The notes: a model not told the origin generated them from the letters alone. A stretch of 64,000 bases of DNA from an uncultured Verrucomicrobiae bacterium (GCA_963719495.1 CAVRCI010000013.1:1-64000), one strand, 5' to 3'; shown: positions 1 to 64,000, counted from the first letter of the stretch. Numbers and translations: made by a program.

Positions 1-10
1 TCAGCATCGC

Positions 11-35
11 CCGCCGCGGATGAATTCCGCGGCGG
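11..35. terminator. GC-rich hairpin downstream of dnaK (possible terminator or REP)
   Basis: CCGCCGCGGA-tgaat-TCCGCGGCGG, 10-bp perfect stem just past the dnaK stop; no clear U-tract. Confidence 0.35.
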
Positions 36-71
36 ACGGCTTGCTAAAGGGTTGTCGAGCTTCGCTAGGAC

Positions 72-2036
<1,965 letters not shown>

Positions 2037-2218
2037 TCATGATTCGTTTAACTTGTTATATATAAGCATTTTACAAATTTCACTCGGCAACCTCATCCCG
2101 AAATAACGAGTCACGTTGGCACAACTGCGCCACAAAACGGGGCCAATTTGCGCCACCGTGGCCCTCGAGTCGAATTTCGCAGCTTGAATCCGCCGGGACT
2201 TTCGACTGCCCTCACGGC

Positions 2219-3043
2219 ATGCCTTCGATCACGCAACTTTTCAGTTTGGAAGGCCGAGTGGCCGTCGTCACCGGCGGTGCCGGAGCTTTGGGTGGAGCCA
2301 TGGCCGCCAGCCTCGCTTCGGCGGGGGTGCGGGTGGGGATTTTGAGTCGGTCGGCGGACCGCGTCGGCGGGCAGGTCGAGGCGATTCAGCGGGCGGGTGG
2401 CTCGGCCCTGGCGCTCGTGGGTGACGTGACCGATCGCGAGGGCTTGGTCGCGAGCCGGGAAAAAATCCTGGAGGAATGGGGGCGGATCGACATTCTCATC
2501 AATGCCGCCGGGGGGAACCGTCCCGGCGCGACGATTGGTCCGGATCAGACGATCTTCGACCTCGGCATGGACGATTTCGACAGCGTGACGCGGCTTAATC
2601 TCCAGGGCACCGTGCTGCCGAGCCTCGTCTTCGGCGAATCGATGGCGAAGCGCGGGAGCGGCAGCGTCGTCAACATCTCGTCGATGGCGGCGGCGCGCGC
2701 GATCACGCGGGTGGTCGGGTATTCCGCCTCGAAGGCGGCGGTGGATAATTTCACGCGCTGGCTCGCGGTCGAGCTGGCGACGAAATTCGGCGACGGCCTC
2801 CGCGTGAACGCCATTGCGCCCGGATTTTTCATCGGCGAGCAGAACCGCCGACTCCTCACCAACGAGGACGGGAGCTTCACCGAGCGTGGGCAGACCGTCG
2901 TCAACCAAACGCCGATGAAACGTTTCGGCGAGCCGGACGAACTCCTCGGAGCGCTGCACTGGCTCTGCGGCGACGCCGCCAGCTTCGTGACCGGCATCGT
3001 CGTCCCGGTCGACGGTGGGTTCAGCGCCTTCAGCGGCGTGTGA
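2219..3043 (+). CDS. SDR oxidoreductase, probable D-mannonate oxidoreductase (UxuB-like)
   Basis: TGGAGALG, INAAGGN, YSASK, PVDGGFSAFSGV; directly upstream of uxaC. Confidence 0.85.
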   Translation: MPSITQLFSLEGRVAVVTGGAGALGGAMAASLASAGVRVGILSRSADRVGGQVEAIQRAGGSALALVGDVTDREGLVASREKILEEWGRIDILINAAGGNRPGATIGPDQTIFDLGMDDFDSVTRLNLQGTVLPSLVFGESMAKRGSGSVVNISSMAAARAITRVVGYSASKAAVDNFTRWLAVELATKFGDGLRVNAIAPGFFIGEQNRRLLTNEDGSFTERGQTVVNQTPMKRFGEPDELLGALHWLCGDAASFVTGIVVPVDGGFSAFSGV

Positions 3044-3105
3044 ACGCCGTCATTTCCCGATTGGCGTCACGGGACTCGCTCCGTAAACACTAGGACTTTC
3101 CTCGC

Positions 3106-4530
3106 ATGATCCGCCCCTTCCTAGACAAAGATTTTTTCCTGCAGACGGAGTCCGCCCGCCGACTCTACCACGGATCGGCGGCCCCCCAGCCGATCATCGA
3201 TTACCACTGCCACCTCTCGGCCGCCGACATCGCGACGGATCGGCAATTCGCCAATCTCTCCGTCGCGTGGCTCGGGGGCGACCACTACAAGTGGCGGGCG
3301 ATGCGCGCGAACGGGGTCGCCGAGCGATTCATCACCGGGGACGCTTCCGACTTCGAAAAATTCGAAAAATGGGCTGAGACCGTTCCGTTCACCGTTCGGA
3401 ATCCGCTCTACCATTGGACGCACCTCGAGCTCCGGCGCTACTTCGGCGTCAGCGAACTCCTCACGCCGAGGACGGCGAAATCGATCTACGACCGCGCGTC
3501 CTTCTTCCTCGACACGCCCGCCTTCTCGACCCGGGGGCTGTTGGCGAAGATGAACGTCGAGCTCGTCTGCACGACCGACGACCCGGCGGACTCGCTCGAG
3601 CACCACGAAAGTGTGCGCGACGGCGAATGCCGCGTCCGGATGCTGCCGACGTTTCGCCCCGACCGTTTTCTCCTGATCGGCCAACCGGGCTTCCCAACGG
3701 CCATCGAGCAGCTGGCCGCCCGGGTTGACCGCCCGATCAAATCGCTCGACGATCTGCTCGACGCCCTGCGGAACCGCGCGGATTTCTTCCACGCGCTCGG
3801 CGGCCGGCTGTCCGATCACGGGCTGGATCGCATCCCCGAAGGACCGATCAACCTCGCCGCCGCCGCCCGCACGTTCGCCCAGCGTCTCGAAGGCGCCGAC
3901 ATCGACCGGCGCGATGCGGAAATTTTCGCCGTCTCCGTGCTCGACCAGCTCGGTCGAATCTACGCGAAACTCGGCTGGACCCAGCAATTTCACCTCGGTG
4001 CGATGCGCGGGAACAACACCCGGATGCTGCAAACTCTCGGACCCGACACGGGCTTCGACAGCATCGGCGACCAGGAACAGGCCTATTCACTCTCCCGCTA
4101 CCTCGACCGGCTCGACACCGACGACGAGCTCCCCCGCACGATCCTCTACAATCTGAATCCGAAGGACAACGCCGTCTTCGCCACCCTGATCGGCAATTTT
4201 CAAGGCGGCGGAATCCCCGGCAAAATCCAATTCGGATCGGGTTGGTGGTTTCTCGACCAAAAGCACGGCATGGAGGATCAAATCAACGCCCTGTCAAACC
4301 TCGGACTCCTCTCCCGCTTCGTCGGCATGCTCACCGACAGCCGCAGCTTCCTCTCCTTTCCGCGGCACGAATACTTCCGCCGCATCCTCTGCAATCTCAT
4401 CGGCAACGACGTCGAAACCGGCGAAATCCCCAACGACCTCGATTGGCTCGGCGGCATCGTCGCCGACATCTCCTACGGCAACGCCCGCAGCTTCTTCGGA
4501 TTCTACGACGAACCCAAAGCCTCCTCATGA
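3106..4530 (+). CDS. uxaC: glucuronate isomerase
   Basis: IIDYHCHL, GDHYKWRAMR, NPLYHWTHLEL, GWWFLDQ, MLTDSRSFLSFPRHEYFRRILC. Confidence 0.97.
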   Translation: MIRPFLDKDFFLQTESARRLYHGSAAPQPIIDYHCHLSAADIATDRQFANLSVAWLGGDHYKWRAMRANGVAERFITGDASDFEKFEKWAETVPFTVRNPLYHWTHLELRRYFGVSELLTPRTAKSIYDRASFFLDTPAFSTRGLLAKMNVELVCTTDDPADSLEHHESVRDGECRVRMLPTFRPDRFLLIGQPGFPTAIEQLAARVDRPIKSLDDLLDALRNRADFFHALGGRLSDHGLDRIPEGPINLAAAARTFAQRLEGADIDRRDAEIFAVSVLDQLGRIYAKLGWTQQFHLGAMRGNNTRMLQTLGPDTGFDSIGDQEQAYSLSRYLDRLDTDDELPRTILYNLNPKDNAVFATLIGNFQGGGIPGKIQFGSGWWFLDQKHGMEDQINALSNLGLLSRFVGMLTDSRSFLSFPRHEYFRRILCNLIGNDVETGEIPNDLDWLGGIVADISYGNARSFFGFYDEPKASS

Positions 4531-5273
4531 CCCCAGACTCCAACTCCCCCCCGCCGTCCAACGAGCCAGCTAAATCGCCCGCCATCGAACCAGCCGACCG
4601 TCAGTCGCTCCTCGCGCACACCGTCCCCTTCGCGATCTTCATGCTCGGGCTCGCCGCCGTGTCCGCCGTGAAGTGGCTCGCGCCCGACTCGCCGCATCTC
4701 CTGCTCGCGGAACCCGCTTACTGGATCTATCCGCTGCAATCCCTGGCCTGCGCCATCGCGCTGATCGTCTACTGGAAAAACTATTCCTTCGGCTCGCAGC
4801 GGGCGCTCCCGCTGGCACTCGGTGTCGGGGCCGTGGTCCTGCTGCTCTGGATCGCGCCCGAAGCCTTCTTCGGCTTCGACAAGCGACTCGACGGCTTCGA
4901 TCCGACGGCGTTCGAGGGATCGCTCGGATTGTATTGGGGCACCGTCATCGCGCGATTCTTTCGACTCGTCATCATCGTGCCGCTCATCGAAGAAATTTTC
5001 TGGCGCGGCTTCCTGCAGCGCTACCTGATCCAGGAGAATTTCACGGCCATTCCGTTCGGCAAATACACGCACCTCAGCTTCTGGGGTGTCGCACTGGCCT
5101 TCGCCTCCGTCCACTGGGGACCCGACTTCATCCCCGCCCTGATCACAGGCGCGCTGTTCGGCTGGATCGCCATCCGCACGAAGAGCCTCCTCGCATGCGT
5201 CGTAGCCCACGCCGTGACGAACCTCGGGCTCGGCGTCTACATCATGTGGACCCAGCAGTGGGGGTATTGGTAG
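4527..5273 (+). CDS. CAAX prenyl protease-related (Abi/CPBP family) intramembrane protease
   Basis: VPLIEEIFWRGFL and HAVTNL motifs, multiple TM helices; ATGA overlap with the uxaC stop. Confidence 0.85.
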   Translation: MTPDSNSPPPSNEPAKSPAIEPADRQSLLAHTVPFAIFMLGLAAVSAVKWLAPDSPHLLLAEPAYWIYPLQSLACAIALIVYWKNYSFGSQRALPLALGVGAVVLLLWIAPEAFFGFDKRLDGFDPTAFEGSLGLYWGTVIARFFRLVIIVPLIEEIFWRGFLQRYLIQENFTAIPFGKYTHLSFWGVALAFASVHWGPDFIPALITGALFGWIAIRTKSLLACVVAHAVTNLGLGVYIMWTQQWGYW

Positions 5274-5403
5274 GCCGGGGCGGGAGGCCCACGGGTATCA
5301 TCGGAATCTCGTCGGGTCCTGGCGAGCGAGCCAGCGCCAGCGCGAGTTGAGTCGGGACCTGGAAGCCGCGAAGGCCAGCGGGGCCGCGCCATCGTCCAAA
5401 GAG

Positions 5404-5568
5404 GGTAGGGAAGCCGCGCCGCCGGGTTCCGTGGCTTGACACGGTCAACGTCCGATCCCACCGGTGGGTGACGTCCAGCCACGCGGCTCGCTGAGTATTG
5501 GAAGTCTTTTCGTCGTCGGGCGCAACGGGTGACCAAAAGTGGAAACCCGGCGGCGCGGCTTCCCTACC
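5404..5568. repeat. inverted pair of GTAG-type REP-like sequences (REPIN-like)
   Basis: GGTAGGGAAGCCGCGCCGCCGGGTT (5404-5428) and its exact reverse complement (5544-5568). Confidence 0.75.
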
Positions 5569-5620
5569 TTCGGGACGACGCACGCGAACCAGATCGCGTC
5601 GTCTTAGGCAGCTTCAAACC

Positions 5621-6037
5621 CTAGCTAAACGTCAGCTTCTTGACCCCGGCGTCCGAGGCCGCGTTGAGCACGTCGATCACCCGCTCGTGCCGCGTGTCCG
5701 GCGTCGGCTGGATGATCACCGGATCCTTGTCGCCAAAGCGGTCGATCGTGTCTTTCAGCCAGACGCGAAGCTCCGTCAGTTCCTTCGCCGTCCCGTAATC
5801 CTTGTTGTTGACCACCACGTGGCCATCCGCCCGCACCTCGACCATGATCGGGGTCACCGGCGGGCCGCCCGGACCGCCCGCGGACTTGCCGCTCGGCAGG
5901 CTGACGTTCAATTCTTTCTCGATCACCTGCGATCCCGCCGCCGCCATGAAGAACAGCAACAACACGAAGACCACGTCCACCATGGGAGCGATCTGGAACC
6001 CTGGATCCCCATCTTCCGATACACCACCGCCGCCCAT
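5621..6037 (-). CDS. exbD: biopolymer transporter ExbD/TolR family
   Basis: FQIAPMVDVVFVLLLFFM TM motif with the conserved Asp. Confidence 0.9.
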   Translation of the reverse strand: MGGGGVSEDGDPGFQIAPMVDVVFVLLLFFMAAAGSQVIEKELNVSLPSGKSAGGPGGPPVTPIMVEVRADGHVVVNNKDYGTAKELTELRVWLKDTIDRFGDKDPVIIQPTPDTRHERVIDVLNAASDAGVKKLTFS

Positions 6038-6058
6038 ATTATTTCATCTCCCTCGTTG

Positions 6059-6532
6059 TCATTCGCCTTCCTTGTCGACCACCGAGAACGTCACGTTCGC
6101 GATGCCTGCCTGGCCGACCGCTTCGAGCAGCCGACGCGTAAATTCATACCGCACGTCCTTGTCGGCCCGGATGAGCACGCGGACCAGTGGGTTGACCTTC
6201 ACCGAGGCTTGGAGCTTCGAGATCAGCATCGTCGGGTCGGGGTAATTGATCTCGTCCACCGACAGCCCAATCGCGTCGTTGATCGTGCTGTAGGTCACGT
6301 TGATGATCACCTGGCCAGGATTTTTCTTCGAATCCTTCGCCGCCTTGGCGACCGGGAGATTGACGTCCTGATTGGACTGCAGCACCTCGGTCGAACTGAT
6401 CGACATGAAGAAGACCAGCAGAACGAGCAGAATGTCGATCATCGGCGCAATCTGAAATTCCGGTTCCGCCTCGGCGTCCGGCTTCCGAACACCTCGCTTT
6501 TTGAGGCGACCGGTGGGGGCTCCTTCGGACAT
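6059..6532 (-). CDS. exbD: biopolymer transporter ExbD/TolR family
   Basis: FQIAPMIDILLVLLVFFM; VLIRADKDV. Confidence 0.9.
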   Translation of the reverse strand: MSEGAPTGRLKKRGVRKPDAEAEPEFQIAPMIDILLVLLVFFMSISSTEVLQSNQDVNLPVAKAAKDSKKNPGQVIINVTYSTINDAIGLSVDEINYPDPTMLISKLQASVKVNPLVRVLIRADKDVRYEFTRRLLEAVGQAGIANVTFSVVDKEGE

Positions 6533-6538
6533 CCGATT

Positions 6539-7498
6539 CTACGACCAGTCGAGGGTGGCCCCGCAGTGTGGGCAGGGGTTCTGTCCGGGCGTGATCGCGC
6601 CGTTGCAGACGGGGCAATTCGTCGTGAGTTCCATCGAGACCCGGCGTGACTGGTTGGCTCCGGCGGCGGCTGGAGCACCCTCGCCGGCGGCAAAATTGTC
6701 GCCAATCCGAAGCCCCCCAAGCTCTTCGTAGGGAATGTCCTCCACGAGCCGAAACAAGGTTTCGTCGGCCTCGGCGAGCGCGATGGTCGCTTTGTTTCGG
6801 AAGTAGTAGTAGAAAATGAACGCCGGGATCGCGATGAACAGGCCACTCGCCGTCGCCATGAGCACCTCACCGATCGAGAGAGCCAGCGCCCGCGGATCCG
6901 ACACGCCGGACTGACCCAGCACCGCGAAGGCACCCATCATTCCGATGACCGTTCCCAGCAGCCCGATCATGGGCGCGATCACGCCGATCACCGACAGGTA
7001 GCTATTCTGGGTCTTGATCGTCTGAGCCTCCCGCATCCCGTGCTCACCAACCGCGATCTCGACCGCTTCCTTGCCGCGACCCAGCCGCTGCAAGGCTCCC
7101 TCCAACACGTTGGCGATGTAGGCCTTGTTGGCGCGCGAGATCTCCCAGGCTTCCTGGTAATTTCCGCCTTCAATCGTGGCGCGGAGGGACTCGACGAGCG
7201 GTTTCGGTTGAAGCTTCTCGGCGCGAAGATTCAAGAAGAGCTGAATGATGAACGTCACCATCACGACGGAAACACCCAGGATGCTGATCCAGATCATGAT
7301 GATCAGCGGACCGCCGTGCATGATGGTCTGGAGGATACTCATTTCCTCCGGGGTGGCCTCGGCCGCTTCCGCGGCGGCCTCCTGAGCGAGAACGGGGCCG
7401 ACGGACAACAAAAGAGCGCTCAGGGTCAGCAGGAGACGGCTCGGCATCGAGGGGAAGAACTTCTTGATCATGTGGTGTGGGTGAGAGTTAAGCGACAA
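6539..7498 (-). CDS. MotA/TolQ/ExbB proton channel protein with C-terminal zinc-ribbon-like tail
   Basis: APMIGLLGTVIGM, EVLMATASGLFIAIPA; tail CPVC..CPHC; exact start uncertain. Confidence 0.9.
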   Translation of the reverse strand: MSLNSHPHHMIKKFFPSMPSRLLLTLSALLLSVGPVLAQEAAAEAAEATPEEMSILQTIMHGGPLIIMIWISILGVSVVMVTFIIQLFLNLRAEKLQPKPLVESLRATIEGGNYQEAWEISRANKAYIANVLEGALQRLGRGKEAVEIAVGEHGMREAQTIKTQNSYLSVIGVIAPMIGLLGTVIGMMGAFAVLGQSGVSDPRALALSIGEVLMATASGLFIAIPAFIFYYYFRNKATIALAEADETLFRLVEDIPYEELGGLRIGDNFAAGEGAPAAAGANQSRRVSMELTTNCPVCNGAITPGQNPCPHCGATLDWS

Positions 7499-7502
7499 TC
7501 GC

Positions 7503-8264
7503 TCAAGGTGCGATCACATTTTTTTCGTTCGCCAGCACATCAGCTCGCGCCATCGCATCGGCGACCGCCGCCGCGTCGGCGTAGAAAACCGTGACGGTCA
7601 TCAGGTAATCCTCGAGGGCCTGCTGCAAATCGCCTTCGGACTCACGAACCTGGCCCATGAGGAGAAAGGCCCGGCCGTAAGTGGAACTTTTCGCACTCTC
7701 CGCGCTCTTCACCTGCGAAGCCTCGGCGATGATCGGCTCGAGCTTCGTCTTGGCCGCCGCGAAATCATCCTTGGCGACGTCCAGCCGGGCGATCGAGACC
7801 GCCGACAGGTCACCCGCCTCCGGATACAACTCCGTGAATTGCGCGAAGATCCGCTCGGCCTCCGCGACCTGGTCCAGCTCGAGCAGCGAGTCGCCGAGCA
7901 GCGCGTAAGCCTGCCCGACCCACGGCACCGGGAGTCCCGAGAACTTCGCGACGATCGGACGCACTTCGATCAGCGCACCCGCCGCGTTGCCCGACGCCTT
8001 CGTCGCCTGCGCCTGCGCGAGTGCGGGCGGCGCCTGCTTGATGACGCTTTCGACCTGGTCCAGCGGAATTGCCGTTTGCACGGGGCCGGATTTCAAAGTT
8101 ACCTTCCCGTCCGAAACTCCGAGCACCTCTCCCTCCTTCCGCAACCCCGATTCGAGCACCAGAACATCCTGCGCCACCGCCAGCGATCCAGCGCAAAACA
8201 TCGAGAAACCAATCAACGCGCCGACGGCCCGTTGGGAAGAAAATGGGGAGAAGCTTGAAATCAT
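7503..8264 (-). CDS. secreted TPR-like protein
   Basis: signal-peptide-like N-terminus and helical TPR-like repeats; co-oriented with exbB/exbD. Confidence 0.7.
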   Translation of the reverse strand: MISSFSPFSSQRAVGALIGFSMFCAGSLAVAQDVLVLESGLRKEGEVLGVSDGKVTLKSGPVQTAIPLDQVESVIKQAPPALAQAQATKASGNAAGALIEVRPIVAKFSGLPVPWVGQAYALLGDSLLELDQVAEAERIFAQFTELYPEAGDLSAVSIARLDVAKDDFAAAKTKLEPIIAEASQVKSAESAKSSTYGRAFLLMGQVRESEGDLQQALEDYLMTVTVFYADAAAVADAMARADVLANEKNVIAP

Positions 8265-8322
8265 CAGAGTTTTCCTAAATCACATTTCGCCACCACTTTC
8301 AACCCTTTGCCGATCTAATCCC

Positions 8323-9852
8323 ATGTTTGTCTGGATGCGTTCCCATATGCGCAAGCTCATGCTTGTCATCACGATTCTCACCATCACCGCCTTCGTTTTC
8401 CTCTATAATCCGGCGGAAATCGACGACCTCAACGCCGCGAAATTTGCGAAGATCTACGGTCGCAATCTGTCGCTCGCCCAAGTCCAGCGCGAGGCCCGCA
8501 CCTACCAGCTCGCCCTCGCTCTCGGCCTCACCGATTACGTCGAGACGCTCGACGGCTTCTCGGGCCAATCCGATCCCGGCGCGTTCGTTTTCAACACGAT
8601 GATCGTCAATCACGAGGCCGCCGAGCTCGGCATCAGCCCGACCAACACCGACGTCGCCCAGGCCATCGCGAAGATCCCGACTTTCCAGACGAACGGCGAG
8701 TTCGACCAGACGAAATACGACCAATTTGGCGTGAATTTCCTCGCACCCAACGGCCTCTCAGCCGTCGAACTCGAGGACGTCGTCCGGAATTCCCTCAAGC
8801 TCGCGCGCATCGTCGCCATCCTCGAATCCGCGCCGACCACGTCGCCCGCCGAGCTCGACTTCAACGCCCGCTTCTTCCAGGAAGCCACCGGAGCCGCCGT
8901 CGTCTTTGACCGCCAGAAATTCTTCGACCAGGCCACCGCCTCCGAAGCCGACATCAAGACCTACTACGACGCGAATCTTTTCCGACTGATGACTCCCGAG
9001 CTCCGGACCGTCGAGCTGGTGACCTTCGCCCTCCCCGCCGACCAGGCCGCGCTTCAGGACAAAGCCCGCATCGAGGCCCTCCAGAAGGTCGCCAACAACT
9101 CCGCCGAGTTCGCCGACGCAGCTCAGGAAAAATCCTTCGCCGAAGCTGCGAAGGCCGCCGATCTCAAAGTCGAAACCACCCTCCCCTTCGACGCCTCCGG
9201 TCAGATCGTCACTCCCGCGGGAAGCACGTCCACCGACCTCGCTGGCCCCATCATTGCCAAGGTCGCCCCCACCGCCTTCACCCTCTCCGACAGCTCCCCG
9301 TTGAGCGGCGTCTTGCAGGACGGCGACTCCTTCCACGTCATCCGACTCACGAACGTCACCCCGGCCCGCGAACAGACCCTCGAGGAAGCCACCCCCGCCA
9401 TCACCACCGACCTCCGCAACCTCACCGCCGAGACCGCGCTCGAGTCGCAGGCCGACGAAGCCCTCGCCGCCATCCGCGAAGACCTGAAAGCTGGCAAATC
9501 CCTCGCCGAGGCAGTCCAACCCTACCCGATGGCCGAGCTCCAACCCTTCGAAAACGTCTCCGTCTCGACGGAAACGGCCACCCCCGAGCAACGCACCTAC
9601 GCCTCCGACACCGTCCAGCTCAAGGACGGCGAGATCACCGGCCTCACCATCGAGCAATCGGGTGCCTACGCCGTCTACCTCGAAAAACGCTCGCCCATCG
9701 ACGAAACCATTCTCGCCGAAAATCGCGAACGAATCTCCGACTACGTCCGCACCCGCAAAGGCAGCCTCATCCTCTTCGAGTGGCTCGAAGCCGCCACCGC
9801 CCGCGCCGACCTCCAAGTCGCCGGCGACAACGAAGACGAAGACCAGGGTTGA
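8323..9852 (+). CDS. SurA N-terminal domain / PpiD-like periplasmic chaperone
   Basis: MFVWMRSHMRKLMLVITILTITAFV anchor; FQTNGEFD; ASEADIKTYYDAN; LEEA, a PpiD-like layout. Confidence 0.8.
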   Translation: MFVWMRSHMRKLMLVITILTITAFVFLYNPAEIDDLNAAKFAKIYGRNLSLAQVQREARTYQLALALGLTDYVETLDGFSGQSDPGAFVFNTMIVNHEAAELGISPTNTDVAQAIAKIPTFQTNGEFDQTKYDQFGVNFLAPNGLSAVELEDVVRNSLKLARIVAILESAPTTSPAELDFNARFFQEATGAAVVFDRQKFFDQATASEADIKTYYDANLFRLMTPELRTVELVTFALPADQAALQDKARIEALQKVANNSAEFADAAQEKSFAEAAKAADLKVETTLPFDASGQIVTPAGSTSTDLAGPIIAKVAPTAFTLSDSSPLSGVLQDGDSFHVIRLTNVTPAREQTLEEATPAITTDLRNLTAETALESQADEALAAIREDLKAGKSLAEAVQPYPMAELQPFENVSVSTETATPEQRTYASDTVQLKDGEITGLTIEQSGAYAVYLEKRSPIDETILAENRERISDYVRTRKGSLILFEWLEAATARADLQVAGDNEDEDQG

Positions 9853-9863
9853 GCCCCGTCCAC

Positions 9864-10208
9864 GTGAGCCACGCCCCGGAAATCGACGAGCTCTTTGACG
9901 ACGCCAGCGGCGACATCGCCGTCGGAGACCTCGACGCCGCCGTCGAGAAATACCGCCGCTGCGTCGAAGCCGACCCCGAGTTCTTCGACGGCTGGCACGC
10001 CCTCGGCATGGCCCTCATGAAAAACGGCGACCACCTCGCCGCCATCGAAGCCGGACTCGAGTCGACCAAACTCCGCCCCAACGACCAGCTCGCCTGGTCT
10101 AGCCTCTCGCTCTTCTACGTCCGCAACCACCAGATCCCCGAGGCCGAAGCCGCCGGCACCAAAGCCAAAATCATCTCCTGGGGAGGAAAAGTAGCCCCGG
10201 AAACTTAG
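9864..10208 (+). CDS. small TPR protein
   Basis: TPR repeats (DPEFFDGWHALGMAL, PNDQLAWSSLS); GTG start assumed. Confidence 0.75.
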   Translation: MSHAPEIDELFDDASGDIAVGDLDAAVEKYRRCVEADPEFFDGWHALGMALMKNGDHLAAIEAGLESTKLRPNDQLAWSSLSLFYVRNHQIPEAEAAGTKAKIISWGGKVAPET

Positions 10209-10293
10209 TCCACGGAACCGCTAGGTTTCAGCACCTCACCTCGAGGAACGGCGCGCTTCCAGCCGCCGCACCAACCCTAATTCGCGCAGCGAA

Positions 10294-10974
10294 TCAAATC
10301 TCACCCGCGGCGTCGGCCACGACTTCCCCCAGCACCGGACTCTCCGGCAGCACCGCCATCGCCGTCACCCCACCACGCACCGACTGCCCCACCTTCACGA
10401 GCACCCGGCTCTCCTCCGGAATCCACAGCTCCGTCCGCGATCCAAACCGGATCATCCCAAATTTCTCGCCCCGCACCAGCGAGTCCCCCACCACCGACCA
10501 CGGCACGATGCGCCGCGCGATCGCCCCCGTGATCTGCCGCACCCCCACCGTGTGATCCACCCCCTCGATCACCCACATCCGCGCCACGTTATCCGTCGCC
10601 GACCGCACGTCCCGCGCGTCGTAATACCGCCCCTTTCGAGCCTCCGAATACATCACCTTCCCCGCGATCGGAGCCCGATTCACGTGGACGTCGAAAACCG
10701 ACAGGAAGATCGAAATCCGGATCATCCTCCGACTGAGCACCTCCCCCTCGATCAGATTCTCGATCGCCACGATCTTCCCATCCGCCGGAGCCACCGCCAA
10801 AAAAGGATCCGTCGGCGCAATCCGCTCCGGATCCCGAAAAAAGTAGAGCGTGAAGGCCAGCGCAATCAACCAAACCACCGCCAACGGAGGGAACCAAACC
10901 AGGCTCGCCAAAAGCAGCACCCCAATGATGACCAGGATCCAAATCCCCTCCCAAATCGCACGCCGTTCCTGCAT
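10294..10974 (-). CDS. psd: phosphatidylserine decarboxylase proenzyme
   Basis: FFRDPER, APADG, IFLSVFDVHVNRAP, GMIRFGSRTE (pyruvoyl GS site). Confidence 0.95.
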   Translation of the reverse strand: MQERRAIWEGIWILVIIGVLLLASLVWFPPLAVVWLIALAFTLYFFRDPERIAPTDPFLAVAPADGKIVAIENLIEGEVLSRRMIRISIFLSVFDVHVNRAPIAGKVMYSEARKGRYYDARDVRSATDNVARMWVIEGVDHTVGVRQITGAIARRIVPWSVVGDSLVRGEKFGMIRFGSRTELWIPEESRVLVKVGQSVRGGVTAMAVLPESPVLGEVVADAAGEI

Positions 10975-11087
10975 GACCTACGCCTAACGCCTAAACGCAT
11001 CGACCGCACCCAAAATTCGGACTGGCCCCCCGCCCGATCAAACCAGGATCCGCCCCTTCCAATCGGCGAAGCCGCCCCCAAAAATCA

Positions 11088-11181
11088 TGTCATTCTGAGC
11101 GAACGGAACAGCCGAGCACAGCGAGACAGCCTTTCACTTCTTCGCCATCACCAAAAAGGCAACCTCTGGCTCACCACTCCC
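11088..11181 (+). repeat. interrupted copy of the TGTCATGCTGAGCGAAGCGAAGCATCTCTGGCT repeat
   Basis: TGTCATTCTGAGCGAA ... ACCTCTGGCTCACCACTCCC resembles the 55648 copy with an internal insertion. Confidence 0.5.
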
Positions 11182-11263
11182 CGCGCAACTCGCATTCGAG
11201 CACCCCCACGCACCAACGATTCCCCCGAAGCCAAAAATCAGCTACATTCCCAATCCACCACCC

Positions 11264-12697
11264 ATGCGCACCACCCTCCTCATCCTGTCCACCATCCTCG
11301 TCACGACGCTCGCCACCGCCCGTCAACTCCCCACCTTCCCCCCAGCCACCACCGTCCTCGGCCAGACCGGCACCAATTCCGCCCTCGCCCCCACGCCGCC
11401 CACCGCCTCCAGCCTCGCCGCCCCATCCGCCGTCGTCGTCGACCCCACCACCGGCAAAGTCTTCGTCGCGGACACCGCCAACCACCGCGTCCTCCGCTAC
11501 CCATCCTACGCCTCCCTGCTCACCGGAGCCCCCGCCGAATACGCGTTCGGCCAACCCAACCTCACGACCAACGCCACCGCCCCCGTCAGCCCCACCTCCC
11601 TCCTCCGTCCCACCGGAGTCTGGATCGATTCCACGCGCCGCCTCTGGGTCGCCGACACCGACCACAACCGGGTCGTCGTTTTCGCCAACGCCACCTCCCG
11701 CACCGACGCCGCACCCGCCGCCACGGTCACCCTCGGCCAACCCGACCTCTCGTCCGCTACCCCCACCACCACCATCACCGGAATGACCGCGCCGCGGGGC
11801 CTCACCATCGACGCCACCGGCCGCCTCTGGGTCGCCGACACCGGCAACAACCGCGTTCTCGAATTCGAAGCCGCCACCAGCCTCGCCACCGGAGCCCCCG
11901 CCACCGGCGTCCTCGGCCAGGCCACCTACGACACCTCCGCCCCCCGCGCCGACCAGCTCGGCCTCCGCGCCCCCGCCGCCGTCAGCGTCGACGCCACCCG
12001 CACCCTCTGGGTCGCCGACACCGGCAATCACCGCATCCTCGGCTACCCCTCCGCCGGCACCATTTCCGACGGCACGAACGCCGCCCGCGTCATCGGCCAG
12101 CCCGACTTCAACGTCACCATCCCCGGCACCACCGACCGCAAACTCTCGTCCCCCACCGGCGTCTTCGCCGACGGCCGCAACAACCTCTGGGTCCTCGACG
12201 GTGGAAACAGCCGCGCCCTCCGCTACAGCGACCTCGCCCCCCTCAACAACGGCGCCCCCGCCTCCATCCTCGTCGGCCAACCGAATTTCACCACCGACGA
12301 TCCCGCCCTCGAAGCCCGCCGCCTCGACCACCCGCTCACCGGCATCTTCGTCGACCCCGCCGACGACATCTGGATCGGCGACACCGGCAACAACCGCGTC
12401 CTCCGCTTCGGCCAGATCGACAGCGAAATCCCGAAAATTCAGGCCAAAGGCAAACGCAAAGCCCGCACCCGCCGAGGCCGCATCACGCTCCAAGGCACCG
12501 CCAGCGACGACACCGCCGTCACCCAGGTCCTCATCAAAATCAAAGGCAAACGCGCCCTCCGCCCCGCCACCGGAACCGACTTCTGGAAAACCACCGTCCG
12601 CCTCAAGCGAGGCAAACGCAACGTCTTCAAAGCCATCGCCTACGACGCCGTAGGCAACCGCTCAACCCCGGCAAAAGTCATCCGAATCCGCCGCTAA
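11264..12697 (+). CDS. secreted NHL-repeat beta-propeller protein with C-terminal Ig-like domain
   Basis: signal peptide; repeated LWVADTGNNRVL / GQPDF units. Confidence 0.88.
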   Translation: MRTTLLILSTILVTTLATARQLPTFPPATTVLGQTGTNSALAPTPPTASSLAAPSAVVVDPTTGKVFVADTANHRVLRYPSYASLLTGAPAEYAFGQPNLTTNATAPVSPTSLLRPTGVWIDSTRRLWVADTDHNRVVVFANATSRTDAAPAATVTLGQPDLSSATPTTTITGMTAPRGLTIDATGRLWVADTGNNRVLEFEAATSLATGAPATGVLGQATYDTSAPRADQLGLRAPAAVSVDATRTLWVADTGNHRILGYPSAGTISDGTNAARVIGQPDFNVTIPGTTDRKLSSPTGVFADGRNNLWVLDGGNSRALRYSDLAPLNNGAPASILVGQPNFTTDDPALEARRLDHPLTGIFVDPADDIWIGDTGNNRVLRFGQIDSEIPKIQAKGKRKARTRRGRITLQGTASDDTAVTQVLIKIKGKRALRPATGTDFWKTTVRLKRGKRNVFKAIAYDAVGNRSTPAKVIRIRR

Positions 12698-12743
12698 GCC
12701 GGAGGAGGCAACCCGCGCCAGCGGGAGCCAACACCCCCAAAGA

Positions 12744-12769
12744 TGTCATGCTGAGCGAAGCGAAGCATC
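12744..12769 (+). repeat. dispersed intergenic repeat (VMLSEAKH type)
   Basis: TGTCATGCTGAGCGAAGCGAAGCATC identical to 55648-55673. Confidence 0.75.
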
Positions 12770-12942
12770 CCAGGCGTCCCAGGCGAAAACCCCGCGCCGA
12801 AAAAAAACCGCAAAAATCCACCACCCCGCTCAACAACCAAGGTCAAGCGACCCACCATTCACCATTCACCCTTCACGAATCACCACCCACCCACCCCACT
12901 CCCCCTTTGCAATCCCCACCCCCCGCCGGTATCGTCCCCCCG

Positions 12943-13485
12943 ATGACCGCCGAACTCACACCCAGCATGACCATGCAGGAGCTCCTGCAAACCCTGCCCG
13001 GTGCTCAACGAGCCCTCTTCCGCCTCTTCCACATCGGCGGCTGCGCCAGCTGCGGGTTCCGCCCCGAAGAAACCCTCGCCGAAGTCTGCGCCCGCAACGA
13101 AGGACTCGATCCCGACACCGCCCTCGCCCAGGTCGCCGAGGCCTGCGCCGAAGACGCCAAGCTGCTCATCGAGCCCCCCGACCTCGCCACCGCGCTCGGC
13201 GAAGACCCCGACACCCGCATCCTCGATATCCGCACCCGCGAAGAATTCGACGCCGTCCACATCCCGCAAGCCAAACACTTCACTCAGGATTTCCTCCAGG
13301 AGATCATGGCCGCCTGGCCCAAGGACAGCCTCGTCGTCCTCGTCGACCACCAAGGCACCCGCGGCCTCGACGCCGCCGCCTTTTTCGCCGGTCACGACTT
13401 CACCAACGTCCGCGCCCTCCGCGGAGGCATCGACGCCTGGTCCCTCGAAGTCGACCCCGACCTCCCCCGCTACACCCTGGAATAA
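12943..13485 (+). CDS. rhodanese-like domain protein with N-terminal CxxC domain
   Basis: HIGGCASCGF; LDIRTREEF; GGIDAWS..VDP..PRY. Confidence 0.85.
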   Translation: MTAELTPSMTMQELLQTLPGAQRALFRLFHIGGCASCGFRPEETLAEVCARNEGLDPDTALAQVAEACAEDAKLLIEPPDLATALGEDPDTRILDIRTREEFDAVHIPQAKHFTQDFLQEIMAAWPKDSLVVLVDHQGTRGLDAAAFFAGHDFTNVRALRGGIDAWSLEVDPDLPRYTLE

Positions 13486-13565
13486 GAACTCCTTCTCTTA
13501 ATCCTAATCCGAGTCCTTCCCCTCATCATCCGACTTCATCCGCGGCCATCTGCGGTAAAAAAACC

Positions 13566-14027
13566 ATGACCGACGACCTCGAAACCCGCATCCAATCCGC
13601 CATCAGCAATCCGCGCAACCTCGGCGAAATGTCCGACGCCGACGCCATCGGCACCGTCGGCAGCCCCGACTGCGGCGACATGCTCCGCATGTGGGTCAAA
13701 TTCAAGGACGACAACGGCCGGAAAGTCATCGACAAAGCCACGTTTCAAACCTTCGGCTGCCAGACCGCCATCGCCGTCGCCAGCATGGCCACCGACCTCA
13801 TCCGCGGCAAAACCGCCGAGGAAGCCCTCGCCATGGACGGCAACGAACTCTCGGCACCCCTGGGACCCCTCCCCCCCATGAAAATCCATTGCGCCCAACT
13901 CGTCGAAGGAGCCCTCAAAAACGCCCTCGACCCCACCGCCCCCCAACCCGAAGCCACCAACACCGCCCCCACCCTCCTGGACAGCCTAACCGCCCCAAAA
14001 ACGGTCAAAATCAAGCTCACCACTTAA
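13566..14027 (+). CDS. iscU: Fe-S cluster scaffold protein, IscU/NifU-N family
   Basis: NPRNLG, GSPDCGD, FQTFGC, PPMKIHC (three conserved Cys). Confidence 0.9.
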   Translation: MTDDLETRIQSAISNPRNLGEMSDADAIGTVGSPDCGDMLRMWVKFKDDNGRKVIDKATFQTFGCQTAIAVASMATDLIRGKTAEEALAMDGNELSAPLGPLPPMKIHCAQLVEGALKNALDPTAPQPEATNTAPTLLDSLTAPKTVKIKLTT

Positions 14028-14054
14028 TTCTTAAAACTTAAAAACCTAAAACTC

Positions 14055-14603
14055 ATGAGCGACACCCGAGAAATCGCCCTCAAGCGCGACTGCGACGCCA
14101 TCCAGATCCCCAGCGGCAACCCCATCGTCCTGCCGATGGGCACGTCTGTCATCATCACCCAATCCCTCGGCGGCACCTACACCGTCGCGACCCAAGCCGG
14201 CCTCGCCCGCATCGACGAAAAAGACCTCGACGCCCTCGGCGTCGACCCCACCGCCGTCGAAGCCCCCGCCGCCAAGGAGCCCGTCAAAGGCTCCCTCGAG
14301 GACGCCATCTGGAATCAGTTAAAAACCGTTTTCGACCCCGAGATCCCCGTCAACGTCGTCGACCTCGGCCTCATCTACGGCTGCGAAATCAAAAACACCG
14401 ACGAAGGCCAAACCAACGTGACGGTGCAAATGACCCTCACCGCCCCCGGCTGCGGCATGGGCCCGACCATCGCCGCCGACGCCCGCCAAAAAATCCTCAT
14501 CCTCGACGGAATCGACGAAGCCCAGGTCGACCTCGTCTGGGACCCCGCCTGGAATCAGTCCATGATCTCCGAAGCCGGCCGAATGAAGCTCGGCATGGTC
14601 TAA
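14055..14603 (+). CDS. sufT: putative Fe-S cluster assembly protein SufT (DUF59)
   Basis: ITQSLGGTYTV N-domain; FDPEIPVNVVDLGL, MTLTAPGCGMG, VWDPAW. Confidence 0.9.
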   Translation: MSDTREIALKRDCDAIQIPSGNPIVLPMGTSVIITQSLGGTYTVATQAGLARIDEKDLDALGVDPTAVEAPAAKEPVKGSLEDAIWNQLKTVFDPEIPVNVVDLGLIYGCEIKNTDEGQTNVTVQMTLTAPGCGMGPTIAADARQKILILDGIDEAQVDLVWDPAWNQSMISEAGRMKLGMV

Positions 14604-14630
14604 AAAGAGCGTGGCGCACTCCAAGCCAAA

Positions 14631-14661
14631 GGTAGGGAAGCCCGGCCCCGGGTTCCGTAGC
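14631..14661 (+). repeat. single GTAG-type REP-like copy
   Basis: GGTAGGGAAGCCCGGCCCCGGGTTCCGT, similar to the 5404 copy. Confidence 0.6.
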
Positions 14662-14758
14662 AATCTCCCAGTGCCCCCATCAGGGGGCAGGCCCCCACCC
14701 AACCCCCGACGCCGCCATCACGCCACGCGCCGTCAGGATTCGTCACGCCCCGCAGCGA

Positions 14759-14830
14759 TGCCCCCACCGGGAATCGAACCCAGATCTAAGGTTTAGGAAA
14801 CCTCCGTTCTATCCGTTGAACTATGGGGGC
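14759..14830 (-). tRNA. tRNA-Arg(CCT)
   Basis: cloverleaf; anticodon loop TTCCTAA; GGTTCGATTCC T-arm; CCA not encoded. Confidence 0.93.
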
Positions 14831-14906
14831 GTTTGGCGTCGATTCGCCTCGTATTTCGGCCCGATCCCCGTGACGGTCAAGCTCCCGGTGCCCCGGGACA
14901 CCGTTC

Positions 14907-15362
14907 ATGCTCCACGTCGTCCTCGTCGAACCCGAGATCCCGCCCAATACCGGGAACATTGCCCGGCTCTGCCTCGCCGCCGGCGCCCGCCTCCACCTCG
15001 TCGAGCCGCTCGGCTTCTCCATCGACGACAAAGCGCTCCGCCGCGCGGGCATGGATTACTGGCACCTCTGCGACGTTCACCGCTGGGATTCGTTCCCGGA
15101 GCTGGTCGCCGCAGCGGACGGCTCGGCCCGTTTTTTCTACCTGACGACGAAGACGACCCGTTCCTACTGGGACGCGACGTTTCGGGACGGCGACCACCTC
15201 GTCTTCGGTCGCGAAACGAAAGGCCTCCCCGAGAGCCTCCTCGCCGCCAACGCCGACCATTGCCTCACCATCCCGATACAACCGGACGCAAGGTCGCTCA
15301 ATCTCGCCACGTCCGTCGGCATCGTGCTCTACGAGGCGAAACGCCAGCTCGCAAAAAGCTAG
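14907..15362 (+). CDS. trmL: tRNA (cytidine(34)-2'-O)-methyltransferase
   Basis: PEIPPNTGNIARLC, RRAGMDYW, FGRETKGLP, RSLNLA. Confidence 0.95.
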   Translation: MLHVVLVEPEIPPNTGNIARLCLAAGARLHLVEPLGFSIDDKALRRAGMDYWHLCDVHRWDSFPELVAAADGSARFFYLTTKTTRSYWDATFRDGDHLVFGRETKGLPESLLAANADHCLTIPIQPDARSLNLATSVGIVLYEAKRQLAKS

Positions 15363-15468
15363 GAAGTTGGAGCGGACGCTTTGCGCATCCACCTGCTCGG
15401 ATTCTTTGCTGCCTTCGCTGCCTTGTGTTCAAACGGAATTTGGATTCCACCGGCCAGTGTCGCCCCGC

Positions 15469-16239
15469 TCAGGGTCGATCGGTCGCGCCGACCATCCGAC
15501 AGGCTTCCGCGAAGCTCGATTCGCGCTCGAGCAACTTCGACAGATACCCGTCGGCCCTTGGCAATTCCGTGACTTTCGCGAACTGCCCCGGATCGTCCAA
15601 CCTCGTGAAAATCGCGCGCGCAATCTCGGAGCGCTTCACCGACTTTTCGCCGTAGCCGCCGGGCTTGTTGCTCGACCAGAACCGGACACTCGGGACACCA
15701 CCCTCGGATTCCAACCCAAGAAAGACCACAAGGTGCCCGCGTTCGGACCGACCAACCGCGTCGCGCCAGAAAATCTTCAAAAAATCCCCCGGCCTCGCCG
15801 CGGCGAAGTCCGTGAAATTCCGACCCGCGCCCAGCGTGTTGATCAGCCGCGCGGCACCCGGACCGTTCGCGTTCCACCGGCCCCACACTCCGACGCCGTC
15901 CGCCTGCGGGCTCGGCGCGATCTCCGCCAACGCCGCCGCGCTCAAGCGCACCCGCCCCGCTCGTTGGGCTTCGCCCAAAACCTTGCACAGCACGAGGTAA
16001 GTCGCCGACGAGCAGTAGCTCGGCGTGGCCCCGCGCGCCTCGACGCGCAACTCCCGCGCGTCGACCACCACGGCCCCCCGAAACTTCGCGCTCGCTTCGC
16101 TGGTGACGGAATACCCGCCGCCCTCCGGCATCGACCGAACCGCCCGCAACACCTCGTCGTTCCAATCCGCCCCGAATGCATTCATCGCCACCAAGCCCGC
16201 CGCCGCTCCGAGCGCCATCCGGATTCTCGTTGAGGACAT
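15469..16239 (-). CDS. secreted hypothetical protein, possible papain-like Cys/His fold
   Basis: signal peptide; SYCSSATY ... PGDFLKIFW ... GHLVVFLG; start uncertain. Confidence 0.6.
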   Translation of the reverse strand: MSSTRIRMALGAAAGLVAMNAFGADWNDEVLRAVRSMPEGGGYSVTSEASAKFRGAVVVDARELRVEARGATPSYCSSATYLVLCKVLGEAQRAGRVRLSAAALAEIAPSPQADGVGVWGRWNANGPGAARLINTLGAGRNFTDFAAARPGDFLKIFWRDAVGRSERGHLVVFLGLESEGGVPSVRFWSSNKPGGYGEKSVKRSEIARAIFTRLDDPGQFAKVTELPRADGYLSKLLERESSFAEACRMVGATDRP

Positions 16240-16263
16240 TCCGCTAACGAATAGATTCCGCGC

Positions 16264-16944
16264 ATGTCCGCAAGCAGGATTTTTCGTTGGGCGCTGCCGC
16301 TGGTCGTGATTGTCGGCCTGCTCGCGACCGCCCTCTGGTGCCGCGATTGGGCCACGGTCCGCGCCCCCATCGCGGCGAGCGGCGGCCTCTATTTCCCGCG
16401 CGAGTTCGTCATCGACGTGCCGCAGTTTTTTCAAAACGACCCGCGCTGGGGTGGCGACAACCTCGGACCGACTGATTCCACGCTCGGTGCCGAGGGTTGC
16501 GCGGTCGCGTCCGCCGCGATGGTGCTCGCCAGCTACGGTGCCGACCTCGATCCCGGTCGGCTCAACTCGTTTGTCGACAAGATCGACGGCTACACGCCCC
16601 AAGGTTGGCTCTACTGGGAAGCCGCCGCCGCCTTCCCTCCCGCCCTCGCGCGCCACGCCTACGAGGCCGACCCGTCCTATTACCTGATCGACCGCAATCT
16701 GCTGGCGGGCAATCCCGTGATCGTGCGCGTCCGCTACCCGAGCGGAGTCACGCATTTCGTCGTCATCGTCGGCAAGCGGGGCTTCGATTACCTCATTCGC
16801 GATCCGGGCGCGGGCGGGGTGCGCGGCGTTTATCCGCTCGAGGAATTCGGCCGACCGATCGAGGCCCTGCGATTTTACGAGCGACTCCCGCCCATCGACA
16901 TCGCCGTGACCTCGAATGTCGCCCCGTCCGTCGAAAAGAATTGA
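16264..16944 (+). CDS. peptidase C39-like family protein
   Basis: VPQFFQNDPRW, GCAVASAAMVL, HFVVIVG, IRDP. Confidence 0.85.
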   Translation: MSASRIFRWALPLVVIVGLLATALWCRDWATVRAPIAASGGLYFPREFVIDVPQFFQNDPRWGGDNLGPTDSTLGAEGCAVASAAMVLASYGADLDPGRLNSFVDKIDGYTPQGWLYWEAAAAFPPALARHAYEADPSYYLIDRNLLAGNPVIVRVRYPSGVTHFVVIVGKRGFDYLIRDPGAGGVRGVYPLEEFGRPIEALRFYERLPPIDIAVTSNVAPSVEKN

Positions 16945-16977
16945 TCCCAGGCGGCGGGGGTGTTTTTTCCTAAACGC

Positions 16978-17361
16978 ATGAGGCTCCGAATTTCCACTCT
17001 CGCGGCGACGGTCGCACTCGCTTTTCTGGCTGGCTGCGAAATCGACGGCCCACCCGAGCTGCCCGAGCCGACCCCGGCGCCCGCCGTGGGTGAGCCCGAA
17101 GAGTCCGAAACCGTCATCGAATTGGAAGCTACCCCAACGCCGACTCCCGAGCCCGCCATGGAGGAGCCGACCCCAACCCCGACTCCGGAACCCACCAATC
17201 CCAACGTCGGCACTCTGCCCTACGGCATCCCCGTTCCCGGCAAACCGGGCTTCGTGGTGAGCCCCCACTCGCGCAACGACGGTTACGTCGACGTCCGCGG
17301 ATTCCCTCCCGGCAGCGAGGTCAAGGACCCATATTCCGGTCAGACGTTCCTCGTTCCTTGA
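16978..17361 (+). CDS. lipoprotein, Pro/Thr-rich linker plus conserved C-terminal domain
   Basis: LAGC lipobox; C-terminal YGIPVPGKPGFVVSPH..GYVDVRGFPP..EVKDPYSG. Confidence 0.8.
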   Translation: MRLRISTLAATVALAFLAGCEIDGPPELPEPTPAPAVGEPEESETVIELEATPTPTPEPAMEEPTPTPTPEPTNPNVGTLPYGIPVPGKPGFVVSPHSRNDGYVDVRGFPPGSEVKDPYSGQTFLVP

Positions 17362-17451
17362 TCATCGCAGGCAACCAGTCTGATCGCTTCGCGCGAAAAG
17401 GATTGAATCCCAGCGCCAAACGTTAATCGTAAGCCCATCTCGCACCGATCC

Positions 17452-17919
17452 ATGAAAATCTCACCGCTGATCATCCCGGCCTCTCTCGTTCTGTTTCTCT
17501 TCGTCGCTTGCGAAGAGGAGTCCCGCCCCCGCAACCCGACGTCCTCCGCCGCCAACACCGGCAGCAATACCTACGGTTACGTCCCCGGCGACGACACCGC
17601 CACGGACTTCGTCGACACCACTCCCGCTCCCGCGCCACCACCGACGACTCCGGCACCCGTCGTGACCGATCAAGACGTCATCAACGCCCAGTCGCAATCG
17701 GCCCCCGAACCGACGACGACTTTGCAGGATCCGGTCGCACCCGCCCCGGCTCCCGTCGAGGCAGCCCGCGATCTCCAATACGGAACCCCCGTCCCCGGAA
17801 AAGCCGGCTTCGTGACCAGTCCCCACGCCCCATACGCCGGCTACGTGGACGTCCGCGGCTTCCCGCCCAACACCGAGGTCAAGGATCCCTACTCCGGGAA
17901 GATTTTCCTGGTCCCCTGA
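17452..17919 (+). CDS. lipoprotein, paralog of the upstream gene
   Basis: FVAC lipobox; near-identical C-terminal domain. Confidence 0.8.
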   Translation: MKISPLIIPASLVLFLFVACEEESRPRNPTSSAANTGSNTYGYVPGDDTATDFVDTTPAPAPPPTTPAPVVTDQDVINAQSQSAPEPTTTLQDPVAPAPAPVEAARDLQYGTPVPGKAGFVTSPHAPYAGYVDVRGFPPNTEVKDPYSGKIFLVP

Positions 17920-18782
17920 GACCGATCACCATCCTCGGCCCCGGCCTGATCGGGGGCTCACTGGGGCTCGCGCTCCGCGAGCGGCAGCCGGACGCCGAAA
18001 TTCGGGCCTGGACCCGACGCGAAGAATCCCGGGCTGAAATCGAACACTGCGGCTTCGCGTCGAGCGTCACGTGCGATCTTTCGATTGCCGTTCGAGGAGC
18101 CGGATTTGTCGTCTTCTGCGTCCCGGTCGAACGAATGGCCGCCGTGGCTCGCCAGATCGCGCCATTGGCCGATCCCAACACCCTCTTCACCGATGCCGGT
18201 AGCGTCAAATCGACGGTCGTCGCCGATCTCGAGGCGATCCTCGGCCCGAACTTCGTCGGCTCGCACCCCATCGCCGGTTCCGAACGCTCCGGGCTCGCCG
18301 CCGCCCGCGTCGACCTTTTTGCGGGTGCCCCGTGCGTCGTCACCCCGACCCCCAGATCGCACCCCGAGGCGATCAATGACGTGGAAGATCTCTGGCGATC
18401 CGTCGGTTGCCGGGTCTCCCGGCTCACTCCCGAGGCCCACGACGACGCCCTCGCCCGCACGAGCCACCTCCCGCACCTCACCGCCTCCGCCCTCGTCGCC
18501 GCCGTCACCTCCGGCCACCCGGATTTGATGTCGCTCGTCGGCCCGGGTTTCCGCGACTCGACCCGGGTCGCCATGGGCAGCGCCGACCTTTGGACCGGAA
18601 TCCTGCTCGCGAATCGCTCCGCGGTCGCGAGTTCGGTTGCGGAATTGCGCGAAATCCTGCACAACGTCGAGGCCATGCTCACGTCCGGCGACGAGGAATC
18701 GCTCCGCCAATTTCTGAAATCCGCCGCCGACGCCCGTCTGGCCGCCCCCGTCACGCCATCCCATGCCGTTCAAGGTCAGTAA
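17916..18782 (+). CDS. tyrA: prephenate/arogenate dehydrogenase
   Basis: ILGPGLIGGSLG, TDAGSVK, FVGSHPIAGSE, HD..A.TSHLPH, DSTRVA; start inferred at CTG. Confidence 0.9.
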   Translation: MRPITILGPGLIGGSLGLALRERQPDAEIRAWTRREESRAEIEHCGFASSVTCDLSIAVRGAGFVVFCVPVERMAAVARQIAPLADPNTLFTDAGSVKSTVVADLEAILGPNFVGSHPIAGSERSGLAAARVDLFAGAPCVVTPTPRSHPEAINDVEDLWRSVGCRVSRLTPEAHDDALARTSHLPHLTASALVAAVTSGHPDLMSLVGPGFRDSTRVAMGSADLWTGILLANRSAVASSVAELREILHNVEAMLTSGDEESLRQFLKSAADARLAAPVTPSHAVQGQ

Positions 18783-20094
18783 AGCCCCGACGATCTCCGC
18801 CGAGATCACCGTCCCCGGCGACAAGAGCATTTCCCACCGCTCGATCATGATCGGGGCGCTCTCCAACGGCGTCTGCACGATCACGAATTTTCTCGAAGGC
18901 GAAGACTGCCTCTCCACGATGGAAATCATGCGCCAGCTCGGCGTCACCATCGAACATCCCGAGCCAGGCACCGTCGTCGTCCACGGATGCCGGGGCAAAT
19001 TCACCGCCCCGACCGCCGATCTCGACTGCGGTAACTCGGGCACCACCGTCCGCCTCCTCTCCGGCATCCTCGCGGCCCAGCCCTTCACCACCCGCCTCGT
19101 CGGCGACGCCTCGCTCTCGCAACGCCCCATGCGTCGCGTGATCGACCCCCTCACCCAGCTCGGAGCCAGGCTCAGCGCCACCGGCGAACGCGGCACCCTG
19201 CCGCTCGAGATCACCGGCGGCTCGCTCACCGGCACCACCTACACGATGCCCGTCGCCAGCGCCCAGGTGAAGAGCGCCCTACTCCTGGCCGGAATGTTCG
19301 CCAGCGGCAAGACCAGGGTTGTCGAGCCCGCCAAGTCCCGCGACCACACCGAGCGCATGCTCGAGTATTTTCTCGTCCGCACCATTCGGGACGAGGACTC
19401 CACCACTATCTACGGCGGGCAAACGCCCGAGTCCCGCGACTTCGTCGTCCCGGGCGATATCTCCAGCGCCGCCTTCTGGCTCGTCGCCGGCGCCGCCCAG
19501 CCCGGCTCCCGCCTCCTCGTGAAAGAAGTCGGCCTTAACCCGACCCGCACCGGTATCCTGGACGTCCTCGTCCGCATGGGCGCCCACGTCCGCGAGGTCG
19601 TCGAGGTCATGGACCAAGGCGAACTCCGCGGCACGATCGATGTCAAGGGCGGCCCACTCCGAGCCACCGTGATCGAGGGCGCCGAAATCCCCAACGTCAT
19701 CGACGAAATCCCCATCATCGCCGTCGCCGCCGCCCTCGCCGAAGGCGTCACCGAAATCCGCGACGCCCGCGAACTCCGCGTCAAGGAGACCGACCGCATC
19801 GCCGCCGTCGCCACCAACCTCCGCGCCATGGGCGTCGAAGTCGACGAGCGCGACGACGGCATGGCCATCACGGGTGGCTCTCAGCTCCGCGGCGCGAAGC
19901 TCGACTCCTTCGGCGACCACCGCATCGCGATGGCCTTCGCCGTCGCCGGACTTTTTGCCGAGGGGGAGACGACCATCGACAACGTCGAGTGCGTCCAGAC
20001 GTCCTACCCGAACTTCGCCGCGACGCTGGAACATTTCCGCTCGGGAAAAAACCGCTCCCGCCGCCTCGCGCCCACCGCCGACCGATCCGAATGA
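18763..20094 (+). CDS. aroA: 3-phosphoshikimate 1-carboxyvinyltransferase
   Basis: PGDKSISHR, DCGNSGTT, SAQVKSA, RDHTERML, ELRVKETDRI, DHRIAM. Confidence 0.97.
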   Translation: MPFKVSKAPTISAEITVPGDKSISHRSIMIGALSNGVCTITNFLEGEDCLSTMEIMRQLGVTIEHPEPGTVVVHGCRGKFTAPTADLDCGNSGTTVRLLSGILAAQPFTTRLVGDASLSQRPMRRVIDPLTQLGARLSATGERGTLPLEITGGSLTGTTYTMPVASAQVKSALLLAGMFASGKTRVVEPAKSRDHTERMLEYFLVRTIRDEDSTTIYGGQTPESRDFVVPGDISSAAFWLVAGAAQPGSRLLVKEVGLNPTRTGILDVLVRMGAHVREVVEVMDQGELRGTIDVKGGPLRATVIEGAEIPNVIDEIPIIAVAAALAEGVTEIRDARELRVKETDRIAAVATNLRAMGVEVDERDDGMAITGGSQLRGAKLDSFGDHRIAMAFAVAGLFAEGETTIDNVECVQTSYPNFAATLEHFRSGKNRSRRLAPTADRSE

Positions 20095-20765
20095 ATCACG
20101 TCGTCATCGCCATCGACGGACCCGCCGCCTCCGGCAAGAGCAGCGTCGCCCGCGGCCTCGGCGAACGATTCGGATTCTCCTACATCAACAGCGGCGCCAT
20201 GTATCGGGCGATCACCTGGTTCGTGCTCGAGCGTGGGGTGGACCCCGGCGACGCCGCCACCGTCGCCGACGTCATCACCGCCGCCCGCATTCAAGCCGGC
20301 TTCGAGAGCGGACGATCCACCATCGAAATCGACGGCTTCCGCCCCATCGAGCAGCTCCGGGCCAAGTCCGTCAACCGCGCCGTCTCCGCCGTCTCCGCCG
20401 TCGAAACCGTCCGCGACCGCCTCGTCGAAGTCTTCCGCGACCTCGCCGCGCGGCACGACGTCATCATCGAAGGCCGCGACATCGGCTCAGTCGTTTTCCC
20501 CGACACGCCCTACAAATTCTACCTCGACGCCCCCCACCACGTCCGCCAGCAACGCCGGTCCGCCGAAGGCGAGCAGGACGAAATCGCCTCCCGCGACCAG
20601 CACGATTCTTCCCGCCGCACCGCACCCCTCGTGATCGCCCCCGACGCGGTCGTCATCGACACTTCGCACCACGATCTCGCCGGAGTCATCTCGGCCGTTT
20701 CCGCCAGCCTCGTCGCCCGTGGCCTCTCCCCCCGCCCCCCCGGCTCCGCCACCACCGGGCCATGA
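20091..20765 (+). CDS. cmk: cytidylate kinase
   Basis: IAIDGPAASGKSS, GAMYRA, EGRDIGSVVFP; ATGA overlap with aroA. Confidence 0.95.
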   Translation: MNHVVIAIDGPAASGKSSVARGLGERFGFSYINSGAMYRAITWFVLERGVDPGDAATVADVITAARIQAGFESGRSTIEIDGFRPIEQLRAKSVNRAVSAVSAVETVRDRLVEVFRDLAARHDVIIEGRDIGSVVFPDTPYKFYLDAPHHVRQQRRSAEGEQDEIASRDQHDSSRRTAPLVIAPDAVVIDTSHHDLAGVISAVSASLVARGLSPRPPGSATTGP

Positions 20766-21382
20766 GCATCGTTTACAATATCTTCTACACTCTCGCGAAA
20801 TGGCTCGCGAAGCTGTGCTTCGACTTCCGCGTCGTCCACCCCGAGCGCATCCCCGAGTCCGGCGGCCTCATTCTCGCCGTCAATCACCAGAGCTACTTCG
20901 ACCCACCTCTCGCCGGCATCTGCTCGCGCCGCGGCGTCTACTACCTCGCGCGCAAAACCCTTCTCGAGTGGCCGTTCTTCGGCCCGCTCTTCCCCGCGAT
21001 GAACGTCATCCCGGTCGACCGCGACGGCAACGACATGTCTGCCCTCAAAGGCGTCATCCGCATCATCCGCGAGGGCAATGGCGTTGTCCTCTTCCCCGAA
21101 GGCACCCGCTCGCCCGACGGCCATCTCCAGCCCGGCCGCGCCGGCATCGGCTTCGTCGTCGCAAAAACCGGCGCGCCTGTCCTTCCCATGCGCATCTTCG
21201 GCTCCCACGAAGCCTTCCCGAAAGGAACCCGCAAAATCAACCTTCACCCGATCACCGTCGTGATCGGCGAGCCCATTCATTTCCGGCCCGAAGAACTCAA
21301 ACCCGCCACCCGCGAGACCTACCAAGCCCTCAGCGACCGCGTCATGACCGCCATCGCCGCGCTCGAACTCCCCCCCCGATGA
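20762..21382 (+). CDS. plsC: 1-acyl-sn-glycerol-3-phosphate acyltransferase
   Basis: NHQSYFD, FPEGTRS motifs. Confidence 0.92.
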   Translation: MSIVYNIFYTLAKWLAKLCFDFRVVHPERIPESGGLILAVNHQSYFDPPLAGICSRRGVYYLARKTLLEWPFFGPLFPAMNVIPVDRDGNDMSALKGVIRIIREGNGVVLFPEGTRSPDGHLQPGRAGIGFVVAKTGAPVLPMRIFGSHEAFPKGTRKINLHPITVVIGEPIHFRPEELKPATRETYQALSDRVMTAIAALELPPR

Positions 21383-21528
21383 ACGCCCTCCTCGTCACGA
21401 TCACCGCGATCCTTCTCCTCGGCACCATCGGTGCCACCCTCCTCCGCCCCGCCGATCCGGAAGTATCGCTCCAACGAAACGCAGCGGCCTGGCCACCCGC
21501 CCCCTACATCGCACCCGCGAAGGAATAG
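21379..21528 (+). CDS. small hypothetical membrane protein (49 aa)
   Basis: ATGA overlap with the plsC stop; hydrophobic N-terminus. Confidence 0.45.
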   Translation: MNALLVTITAILLLGTIGATLLRPADPEVSLQRNAAAWPPAPYIAPAKE

Positions 21529-21529
21529 G

Positions 21530-21574
21530 GGGAGCGCACGCGTCCCGCGTGCGAGGTTCGGCGTCCCGCCGAAC
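21530..21574 (+). repeat. REP-like palindromic repeat
   Basis: GGGAGCGCACGCGTCCCGCGTGC..TTCGGCGTCCCGCCG; similar copy near 45003-45043. Confidence 0.55.
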
Positions 21575-21597
21575 CAAAAACCACCGCAAGCCGACCC

Positions 21598-22293
21598 ATG
21601 CCCGACCTCCTCGAACACCTCGGCCAACCGACGCTCCGAGCCGACACCGCCATCGCCGCGCTCCTCCCACCCGAAACCCGCTGCCCGGAAGAACTCAACC
21701 TCACCCACCCCGATCTCGTCCGCCAGGCCCACGCCACCGCCATCGCCGCCGGTGCCCGCCTCATCCGCACCAACTCCTACGCGGCCAACACCCCCCACCT
21801 CGCCGCCCTCGGCCTCGCCGACCACGCCAACGAAATCACGTGGTGCGCAACGCAGCTCGCCCGTCAAGCCGCCACCGGCACCGGAGCCTTCGTCGCCGGT
21901 CGCGTCGGCCCCCTCCCGCCATCCGTCCCGATTACCGACCGCCGCGACCTCTTCCAAAAGCAAATCGGTGCCCTCCTCGACGGCAAAGTCGATCTCATCT
22001 GCCTCGAAGGCTTCACCGACCTCGCCGATCTGGCCCTCGCCGTCGAAACGAAGCACGAACTCCACCACTGTCCCGTCATCGCCTCCTTCATCCCCGACGC
22101 CACCGAATCGCTCGCCGACACCATTCGCCGCCTCTCCGCCGCCGAACCCGACATCCTCGGCCTCGACAGCCTGCCCATCGAAGAGATCCTCGCTCACCTC
22201 GTAAAAATTACGGCCGACCTCCCCCTCGCCATCTTCCCAAAGACCGAAGCCCCCACCTCCCCCCACTACCAAATCGCCGGAATCAATCCTTAG
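21598..22293 (+). CDS. homocysteine S-methyltransferase family protein, C-terminally short
   Basis: CPEELNLTHPDLV, AGARLIRTNSY, FVAGRVGP; no GGCC motif. Confidence 0.7.
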   Translation: MPDLLEHLGQPTLRADTAIAALLPPETRCPEELNLTHPDLVRQAHATAIAAGARLIRTNSYAANTPHLAALGLADHANEITWCATQLARQAATGTGAFVAGRVGPLPPSVPITDRRDLFQKQIGALLDGKVDLICLEGFTDLADLALAVETKHELHHCPVIASFIPDATESLADTIRRLSAAEPDILGLDSLPIEEILAHLVKITADLPLAIFPKTEAPTSPHYQIAGINP

Positions 22294-22347
22294 GCCGCAT
22301 CTCTTTCATCCCTTTGCGACCTTCGCGACCTTCTGTTCCAGAGCATC

Positions 22348-22815
22348 TCACCCCCGCTTCGGCTCGAAGAACGACCGAAACACAAAAATCACCGCCGCGA
22401 TCGAGATGCACGAATCCGCCACGTTGAACGAAGGCCACGGACTCGCGAACGGCACGTGCAGATCGAACATCAAAAAATCGATCACGTGCCCGTGCAACAA
22501 GCGGTCCGTGAGATTCCCTAGAATCCCACTCACCAGCAACGCCGCCCCGATCGCCACCCAGCGATCCGCGAACGCCCCACGACGGTAAAAAATCACGATC
22601 GCAATCAGAGCCACCACCGACAGCCCGATGAAGAACCCATTGCTGTCCTGCAACATCCCGAAGGCGGCCCCCGTGTTGTGGACTTGCACGAGGTAAAACC
22701 AATCCGGAATCACCTCCACGCTCTCCGCCGTCCCGATCGACCGCAGCACCAGCCACTTCGTCACCTGATCCAGGACGTAAAGCGGCAACGTCAGAAAAAC
22801 CAGCAGCCGAATCAT
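22348..22815 (-). CDS. lspA: lipoprotein signal peptidase II
   Basis: LDQVTK, NTGAAFG, GNLTDR, VIDF, FNVADS. Confidence 0.96.
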   Translation of the reverse strand: MIRLLVFLTLPLYVLDQVTKWLVLRSIGTAESVEVIPDWFYLVQVHNTGAAFGMLQDSNGFFIGLSVVALIAIVIFYRRGAFADRWVAIGAALLVSGILGNLTDRLLHGHVIDFLMFDLHVPFASPWPSFNVADSCISIAAVIFVFRSFFEPKRG

Positions 22816-22840
22816 GACCGAGACTCCGGAAGAAATTTTA

Positions 22841-22927
22841 GGCCGCAAAAAAGCGCAGAAAGCTCAAAAAAGTGCAGTTTCATTTGATTCTTACCCCATT
22901 TTGCGATTTCTGCGCCTCTTCGCGGCC
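22841..22927. repeat. imperfect inverted-repeat element between ileS and lspA
   Basis: GGCCGCAAAAAAGCGCAGAAAGCTCAAAA ... TTTTGCGATTTCTGCGCCTCTTCGCGGCC. Confidence 0.55.
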
Positions 22928-22929
22928 AA

Positions 22930-25626
<2,697 letters not shown>

Positions 25627-25855
25627 CGAGAAGCGGCGTTAAGTAACACCCTCCCGCCCAAGGGTCAATTCACTCCCCGGTTTGATCCAGTAGTTCTCAT
25701 TTTGGGGTAGCGGCAGACAAGGGGGAGATGTGAGAGGGTTGGAGCAAAGGGATGAGCGTGGAGTGGCCGCCGGGATTGATGGGCGGCGGGGCGGGACCGG
25801 TACAGGCTGCGCCAGCGCGGCAGGCTGACGCGCGATTGGCCGCAAGAATGCGGGT

Positions 25856-26190
25856 TCAGTTTCGAAGCGAGGCGTAGGGGCCGATTTCCAGACCCCGGAG
25901 CAGGAAGTCCATGAGGTGGTGAGCGTGCGGATGTGCTCGAAGAACTTGCGCCGAGCGCCCACGGTGGAGCGAACGAGGCGGTAGTTGCCGTCGGTGAGTT
26001 CGAGCAGAGTGTGCAGGCCGTTGCCCTCCTCCAACTCCCCGACCCACTGGGAGGGTCCGGGGCTCACCACGACCGGGGTCAGCGCGCTGTGGTAATGCGT
26101 CGTGCATCCATTGGCGTGCTCGATGCGCGAGCAGTGCGGACAGTGGATGTTCTCGGACTGGGAGGAAAAATACCAGGTGCCGTCCAAAGC
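25856..26190 (-). pseudogene. internally deleted, frameshifted ISNCY-like transposase remnant
   Basis: LDGTWYFSS..IHCPHC..HSALTPVVVSPG fused to HTLLELTD.NYRLVR..RRKFFEHIRTLT; LMDFLLRGLEIGPY in the adjacent frame; family recognised from memory. Confidence 0.6.
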
Positions 26191-26439
26191 TATTTCGTAA
26201 CATTCGCGCCACTTCGAGTGTTGCCCTCCAATTCACCTCCCCTTCGAGTCAGCCGACCGCCCACTGGCACTTCAACAATGCCAAAATGAGAACTGCTGCG
26301 GTTTGATCACGCCGCCCGGCAAATGGTGGAGCCCCGAAGAAACGCAGAAATCACCGAAATTCCGGACTTTGTGCTTGCGTTTAGGGCCCTAAACGTCAAG
26401 TTTCTGCCCCTCTATCGAGCTATTCACTCGCATCCCGTC

Positions 26440-26874
26440 ATGAATCCTGCATCCAAGTCCGCCCGCCTCCGCGCCCAGACCGAAGATACCGAGTTCTCGA
26501 CCTCGTCGAAGATCCTCTTCTTCATGCCCATCCTGCTCATCGCTCTTTGGGTTGGGTCCATTTTTTACCACTCCGAACGCGTCGTTCCGCGCGACGTCGT
26601 GACCCTTCAGGATTATTACCATCGCTACGGCGATCCAACCAATGCCAGCACTTTTCGGCGGGGAGGCATTGTCTATTACCGGGTCGTTGGAGAAATTTCC
26701 GCTCCGCTCGCCTTCCCCGACGGGCCACCGCAATACATCTTCGACTACCTGGGCCGCCTCGACGATTGGACGCCGGAATACCGCAAAGATCCCGAGTTTC
26801 AGAAGAAGTGGGCCGCCTCCGGCGAGCGCGTGGTCTCGATCCCCGAGCTGCTGCAGCGGTTTCCGAAGAGGTAG
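26440..26874 (+). CDS. hypothetical membrane-anchored protein
   Basis: one TM helix followed by a soluble domain; ATG at 26440. Confidence 0.6.
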   Translation: MNPASKSARLRAQTEDTEFSTSSKILFFMPILLIALWVGSIFYHSERVVPRDVVTLQDYYHRYGDPTNASTFRRGGIVYYRVVGEISAPLAFPDGPPQYIFDYLGRLDDWTPEYRKDPEFQKKWAASGERVVSIPELLQRFPKR

Positions 26875-26907
26875 TGCGATGACCGGCGGTTCAGCCGCCC
26901 GTGCCTG

Positions 26908-27651
26908 ATGCGAAGACTTCTGGCCGCCCTCATCCTCGCCTTCATCGCGTTCATCATTGTCTTCCAATTCCGGAATCGTCAACGGCCCGCGGTCCCCGCA
27001 GTCGGCCCCTTCACCCTCGCCGAACGCCTCGTCCAAATCGGCCCCGGCGCACGCCAACGTCTGAACCCCGCGTTCGAGAAAGCCGGAATTTCTTACCCCC
27101 CGACCTCCGCGGTTCTCGTCGCATTCAAGCGCGAGCGCCGCATCGAGCTTCATGCGTCCGAGAGCCCGAATTCGCTCCCGACCTTCGTCGCCACCTATCC
27201 AATCCTCGGCCAAAGCGGTCGACTCGGCCCCAAGCTCCGCGAGGGTGACCACCAAATCCCCGAAGGGTTCTATCGGCTACTTGCTCTCAATCCAAACAGC
27301 CGCTTCCACGTCTCGATCCGCGTCGACTACCCCAACGAGTTCGATTTGACCCAAGCCCGACGGGAGCATCGCGACCAGCCCGGGACCGACATTTTCATTC
27401 ACGGATCCAACCAATCCGTCGGCTGCCTGGCCATCGGCGACCCCGCCGCCGAGGAGCTCTTCGTCCTCGCGCACGATACCGGCCTCGCCCACCTCGAACT
27501 CCTCATCGCCCCCTTCGACCCCCGCACGCCAGCGCCGCCTCCCGAATTCAACACCCCATCCTGGATGCGCCCCGTCTACGAACGGCTCACCCGGAGAATC
27601 ACCGAACTCCCCGTGGAAAATCGCACTCCCGATCATCAAACCGCCCGCTGA
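26908..27651 (+). CDS. L,D-transpeptidase family protein (YafK/DpaA-like)
   Basis: GPKLREGDHQIPEGFY, NPNSRFH, YPN..D, IFIHG...SVGCLA. Confidence 0.9.
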   Translation: MRRLLAALILAFIAFIIVFQFRNRQRPAVPAVGPFTLAERLVQIGPGARQRLNPAFEKAGISYPPTSAVLVAFKRERRIELHASESPNSLPTFVATYPILGQSGRLGPKLREGDHQIPEGFYRLLALNPNSRFHVSIRVDYPNEFDLTQARREHRDQPGTDIFIHGSNQSVGCLAIGDPAAEELFVLAHDTGLAHLELLIAPFDPRTPAPPPEFNTPSWMRPVYERLTRRITELPVENRTPDHQTAR

Positions 27652-27768
27652 ACGGAGCATTTGCACCAACCACGAAGGCCCGGATCTCAAGCCCGGTCAC
27701 CCGCAGCCGAGCAAGAGATCGAAGCATCAAAATTTCATTGAAACTCGGGCTTGAATCTTCAGATCAAC

Positions 27769-28296
27769 TCAATAATACGGCGAGATCATCAGGTAAACGA
27801 CCACTCCCGTGACGCTTACGTAAAGCCAAATCGGCATCGTCCACCGTGCAATCCGGCGGTGCTGCGCAATCCGCCCCGTCAACGCCCGAAACACCGTCAC
27901 CAAGGCCAGCGGCACAATCGCCGCCGCCAGCACGATGTGCGTAATCAGGATAAAATAATAGACGCCCCGGGAAATGCCCGTTCCGCCGTAGGGCGTCGAT
28001 TCGGACAGAAAGTGATAGAGTAAATACGTCACCAAAAACAAAGCCGTCGTCCCGAACGCACAGAAAATGAACGTCTTGTGAAGCGCGACCTGTTTTCTCA
28101 AAATCGAAATCAGCGCCGCCACGAGGAACACCGTCGTGAACGAGTTCAAGACTGCGTTGATCAAGGGGAGGATTCTCACGTCGAAACCAACGGTCCCCTG
28201 GTAATTCCCCGCAAAAAAAGCGACAGCGACCAACCCGTTGATCAGCAACGTCAACCCAATCACCCAATTCCGATATGGCGTCACCTCTTTGTTCAT
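27769..28296 (-). CDS. DUF420 membrane protein
   Basis: INAVLNS, H..F..AF, YYFILITHIVLA, HRRIARWTMPIWLYVSVTGVVVY. Confidence 0.9.
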   Translation of the reverse strand: MNKEVTPYRNWVIGLTLLINGLVAVAFFAGNYQGTVGFDVRILPLINAVLNSFTTVFLVAALISILRKQVALHKTFIFCAFGTTALFLVTYLLYHFLSESTPYGGTGISRGVYYFILITHIVLAAAIVPLALVTVFRALTGRIAQHRRIARWTMPIWLYVSVTGVVVYLMISPYY

Positions 28297-28743
28297 CGCA
28301 GAAACACTTACGCCAAAACATCGCGTCCGGGAGAAAAAATATCCGGGCGGCTTCCGATCATTCTCTCACTACAGAACCCGCATTCGTTTTTTCTTCGGCA
28401 AACTCCAACTCACTCCCATCTCCCTTTCAAAAGTCCCACGGAATTTCACTAAGAACCGGAAAGATGGCTCAGCCGAGCGGCGCGAGACAGCCGTTTGAAG
28501 ACTGCCCCGCAGGGGTGAGCAAAGCGAAGCTAAGGTCGGCGGCGACTTCGGAGGGCAGATCCAGACGCGGGACGTAAGCTTGGGCGTTTGGTTGGAGCTG
28601 GATCCGGCAGCCCTGCCAGGGGATGGCGGGAAAGACGGCAGCTCTGGCGGCACCCCTGCCGTCATGGGCGTCGCTGACGAGGGAACAGAATCCGCTAAGG
28701 GATCGGGCCGCTCATTGATGAGTCGTTCGTAGCTGATGCGGGA

Positions 28744-29517
28744 TCAAGCGCAGCGGCGAAAGCGATAGACGAAGAACGCCAAGCCCCCGAGAGCAAGCAG
28801 GGCGTAAGTGGAGGGTTCGGGGACGGCGGAGACGGTGCCTTGCAATGAAACGTTGTCCAGAAAACCCGTGCCCGAGCGATTATTGGAATCATCCGCGAAG
28901 ACGATTCGGAAGGTTGCGGACGAAACGCCCGTGAAGTCGGATCCCAAACCAGCGAGATCGACCGTCAGGAATCTACTATCATCCAACGTGGTGGTGTCGC
29001 TCAAGCTCTTGAAGCCTCGTTGCGTGAAATCGATTTCTTTACTCGTTTGCACGAACAGCCGGGAATTCCGGGGGGGTGTGCCAGCGAAGCGGGACGAAGC
29101 GTAGGAAAAAGTTTCCAAATCAATGAAAAATCCAGAATCGGCGGTGATCGTAAATTCGACGTAATTCCCAAGAGTGTTGGCCGCGGGACCGCCGTTCGCC
29201 CACCCCGTATCCGAACCTGGATTGCCATCGTAGGTTCTCGCGATTTTCAAAGCCTGAGTGGCCCCTCCCGTGAACACCCCGGAAGTTGCCGGGCCTTCCG
29301 TCGAACTGAAGCCGGAGTCGTCGTAACTCAACGTGTTCCCCGCGGACCCGGAAATGAAATCCGTGCTGGTGGTGTTCAGCCCTTGGAAACTGAGATCCGG
29401 CGCCAGAGTCTCGGCATTGAAGTTGTAAGCGGTGATGACCGCGCCCTGAGCGGACGAGAGGGCCAACAGTGCGGTGGCTGCAACCGCGAGGCCTGCGAGG
29501 TAGGAATTTTTTGTCAT
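28744..29517 (-). CDS. PEP-CTERM sorting-domain protein
   Basis: signal peptide; VPEPSTYALLALGGLAFFVYRFRR. Confidence 0.92.
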   Translation of the reverse strand: MTKNSYLAGLAVAATALLALSSAQGAVITAYNFNAETLAPDLSFQGLNTTSTDFISGSAGNTLSYDDSGFSSTEGPATSGVFTGGATQALKIARTYDGNPGSDTGWANGGPAANTLGNYVEFTITADSGFFIDLETFSYASSRFAGTPPRNSRLFVQTSKEIDFTQRGFKSLSDTTTLDDSRFLTVDLAGLGSDFTGVSSATFRIVFADDSNNRSGTGFLDNVSLQGTVSAVPEPSTYALLALGGLAFFVYRFRRCA

Positions 29518-29579
29518 GGAGTGGGGTGGGGTGGTTGGATGAAATGTCGGCGAAGACGAACGTCCGGTCTACTCAAAAG

Positions 29580-29595
29580 TTTACTGCGTTTTAAA
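29580..29595. promoter_or_regulatory. candidate LacI-family operator
   Basis: TTTACTG-CG-TTTTAAA upstream of the PEP-CTERM gene; similar to sites at 37019 and 38549. Confidence 0.5.
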
Positions 29596-29721
29596 GTAAC
29601 GTCAAACGGTTTCACCAGCACCCCGGTGGGTGAGCCGCACTCTGGTAGATTTCATGAGTGGTGACTCGGCGTCGACGGCCAATGGGCCGAGCTGGGAGCC
29701 CTTACCCTAAATCCTGAAATG

Positions 29722-29850
29722 GACAGGATTAACAGGATCGACAGGATGGACAGGATTGAATTTCAGTGATTTTCAGAGTGGGGCCACGCACCAAGTAGGT
29801 GAGCCATCAATCTAGCGTAAGCCATTTTCGATCATCCTGTTAATCCTGTC
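29722..29850. repeat. inverted-repeat element with ACAGGAT tandem units
   Basis: GACAGGATTAACAGGAT (29722-29738) and its exact reverse complement (29834-29850). Confidence 0.7.
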
Positions 29851-29973
29851 TGCCTTCCCTCTCTAGGCTTAGCAGAATGCGGCATAATCCGGTATCAGTA
29901 GGTTAGGGAAACGCCAGGGCCGTCGATGCCTGGAGACACTCCGCAATCGCCTTGCGGTCCGACGGGGGCGGGT

Positions 29974-30591
29974 TCAAGGCACGAGCGCGCCCGTGGTCAC
30001 GAGATCGTCGATGCGGGCCACGCCGCGCCGGGCGTTGTCCTCGAAAAAGGCGATCCGGATGGTGATCTTGCCGCCAACCCGGAAGTCCGGATCGAAGGTC
30101 CGCTTGACCATCGAGTCCTTGCTGAAGGTCGAGGCATTGTCCGAAGAGAACGGCTTCCCCACGGCGCGAAAGGGTTCGTCGTCGATGCTCACGAAGACGA
30201 CGCCTCGGCGGGGAGAGCTTTCGGTCCGGGAGTAATGAAAAGAGATTTCTTCGATGGCAACCCGCATCCCCTCCCCGGCTTCGAGGGTGAATTCCAGCCA
30301 GGCTCCTTCGTTCAAGGCCTGCTCCGCGGTGGCGGCATACTTGGGAGCGGAAAGGGTCAACGCGAGGTTGCTGCCCACGCCGTAAGCCGCCATGGAGGCT
30401 CCGACCAAGGGCTTCCAGAAATCCAGGGTGGCGTCGGCGGACGCGGTGAGTTCGGAGACTGTGATGCCGGGAGGAGGCAGGAAGGAGGACACTTCTTCGT
30501 CGTCGAAGTTGAAGTGGGCGAGGACGGGTGGCTCGCCCGCGTGAATCAATCCGCAGGCGGCGAGGGCGAACAAAAGGATCGTGTTTTTCAT
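29974..30591 (-). CDS. secreted hypothetical protein, homologous to the adjacent PEP-CTERM protein but without the anchor
   Basis: signal peptide; AHFNF, WLEFTLEA, SRTESSPR, TIRIAF, IDDL align by eye with 28744-29517. Confidence 0.75.
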   Translation of the reverse strand: MKNTILLFALAACGLIHAGEPPVLAHFNFDDEEVSSFLPPPGITVSELTASADATLDFWKPLVGASMAAYGVGSNLALTLSAPKYAATAEQALNEGAWLEFTLEAGEGMRVAIEEISFHYSRTESSPRRGVVFVSIDDEPFRAVGKPFSSDNASTFSKDSMVKRTFDPDFRVGGKITIRIAFFEDNARRGVARIDDLVTTGALVP

Positions 30592-30668
30592 GGTCGAAGG
30601 TGGGTGGTCACGTCGGTGATTTCAGAAACGCTGGGCCCGTTGAAGGCTCGGGTCGGATCGCGCGGAGT

Positions 30669-31325
30669 TCAGGGCCGATAGACCGTGCCACGACCGGTGA
30701 CGGGATCGACTTGGACGGTGGCGAAATTCTGGGCCGGGCGGCTTTCCGTCGGGGTCGAGGCGATCGGGACCACGGTGACCGTCCAAGCGTTCCCGCCCGA
30801 TCCGGGTCCACCGACCGGGAGTTCCGTGGAACCGTCGGGACGAAACCGCACGGATTTGAAAGACCGTCCGTCCGTGGCACCGCCAGAACCCGCGCCACCG
30901 GCGCGGTTTGCGCCGGCGAGTAGGGAGGAGAATTGCGGGTCTCCGCTGATCGCGACGCCATTCGGCAGTCGTTGAATCTTGCCGAGAGGCTCGCCGTTCT
31001 CCATGCGATACATCTGCACCGCTTGCCACTGGTTGCCGTCGCCGACGGCCTCCGGAAGGTTCCAGAAGCGGAGTTCAACGCGTGAATTCTCCGCCATGGC
31101 TGTCTGCCGAGCGAGGTCGAGCTGCCCCGCGACGATGTCGCCGGCGGACGTGACGCTGCCGGCGCCGCCGATGGCGGTAAACGCGGGAACGACCAATGCC
31201 GCCAGGATCACGATGAGAGCGATGACGACGAGCAGCTCGACGAGGCTAAAGGCTCTCCCGTTATCGGGCTCGAGTCGGCGATGACTCCTCGTTGCTGGCG
31301 GGGTGTGGTTGGGGCAATCGGTCAT
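30669..31325 (-). CDS. Verru_Chthon cassette protein D (pilin-like)
   Basis: AFSLVELLVVIAL prepilin motif; ARQTA, VELRF, FRPDGST, NFATVQVDPVTGR..YRP. Confidence 0.9.
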   Translation of the reverse strand: MTDCPNHTPPATRSHRRLEPDNGRAFSLVELLVVIALIVILAALVVPAFTAIGGAGSVTSAGDIVAGQLDLARQTAMAENSRVELRFWNLPEAVGDGNQWQAVQMYRMENGEPLGKIQRLPNGVAISGDPQFSSLLAGANRAGGAGSGGATDGRSFKSVRFRPDGSTELPVGGPGSGGNAWTVTVVPIASTPTESRPAQNFATVQVDPVTGRGTVYRP

Positions 31326-31348
31326 GCGAAGGTGGCGGCGGGCGCGGG

Positions 31349-32446
31349 TCAGTCCGCACTGAATTTTGCCTGGCGAATCAGAACGTTGGTCGTGAAGACG
31401 CGGTAAGTCAGGTTCTCGTCGTCTAAAAAATTGGTGAGTCGTTCGAGATCGTTCGTCAGTTGGGTCGGAGGCGGAGCGGCGGGATCGGGTGACACGTTGA
31501 AGAGGGCTCCCGGCTGGAGCAGCGGAGCGCTGCCGCCGTATTTTTCTTCGAGCCGGGCGGCGGACGGTTCGTCGAGGGCCACGAGGGTGACCTGGACGTA
31601 AGGCGGGAGTTGATTGCGGCTGACTGGATTCGCGCCGGCGAGGTAGCCTTTCGTGTCGAAGGTGTAGTTCGCGGTGAGTGGCGTTCCCGGGTCGTTTTCA
31701 GCCCGGCGAGGCCAGACGATGGCCATCACGATATTCTCCGCCACGGGACGGGACGGCGACGATGGGTTGGCTAGTGGAACCCTGAACCAGTCGAAACGAT
31801 TGGTTTCCGTGAAGGGGTTCTCGTAGATGCCCAGTTTCTCGCTGCTTTGAAGCATCTGCATGAGCCGGTATCGATTCTTCGGCGGGATGATCCCATCCAG
31901 AAAGCTGGGCCGCCAGGCGTCGTCGCTGCCGTATTCGACGTAGTAGCCCACGGCGTTGAGGAGATTCGCCAGGTCGGCGTCGCCCGTGGCCGGGGTCGAG
32001 GAAAAGCCCAGCGGCGCTTGGAAGAAGGTGCCGTGCCCGGGGTGAATCTTGCCCGGGGCCGCGGGAACGAGATCGCTGGCTTGGCCAGTCACCAAGTGGA
32101 GTTCGGACTGGCGCAGATATTGGTCGGGCGTAAAGACTCCACCGGCGTCTTCGACCTCTTTCGGGGTGCGATCGTTGGCGTCGACGTAGTCGAAATAGGT
32201 GTTCAGGGACGCCTGGCTCAGACGGCGCGTGAGCGACTCGAAGCCGGCACGGCTCTCCCGAAAGGCTGAGATTTTCCCCGTGGTCTGCTGCCAGACGCCG
32301 CGGGTGTGGTTGACGATGGTCGCGGTGACCAACATCAGGATCGCCAGTAGCGCCATCGAAACGAGCAACTCGACGAGGGTGAACGCTCGCGGAGCGCGAG
32401 AAATCACCATCGGCGTCTCGATCCGAGGATGGATGGGGCGGCTCAT
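31349..32446 (-). CDS. Verru_Chthon cassette protein C (pilin-like)
   Basis: AFTLVELLVSM; RRLSQASLNTYFDY, YLRQSELH, FFQAPLG, NQLPP. Confidence 0.92.
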   Translation of the reverse strand: MSRPIHPRIETPMVISRAPRAFTLVELLVSMALLAILMLVTATIVNHTRGVWQQTTGKISAFRESRAGFESLTRRLSQASLNTYFDYVDANDRTPKEVEDAGGVFTPDQYLRQSELHLVTGQASDLVPAAPGKIHPGHGTFFQAPLGFSSTPATGDADLANLLNAVGYYVEYGSDDAWRPSFLDGIIPPKNRYRLMQMLQSSEKLGIYENPFTETNRFDWFRVPLANPSSPSRPVAENIVMAIVWPRRAENDPGTPLTANYTFDTKGYLAGANPVSRNQLPPYVQVTLVALDEPSAARLEEKYGGSAPLLQPGALFNVSPDPAAPPPTQLTNDLERLTNFLDDENLTYRVFTTNVLIRQAKFSAD

Positions 32447-32958
32447 AGGGCCGTGTCCGCCACCACGAAGGCTTCCTGGAGCAAAGGCTCTTGGTCTCCC
32501 GCCAGCCGGGTCACGTCGCGATTTTTCGCGACTTTCACGAGCATCGTCGACGTTCGCGTGCCGGTAAAGGCAGCTCCCGATCCGGCTCCGGATTGGGCGA
32601 GAGTCGCCGAGTAAACGTATCCCGCGGGTCCGCCGATGCTAGCCGCGGTGGCGGACGCGATCTCCTCGCCGTCGCCGTCGAACCAGAAGACGGAACCAAC
32701 CAAGCCGCCAAGCTGATCGAACGGCGTCTGCTGCGTCTCCGCAAAGAGCCGCTGGACGATCTGGGCCCCGCGGGTCCGGTCGATCGAATCTCGCGCCGTG
32801 CCCAACGCGACGGGAAGCATGCCAAAGATCGCGACAAACGCGAAAGAGATGATGCCCAAGGCAAGGGTGATCTCGACGAGACTGAAGGCCCTCGGCGCCC
32901 TGAAACGATCCGGGGCGGATTTCGAGCAAGGCGGGCGGGATTTGATGGGGGGATTCAT
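32443..32958 (-). CDS. Verru_Chthon cassette protein B (pilin-like)
   Basis: AFSLVEITLALGIISFAFVAIFGMLPVAL; FDGDG. Confidence 0.9.
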   Translation of the reverse strand: MNPPIKSRPPCSKSAPDRFRAPRAFSLVEITLALGIISFAFVAIFGMLPVALGTARDSIDRTRGAQIVQRLFAETQQTPFDQLGGLVGSVFWFDGDGEEIASATAASIGGPAGYVYSATLAQSGAGSGAAFTGTRTSTMLVKVAKNRDVTRLAGDQEPLLQEAFVVADTAL

Positions 32959-33017
32959 AGTTTTAAGGGACAGATTTTAGCGGCACTTCGGGCGGTCAAC
33001 CGAGCTCGTCGCACCGA

Positions 33018-36000
33018 TCATTGCGCCAGTTGTTTGGTGTGCAGCACGCGGACCTTGTAGGGACCGAGCACGGCGTCGGGATCGTTCTCGTTCGTCGCGG
33101 CAACGGGGTTGCCCGAACCGTCGTCCGTGACGAGCGAGTCGTTATTTGGATCGAGATACCGTTCGATGAGGAACGATCCGCGGAAATCACCCGAGACCGT
33201 ATCGCGGGCCGAGTCGAACCCCCCCGCGGCGGCGCTGTCGGGGGTCGTCGATAGCCGCTGCACCCGCACGTGCACGGTGTAGGTGTTGGATTTCGTCGTC
33301 AGGCGTGGGTAGATGTGCGCGTAGGGCCGCTCGAGGGAGTTGTCGCCGGTGAGCGTGTGGGCGGTCCAGAAGGTTGAGAGAGCCGATTCGATCGCGGGGA
33401 CACCCGCTCCGCCCGAGACGATCCCCTCGGGGACCAGCGGGATGTCGCAGATCTCCGTGGCGGAGATGAAGGGCTTGGGCGTGGCGAACCGTTCCTCGAA
33501 GAACTCCAGGGTCGCGTCGGCGTCGATCTTCTTGCGGATCGAAACTCCCCGGGCCCCTTTGTCGCTGTGCGATCCGCTCAGCAGGACTCCGGTCTTGTAT
33601 TTTTGGACAAAAGTTCCCCCGCCCGAATCAAGTTCAGTTGGATTCATTGCCGTGATGCGCGCCGCGGCCAGCACCGCCCGCACACCGGTGTCGCGGCGGA
33701 TGTAATTAAACGGCGCGATGGCGTAGTTCATGTTGATCTTTCCCGCCGTCGAAAACGGTTCGCTGATCGCGTATGGCTCGACGACCGGCATCCAGAAATC
33801 ATCCAGCAAAAGGTGATCCGGAGGCGAGGCGCTGCCGGGATGATTGGTGCCACCGGGAAGGTAGGACCGCGCGGGGCGGAACAACAGGGTTTGCCAAGGC
33901 AATCCTCGTTTCACGCCGGTTGGCAGAGAGCCAAACATCACGGCGGACGGCATTTGCCGGTTGGGCGAGAAAAGCGTGGCCTCCACGTTGTTCGTGACGT
34001 CGTGTTTCTCCAAGGCACCGATGTAAGGGATGTTGTCGCCCATATCCTGGCTGGTTCCCTCATCGGCTTTGTTGAGGTAAGCGCCATCCGCCTGCAATCC
34101 CACCCCGTTATCCCAATCGCCCGGCTGGCCGGCCGCATTCATCACCCCGTCGATGCCGGGCGGCACGTCGGGGGTCTGAGTCGTTGATTTGTATTGATTG
34201 ATCCCCGCAACCAAATTTCCGAACTTCGCTCGCTTCGGACTCTCGACGTAATTTTGCTTGAGCGCGTGGGTGGCCTGCAATTCTCCCGCTTCGTCGATGA
34301 GTCCAAACAAGTCACCGATGTCTCCTCGCCCCGCAATGATCCTCGTGTCACCCCGGAGTTCGACGATTCCGTTATTTGGGACCAGACTGAAGACGCTATC
34401 AGCGTAGATCGGGAAGTTGTAATGGACCAAGTCCGTCCCGTCAGAAGTTGCTCTCCTGGCTTTGTTCTCCATCGACGTTGGTCCCTCCCTATCATTCCCA
34501 AGCATCGGAGCAAAAATCTCCAAATCTTCATCGAATTCATATTCGAAAGATTGCACCTCGGTCGGAGTCCCCCCTGAAAAGGGGGCTTCAATCGTGAAGG
34601 CAACCCGGCTCCCCTCTTCGATGATCAGCTTGTCCGTGCTCGTTTCCCGCCTCCCGTCGAGGGCGCTAATGATGTTGGGATGAGAGAACTCCTCGCTGAT
34701 TGGAATCGACTTTTTAAGGTTGTCCAGGGAGGCGTCGGCATCGACCGGTTTGAAGAACATGATCCCCGGAGACATGTAACCGCCAAGACGGGATTGGCCG
34801 TGCTGGCTACCGGGGGCGCCGTCAGCTGCGGCGGACCGCGGGATGTGCGCGGCGTACATCTCGACCGGATTAGTTTCACTGACCGGCGAACCATTCGGCC
34901 GGAACGGGATCGAAACGGAGCTCCCCGTGGACCCCGTCACGGCACCGTTGCGTCTCACCTTCCCGTTGATCTTGATATCGATCTCGGTGAACTTGATCGT
35001 CAGATTTGTCGCCATCGCGGACCAACCGTTCATCGGCGCGAACAACTCCGGGACCAACATGAGCTGCAGGTTGATCGGAGTTGTGTTTCCACTGCTGTCC
35101 TTGCTGCGGGTAATGAAGATGAACGCCAACTCCGAAACCGTCGGCATCCGCCCGAAACCGCGATAGCCAACCCCCGGACCGCTCGTCGGGATGATGGGGA
35201 CCACCATCCCCCGCTTGGCGTCGCGCTCGGCCGCCGGCAGCGAAGGATAGTCCGCGTAAGGCTGATCGACGGTACTGTCCTGGAGATTGAGGCAACGGAT
35301 GTAGTCGAAGATCTGCATGAGGACCTGATCGCTGTCGTTCGCCGGCGCCCCGCTCGTGTCCGCCCCACTCCACTTACCGGCAAAAGATCCGCCAAACCCC
35401 GGGATGGGCTGGGACATCAAACCCTGCAAATACGTGAAAAGCTGTTGGTTGCGGGGGTTCCAGTCCTCCGTGGTGCTCAGGGGATTTTGCCGAGTGAAGT
35501 AAAAGCGCTTGGCCGCGGAGCCGCTTCCGACCGTGCCGCACAGGGCGATCAATCGGTCGAAGGCGGTCCGATGACTACTCGCTGGATTTTCACTGATCGG
35601 CCAGGCGATCACGCGGGGCTTGTTGGACAAGGTCACCTCCGGGGATCGGCTGTTCGCGGTGAGGAAAAATTTGCTCTGCTCCAGCAATTGCCGACGCTTG
35701 AGCTTCCCGGCGGCGGTGTCGGGGAAAAGTGGATTTTCCGCGCGGCTCGCCCCGTCGAGCGAGGGGCTGAAGAGAAGTTCGTCCACCGAGGCGAAGAGGC
35801 GGTCGCCACCCGCCGAGAGGGTATCGCTGCCCCGCCTCGATCCGGCCAGAGACGAGTCCGGCCCGCCGGCAACGCGCGGCGAGATCGCGTAGATTTGTTC
35901 GAGAATCGCGGATTGTTGCTCGAACGTCGGGTTGGCCGAATTAATTCCGAGGTTCTCCGCGATTGCCCGCCCCAGAATCGGCGAGAGCGCGGTGGTCGCG

Positions 36001-36962
36001 GGGTGTCCCGGATAGCGCTGGTATTCGTGCTGCGACGGCTGGAACTGGGCGAAGTCCGCCTCGAATAATTCGTCTCCCCAACTGGTCGGGCGCGTCGCGA
36101 GATTGGATTCCCGGAAGCTCGCTCCGTTTGGAATCGTGTTGGCCACCGGGGTGTCCCACGGCGTTCCCTCGCTGGCGGTGTTGATGTTGACCTTGCTGGT
36201 TTCGTCGTCGGTCCAGAAGGCCAGGCGGGCCGTCGGCTTGTTGGTTGCGCTCGCTCCCGCGATCGCCACGCCCCCCCCGCCCTTTTCCGTGCCGGCCGAA
36301 ATGGTGCCGTCCTCGAGCAGGTAGAGCCATTTCACGGGCATCGCCAGCTTGGGCTCGGTGGACGTCGAGTTCCCCCAGGCCGACTCGAAGGAAAACCCCT
36401 CGACCTCACCCTCGGCGCGCGGGTCGATGATCGGAAAGAGAAAGTGCTCGGACCGCACCCCCGATGAACTGAGAAGCGTCGTCTTGACCGGATCGTTGAT
36501 GTCCACGTAGACGTCCGGCTGCCCCGCCCATTCCCCCGCGCCGGGAAGGTCGTCCTTGTCCGCCGGATCGAACTCCCCGGTGACCGTCATCTGGTCGTCG
36601 GAGTAGAGCTTGTAGGCGCGGGACGGGTCGCCCGACGTGTCGAAGGTGCGAATCAAACCCGGCTGCGAGACCCAGGCCTCCTCGGGACGGGTCGTCGCCT
36701 CCTGGATCTGACCGATCACGAGGTTGAGCGCCGTCTCCGAGAGAATGCGGGTCGAGATGCCCTTCTCGTAACTCACCGAGGAGGAAAGATCGGTGCGCAC
36801 CGCCGTGAGCAGGGCCACGACCAGACCGGTCACCAGAACAAGCATGGCGAGGACCAGGACCAACGCGGCGCCTCCGCTGGCGCGGCGCGGAGATCTTCGA
36901 GACCGAATCAGGATGATCGGAACGCGATGAGCGCGCGAGCGGCGGAAACAAGTGGGGTGCAT
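33018..36962 (-). CDS. Verru_Chthon cassette protein A (large PilX/GspK-like N-terminus)
   Basis: GAALVLVL; WVSQPGLIR, YKLYS, MPVKWLY, AFWTDDETSKVNINTASEG, RYPGHPATT, FSTAGKINMN, YPRLTTKSNT, ERYLDP. Confidence 0.93.
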   Translation of the reverse strand: MHPTCFRRSRAHRVPIILIRSRRSPRRASGGAALVLVLAMLVLVTGLVVALLTAVRTDLSSSVSYEKGISTRILSETALNLVIGQIQEATTRPEEAWVSQPGLIRTFDTSGDPSRAYKLYSDDQMTVTGEFDPADKDDLPGAGEWAGQPDVYVDINDPVKTTLLSSSGVRSEHFLFPIIDPRAEGEVEGFSFESAWGNSTSTEPKLAMPVKWLYLLEDGTISAGTEKGGGGVAIAGASATNKPTARLAFWTDDETSKVNINTASEGTPWDTPVANTIPNGASFRESNLATRPTSWGDELFEADFAQFQPSQHEYQRYPGHPATTALSPILGRAIAENLGINSANPTFEQQSAILEQIYAISPRVAGGPDSSLAGSRRGSDTLSAGGDRLFASVDELLFSPSLDGASRAENPLFPDTAAGKLKRRQLLEQSKFFLTANSRSPEVTLSNKPRVIAWPISENPASSHRTAFDRLIALCGTVGSGSAAKRFYFTRQNPLSTTEDWNPRNQQLFTYLQGLMSQPIPGFGGSFAGKWSGADTSGAPANDSDQVLMQIFDYIRCLNLQDSTVDQPYADYPSLPAAERDAKRGMVVPIIPTSGPGVGYRGFGRMPTVSELAFIFITRSKDSSGNTTPINLQLMLVPELFAPMNGWSAMATNLTIKFTEIDIKINGKVRRNGAVTGSTGSSVSIPFRPNGSPVSETNPVEMYAAHIPRSAAADGAPGSQHGQSRLGGYMSPGIMFFKPVDADASLDNLKKSIPISEEFSHPNIISALDGRRETSTDKLIIEEGSRVAFTIEAPFSGGTPTEVQSFEYEFDEDLEIFAPMLGNDREGPTSMENKARRATSDGTDLVHYNFPIYADSVFSLVPNNGIVELRGDTRIIAGRGDIGDLFGLIDEAGELQATHALKQNYVESPKRAKFGNLVAGINQYKSTTQTPDVPPGIDGVMNAAGQPGDWDNGVGLQADGAYLNKADEGTSQDMGDNIPYIGALEKHDVTNNVEATLFSPNRQMPSAVMFGSLPTGVKRGLPWQTLLFRPARSYLPGGTNHPGSASPPDHLLLDDFWMPVVEPYAISEPFSTAGKINMNYAIAPFNYIRRDTGVRAVLAAARITAMNPTELDSGGGTFVQKYKTGVLLSGSHSDKGARGVSIRKKIDADATLEFFEERFATPKPFISATEICDIPLVPEGIVSGGAGVPAIESALSTFWTAHTLTGDNSLERPYAHIYPRLTTKSNTYTVHVRVQRLSTTPDSAAAGGFDSARDTVSGDFRGSFLIERYLDPNNDSLVTDDGSGNPVAATNENDPDAVLGPYKVRVLHTKQLAQ

Positions 36963-37018
36963 TGCGGGGGGGAGAGGAGGACTGAGAGCACCTCGTCGGT
37001 CAGGCGCTGATCCCAAAA

Positions 37019-37034
37019 ATTACACCGCTCTAAA
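37019..37034. promoter_or_regulatory. candidate LacI-family operator in the divergent cassette-A/lacI promoter
   Basis: ATTACAC-CG-CTCTAAA; an overlapping TAAAAGCGTTTGCA is also LacI-box-like. Confidence 0.45.
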
Positions 37035-37391
37035 AGCGTTTGCAAAATATTTTATCGGGCGCGGTCGACTTTCCAAAGATCCAACCTTTCTGTCTTGGCG
37101 AGAAACAGTCAACGCACTCCTGCCGAGAGGCGGTTCGCGGGGCGATAGCCGCGAGAGTTGGCTGTCGCCGGGCCGCGCTCGACGCCGGATGGCCGCGACG
37201 CGTCTCGCGAGGATGCCGGGCTGGCGGGGGACCGCCCTCCCCTTGCTTTGCTGGCAACAACAACCTTCGTGATCACACCGGGTCATTCGGGCAATGCGGC
37301 CCGCTGATTTTGATCGGTCGCATGACGGCTACAAAAATGAGTCTGCTATTTCCCGGTAAACTAGATAAGAGTCTCACGTCACCAGCTTTCC

Positions 37392-38477
37392 ATGTCCGTT
37401 ACTCTCCAAGACATCGCGAATCACGCGAATGTCAGCCTGCCGACCGCCAGTCAGATTCTGAGTCCGCTCAGCAAACGGGCGGGGCTTTTCTCCGAGGCGA
37501 CGCGCCAACGCGTCCGGCGGGCAGCGGACGAGCTATGTTACCGGCCAAATTCCTCCGCGCGGTCGATGGCAACGGGGCGCTTCGGAGCGGTCACGTTGGT
37601 CCTGAGCCACCACGACAATCGCAGTATTTTGCCCCACTCCCTCCTGGCTGGAATCGAAGGCAGCCTGGCGAGCACCGACCTTCACCTGATGATCGCCCGG
37701 CTCCCGGACCAGAAGCTGACCGACGCCGGGGCGATGCCCAAGCTCATGCGGGAACTGGCCTCCGATGGCTTGCTCATCAATTACAACGCCCACATCCCCA
37801 GCCGGATGATCGAGCTGGTCGATCAATACCGTCTGCCGAGCGTCTGGATCAACACCAAGCAGACCAACGCGTGCGTCTATCCCGACGACGAACGCGCCGG
37901 CTACGAGTTGACCAAGCTTCTGCTCGAAAATGGACACGAGCGCATTGCGTTCGTCGACTACACCTACGGCCTCAGGCCCAAAGAGCCTCACTACAGTAAT
38001 CCCGACCGTCGGGCGGGATATCGGCGGGCCATGCGCGAAGCCAGGCTCGCCCCCCGCATCGTTTGTGGCGCGGGGAACATCCTCCGATCCGAGCGAATCG
38101 AGTTCTCACGCCAGTGGATCGAGGCACCGGACCACCCCACCGGCGTGGTCTGCTACACCCACCACGAGTCCGCGGCCATTCTCGCCACGGCGGATCGCCT
38201 TGGACTCTCCGTCCCACGTGACTTGGCCGTCGTCACCGTTCACGACGAGCCGGCGCATCATTACGACATCAGCATCCCCACTGCAGTCCTTCCAGAACGT
38301 GAGATCGGTTCGCGAGCCGTGACCCTGCTGGCCGCCCAGATCGCCACCAAAAATACCGCCTGCGAGTCGTTCTGCGTGCCGCTGAGCATCGTCCACGCGG
38401 ACCAGGTCTTTCCGCCGGGGATCGTTCCCCGCGCCGCCCGCACCGGGCGCGACTCGCGCGGAGCGTCCGGCGCTTAA
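37392..38477 (+). CDS. LacI-family transcriptional regulator
   Basis: VTLQDIANHANVSLPTASQIL HTH, YRPNSSAR hinge, VPRDLAVV. Confidence 0.95.
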   Translation: MSVTLQDIANHANVSLPTASQILSPLSKRAGLFSEATRQRVRRAADELCYRPNSSARSMATGRFGAVTLVLSHHDNRSILPHSLLAGIEGSLASTDLHLMIARLPDQKLTDAGAMPKLMRELASDGLLINYNAHIPSRMIELVDQYRLPSVWINTKQTNACVYPDDERAGYELTKLLLENGHERIAFVDYTYGLRPKEPHYSNPDRRAGYRRAMREARLAPRIVCGAGNILRSERIEFSRQWIEAPDHPTGVVCYTHHESAAILATADRLGLSVPRDLAVVTVHDEPAHHYDISIPTAVLPEREIGSRAVTLLAAQIATKNTACESFCVPLSIVHADQVFPPGIVPRAARTGRDSRGASGA

Positions 38478-38548
38478 GCAAACCGCTGGTTACGGAAAGT
38501 TGCCCCCCCTTTTGGCACCCGCCGCGAAAAAATTGTCGCTTCCCTTAG

Positions 38549-38564
38549 TTTAAAGCGCGATAAA
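38549..38564. promoter_or_regulatory. candidate LacI-family operator
   Basis: TTTAAAG-CG-CGATAAA 13 bp upstream of the GH43 start. Confidence 0.5.
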
Positions 38565-38577
38565 TTAGGTTTCGACG

Positions 38578-40020
38578 ATGAAACCGCCCGCCACGTATTG
38601 CAATCCGCTCCCGCTCCCGAACTTCCAGCGCGGGAGAGTGTCCGCCACGTCGCGGAAAGGGGCCAATCCCGGCTGGGGCTGGACGAACCCAACCGCGCGG
38701 GTAGATTTCCGCGAAATGGCCGACCCGACCGTCATCCGCTTTGACGATCGGTGGTACCTCTTTCCGTCCGCCGGACTGCTCTGGCACTCGGATGACATGG
38801 TGCGCTGGGAGTTTCGCTCCATCGAACCCTTCGATCTCGGATACGCGCCGACCGTTGTCGAATGGCACGATCCAGCGGGTGAGCGCTGGCTGTTGCTGAC
38901 CGCGTGCGGATCGGGGATGTGGCGCGCCCGCCACCCCTTCGGACCCTGGGAAGACATCGGGCCGATCCGGGATGAAAACGACGAGCCCTCCACCTGGGCC
39001 GATCCGGCTCTGTTCGTCGACGACGATGGCGCGCTCTATTGCTACAGCGGCCTCGGCTCCGACGGGATTTACGTGGTGCCGCTCCGGGCCGACAACCCGG
39101 CTTACTGCGCCTCGGCGCGGCAGAGTTGCTTCGCCTTCGACCCGGCGCACCTCTGGGAACGCGCCGGGGAATTCAACGAAAACATCGAGAAATCCTTCGT
39201 CGAGGGAGCCTGGATGACCAAGCACGAGGGCCGCTATTATCTCCAATATTCCGCGAACGGAACGGAATGGAAGAACTACGCCGTGGGATGCTACATCGGC
39301 GAGACTCCACTCGGACCGTGGCGGTATCAGACGCGCAACCCGATCCTCATCGCGCCGCGGGGAAATTTCGTCAACGGCGCGGCGCACCATTCGATCGTCG
39401 AAGGGCCGGACGGCACGCTCTGGTGTTTCTACACGACGCTCGTCCGGATCGAACACGCCTTCGAGCGCCGAATCGGAATGGACCCGGCCGGATTCGACGG
39501 CGACGGCGACCTCTTCGTCGCCGGCCCGACCGAGACTCCCCAGCTCGCGCCCGGCAGCATCCCGCATCCCGCCGAGGGAAACGGCACGGGCTGGTTGCCC
39601 GTCTCCGTGAACCGCTTTTCGTGCGCTTCGAGCTACGCCCCCGGCCGCGAGCCGTCCTTCGCCTTCGACCACGAAATCCGGACCTGGTGGGAAGCCGAGA
39701 CCACCGATGAGTTGCCCTGGATCGAGGTCAATCTCGATCGCGACTGGGATCTCACCGCCTCGCGCATCTGCTTCGCGGACCGAGGATTGGACTACGCGTC
39801 CGGAATCGTTCCTGGCCCCTACCGCTACCGCATCGAAGGCAGTCTTGACGGAGTTTCCTGGACCCTGCTTTGCGACCAGAGCACCAACGAAACGGATCGA
39901 CACATCGTCTACGACACCTGGACGGCCCAGCCGGCACAAATGGTCCGCTTAACGATCATCGAAGCGCCGAAGGGTATGCGCGTCGGTGTGTGGGAATGGA
40001 CTCTCTTCGCCCAGACCTGA
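38578..40020 (+). CDS. glycoside hydrolase family 43 with C-terminal F5/8 type C-like domain
   Basis: ADPTVI, ADPALFVDDDG, VEGAWMTK catalytic motifs; ASSY..AFD...TWW..WIEVNL; no signal peptide. Confidence 0.88.
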   Translation: MKPPATYCNPLPLPNFQRGRVSATSRKGANPGWGWTNPTARVDFREMADPTVIRFDDRWYLFPSAGLLWHSDDMVRWEFRSIEPFDLGYAPTVVEWHDPAGERWLLLTACGSGMWRARHPFGPWEDIGPIRDENDEPSTWADPALFVDDDGALYCYSGLGSDGIYVVPLRADNPAYCASARQSCFAFDPAHLWERAGEFNENIEKSFVEGAWMTKHEGRYYLQYSANGTEWKNYAVGCYIGETPLGPWRYQTRNPILIAPRGNFVNGAAHHSIVEGPDGTLWCFYTTLVRIEHAFERRIGMDPAGFDGDGDLFVAGPTETPQLAPGSIPHPAEGNGTGWLPVSVNRFSCASSYAPGREPSFAFDHEIRTWWEAETTDELPWIEVNLDRDWDLTASRICFADRGLDYASGIVPGPYRYRIEGSLDGVSWTLLCDQSTNETDRHIVYDTWTAQPAQMVRLTIIEAPKGMRVGVWEWTLFAQT

Positions 40021-40059
40021 ACCGACCTCATGGGCGGGAGCCGAGGCTGAGCGCCGATT

Positions 40060-42567
40060 TCAGTCCCCGACCTCCAGCCGGAAGAACGGTCCGCCGACCG
40101 TCGTGGCCGTGGGTGACTGAGTAAACTCGATTTGCACCCGGCCATCCGCGAGCGACGTCCGGCTGGTCTCGGTCAATGAGGATGCGGGATCCCAATCGAC
40201 GAGATTGCTCGATTTCAGGATGGTCACCGCGATGTCAGTCGCCTCCGGATTCAACTTGAAGGTCAGCCGCAACGGCGACTGCCCGGAGGCGGGTCTGAGC
40301 TCGACGTCTCCACTGGGAGCGTCGCCCGAGTCGAGGGGATCGGTCCCGAAGAAATATTCGATCGAGTTACTCGCGGCGTCCCCGTCCGGGTTCTCCCCCC
40401 GCCCCAGACCCGCCGCCGCGGTGACCGCGTCCGGGGTCGCGAAGCGTTCGGCCCAACGAGTGTAGCCGCTCTTTTGTGGCCGGGGATCCGCCGAAGGTGT
40501 CGTCATGTCGTAGGGCAGCTCCCAATACTGCGAACCGTCCTGGTTCCCGAAGAAAAGGTGAACCTCGCTCTGGACCTCGGGATTCCCGTCCGCCCAGAAA
40601 GCGAAGAATGGATCCGCCGCGTCCTGCGGCGAACGAGCGTAGCCCGGCTTGCGCGGGCTGCCGCGCGTGATCGTCTTCCGCTTGGCCCAAGTTTCCCCCT
40701 CGTCTTCCGAAACCCACGTCTCCATTTCGCCGCCCTGCCCCCAGAACCGTTCGATCTCCGCCTGCGTGGCCCCGGCCACCGGCGCGGTGCCGGCTCCGCT
40801 GGGGATGACCGCCGTCCAGACCCCTCCCGCGAGGTCGAGACTCCCGGTGTTGTAGTTGTGGATCACGGTCGAGCTGGCCGTCGCCGCCGTCGGCAGAGTC
40901 GACGTTCTCCATTGCGCTCCCGTCCAGGACGTCACGTGCAGAAGCCGGGGTTCGCCCGGCGGACCCGGGCGATAATCCGCCGACGTGAGGTAGAAAATGT
41001 GCGGCCGCCCGGCGCCGTCGAAGACCAAGTCCTTCACGTAAACGAGTCGCCCCTGGGCCGCGTAATCGATCACCCGCGCCGGCGTCGCCGGATCCTCGAG
41101 CGGCAGCGGGAGCTCCGTTCCATCCGCCGTGTGCCAGCTCGCGCCGAAGTCGTCGGTCTCGGTGTAATACAAGTCGGTGCGACGGTCCACGTTGCCGTTC
41201 GGATGTCGATTAAACGCCGTCCCGACCCGATTGCCACTGTGCCCGCTCACTTGATAATGCCCGCCCATCCCCGCCAATTCGACCCCCGGAGTCCAATTTT
41301 GCGCGTCCGGCCCGCGCTGGAAATACAGTTCCCGCCCCCCGGTGTAGCGGGTGAACATGAAGAAAAACTGCTCGTCTCCCGCCGCCGTCGAACCCGGGAG
41401 ATACCAGATCTGCGGGTAAGTGAACGCCGCGCCACCCTCCGGCGAGATCCGCTCGAACGATTCGATGCTGTAGGGTTCGTAGCTCCGGAAGATGACGCCG
41501 TTGCGGCTCGTGTTCCGTCCCGAAACGAAGCCGTAAACGTGGCCCTCCCGGTCGAGCTGGATCGCCGCGTTGTCGTGCGGATCGTCCACGCCATCCTTAT
41601 CCATCACGATCGTCGGACGCGGCACCTGCCCGGTGACGTGATCGTACCACCCCGCCATGATGAGGAGGTGATTCTCATCCGCCCGCGTCGTCCCCCCGTA
41701 GGTGAAGAACGTTTTCCCAACCGCCGGGGCGTAGACCGCCATCGGCCGGTGCTTGGCCGTGTAGGTCGCCAGCCCGCCGGAATACTTCGGCCCGTAGGTC
41801 GAGTATTGGCCGAGATTGAACCACAATCCCCTGTAACCATTCGCTTTCGGATTGGCCGGATGGGTGAATGGAAAGAGGAGATCCGACCCCGCCACCGCTT
41901 CATCCTGGATCAGCACCCGGCCGATCCGGCCCGCGAAGGGCGAGGTCGCCTGCGCCGTCGACCCAATGGTCAACGGAGCGGTCGAATCCTTCAGCGCGGG
42001 CACCAGCCCGTCGATCACGACCGACTCCTCCGGGGTGCCGTCCGTGAGATTCTTGAGAACCACCCGCCCGGACCGCCCGTCAACGATCAGTCCCAGATAG
42101 TAGTCTTTCCCCGATGCCACCGACAGGACGTCGAGATTGGTCGACGTCGAGACTCCATCGGCGCTCCGCAAGATTCGCACCCGCCCGTCGTTGAGACCCA
42201 CCACCCACGATCTCTCGCCAGCCCCGCCATTCCAGTGGCCGACCAACACCTGGGTGGAAGAATTCGCGGCGTTCGTCGCGTTGAACAAAACCTCCACCGT
42301 CATCGTCGCGTCGGTCCACACCGACGCGTCTGGTGTCGACACGTAGCCACCACCCGAGAGTTCCGCCGACTGCCCTAAATTCACCGTTGCAACAAGCGGA
42401 GTCACCGTCGGCGCGTCAATCGCCAACGATCGTCCACCCCCCGAGCTGTCCGCCAGGAAGCCCGGCTGGGCCTCGAACTCCCAATCCGCCAACGTGGCTG
42501 CGGGCAAAAGAACCGGCGCGGTCAGCCCGAAAACGCACGGCAAAAGCAGAGAGTAGCGAGCAAACAT
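40060..42567 (-). CDS. secreted LamG + BNR-4 repeat protein (putative polysaccharide lyase/hydrolase) with C-terminal DGD..EY..GTDP module
   Basis: signal peptide; LamG-like N-terminus; KYSGGLATYTAKH, DPHDNA, FTYPQ, TDDFGASW; tail YTRW..PDGD..SNSIEYFFGTDP. Confidence 0.8.
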   Translation of the reverse strand: MFARYSLLLPCVFGLTAPVLLPAATLADWEFEAQPGFLADSSGGGRSLAIDAPTVTPLVATVNLGQSAELSGGGYVSTPDASVWTDATMTVEVLFNATNAANSSTQVLVGHWNGGAGERSWVVGLNDGRVRILRSADGVSTSTNLDVLSVASGKDYYLGLIVDGRSGRVVLKNLTDGTPEESVVIDGLVPALKDSTAPLTIGSTAQATSPFAGRIGRVLIQDEAVAGSDLLFPFTHPANPKANGYRGLWFNLGQYSTYGPKYSGGLATYTAKHRPMAVYAPAVGKTFFTYGGTTRADENHLLIMAGWYDHVTGQVPRPTIVMDKDGVDDPHDNAAIQLDREGHVYGFVSGRNTSRNGVIFRSYEPYSIESFERISPEGGAAFTYPQIWYLPGSTAAGDEQFFFMFTRYTGGRELYFQRGPDAQNWTPGVELAGMGGHYQVSGHSGNRVGTAFNRHPNGNVDRRTDLYYTETDDFGASWHTADGTELPLPLEDPATPARVIDYAAQGRLVYVKDLVFDGAGRPHIFYLTSADYRPGPPGEPRLLHVTSWTGAQWRTSTLPTAATASSTVIHNYNTGSLDLAGGVWTAVIPSGAGTAPVAGATQAEIERFWGQGGEMETWVSEDEGETWAKRKTITRGSPRKPGYARSPQDAADPFFAFWADGNPEVQSEVHLFFGNQDGSQYWELPYDMTTPSADPRPQKSGYTRWAERFATPDAVTAAAGLGRGENPDGDAASNSIEYFFGTDPLDSGDAPSGDVELRPASGQSPLRLTFKLNPEATDIAVTILKSSNLVDWDPASSLTETSRTSLADGRVQIEFTQSPTATTVGGPFFRLEVGD

Positions 42568-42647
42568 GAAGCCGGGGGACCAAGAGCGGCGCGACACAGT
42601 CCGAACGGACCGTCGCGCCTCTCCGCAGATCCGGTGAGCCGGATGAA

Positions 42648-43486
42648 CTAGGCTACGTGGCGGCGGCGCACGAAGATGATCGCCGCCAATCCACCGATGA
42701 TCGCCAGAGCGACCGTCGTGGGTTCCGGCACGGCGGTGACGAGGAGATCACCCTCCGCTAGTTTCACGTTCGAAAGCCGAATCTCGTCGATCATTCCGCT
42801 GAAGTTGGCCGATCCTTGCGCCGTCGATCCGATGGAAAACGGGGCGTCGGCGTTGAAAACCGAGCTACCCAGCGTTTCAATAAAACGCCAGCCGTCTTGC
42901 TAAAGCTCGCGGATTGCAGGGCCGTGTCCGCGGTCAAGTCTTGGAGATAAAGGGTGATGGCGCTGCTGCCAGCGTCCGTCAGGTCAACGGCCGCCGCGAA
43001 ATAGTAATTCGTGTTCGTCGCGAGGGTGAACGCGTCGAAATTTCGCGTATTCTCTCCGGTCGAACTCAACAGCAAGCGAAAACTAGTGCCGTTGGTTGCA
43101 ACCGCGAAGCTCCGCTGATTAGCGAAAGGAGAGCTCGATCCAAAGTGGCCAGCGATGACTCTCGTGCCCGAACCCACCGTGGTCGTGTTGAAAAAACCCT
43201 CCAGAGTAAGAGTCCCGCTCGTAAAGGCCGCGTTGTCCTCAGCGGTCAAGTAGTTGCTACTGCCGAAACTCGCGGCGTCTTCATTCGCCGCACCAGTCTG
43301 CGGGATCGGGTCGCTGAACGGGGAGGTGACGGAAGTAACGGCTGTGTTGTTCGTCAGAGTGTTTGAATCGGCGGAATCGCCGAGGAAATTACCATCCTCG
43401 AACCTCCAATAGCCGACGGTGGCTGCCGAGACGCTGGACGCGAGGAAGGCCGACGTCACGACCAATGCTGGAATGATGAATTTCAT
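42648..43486 (-). pseudogene. LamG-domain PEP-CTERM protein split by a frameshift near 42883
   Basis: the ORF from 43486 runs out of frame at GGCGTTTTATTGAA; the -1 frame continues to FSIGSTAQ..IDEIRLS..VPEPTTVALAIIGGLAAIIFVRRR-stop. Confidence 0.8.
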
Positions 43487-43574
43487 GGTGGGGATCTTGT
43501 TTTGGAATTGGGTGGGTTGGTTCGCGAGGCGATCCGCGTCTCACCAAGATTCTCCGCTCGCGTGGAGTCCTCGG

Positions 43575-44238
43575 CGCGGTCTTCGCGTGGTCGCCCGATC
43601 CCGCCCCGTTACCCGACTTCGGTTGGGACTCCCTGGCGTCGGCCGCCATGGGATTCTCGATCACCGCGCCCCACCTGCACCGGTGCGCGACGTTTTTTCA
43701 CCATTCGATCCCCGTCGCCTGGCGGGAACTCCGCAACCTCGGCTACGAGCGGATCGGGGTCGACCTGTCGATCCACGATGGGCGGCAGCGCGACCAGGCG
43801 TGGGAAGCCGGCTTGGCGATCCTCCTCGCCGAACCCCGAAAGTGCCGTCCGGTCGTCCGTCGCGACGACCTCCCGAACCAACCCAGCATCGCCGATTGGG
43901 TGAAGAAAAAACGGCTCGACGCCATCATCGTCGCCGGGCCGCAAGGCCGTCGCCAAGCCCTGACCCAAGCGGGCCTCCGCGTTCCCGGCGACCTGGGCTA
44001 CGTCTCTTTGGTGGGATCGACTGAAAGCGCGACGGTCCAGGCCGACTGGAACCAGATCGGCAGCGCCAGCATCGATCTCGTCGACGAGCAGCTCATGCGC
44101 AACGAGCGTGGGATCCCGGGCAAACCAAAAACCGTGCTCATCGACGGAGCGTGGACCCCCGGCAACAGCGTTCGGGAGCAGAAAGAGCGAGGCCTCCGCT
44201 CGACGATACCGACCGGCGGAGAGGATCGTCGCTCCTGA
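43575..44238 (+). pseudogene. 5'-truncated LacI-family regulator (sensor domain only)
   Basis: WDSLASAAMGFSITAPHLHR, LGYERIG, RVPGDLGYVSL, IGSASIDLV..NERGIP; no HTH. Confidence 0.65.
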
Positions 44239-44846
44239 ATCATCGAATGGTCGATGGCCCAATGCGGATCGGTGCCGCCACCGCCCGAAATCTACCGTCG
44301 CCGCTTCAAAACGCGCGAATCAAGTAACCGTGAATCTTGACCAATTCCTCAGTCGATGACTCCTCTCGTCACGCTCAAACCCCAATCGGGGATAGCGTGG
44401 GGGCATTAGGGATAAATATTTCATCTCCTTCCGAATTTCATCGAGATCACGTGTCATGCGGTCGTCGTAACCCATCCAAGTGATGTTGCATTGATCGGGC
44501 TCTTAATTCCCATCGATCACGTCCTGAAATGCGCCGCTTTTTCCGAAGATACTCGACGATCTCTGCGGGCATGAAGCGCGCGATCCGGCCCCAATACGAA
44601 CGAGCGGGGCGTCCATGAGATATTTCAGGGTTACTGACTCGAATCGGATTGGGGAACGCCGAGTGGAGACCCTTTTTCTCCGTGATCGATCTGAACTATT
44701 CGGCGTTGCCGTCACCTGCCCGCTGCCACTCTGCTGCCAAAATCAACCGGGTCATCGCCGATCACTCCCAGGCACGATATCCCTTCGCCCCAAACGGCGA
44801 ACCTCGTCAAACACCCATTTTGCAACGCTATCGCCACTAGTCAAAG

Positions 44847-44921
44847 TGGCGACCCCAACGGGATTCGAACCCGTGTTACCGCCGTGAAAGGGCGGTGTCC
44901 TAACCGCTGGACGATGGGGTC
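44847..44921 (-). tRNA. tRNA-Glu(TTC)
   Basis: GACCCCATCGTCCAGCGGTTAGGAC..CTTTCAC..GGTTCGAATCC..CCA. Confidence 0.96.
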
Positions 44922-45070
44922 TCTAAAAAGCGGTCCGAAAGAATCGGTGCAAAAAACCTAACGAGCAAGCGCAAATTCCGGATTCACCAAAAGCGCGTTG
45001 GGGGGAGCCCACCCGTCCCGGGTGTTGGCTTCGGCGTCCCGCCGCAGCTTCACCACTATAACGCGAAGCG

Positions 45071-45868
45071 TCACTTCCCCTCCCGCTCCGCCCAATACCG
45101 CGCACAATACCGCGCCCGCCCCGGCAACTGCGGAATCACTCCTCGCAGCCCACCCACCGCCGCCCGCAAAGCCATCCGCCCCACCGCCGTCGAACGAAAA
45201 CCCAGCCGCTCCCGGACGGGCGACGGGATTGTCTCGACGACCAACTGCCGCGTCGGCCACGACCCCGCTGCAAACCACCACGGCCGACCCGGCGCAACGA
45301 TCGCCCGCGCCACCTCCGCGCTCACCGCCAACGATCCCATTGCCGTCGCCGCCAGCGTCTGGGCGTAATAAGCGTCGAACTCCACCCGGCTCCGCGGCCC
45401 GTGATCCGCCGCCAACCCGAAGTATTCGCCGAAGATCCGCATGTCCCGGTAATGCGCCTCACGCTCGTCCACGGTCAGCGGCGCGACGAGTGTCTCGTAA
45501 ATCTCCGTCCCGACCGCGATCAAGGTCGCCAGTACCCACAACTGCGCGTCGGGATCAGTCGCGTCGTACGCGACCGGTCGATCCCCCCGCACGGGCCGAT
45601 GCACCGCCGCCACGTGCTCGCGCAATCGCTCGGCCTCGGACCGCGTGCCGAAGGCCACGGTGTAAACCGCCTCGAGCGTCCGATGAAGTCTCCCAAGCGT
45701 GTCCGCCCGAAACCGGCTGTGCGCCGCCACGCCCGCGCCAATCATCGGGTGCGCCACCTGCAGGATCGCCGCCGCCGGCCCGCCCAGCAGCACCGCGTTC
45801 TCGCGGCTCACCCGCCGGATCAACGAATCCGCCGGAAACACCCCCGCCCCGTCAGTCCCCGCCGCCAT
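45071..45868 (-). CDS. oxygenase MpaB / DUF2236 family protein
   Basis: GGPAAAILQVAHP, H..V.G...YDATDP, LWVLATL. Confidence 0.88.
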   Translation of the reverse strand: MAAGTDGAGVFPADSLIRRVSRENAVLLGGPAAAILQVAHPMIGAGVAAHSRFRADTLGRLHRTLEAVYTVAFGTRSEAERLREHVAAVHRPVRGDRPVAYDATDPDAQLWVLATLIAVGTEIYETLVAPLTVDEREAHYRDMRIFGEYFGLAADHGPRSRVEFDAYYAQTLAATAMGSLAVSAEVARAIVAPGRPWWFAAGSWPTRQLVVETIPSPVRERLGFRSTAVGRMALRAAVGGLRGVIPQLPGRARYCARYWAEREGK

Positions 45869-46538
45869 CGAGCCGCCCGTCCTCGATCATCAGAATCCGG
45901 TCCCCGCGCTTGGCCAGTTCCCGGTCGTGCGTCACGACCACCAGCGTCCGCCGGTCCTCGCGCACCACGCCGAGCAGGATCTCCACGATCGATTCCCCCG
46001 TCGTCGAATCCAAATTGCCCGTCGGCTCGTCGGCGAAGAGCGTCTTCGGATCGTTGATCAGCGACCGCGCGATGGCCACCCGCTGCTGCTCGCCGCCACT
46101 CAGCTCCGAGGGCAAATGCTCCATCCGATCGGCCAGCCCAACGCGCTCGAGCAGAGCCGCCGCCCGGTCGTGCCGCTCGACTCCCCCGATCATCGCCGGG
46201 ACGAGCACGTTCTCGATGGCGGTCAGCTCCGGCAACAGGAAGTAGGATTGAAAGACGAAGCCCATCCGCTCGTTCCGCAGCCGCGACAGCTTGTCGCCGC
46301 TCATTTTGTAGAGGCTCGTACCTTCGAGAAAAACCTCCCCGTCTTCCGGCCGCTCCAGCCCAGCCAGGGTGTAAAGCAGAGTCGTCTTCCCGGCGCCCGA
46401 CGCCCCGCAGAGGAACACCGATTCGCCCGCCGCGACCTCCAGGCTGATCCCGCGCAAGACGTCGATTTTGTTCCGCCCGATCTTGAAGGACCGCCGGAGA
46501 TCCTCCGCTCGCAGGTGCGATGTATCCGTTGAACTCAT
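45852..46538 (-). CDS. ABC transporter ATP-binding protein (LolD-like)
   Basis: GASGAGKT, LSGGEQQRVAIAR, ADEPTGNLD, VTHD. Confidence 0.92.
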   Translation of the reverse strand: MSSTDTSHLRAEDLRRSFKIGRNKIDVLRGISLEVAAGESVFLCGASGAGKTTLLYTLAGLERPEDGEVFLEGTSLYKMSGDKLSRLRNERMGFVFQSYFLLPELTAIENVLVPAMIGGVERHDRAAALLERVGLADRMEHLPSELSGGEQQRVAIARSLINDPKTLFADEPTGNLDSTTGESIVEILLGVVREDRRTLVVVTHDRELAKRGDRILMIEDGRLDGGGD

Positions 46539-47221
46539 AAATTCTTTTCCGCCGCGCCGGTGTCCATCGACTCGCCGAGCGAGACCGTTTTGTCACCGAC
46601 GCGCTCGGGTTGCCGATTCAACACCGTCACGTCGAGCAGCGCCAGCACGCGCGCCAACCGCTCGCGGATCGCCGTCTTCGGATCGACGGAGAACCCGACC
46701 GGCTTGGCCGAAAAACCCACCGCGTCCTGGCCGCGCATCCGCCCGATGAAGATCGCGCGCTTGTTGTGCTCGGGCTGGGAGACGACCACGACGTCCGGCG
46801 CGTCGAAGACCGTCGCCGCCCGCACGACCGAGTCCAGCGTCCGCAACCCCGCGTCGTCCCGGTAGATGCGCCCCGCCGGCACGCCGCGCTCGATGAGGTC
46901 ACTCCGCATCGCCGACGGCTCGTCGTAGTCGGGCTCCAACCCATTTCCACTCACGATGACGTAGTCGACCTTCCCAGCCGCGAAGAGCTTCGCCGCCGCC
47001 TCGATCCGGTAGCGATAATGCAGATTCTCGTTCCCACCCGGCACGAATTTCGCCGTTCCTGGAACGAGCGCCGCCCGCCGGTGCGGCACGTCGTCGACGT
47101 CGGAAAAATTCCGTCCACGCGCCGCGAGATTCACCGTGACCTCGGCACCAAGCACCACCAGGACGCCCAGCACCAACGCCAAAAAAACGAGACGAACGAC
47201 AAATCGAAAGAGGCGGTTCAT
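46535..47221 (-). CDS. SanA/YdcF (DUF218) family protein
   Basis: YRIEAA..LF..GKV, VSG, YDEP..M, AGLRTLDSVVRA, SQ..H..RA, RERLARV. Confidence 0.88.
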   Translation of the reverse strand: MNRLFRFVVRLVFLALVLGVLVVLGAEVTVNLAARGRNFSDVDDVPHRRAALVPGTAKFVPGGNENLHYRYRIEAAAKLFAAGKVDYVIVSGNGLEPDYDEPSAMRSDLIERGVPAGRIYRDDAGLRTLDSVVRAATVFDAPDVVVVSQPEHNKRAIFIGRMRGQDAVGFSAKPVGFSVDPKTAIRERLARVLALLDVTVLNRQPERVGDKTVSLGESMDTGAAEKNL

Positions 47222-47502
47222 TGCGGGGACGGCGAACCTCTCCCGTCCCGCGCCCCGGCGCAAGCCCCACCTCGCGGAGCGAAGAAACCGGACGCGTCAA
47301 CCGACGCCAAACGGGTCGAAGACCTTCGCCCCACTCCGCTCGAAGTCACCGCCGATGGGCCTCCTCGACCGAAGCTCCGAGCCTCGCCGCCAAGCCACGC
47401 TATTCTCCAACGACGCGTCTTCGATTTTCCGGACAAAAAGCCGAGCCATCGAGCGATGGCGCTATCCTTCCCAGCAATCCGCAAGCAAAAGGTGATCGAG
47501 GT

Positions 47503-48687
47503 CTACTCGCCGGACCTCAGGCGCTCCGCCAACTCGAGGATCTCTTCACGGATGGCAAACAATTCCGCCCGGTAGTGGACGACACGCTTCGTCGGAAGGA
47601 TTGGATTTCCCGCGAGGGTATCACTCACCGAAATCGCGTCGTGCAGGAGCGCGATAGCCTGCTTCAGCAAAGCGGTCACCAACCCGGGGTCACTCGCCGC
47701 TGGCGAGGGCACGCTGGATCCCAACGCTCCGGCCAGCTTGCCATTCAAATTCACCAGGCACCCGAGAAATTCCCGGGCACCCGGGTTGTCACGCTGCGTC
47801 GTTCGCTCTCGAGCACGCGTTTCCGCCAGGAGCGCAAGGTAGGCATCCTTGGCCCGCTTGACGATGGGATGGAGCACCCCACGCTCGGCATCACGCACCC
47901 AATCGATCCCTTCACGGGCTGGGTCCAGCGCGTCGTTGTCACGATCCGGAGCCCAGGCATCCTCACTCACCGATGCGGGCTGAACGGAGCCTTCGTCGTT
48001 CGCGGCTTGGTCCGCATCAAGCGATCCCTCGAGCCACATCCACCCCATCTCGTGGGCAATGATCCGATCGCGATCAGGATGATCCGCGTATTTTTCGAGC
48101 AGCTCCCCGTAGCGTTCCCCGATCACGTCGGATTCTCGGAACAGCTGCTCGCAGCGGTATTCAGCCCAATTTTCTGCGCCGTTTTCCAAATCGACCCGAA
48201 CAGCGAAATCATCCGGCGCGTCGTCGAGGAGCCGCTGCCGCTCGGTAAGCTCCTCCACCGTGAAACTCCAAACGGGCTCGGAAACTTTCATCCGGTAATC
48301 GGCGCTCTCGATCACAACCCAGCCGCACAGATCGCCGAACCATTCGAGGTGAAGCGAGTTCGCCAGATGCGCGGGCACCCGTCCACCCGCTTTGATCAAG
48401 GCGTAAGCTTCGTCGAAAGGGATGTCGAAGACGCGAACCTTTCGCCCCGCGGTCAGAACCCCGGCGGATCCGCGGATCGGCGAGGTAGGCGGCCGGGTCG
48501 AAATCGGGACCGGCGACGGATTTTCGAATTGAAGTCGGCAGCCCGCGAGATCCGCCTCGCAGTTGCCCCTCAGATCGAGCTCGAGTGGTGCGGCGAGCCC
48601 GGCCAGCCAGATCCGACCGATGACGCGGCCCCGCACGCGATTGTCGATCTCGCCGCGAACGACGTTTTCATCAAGTCGCCAAGCCAT
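47503..48687 (-). CDS. conserved hypothetical protein
   Basis: long ORF starting MAWRLDENVVRGEIDNR with globular composition; the ORF-track N-extension runs into the repeat element. Confidence 0.7.
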   Translation of the reverse strand: MAWRLDENVVRGEIDNRVRGRVIGRIWLAGLAAPLELDLRGNCEADLAGCRLQFENPSPVPISTRPPTSPIRGSAGVLTAGRKVRVFDIPFDEAYALIKAGGRVPAHLANSLHLEWFGDLCGWVVIESADYRMKVSEPVWSFTVEELTERQRLLDDAPDDFAVRVDLENGAENWAEYRCEQLFRESDVIGERYGELLEKYADHPDRDRIIAHEMGWMWLEGSLDADQAANDEGSVQPASVSEDAWAPDRDNDALDPAREGIDWVRDAERGVLHPIVKRAKDAYLALLAETRARERTTQRDNPGAREFLGCLVNLNGKLAGALGSSVPSPAASDPGLVTALLKQAIALLHDAISVSDTLAGNPILPTKRVVHYRAELFAIREEILELAERLRSGE

Positions 48688-48781
48688 CGCTCCAGAGCGT
48701 CCGATAGCGGCGGCGAGCGGGCGAGAGAAAACCTGGGATCGGAGAAAACCTGGGATCAAAAGCTCGTCCCCCGATCCGAAC

Positions 48782-49352
48782 GGCTGTGATCGAAAACGCG
48801 TCCTGATCGGAAGAAGAATCTCGTGAACGCCAACAACGTCTGACCGAGGGGACGGCAGGAGCTGGCGACGAGTCCGTGGGAGATCGCCACGGTCCAAGGC
48901 CTCGCAGCATCGGGTCTCCCGCCTCATCCAGACGCCCCCCCAATTCCCGCGGAGTCGACCGATAAAACGTAACGGCCGTTACGTTTTATCGGGAGCGGAT
49001 TCATTCGTTCATTCGCTCGCTCGCTCGCCACTCCCCGTCCGGGGACCCCCGGATCCGCGGCTTTCCGACGGGCAAGCTCCGGTTCGCCAGCAGTAAGGCC
49101 CGGGCTCTTCCGAGGACCTCGCCACAGATCCATTACCTGGAAAATGTGACGTCCGTCACATTTTCCAGGTAATGGATTGGTGGGGCGCTCTGCCGCCAAC
49201 TCCGAGGGTAGCCGGAGATTTGCTTTTCCGCGCGGGTGGTATCATGGCCACCCAAGGGTGGCTTTACTCGCGGCTCGACGCGGGCTGGCTCGTTGATCCC
49301 AATCTCACTCGCACCTTTGGGCTCAGCCTTGGACGCACTTTCAATCACACCC
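48782..49352. mobile_element. ~571-bp non-coding structured element with terminal inverted repeats (MITE-like), copy 1
   Basis: near-identical to 62337-62910; TIRs 48782-48803 / 49331-49352; palindromes 48959-48992 and 49128-49177. Confidence 0.8.
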
Positions 49353-49407
49353 TGATCCCGCGCCCATTTCTAATTTCGCATTCCGCATTTCTAATTTAAG
49401 AGAAGCC

Positions 49408-49788
49408 ATGGTCAAAAAGCTCCTGCACACCCGCTACCGCGTCACCGACCTCGATCTCAACATCGCCTTCTACCGCGACGTCCTGGGTCTTGAGCAGACC
49501 CGCCGCTCGACCAGCGGGCGCGGGTCGGAACTCGTCTTCTTCAAAGCCCCGGGCAGTGAGGAAGAAATCGAAATCTGCAAGTTCGACGAAAGCGGTCCCG
49601 TCCAGGTCGGCCCCGACCTCACGCACCTCGCCTTCGAAGTCGAAGACATGGACGCTTTCGCCGCCCACGCGGAGAAACTCGGCTTCCCGCTCAGCGACGG
49701 CCCGACGAAGACTTCGAGCGGTTCGATCATCGCCTTCATCGACGCGCCCGACGGCTACGAAGTGGAACTCATTCAGCCCGCCCCCTGA
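49408..49788 (+). CDS. VOC family protein / lactoylglutathione lyase
   Basis: LLHTRYRV.DL, FYRDVLG, HLAFEVED, FIDAPDGYEVELI. Confidence 0.9.
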   Translation: MVKKLLHTRYRVTDLDLNIAFYRDVLGLEQTRRSTSGRGSELVFFKAPGSEEEIEICKFDESGPVQVGPDLTHLAFEVEDMDAFAAHAEKLGFPLSDGPTKTSSGSIIAFIDAPDGYEVELIQPAP

Positions 49789-49941
49789 CTCGGATCGCGA
49801 ATCGATCCCGGCGAACCCAGGGTGCAAATCCGGTTGGTCCCACGTTCCCAAGACTCCCCCAAACCTTCGGAACTCCCCCTCCCAACCGGACTGCTTCCTG
49901 AATACAACTTCTTATTCAGCACCCACCGTGCCAATTCTCCG

Positions 49942-52336
<2,395 letters not shown>

Positions 52337-52350
52337 CACCCACCATCAGC

Positions 52351-53091
52351 CTGCCCACCCCCAGTCCCTTCGAAAGTTTTCCCGCCACCGGGTTCCTCGC
52401 CCCGATCTTCGAAAGCGCCGACACCGCGCACGTCACCCCCGAAGCCCTCGACGCCAAGCTCGTCGTCGGCTGGCGGCACTTCGGCGCGCGCTTCTTCCGC
52501 TGCAATTTCTCGCTTCAGGACGATCAAGTCTGCGGCATCCTCCCGCTCCGCATCCCCGTCGCCGACTTCGCTCCCAGCAAAAGCCAACGCCGCGTCCAGC
52601 GCCGCAACGCCGACCTCGAAGTCCGCGTCGTCCCAGCCGTCCTCACCCCCGAATTCCACGACCTCTTCGAGCGCCACAAAACCCGGTTTCACGACAACGT
52701 CCCCGATTCCCTCCACGATTTCGTCGATCCGCACCCGGCCGCCATTCCCACCGACACCCGAGCGATCGAAGTGCGCGCCGAAGGCCGCCTCATCGCCGCG
52801 AGTTTCCTCGACATCGGCGGCGATTCCGCCTCCAGCGTCTACGGCATGTTCGACCCGGAATTTTCCGCCCGCAGCCTCGGTATCCTCACGATCCTGCACG
52901 AACTCGAGACCGCCGCCACCCTCGGCAAGCACCACTATTACCTCGGCTACTCCTACACCGTCCCGTCCCCGTACGATTACAAAAGCCGGTTCGCCCCGCT
53001 CGAAGCCTACGACTGGAACGTCGGCTGGAAACCCTACCCCCACGGCCTCCGCTGGTCCCGCCAAGTCGCCCAACCGCCAGCTCGAGAATAA
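52351..53091 (+). CDS. arginyl-tRNA-protein transferase-like (Bpt/ATE family)
   Basis: GWRHFG..FFR, SKSQRR..RRNADL, SSVYGMFDPE...RSLG, YYLGY, YKSRF.PLE; start uncertain (CTG assumed). Confidence 0.8.
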   Translation: MPTPSPFESFPATGFLAPIFESADTAHVTPEALDAKLVVGWRHFGARFFRCNFSLQDDQVCGILPLRIPVADFAPSKSQRRVQRRNADLEVRVVPAVLTPEFHDLFERHKTRFHDNVPDSLHDFVDPHPAAIPTDTRAIEVRAEGRLIAASFLDIGGDSASSVYGMFDPEFSARSLGILTILHELETAATLGKHHYYLGYSYTVPSPYDYKSRFAPLEAYDWNVGWKPYPHGLRWSRQVAQPPARE

Positions 53092-53152
53092 CCAAGTGCC
53101 CCGAGGAGCCGAGGTTGCGACCGCCACAAATTTCGCCATAGTCTCCGCCGAA

Positions 53153-54070
53153 GTGAAAGCAACCCGGTGGCTCCCAACCCTCGCGCTTATTGCCATCACC
53201 GCCGCCCCGCCCGCCACCGCCCAGACCTCCGACCCCGTCGCGGACTCACTCGCCCTCCTCCGAGCCCAAAAAGCAAACGAACAACCAGCGGCCCCCACGA
53301 CGCCGCCCCCCACCCATCACCAATCACCCATCACCAATCACGCGCCAGCTCCCGCCCCCGCGCCACCCCCCCGCCCGGAGCCGCTCGAAATCTTCTCCGC
53401 CATCGCCGCCGAAGACGCCACCTGGCTCGCCCGCCTCCTCGCCGCCGACGTCGACCCGAATCAGCCCTTCCCCAAGCCCGGCCCGAGCGACTTCACGCAA
53501 TACTACGCCGGCACCGACCTCCACTACTACCTCCGCACCGAACCCGGCTTCACGCCCCTCATGTTCGCCGCCACCATCGGCAACGAACCCGCCGTCCGCA
53601 CCCTCCTTGAGCAAGGCGCCAGCAAAGGCCGCCTCACCGACCGCTCCAAGACCTCCGCCCTCTACCTCGCCGCCCGCGCCGGCCACATCGGGATCATGCA
53701 AATCCTCATGGGCATTACCCCCGACTCCGACGTCGCCCAATACCGCATCCACGTCAGCCTCGGCGACCAGCGAGTCGTCCTCTGGAAGGGCGAAAAGATC
53801 ATCCTCTTCTCGAAAATTTCCTCCGGCAAGGAATCCACCCCCACCGAACCCGGCACCTACCTCGTCACCAGCAAACACCGCGACCACACCTCGACCCTCT
53901 TCGACGCGAAGATGCCGTATTTCATGCGCTTCTCGTGCGGTGATTTCGGCCTCCACGCCGGCGAACTCCCGGGCTACGCCGCCAGCCACGGCTGCATCCG
54001 CATGCCTCTAAGAGACGCCAAGGAGTTCTACAACGCCACCCCCATCGGCACCCTGGTCGTGGTCGACTAA
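53153..54070 (+). CDS. ankyrin-repeat + L,D-transpeptidase (YkuD) protein
   Basis: signal peptide; GFTPLMFAA, SALYLAARAGH ankyrins; GLHAGELPGYAASHGCIRMP. Confidence 0.88.
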   Translation: MKATRWLPTLALIAITAAPPATAQTSDPVADSLALLRAQKANEQPAAPTTPPPTHHQSPITNHAPAPAPAPPPRPEPLEIFSAIAAEDATWLARLLAADVDPNQPFPKPGPSDFTQYYAGTDLHYYLRTEPGFTPLMFAATIGNEPAVRTLLEQGASKGRLTDRSKTSALYLAARAGHIGIMQILMGITPDSDVAQYRIHVSLGDQRVVLWKGEKIILFSKISSGKESTPTEPGTYLVTSKHRDHTSTLFDAKMPYFMRFSCGDFGLHAGELPGYAASHGCIRMPLRDAKEFYNATPIGTLVVVD

Positions 54071-54870
54071 ACCGCCCGCTCGGCAAAAACCTCCCGCCGC
54101 ACCCGCCCCCACCCATCGAACCCCGCCACCGCCGCGAACCGCAACGTCAGCACGACCCCCAGCGCCATCACCGCCAGGATCGCGAACATGATCACGATCT
54201 GATACTTGATCGCCCCCATCGGCGAAGCCCCCGCCAACATTTGCCCCGTCATCATCCCCGGCAGCGACACGATCCCGATCGTCATCATCGTTGCAATCAT
54301 CGGCCGCAACGCCCGCCGCGCCGATTCCCGGTAAACCGGTCGCAGCGCCTCCTCCCGCGTCGCCCCGTTCGCCAGCCGATACTCGTATTCCGCCGCCCCG
54401 CGACCCCGAGCCGTCTCGAAAAAATGCGTCAGCGCCACGATGTTCCCCGACATCGTATTGCCCAGCAGCATCCCGCTGATCACCACCAGATACCGAGCGT
54501 CCAGCAGCCGGTCGATCCGCACGATCACGCCGTTGAAATACAACACCACCGCCAGCGCCGAGATCGCCGTCGCCCCGCCGACCGGCCCCAGCATCCGCCG
54601 CCACCGCAGGTCGCTGTTCCGACAAGCGCTCGCCGCCGCCGCCGTGATCATCACCAGCAACCAGGCCAGATTCAGCCACCCGGAATTCAGATCGAACAAA
54701 AACTGCAGGTAGATCCCCGCCAACACCAACTGCGCCACCATCCGCCCCCCCGCAATCCCGATGTCCCGCATCAGTCCAAGCCGCCACATCCACGACACGC
54801 CCAGCGGCAAAGCCACCAGCGCCACCGCCGCCGCCATCTGCCACCACCCCAGATCCGGAGCCCCGCCCAT
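54067..54870 (-). CDS. ABC transporter permease, FetB/YbbM (UPF0014) family
   Basis: RMVAQL, GMLLGN, GIVSLPGMMTGQMLAG, AIKYQI. Confidence 0.9.
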   Translation of the reverse strand: MGGAPDLGWWQMAAAVALVALPLGVSWMWRLGLMRDIGIAGGRMVAQLVLAGIYLQFLFDLNSGWLNLAWLLVMITAAAASACRNSDLRWRRMLGPVGGATAISALAVVLYFNGVIVRIDRLLDARYLVVISGMLLGNTMSGNIVALTHFFETARGRGAAEYEYRLANGATREEALRPVYRESARRALRPMIATMMTIGIVSLPGMMTGQMLAGASPMGAIKYQIVIMFAILAVMALGVVLTLRFAAVAGFDGWGRVRREVFAERAV

Positions 54871-54970
54871 CACGCGAGTCCTCCGACCTCGCAACGAGTC
54901 CGGGGAGCGCGGGCTTCCAGCCCGCCGCTTCGACCTTCCAGGTCGGAGCCTCGTTCCCAAAAGCGAAGCT

Positions 54971-55618
54971 TCACTCCCTCCCCCCGACGTTCGAGCCGCG
55001 CCCCTCTCCCAGCGGCATCGAAACCACCCTTGCCCCCGGATCCCAAGCCTCATCGTGCGAGATCACCACCACGGCGCAATCCGCCGGCAATTTCGCGAAG
55101 CGCCCCACCACTGCCCGTCTCGATTCCACATCCAAAGCCGCCGTCGGCTCATCCAGCAAAAAAACCTTCCGCCCCAACGTCAAGGCAATCGCCAGCCCCA
55201 CCCGCTGACGCTCCCCACCCGACAACCCCGCTATATCCTGTCCAAGCACCGCCCGAGCCAGCCCCAAATCCTCGATAACCCGATCATCGAAGTCCCGCCC
55301 CCGATTCGCCCGACACCCCAACACCGACTCGATCGCCGCCCGCACCGTCCCCGCTCCGAGCGCCACCGCCTGCGGCACGTAAGCCACCTCCCGCCTCACC
55401 GCCCACACGGAATCCGTATCCACCGCGCGCCCCCGAAAAAACACCGCCCCCGCGTCCACCGCTTCGAACCCGAGCAACACCCGAAACAAAGTCGATTTCC
55501 CCACCCCCGAAGCCCCTCGAATCACCACCCGCTCCCCCTCCGCCACCGCGAGCGAAAAATCCCGAAGCACAACCCGCCCCCCAAACCCCAAAGTCACCCC
55601 CCGCCACTCGATCACCAT
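54971..55618 (-). CDS. ABC transporter ATP-binding protein (FetA-like)
   Basis: GASGVGKST, LSGGERQR, LLDEPTAALD, ISHD. Confidence 0.9.
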   Translation of the reverse strand: MVIEWRGVTLGFGGRVVLRDFSLAVAEGERVVIRGASGVGKSTLFRVLLGFEAVDAGAVFFRGRAVDTDSVWAVRREVAYVPQAVALGAGTVRAAIESVLGCRANRGRDFDDRVIEDLGLARAVLGQDIAGLSGGERQRVGLAIALTLGRKVFLLDEPTAALDVESRRAVVGRFAKLPADCAVVVISHDEAWDPGARVVSMPLGEGRGSNVGGRE

Positions 55619-55647
55619 CCCACCCGAACCGCCCCCCACGCACCACC

Positions 55648-55690
55648 TGTCATGCTGAGCGAAGCGAAGCATCTCTGGCTGACACTCCCC
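55648..55690 (+). repeat. dispersed intergenic repeat (VMLSEAKH type)
   Basis: first 26 nt identical to 12744-12769. Confidence 0.75.
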
Positions 55691-55796
55691 ACCGCCCGCC
55701 AAGCGACCAGATCACCAAACCCCGAATCCCCCCCACACCACGCGATCATCACCTCATCCACCCCTTGGCGTTCTCCGCGTTCTTCGCGCGAAACCA

Positions 55797-56948
55797 TCAA
55801 ATCTCCAAATTCTTCGGAAACCGACTCAACACCCGGTTCCCAGCTTCCGTCACCACCACCACATCCTCGTGCCGCACGCCCCCAATCCCCGGCACGTAGA
55901 TCCCCGGCTCCACCGTCATCACCTGCCCCGCCCGAAACGTCGTTTTCGAGATCCGCGGCTCCTCGTGAATCTCCAACCCCAGCCCGTGCCCGAGCCCGTG
56001 GAAAAACCCCGTCCACCGCCCGTCCCGCTGCTCCGTCGGAAATCCCTCCTCCTCGAAAAAATCCCGCACCGCGTCCTGCAACTCACCCCCCGCGACACCC
56101 GGAGCGATCGTCTTCAGCGCCCACCGCTGACCCGCCAGACACACCTCCCACATCTCCCGCTGCGCCTCCGACGCCCGCCCCCGCACCACCGTCCGCGTCA
56201 TGTCCCCGAAAAATCCCGTCGCCGTCACCCTCGGAAACACGTCCAGAATGATCAACTCGTTCCCCCGCAGCGGTCCCCGCCCCCGCTCGTGCGGATCGCA
56301 AGCCTGCTCGCCGCCCGCCACGATCGTGTGATTCCCCCCGATCCCGCCCGCCGCCAGCATCGCCGACTCGATCACCCCCCGCACCGCCTCCGCCGTCAGC
56401 TCCACCTTCCCCCGCACCAGCACCCCATCCCTCTTCCGAATTTTCGCCGCCCGCAGCACATCCACGCCCGCTTGCAGCCCAATCTCCGTCACCCGCAGCG
56501 CCGCCGAAATGAGTTTCAGTTCCCCCGCCGTCTTCGTCTCCCGATCCGGCCAGAAATGCCCCGCCACCGGAGTCACCGCCACCCCCAGCTTCCCCAAGCC
56601 CACCGCCATCCCCAAAGGAAAATCCCCCGGCACCTTCGCCCGTTTCACCCCGCGCTCGCGCAGAAACGCCGCCACCACCTCCGCAAACGAAGGCTCCTTC
56701 CGCCCCCGCCGCGCCGCCTTCACCCGCTCCGCCACGTCGCTGTAGCTCACCACCTCGTCCACCCGCGCCTCCCGCCGACCCCGATCCACCTCGAGATCGC
56801 TCAACAAAGCCGCCGACCGCCCCCCCACCTCGACAAACGCAAACGGATCCGGCACCGAAAACCCCGTCGCGTAGAGCATATCCGCACTCGCCTCGCTCGA
56901 AGCCACGATCAACTTCGCCCCATTTTTCCTTTCTTTCACAACGGCCAT
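55797..56948 (-). CDS. Xaa-Pro aminopeptidase (M24 family)
   Basis: PH, ILDVFP, GDMTRT, HGLGHGLGLEIHE, TVEPGIY, VRHED. Confidence 0.93.
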   Translation of the reverse strand: MAVVKERKNGAKLIVASSEASADMLYATGFSVPDPFAFVEVGGRSAALLSDLEVDRGRREARVDEVVSYSDVAERVKAARRGRKEPSFAEVVAAFLRERGVKRAKVPGDFPLGMAVGLGKLGVAVTPVAGHFWPDRETKTAGELKLISAALRVTEIGLQAGVDVLRAAKIRKRDGVLVRGKVELTAEAVRGVIESAMLAAGGIGGNHTIVAGGEQACDPHERGRGPLRGNELIILDVFPRVTATGFFGDMTRTVVRGRASEAQREMWEVCLAGQRWALKTIAPGVAGGELQDAVRDFFEEEGFPTEQRDGRWTGFFHGLGHGLGLEIHEEPRISKTTFRAGQVMTVEPGIYVPGIGGVRHEDVVVVTEAGNRVLSRFPKNLEI

Positions 56949-57003
56949 CAGGCCGCATTCTGCCTCTCAACTTTCAACTCTCAACCCTCAACTTTCCTCA
57001 CCC

Positions 57004-57846
57004 ATGCACCGCTGGACCCGCCTCACCACCGCCAAATGGGAAGACTCCTGGGCCGAACGCCTCAGCTTCCTCGGCCCCGACCGCGTCGCGTTCACCACCT
57101 GGCCCAACGGCAAAACCGTCCGCATCGAAGCCTTCGTCGAAGAAATAACCGCCGCCAAGCTGGTCTCCGAATTCGGCGGCAAAGTCGCCAAGGCCCCCCT
57201 CTGGACCGGCGACCCCGTCACCCCCCGCGCTCCCCTCCAGATCCGCGGGCGCCTCACCGTCTACCCCGACGCCGCCAGCTTCGCCGAGTGGCAGACCGCC
57301 CCCCCGGGACCGCGGAAGAAACCCGGCATCCACGTCCCCGCCGGCATGGCCTTCGGCACCGGCGACCACGCCACCACCGCCAGTTGCCTGCGCATGCTCG
57401 CCGACCTCACCGCCGATCTCCCGCCCAACTGGACCGCCCTCGACGCCGGCACCGGCTCCGGCATCCTCGCCCTCGCCGCCCGCGCCCTCGGAGCCACCTC
57501 CGTCGAAGCCTTCGACAACGACCCCGCCTGCGTCCGGATCACCAAGGAGAACGCCCAACTCAACGCAATCACCAAAATCAAAGTCACTCGAGCCGACGTC
57601 ACCACCTGGAACCCAAAAACCCAACACGACCTCGTCCTGGCGAACCTCTTCAGCGAACTCCTCATCCGCGTCATCCCCACGCTCCGAGCCGCCGCCAAGC
57701 CCCACGGCCACCTCATCTTCTCCGGAGTCCTCCGAGACCAACTCGAAGAAGTCACCACCGCGCTCAAAGCCCACGGCTACCAAATCCACCGCACCGTCGT
57801 CCGAGGCAAATGGTCCGCCGGCCACGCTCAACTCGAAAAGAGCTGA
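57004..57846 (+). CDS. prmA: ribosomal protein L11 methyltransferase
   Basis: GMAFGTGDHATT, LDAGTGSGILA, DND, LANL, SG. Confidence 0.88.
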   Translation: MHRWTRLTTAKWEDSWAERLSFLGPDRVAFTTWPNGKTVRIEAFVEEITAAKLVSEFGGKVAKAPLWTGDPVTPRAPLQIRGRLTVYPDAASFAEWQTAPPGPRKKPGIHVPAGMAFGTGDHATTASCLRMLADLTADLPPNWTALDAGTGSGILALAARALGATSVEAFDNDPACVRITKENAQLNAITKIKVTRADVTTWNPKTQHDLVLANLFSELLIRVIPTLRAAAKPHGHLIFSGVLRDQLEEVTTALKAHGYQIHRTVVRGKWSAGHAQLEKS

Positions 57847-57850
57847 AAAA

Positions 57851-59182
57851 TCACACCACCAAATCCTCCTCCGGACCCACCTCCGCGCCCGGAGCCCCCG
57901 CCCGTCCCATCGCCGCCAACCCCAGTGACACCACCCCCACCCGCCCCACGAACATCAGCGTGATCAGCACGCACTTCCCCGCCGCCGACAAATCCCCCGT
58001 AATCCCCCGACTGAGCCCCACCGTCCCCAGCGCCGATCCCACCTCGAACACCACGTTCTCAAACGTGTGTTGAGTGTCCACCAGCAACATCGCGATCGCC
58101 CCGCCCGCGAAAACGAGCAGATACATCGTCATCGCCGCAAACGCCGCCTGCAGCCGATGCGTCGGGAGCCGACTCCCGAAGAACGTAATCTCCTTCCGCC
58201 CCCGCACCGCACTCCAGGTCGCCGCCAACCCCGCCGACCACGTCGTGCTCTTCAACCCGCCACCCGTTCCACTCGGCGAAGCCCCCAGGATCATGAGAAT
58301 CACCGTCATCAGAATCGCCGCCCCCGCCAGATTCCCGATCGGCACCGAGTTGAACCCCACCGTCGTCAAAGCCGACATCGACTGAAAAAACGACGCCATC
58401 CCCCGCTCACCGAGCGGTAATTCCCGCATCAGCGGATCGAAAAAAATGACCACCGCCCCGAGCACCAATCCGCCCCCCGTCGCCGTCAGAATGATCCGCG
58501 TCGTCAAAGTCATCCGCCGACCCCGCCGCAACTTCAGCCACAAATCACTGCTCACGATGAACCCACACGCCCCGGCCAGACTCAGAATCGACACGATCGC
58601 GTTCACCGCCACGTCCCCCCGGAATCCCTCCAAACTATCCGGAAAAACGCTGAACCCCGCCGTGCAGAACGCCGACACCGAGTGAAAGATCGCCGGCCAA
58701 AGCGGCGACTCCACCCCCGCCTGCGAAAACGCCACCCACAGCCCCAGCGCCCCCAACACCTCCAGCCCCAGCGTAAACGCCACCGCCTGACGAATGAAAT
58801 CCCCCGTGTCGAAATCATCCGGCATCGCGAAGACCACCCGCCCGATCCGCACCCGCGATTCATCCATCGCCCGCCGAGTCGCCATGATCATGAACGACCC
58901 AAAGGTCATGTAACCCAGCCCCCCGACCTGAATCCCCACCAGCAGCACCAGCTCCCCCCAGAACCCATAGGCGTCCGGCGTATTCACCGTCACCAACCCC
59001 GTCGTGCTCACCGCCGACACCGCCATGAACAAATTGTCCAAGACCCCCACCCGCTCCCCCGCCCACATGAACGGAATGCAAAGCAGCCCGGCGATGCAGA
59101 CCGCGTAAAACGCGTAGCCCATCGTCACCACCTGCACCGGACTCAACCGCCCCACCATCTCCCGCACCCGCATCAGCATCAT
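57851..59182 (-). CDS. TrkH/KtrB family potassium uptake membrane protein
   Basis: SAVSTTGL, SAFCTAGF, TTVGF, GASPSGTGGGLK, SALGTVGLS. Confidence 0.93.
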   Translation of the reverse strand: MMLMRVREMVGRLSPVQVVTMGYAFYAVCIAGLLCIPFMWAGERVGVLDNLFMAVSAVSTTGLVTVNTPDAYGFWGELVLLVGIQVGGLGYMTFGSFMIMATRRAMDESRVRIGRVVFAMPDDFDTGDFIRQAVAFTLGLEVLGALGLWVAFSQAGVESPLWPAIFHSVSAFCTAGFSVFPDSLEGFRGDVAVNAIVSILSLAGACGFIVSSDLWLKLRRGRRMTLTTRIILTATGGGLVLGAVVIFFDPLMRELPLGERGMASFFQSMSALTTVGFNSVPIGNLAGAAILMTVILMILGASPSGTGGGLKSTTWSAGLAATWSAVRGRKEITFFGSRLPTHRLQAAFAAMTMYLLVFAGGAIAMLLVDTQHTFENVVFEVGSALGTVGLSRGITGDLSAAGKCVLITLMFVGRVGVVSLGLAAMGRAGAPGAEVGPEEDLVV

Positions 59183-59640
59183 CGTCGCCCCGTTTAGTCA
59201 GCCAAACGAACACCCGCAATGATCCGGATGTTCGGATTCAGCGAAAAATTACGTCCCAGCGGCATCGAGCCAATCACCAGTCAAAAAATCTCCTGAAAGT
59301 CGATGCCAAATCGACGACGGACGAGCCAAGACTCCAGAAAAAGAATGCCCAAGGCCAACCCCAGCTCGTCACGTTGGAGGCGGCGCTCCCCGCACGCTGG
59401 CGATAGCCGCCGCCTGCGAACCGAGCGTCGAAGTCCACCCGGCATCGCCCGCCAATTCGCTCGGAATGCGAGTTTCACCCATCGTTCCCTGCTCTCCTCC
59501 ATCCGGCCTGACCCGCAATCTCGGAGTGGACAGGATTTACATTCCAGAGTTCCGCACCGTCGGTGCCGACGTTGCCATCGCCATCGAGGAAGCTGGCAAA
59601 CTTGCCCACAGCCCTCCGGAGCTCATTGGCGAATGAGGGG

Positions 59641-59711
59641 AGCGGGTGAAGGGAATCGAACCCTCGTGTGCAGTTTGGAAGACTGCCGTTCTACCATTGA
59701 ACTACACCCGC
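59641..59711 (-). tRNA. tRNA-Gly(TCC)
   Basis: GCGGGTGTAGTTCAATGGTAGAAC..CTTCCAA..GGTTCGATTCC..CACCCGCT. Confidence 0.95.
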
Positions 59712-59765
59712 GTTTGAAGAGCGGAAATCATGCCCGGTTTCGGCGGGAAGTCAATCCCGGCTCGC

Positions 59766-62282
59766 TCACTCGAAGCGGAGCGCCGCGGCCGGTGAGATCC
59801 CGGAGGCCCGCCACGCGGGGAGGATCGCGGCGACGACGGCGACCGGGATGATCCAGAGCGGCGTGGCGACCAGGAACCCGAGTGGATACGCGAGGTCGAT
59901 CGTCCAGCCGAAGTAGGCTCTGTTGACGACGAACGTGAGCACCACCGCGAGGCACGCCCCGGACGCGACGCCGATCCCACTGGCGATGGCACCGATGAGG
60001 CTGGCTTCGCGCAGGAACAGACCAACGACCTGCAAGCGCGACGCGCCGATGGCGCGCAGGGTGCCGATCTCGCGTTCGCGCTCGGCGGCCAGAATGAGAA
60101 GTGCGAGAAGGACGCCGGCGGCGGCGACTCCGATAGCAATCGTGCGAAGGACGAGGGTGACGGCGAACGTTTGGTTGAAGATCTCGAAGATGCGTTGGCG
60201 AAGCGCCTGATTCGAATAAATGGAGAACCGTCCCTCGCTTGCAAAATGCGCGCGGAACGTTTCGCCAAACGCCGCGGGATCGGTGCCAGGGGTCAGCGAG
60301 ATGGCGAGCGATTGGGCTCCGGTGGCGGGCCAATGGCGTTCGTAATTTTCCCGCGAGATCCGGATGATGCCGGTCGTACGGGCGTAATCCCGGTAGATCT
60401 CGGCGACCCGGAAGGCGGCGGGTCCGGCGGGCGTTCCGAGCTCGAGGGTGTCGCCCGCGCGGACGTCGAAACGGTTGGCGAAGGGCTCGGATATGGCGAC
60501 GTGATCCGGCGCGAGGTAGGCGGTGCCGGCTTCGGGGGAACTCGAGACGACCGCCAATGCGGTTCGCTCGTCGCGGAAGTCGATCGGGACTTCGCTGAAG
60601 GTGGCGACGTTCGTGACGGCGGGGTCGGCGCGCGTCCAGGCCAGGGAGGTGGGCGGCAGGCTCGATTGGACCCCGGCGATCTCGTTCCCGGCGGAGCCGA
60701 TGAAGAGGTCCGCGACGAGGGTTTCGCCGATCCAACGGTCGACGCTTCCGCGGAAGGAATGAATCATGACAGACACGCCGACGGTCATCGCGATGGCGGC
60801 GGCGAGCGCGGCGATGGTGATGGCGTTGCGATGATTGAATCGCGCGAGATTCTGCGCGGCGAGCCGGAGAAAACGCGGGGCGCGGCGGAGTAACGCGGCG
60901 GCGGCGGTGATGACGATGGGCGTGACGAGCGAGAACCCGGCGAGCACGAGGAACGCGCTGATGAAGCCGAGCGGCGCGATTCGAAAAATCAGCGCGGCGA
61001 CGCCCGCGGCCAAGGCTCCAACGAGACTGACGGTCCCGACGACGAGCCAGGTGAGCGGCACGCGGCGGAAGCGTTCGGCGGCGCTGCCGGGTCGGAGAAC
61101 CGAAGCCGGATCACAGCGCGCGGCCTCCGAGGCGGGAATCCACGCGGCGAGGAGCGCGGCTCCAAGGCCGGCGGCGAGGGCGGCCCCGATCTGCGGCGGC
61201 GAGAGGTAGAGCCGCTCGATGCTGAGAACGACGTAGAGCGAGCTGATCGTCTTCGCGACCGGGGCGGTGAGGACCTGCGCGATCGGGAGGGACGCGAGGA
61301 CTCCCAGGACGCTGCCGACGCTCCCGGCCACCCCGGCCTCCGCGAGGAAGAGCAAGCGCACCTCCGCGCGGCTCGCGCCGAGTGCGCGCAGCGTCCCGAT
61401 CTCGGCGCGGCGGCGGACGACCGACGCGGAGATCGTGTTGTAGATGAGAAACATTCCGACGAGCAACGACACGAGGCTCAACGCGCTGAGATTCAGCTGA
61501 AACGCGCCGAGCATGGATTCGACCTGGTCGCCGCGGCGGGCGGGCGGGGCCACGGTGACGTCGCCGGGGACAATGCGGCGCAGGGCGGCGGTGGCGCCTT
61601 CGATCCGGTTGCGGTCGACGACAAGCAGGACGGCGGAGAGTTCGCCGGGGCGGGCGAACAATTCCTGCGCCCAGCCGATGTCCATCGCGACCATCCGCGG
61701 ATCGAGGCTGGCGGCGGCGTCTTCTGGGTCCATAACGAAGGCCGGGGCGAGCGTGCGGGTGCCGCGATCGGTGAGGACTTCGACGGGGCCGTCGTGGCCG
61801 AGCGTCGCCGCGAAGGCGGTGGAAACGGCAATGGCGTCCGGTTCGCGGAGCCAGGCTTCGACGTCGAAGTTCGATTGGTTGGCACCGAGGAGTTCGAAGG
61901 TGCGGAGTTGTTCTCCGCGGAAGGGATCGAGGCCGAGAACGCGGAGGTATTCGCCGGGCTGGTCGGGCAGCGTGACGATGCCTTCGAGCAACGGCGACGC
62001 GGCGCGCACGCCGGGGACTCCCGCGATGGCGGGCAGGAGCGCGTCGTCGATGCGACCACGCACTTCGAGGTTGGCGCGACCCGCGACCATCTCGATCCCG
62101 GCGCGGAAGCTCTGGTTCGCGCTGCGGTTGGCGATTTGAATGGCGAGAAAGACGGCCACGCCGAGCGCGATGCTGGCGATATTCAGCGCGAAGAGCACGG
62201 GATGCCGACGAATGCCCCGCAGAAACTGGCGGACGAAGAGCGTGGGAAAGTGGCGGGTGATGGTCGGCACGAAGAGGCGCAA
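59766..62282 (-). CDS. ABC transporter permease (FtsX/MacB-like, duplicated)
   Basis: SIALGVAV, RRRAEIGTLRALGAS, EREREIGTLRAIGAS, PAWRA..ISPAAALRFE; start uncertain. Confidence 0.9.
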   Translation of the reverse strand: MRLFVPTITRHFPTLFVRQFLRGIRRHPVLFALNIASIALGVAVFLAIQIANRSANQSFRAGIEMVAGRANLEVRGRIDDALLPAIAGVPGVRAASPLLEGIVTLPDQPGEYLRVLGLDPFRGEQLRTFELLGANQSNFDVEAWLREPDAIAVSTAFAATLGHDGPVEVLTDRGTRTLAPAFVMDPEDAAASLDPRMVAMDIGWAQELFARPGELSAVLLVVDRNRIEGATAALRRIVPGDVTVAPPARRGDQVESMLGAFQLNLSALSLVSLLVGMFLIYNTISASVVRRRAEIGTLRALGASRAEVRLLFLAEAGVAGSVGSVLGVLASLPIAQVLTAPVAKTISSLYVVLSIERLYLSPPQIGAALAAGLGAALLAAWIPASEAARCDPASVLRPGSAAERFRRVPLTWLVVGTVSLVGALAAGVAALIFRIAPLGFISAFLVLAGFSLVTPIVITAAAALLRRAPRFLRLAAQNLARFNHRNAITIAALAAAIAMTVGVSVMIHSFRGSVDRWIGETLVADLFIGSAGNEIAGVQSSLPPTSLAWTRADPAVTNVATFSEVPIDFRDERTALAVVSSSPEAGTAYLAPDHVAISEPFANRFDVRAGDTLELGTPAGPAAFRVAEIYRDYARTTGIIRISRENYERHWPATGAQSLAISLTPGTDPAAFGETFRAHFASEGRFSIYSNQALRQRIFEIFNQTFAVTLVLRTIAIGVAAAGVLLALLILAAEREREIGTLRAIGASRLQVVGLFLREASLIGAIASGIGVASGACLAVVLTFVVNRAYFGWTIDLAYPLGFLVATPLWIIPVAVVAAILPAWRASGISPAAALRFE

Positions 62283-62336
62283 GCTAGCACAGCTTCAGGG
62301 GGAAATCAGGCTTCCAGCCAGTCTCGGCGGGCATCC

Positions 62337-62910
62337 GGGTGTGATCGAAAGTGCGTCCTGATCGGAAGAAGAATCTCGTGAACGCCACGAACGTCTGACC
62401 GAGGGGACGCTAGGAGGCTGACGACGAGTCCGTGGAAGATCGCCACGGCCCAAGGCCTGGCAGCATCGGACCTCCCGCCTCATCCAGACGCCCCCCCAAA
62501 TTCCCGCGGAGTCGCCCGATAAAACGTAACGGCCGTTACGTTTTATCGGGAGCGGAATCGTTCATTCATTCGTTCGTTCGCTCGCCACTCCCCGTCCGGG
62601 GACCCCCGGATCCGCAGCCTTCCGACGGGCAAGCTCCGGCTCGCCAGCGGTAAGGCACGGGCTCTTCCGAGGACCTCGCCACCAATCCATTACCTGTAAA
62701 ATGTGACGCCCGTCACATTTTACAGGTAATGGATTGGTTGGGGCGCTCCGCCGCCAACACCGAGGTTAGCCGGAGATTTGCTTCTCCGTGCGGGTGGTAT
62801 CGTGGCCACCCGAGGGAGGGTTTACTCGCGGCTCGACGCGGGCTGGCTCGTTGATCCCAATCTCACTCGCAACTTTGGGCTCAGCCTTGAACGCACTTTC
62901 AATCACACCC
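62337..62910. mobile_element. ~574-bp non-coding structured element with terminal inverted repeats (MITE-like), copy 2
   Basis: TIRs GGGTGTGATCGAAAGTGCGTCC / GAACGCACTTTCAATCACACCC; palindromes 62515-62550 and 62681-62738. Confidence 0.8.
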
Positions 62911-63027
62911 CGGGCAGCCTGCCCGGCGGTCGCCGAGCGGAATGGTCGCACGATCCATCGGCAGCTCACATCGTCCGGATTCTCTCGCGCCGACCCAGTC
63001 GCGCAAGGCCCGGGCGGGATGCCTGTT

Positions 63028-64000
63028 TCACCCGACGCCGTCGTCGGCGGCGGCGATGAGTCGTTTCTCCAGTCGGGCGAGCGCGTTGCGGTCTTCGAGG
63101 CGGGTTCCGTCGCGACCGAGCACGTAGAACGTGTCGAGCGCGATTTCCATCTCGGTCGTGACCCGGGACAGCCCGATGGACACACCCTCCTGACCGAAGG
63201 CGCGAAGCAGGGAATACAGGAGCCCAAGCCGGTCGGGGGATTGGATCTCGATAATCGTGAAAATCGGGTGCGAGAGATTGTCGATCACGACGCGGGCGGG
63301 CCGATCGACCTCGTGCGAGACGCGGTAGCTTTTCAGAGAGGACGGTTTGGCGAAAAGCGGCGTGAAATCGTAGTCGGGCTGGTCGAGCGACTGGTGCAGC
63401 GCCGACTCGAAGCGCGTGATGTCGCGCGGGTCGTCGACGGGCGTGTGGGTCGAATCGGCGACCCGGAACACGTCGAGCGCGAGGTTGTCTCCGCGGGTGA
63501 AAATGTCGGCGCTGAGGATGTTGATCCGAGCGGCGACGAAGGCCCCGGCGACCCGTTCGAGGAAACGCTCGCGATCCCAGCCGCACAACCACACCTCGCT
63601 GTGACCGAGTTGCGGACGGTGCTTCCATTCGATGACCGGTGCGAGGGCAATTTCGGAATGCGCCCCAGCGAGCCGCTCGAAAAATTGGTGGAAAAGCCGG
63701 AGGTGATTGGTGATGTCCTCGGCGGAGAACGCCCGGAAGTAGCGCTCGGGCATGTAGTCGAACTGCGCCGCGATTTCCTCGGCGAACGCCTTCGGCAGCG
63801 CTTTGACGACGGCGGCTTTGGTGGTGCCGCGATCGATGGATTCGGCGGCGGACTCGGCTGGACCGCTTTCGAGGTAGCGGGAGGTGCTGCGGAAGAGGCT
63901 CCAGACGAGACCCTCCTTCCAGTCGCTCCAATTCTCCCCGCTGGTGCCCATGCCATCGGCGACGGTGAGCAGCATGAGCGCGTCGAGATTCGCGCGATTC
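63028..64000 (-). CDS. glnD: bifunctional uridylyltransferase/uridylyl-removing enzyme, 3' part
   Basis: LLTVAD...WSDWK end of HD domain; two ACT domains (DR.RFL, ILSADIFTR; DRLGLL, DTFYV); runs off the window. Confidence 0.9.
   Translation of the reverse strand, partial: NRANLDALMLLTVADGMGTSGENWSDWKEGLVWSLFRSTSRYLESGPAESAAESIDRGTTKAAVVKALPKAFAEEIAAQFDYMPERYFRAFSAEDITNHLRLFHQFFERLAGAHSEIALAPVIEWKHRPQLGHSEVWLCGWDRERFLERVAGAFVAARINILSADIFTRGDNLALDVFRVADSTHTPVDDPRDITRFESALHQSLDQPDYDFTPLFAKPSSLKSYRVSHEVDRPARVVIDNLSHPIFTIIEIQSPDRLGLLYSLLRAFGQEGVSIGLSRVTTEMEIALDTFYVLGRDGTRLEDRNALARLEKRLIAAADDGVG

Follow-up and report, generated by a model that had tools for sequence, protein, structure and literature searches.

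The two related segments in the window, a stretch of 64,000 nucleotides from an uncultured Verrucomicrobiae bacterium (GCA_963719495.1, CAVRCI010000013.1:1-64000), are copies of a non-coding miniature transposon (MITE). The element is most likely selfish DNA rather than a gene for a structured RNA. Very probably it was moved in trans by a two-ORF transposase of the ISKra4 family and carries its hairpins as dispersed-palindrome cargo. Copy 1 (48782-49352, 571 bp) and copy 2 (62337-62910, 574 bp) lie in the same orientation, with the coordinates of the original prediction, and their identity, put at roughly 90% by eye, is 92.5% by blastn (92.8% over ungapped columns). Both have the 22-bp imperfect terminal inverted repeats (TIRs) described before, the left arm of copy 1 being indeed the diverged one, and the perfect palindrome of 34 or 36 bp, the hairpin with a stem of 24-28 bp and the TTCG tract were each found in the sequence. 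The features are as follows.

48782..49352, + strand: MITE copy 1, 571 bp, target duplication decayed
48782..48803, + strand: copy 1 left TIR, diverged
48959..48992, no strand: copy 1 palindrome a, perfect over 34 bp; belongs to PAL1, the family found on both sides of a PaaX-like gene
49000..49027, + strand: copy 1 TTCR/CTCG microsatellite
49128..49177, no strand: copy 1 palindrome b, PAL1 variant with extended arms, contains the pair G49140:C49165
49331..49352, - strand: copy 1 right TIR
49408..49788, + strand: flanking gene of a glyoxalase/VOC-family protein (context only)
59766..62282, - strand: flanking ABC permease gene with FtsX/MacB_PCD domains (context; start codon uncertain)
62281..62309, - strand: putative sigma-70-like promoter facing the permease gene, weak match
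62296..62336, + strand: left part of the REP-like repeat split by copy 2
62328..62336, + strand: copy 2 left 9-bp target site duplication (TSD)
62337..62910, + strand: MITE copy 2, 574 bp
62337..62358, + strand: copy 2 left TIR
62515..62550, no strand: copy 2 palindrome a, 36-bp perfect, PAL1
62558..62585, + strand: copy 2 TTCR microsatellite
62681..62738, no strand: copy 2 palindrome b, 28-bp stem, PAL1 variant, contains the pair T62697:A62722
62889..62910, - strand: copy 2 right TIR
62911..62919, + strand: copy 2 right 9-bp TSD, 8/9 match to the left one
63028..64000, - strand: 3' part of glnD, flanking (context only)

Inside the element no transposase HMM match was found and three overlapping ORFs have no Pfam match. 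HMMs of ORF1 and ORF2 (see below), run on six frames of 17 copies, gave non-significant best E values of 0.35 and 2.3, respectively. A reading of the interior as a decayed transposase or PaaX gene was given up, as no HMM match was significant, and scattered tblastx matches to GC-rich loci (E ~1e-4) were taken as noise.

The genome carries 20 copies, 14 of full length, four internally deleted with both ends kept (three of these have lost palindrome b) and two truncated. Imperfect TIRs of 22 bp stand at both ends of all 17 copies listed, and the 9-bp TSD is perfect in 7/18 copies and matches at 8/9 positions or better in 10/18. The microsatellite differs widely in length among copies and is missing in the four oldest aligned ones. 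The absence of a clear TSD noted earlier holds for copy 1, where the duplication is decayed (2/9), but not for copy 2, where it is 9 bp long with one mismatch. At the copy 2 locus, the permease gene and glnD are adjacent and the site is empty in five of five congeners; its target is intact in paralogous repeats, with uninterrupted copies of the REP-like repeat at C12:8198 of this genome and in the congener G005. Upstream of the glyoxalase gene the element is also missing in all five congeners, but synteny differs there. Overall, it was present in 2/61 genomes, a further genome having palindrome-only matches, and a GTDB scan with the TIR gave 99 matches, mostly due to chance. The survey of copy number, exact ends and empty sites proposed earlier thus yielded about 20 copies with 9-bp TSDs at the TIRs and an empty copy 2 locus in congeners. 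Together with an autonomous insertion sequence (IS) with matching ends, described below, this bears out the suggestion of a non-autonomous mobile DNA. Pieces of the element were also seen in one DNA sequencing run, which may be the source sample and is not counted as support; no RNA run was listed as a holder among the sequencing runs searched.

All that would favour an assembly duplication is the presence of two copies in the window. However, the genomic copies differ by 5-27% and carry individual TSDs, and the flanks of copies 1 and 2 are unrelated to each other, as had been stated before; the distinct TSDs rule out this origin for all practical purposes. Identity to copy 2 is 73-78% in an old group and 91-95% in a young group, with no other copy identical to it (maximum 95%), and at least two waves of copying would have produced these groups.

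The search for a transposase-bearing IS with a matching TIR, suggested with the original prediction, led to ISKra4-family ISs in metagenomes and in the same order: the same ends bound two-ORF elements of ~1.4 kb elsewhere. The TIR is common to 16 metagenome elements of 1396-1937 bp, and the end of the MITE copy at C4:230356 matches the metagenome ISs at 19/19 bases. From the same order, the element L429 (1467 bp, perfect 9-bp TSD) agrees with the right end of the MITE copy at C10:64878 at 23/25 bases, and two further elements, L425 and L437, have perfect TSDs. NF033572 was the best match in 10/10 ORF2s scanned, above its cut-off in two (L425 and L437); the ORF2s of six elements scored 180-204 bits (cut-off 205) and left the N-terminus of the model unmatched. 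The partner transposases are of the Mutator-like DDE type, with invariant D112, D189 and E302. An A-run is located at the ORF1/ORF2 junction (305-410 bp) in all 16 metagenome elements and also in L429. This genome keeps a relic of such an IS at C12:44200-44489, which matches L429 at 69% in ORF1 and, over 53 nt of the end, at 83%; searched alone, ORF1 and the relic had no NCBIfam match. Perfect 9-bp TSDs were found in one of the 16 metagenome elements and in three of five complete same-order elements, and their scarcity in these records may stem from chimeric flanks of collapsed repeats.

The interior of the MITE has no homology to the IS past ~28 bp of the end, and the MITE is therefore not a simple deletion derivative of it. 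As a mechanism, the transposase would bind the ends, excise the element, perhaps as a circle as in other p-MULT families, and, from either end, insert it upstream of sigma-70 promoters. An intact cognate transposase was not found among the 16 contigs of this assembly, which is 98.6% complete, and the element has therefore probably become stranded. Among other candidate movers, IS256 (PF00872) had no match in the genome; DDE_Tnp_1 had 27, and the ends, recovered around 15 of these, were unlike the TIR. Viral scans revealed no relative of the ISKra4-type transposase or of the PaaX-like protein discussed below, and plasmids gave no match.

The only intact ISKra4-family IS of this genome, 1750 bp long and present in six near-identical copies, has different ends. 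It is intact, exceeds the NF033572 cut-off and makes 9-bp TSDs, and one of its copies sits 28 bp from a MITE copy. Cross-mobilisation of the MITE by this resident IS is nevertheless quite unlikely: the two TIRs agree in no more than an A-run and the first five bases, its transposase is ~23% identical to the cognate-type transposases, and the MITE copies are diverged from copy 2 (at most 95% identity), unlike the near-identical copies of the IS.

The assignment to a two-ORF ISKra4-family mover agrees with the published description of the family (p-MULT 4; Guerillot et al. 2014, PMC3942029; NF033572), as GGG ends, inverted repeats of 18-39 bp and direct repeats of 8-9 bp are shared with our element, which differs in having no transposase. 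The partner IS joins a two-ORF layout with promoter bias, features that PMC3942029 places in separate groups (ISMich2 and ISKra4, respectively). The ISMich2 group has a two-ORF transposase with a predicted -1 frameshift (PMC3942029); for the partner, with its ORF1, ORF2 and junctional A-run, a frameshift is likewise predicted. Members of the ISKra4 group insert upstream of sigma-A promoters, on either side, at a fixed 13-17 bp from the -35 box (PMC3942029). In Table S1 of that paper our TIR motif was not found, ISLesp4 sharing only the first 10 bases, and the term MITE does not occur in its main text.

The MITE copies tend to lie upstream of -35-like TTG motifs, at a distance of 27 bp. TTG occurs at offset 28 in 7/18 copies (p ~2e-4 after 60 offsets, the TTG offset having been chosen by eye ahead of the test), and flanks from other records (18/163 with TTG) peak at the same offset 28. 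The peak is present on both sides, 27 bp from the inverted repeat and 18 bp past the TSD, compared with an offset of 15-17 bp for the ISKra4 group (PMC3942029). At copy 2, the predicted permease promoter consists of a weak -35 at 62309-62304, 27 bp from the TIR, a 17-bp spacer and a -10 at 62286-62281. For copy 1, neither a recognisable TSD nor a promoter at the offset was found.

The original prediction pointed out a double change, G49140:C49165 in copy 1 against T62697:A62722 in copy 2, which is correct, and proposed a structure maintained through selection or intra-hairpin conversion. Of these, conversion is the better account, and selection on an RNA fold is not supported. Copy 2 as a whole folds far better than shuffled sequence (z -10.5 on the + strand, -9.4 on the - strand), and 27/168 pairs of the RNAalifold structure show at least one double change, as would be expected of a functional structured RNA of ~570 nt that spreads as a MITE with its fold kept by selection. 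However, the covariation term is only -0.17 kcal/mol, with low power given the 13 related copies. Double Watson-Crick swaps centre on palindrome b (13/35 changed cells), compared with 12/195 in all other predicted helices outside TIRs and palindromes. This rate of 6% equals that of the TIRs, and about half of the changed cells outside palindromes break pairs. Without palindromes and TIRs the joined interior folds about like shuffles (z -0.7 and -1.8 on the + and - strand), although one segment, in the right interior, reaches -2.4/-1.9. The four internally deleted copies, three of them without palindrome b, the very variable microsatellite and the restriction to 2/61 genomes also speak against a conserved RNA. 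The proposed Rfam check, run on copy 2, gave six matches, all far below gathering score, and ARAGORN found no tRNA or tmRNA gene at eight loci. Taken together, these observations render the large structured ncRNA of the original prediction very unlikely.

Arm symmetry is also seen in palindrome copies outside the element. In the variable flanks of free palindromes, each arm agrees with its own partner at 96/190 positions against 68.7 expected, and at 147/260 against 104 (p=1e-4 each). That free copies show the same arm-to-arm symmetry points to template switching as its cause. Replication template switching on single-stranded DNA would keep the hairpin arms matched and yield double changes in one event. 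The G:C swap is shared by two copies not grouped in the tree. Palindrome a is near invariant over 13 copies diverging by up to 27%. Reverse-complement loop variants (GACC/GGTC) were left unused as a sign of spacer inversion, as C-to-T changes at GGCC fit equally well. We regard the element as a clear case in which the dynamics of DNA palindromes, rather than selection on an RNA, give rise to an apparent compensatory change.

Both hairpins belong to PAL1, a 34-bp palindrome family with 55 matches in the genome, 36 of them in MITE copies or fragments. According to a crude gene caller, the 19 free PAL1 copies are all intergenic, as are 20/26 copies of a second family, PAL2. The units of both are near-perfect palindromes of 32-36 bp with a GGCC centre and without GTAG or CGTC tag. 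Two free PAL1 copies bracket a PaaX/Cas2-like gene (PF20803), and a second PaaX/Cas2-like gene in the same genome has PAL2 as its own family; the protein of the bracketed gene probably recognises the palindromes. The two PaaX-like proteins are encoded at C1:367102-367884 and C4:68533-69303. Alongside PaaX-like homologues in the genus, PAL1 matches number 55 in this genome, 4 in G005, 1 in G001 and 0 in G002-G004. In 400 other genomes of the class, six matched the PAL1 pattern at 1-2 places each, controls doing so at a similar rate, and none of seven such loci checked had a PaaX-like gene nearby. The PaaX-like copy on contig C1 has SNF2, TOTE-type and integrase genes as neighbours and no paa genes. 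The PaaX repressor (PDB 8a39) is homologous over profile positions 44-257 (E 5.6e-13), but it has L-S-E where the PaaX-like family carries an invariant Asp in an F-D-x-P motif, and its gene differs from the one found here, which is bracketed by palindromes at both ends. No description of such a gene-palindrome unit was found in the literature searched. An early reading as CRP-like or dif-like palindromes was dropped once the link to PaaX appeared. An integron at C1:364-372 kb was set aside as well; attC sites have bulges, which these palindromes lack.

The PAL1 palindromes likely ride as cargo of the MITE, and the literature searched yielded no account of palindromes of this kind within a MITE. 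As in palindrome-gene-palindrome cassettes, the two palindromes of the element face one another, and the genome has 12 Y1_Tnp matches (with no PAL1 match near any), so that the element might be a REPIN, or a PaaX cassette that has collapsed, with a RAYT or the PaaX/Cas2-like protein as mover and the outer inverted repeats incidental. This is highly improbable: the 9-bp TSDs abut the outer TIRs, a position that excludes a RAYT as mover and largely refutes the whole reading, the TIRs agree with those of DDE ISs, no homology to PaaX was seen in the interior (best E 0.95), and copies missing one palindrome keep both ends and TSDs.

It is somewhat less improbable, though still unlikely, that the MITE is kept as a mobile regulatory module, which lands upstream of promoters, delivers two putative PaaX-like binding sites and so builds a regulon. 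The promoter-offset bias, the share of PAL1 matches in MITE copies, the near invariance of palindrome a and the co-occurrence of PAL1 with PaaX-like homologues across the genus would fit. On the other hand, the sites stand ~200 bp in from each end, a long way from the -35, and shift in spacing with microsatellite length, the insertions are missing in congeners, the genes beside the copies share no evident theme, and arm homogenisation by itself would slow palindrome divergence. Moreover, sister MITEs with the same TIR carry unrelated REP-type hairpins, which points to general capture rather than a dedicated regulator. A broader scheme, doubtful as well but slightly less so, would be a three-level stack of parasites. 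In it, the PaaX/Cas2-like protein, with its conserved Cas2-type Asp, spreads or binds its own palindromes in the manner of RAYT/REP but with an unrelated fold; the promoter-seeking MITE captured two of them, became their main vector (36/55), plants paired sites and assembles a regulon; and end capture of local hairpins is a general route of REP-like spread.

The element resembles the bacterial MITEs Correia/NEMIS, RUP, ERIC and Nezha, which likewise have TIRs, TSDs, no transposase, a stable predicted fold and internal motifs as cargo, such as the IHF site and promoters of the Correia element (PMC3184786, PMC3733652). According to these papers, they are mostly under 200 and up to ~400 bp long compared with ~570 bp, and ERIC-type elements are flanked by TA and not by a 9-bp TSD; the cargo of our element is a pair of palindromes from a PaaX-like cassette. 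As an ISKra4-type MITE it is unusually large. With REP/REPIN-RAYT systems (PMC3733652, PMC3337134), PAL1 and PAL2 share that each brackets one gene and has tens of dispersed intergenic copies with extended hairpins; they differ in bracketing PaaX/Cas2-like (PF20803) genes instead of a Y1/HUH transposase and in the missing GTAG/CGTC tag. In several lineages, unrelated local hairpin repeats are enclosed by this TIR, pointing to a DDE route by which REP-like repeats may disperse. As one genome has a pair of PaaX/Cas2-like genes with separate palindrome families, it permits a comparison of cognate and non-cognate pairs.

The two repeats of about 570 bp in the window are very probably copies of a miniature transposon (MITE) of the ISKra4 family. 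Both were found where the original prediction had placed them, with the 22-bp terminal inverted repeats (TIRs), both palindromes and the TTCG tract as claimed; their identity, estimated at roughly 90%, was measured as 92.5%, and their flanks are unrelated.

MITE copies in the window
48782-49352: MITE copy 1, same orientation as copy 2, upstream of a glyoxalase-family gene
62337-62910: MITE copy 2, same orientation as copy 1, between an ABC permease gene and glnD

A profile search of the host genome detected 14 full-length copies, four internally deleted ones that keep both ends and two truncated ones, which fall into two classes of 91-95% and 73-78% identity to copy 2. Of 18 copies, 7 have a perfect 9-bp target-site duplication (TSD), and in 10 of the 18, copy 2 included, it matches at 8 or more of the nine positions. 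Three copies, among them copy 1, reach at most 5/9, and other lengths gave no better result; the earlier statement that no clear TSD exists thus holds for copy 1 but not for copy 2. Copy 2 interrupts a REP-like repeat; intact versions of this repeat, with one target 9-mer only, occur elsewhere in the host genome and in the congener G005. In all five congeners the permease gene directly neighbours glnD, and the element is absent. Among 60 relatives, a homologous copy was seen only in the congener G001, as a one-palindrome form with 81% identity to the host copy C13:525476; G005 has the palindromes without the MITE. About 20 copies, 9-bp TSDs, the locus empty in 5/5 congeners and insertion sequences (IS) with like ends bear out the suggested non-autonomous mobile element.

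Directly left of copy 1, with its decayed TSD, a unit of about 16 bp is tandemly duplicated (48729-48760). Further left lies an ORF of about 394 codons (47503-48687, minus strand) without Pfam or NCBIfam match; it shows no synteny with the glyoxalase gene in the congeners. The TTCG tract is missing from old MITE copies and has grown to about 30 units in C4:973-1644.

The TIR pattern matched in 10 of 401 genomes of the phylum, the host among them, and in at least 138 metagenome stretches. Among the metagenome matches listed, 16 elements of 1396-1937 bp carry the TIR at both ends, and all 16 have an A-run at the ORF1/ORF2 junction. For the six ORF2s scanned, the ISKra4-family transposase model NF033572 was the best match (180-204 bits, cut-off 205, N-terminus of the model unmatched), and the D, D and E columns of the transposase are invariant. 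Two-ORF transposases are described for the ISMich2 group in the part of PMC3942029 covered here. Only one of the 16 elements has a perfect TSD, a scarcity that probably reflects chimeric flanks on short contigs. Closer transposase homologues were detected in 11 of 300 other genomes of the host's own order. One of these IS loci, L429 (1467 bp, perfect 9-bp TSD), shares 23 of 25 bases with MITE copy C10:64878 at the right end of the latter; L425 and L437 exceed the NF033572 cut-off and have perfect TSDs, and L426 and L440 are without one. In the host assembly no intact cognate transposase was found, only a relic (C12:44200-44489) that lacks the left end and joins the start of ORF1 (69% identity to L429) to the right end (83%). 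No derivation of the MITE interior from an IS was seen. The resident intact ISKra4-family IS has ends unlike those of the MITE.

Resident IS in the host genome
C1:378135, C2:43445, C3:186377, C10:24891, C13:493210, C14:180800: single-ORF ISKra4-family IS, 1750 bp, six near-identical copies

This IS is also present in G005, and one copy lies 28 bp from a MITE copy. Three elements of about 200 bp (L189, L211, L217) have as left 'end' a TIR-like sequence coding for the transposase motif GEIESAH, possibly a cryptic internal end used as left end. In a literature search no title or abstract combined ISKra4 and MITE, ISfinder and most subscription journals being outside its scope, and the TIR motif is absent from Table S1 of PMC3942029.

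The text consulted from that source gives direct repeats of 8-9 bp and inverted repeats of 18-39 bp for the ISKra4 family, and promoter targeting from both sides for the ISKra4 group. In our study, a TTG starting at offset 28, counted from the TIR, is present in 7 of the 18 MITE copies; the other offsets average 0.7 (p about 2e-4, corrected for 60 offsets; this offset was spotted by eye before the statistical test). The TTG peak of 163 flanks from other records, chance TIR matches included, falls at 28 too: 18 matches there and 8 or fewer at any other offset. Compared with the promoter distance in the covered part of PMC3942029, that of the MITE is somewhat longer; matches to a -10 box are weak.

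The G:C pair of copy 1 that is T:A in copy 2 was verified in the long hairpin. It had been read as a sign of maintained structure, by selection or intra-hairpin conversion, and possibly of a large structured ncRNA. Copy 2 does fold strongly (z of -10.5 and -9.4 on its two strands). The interior segments give z of -0.1 to -0.4 (left, middle), -2.4/-1.9 (right) and -0.7/-1.8 when joined; the RNAalifold covariation term over 13 copies is -0.17 kcal/mol. Counted over changed cells, double Watson-Crick swaps amount to 13/35 for palindrome b, 1/5 for palindrome a, 2/34 for the TIRs and 12/195 for the rest, and the opposite strand gives the same picture. Rfam gave six matches on copy 2, all far under the gathering score, and ARAGORN no gene at eight loci. 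It is therefore highly improbable that the MITE is a structured RNA. The G:C swap occurs in copy 1 and in C13:492605, which are separated in the tree, the latter grouping with two T:A copies (97/96 support). Free palindromes extend the pairing of their own arms into flanks that otherwise vary, well beyond what permuted arms give (p=1e-4 for each of the palindrome families PAL1 and PAL2). Palindrome b is lost in three deletion variants, two of them, by reading of the alignment, at short direct repeats. The concentration of swaps in palindrome b, the own-arm pairing and these deletions fit template switching at inverted repeats, of which a single event can produce such double changes (PMC8794818, in the part covered). 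A selective constraint on the hairpin, as DNA or as RNA, may also keep the arms paired.

Palindromes a and b both belong to PAL1, which has 55 matches in the host genome; 19 lie neither in MITE copies nor in MITE fragments, and the MITE carries about two thirds of the total. A PaaX-like gene with a Cas2-like central domain (C1:367102-367884, PF20803) has a free PAL1 copy at each end, one about 50 bp upstream and the other containing the stop codon. The second PaaX-like gene of the genome is bracketed by PAL2 (C4:68488-69335), of which a crude gene caller places 12 of 26 copies in divergent spacers and six in genes. Close PaaX-like loci in the order have a flanking palindrome in 10 of 14 cases (on both sides in five), its sequence varying from gene to gene; one partial locus has a 3' palindrome, four more distant loci have none, and the palindrome of genome G051 occurs in 10 places. 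PAL1 counts in the genus (55, 4, 1, 0, 0, 0) track the PaaX-like gene, intact in the host and G005, split in G001 and not found in G002-G004, a co-occurrence drawn from few, related genomes. The family has an invariant Asp in F-D-x-P that is missing from the solved PaaX 8a39. This residue, which may correspond to the Cas2 catalytic one, sits in a stretch matching Cas2 weakly (E 3e-4). Judged from sequence, the MITE cargo is palindromes tied to a predicted PaaX/Cas2-like gene, and in this link lies its residual interest. MITEs with cargo motifs are already known (PMC3184786 and PMC3733652, portions covered here). No paper linking PaaX to palindromes and Cas2-like proteins, or to REP sequences, came up in a literature search, most subscription journals being outside its scope.

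At C1:364291-372900, four PAL1 copies lie between genes for an SNF2 helicase, the PaaX-like protein and a TOTE primase/helicase, the last of which seems to be frameshifted; an AAA ATPase and a tyrosine recombinase resembling integron integrases are encoded alongside. This array looks cassette-like, and a similar one is present in G005 (C17). Free PAL1 doublets without TIRs, spaced 100-170 bp (C13:278081/278248, C9:130128/130229, C5:62129/62298), are possibly MITE-interior precursors or collapsed cassettes.

A sister MITE of the host has related ends, 9-bp TSDs and a GTAG-type hairpin doublet inside, which also flanks a Y1-transposase fragment (C8:183857).

Sister MITE in the host genome
C14:28569-28727, C13:508573, C14:54064, C11:223704, C14:78327, C4:316252, C3:176682: sister MITE, 159 bp

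Short MITEs in other records have the TIR of the main MITE and unrelated hairpins inside, and the cargo motif of genome G415 has 76 matches, mostly outside MITEs by position. The ends may capture repeats, or repeats may invade the MITE. A 280-bp MITE beside an autonomous IS (L426:900-1179, genome G474) has related ends and another REP-like hairpin set, and at C14:28569-31631 the 159-bp sister MITE lies inside a duplication around an IS4-type element. GTAG-type REPs form a large family in the host genome, with 205 matches to a fuzzy pattern that also catches chance sequences; many stand in tandem arrays or as doublets with a distance of about 160 bp. Y1_Tnp has 12 matches there.
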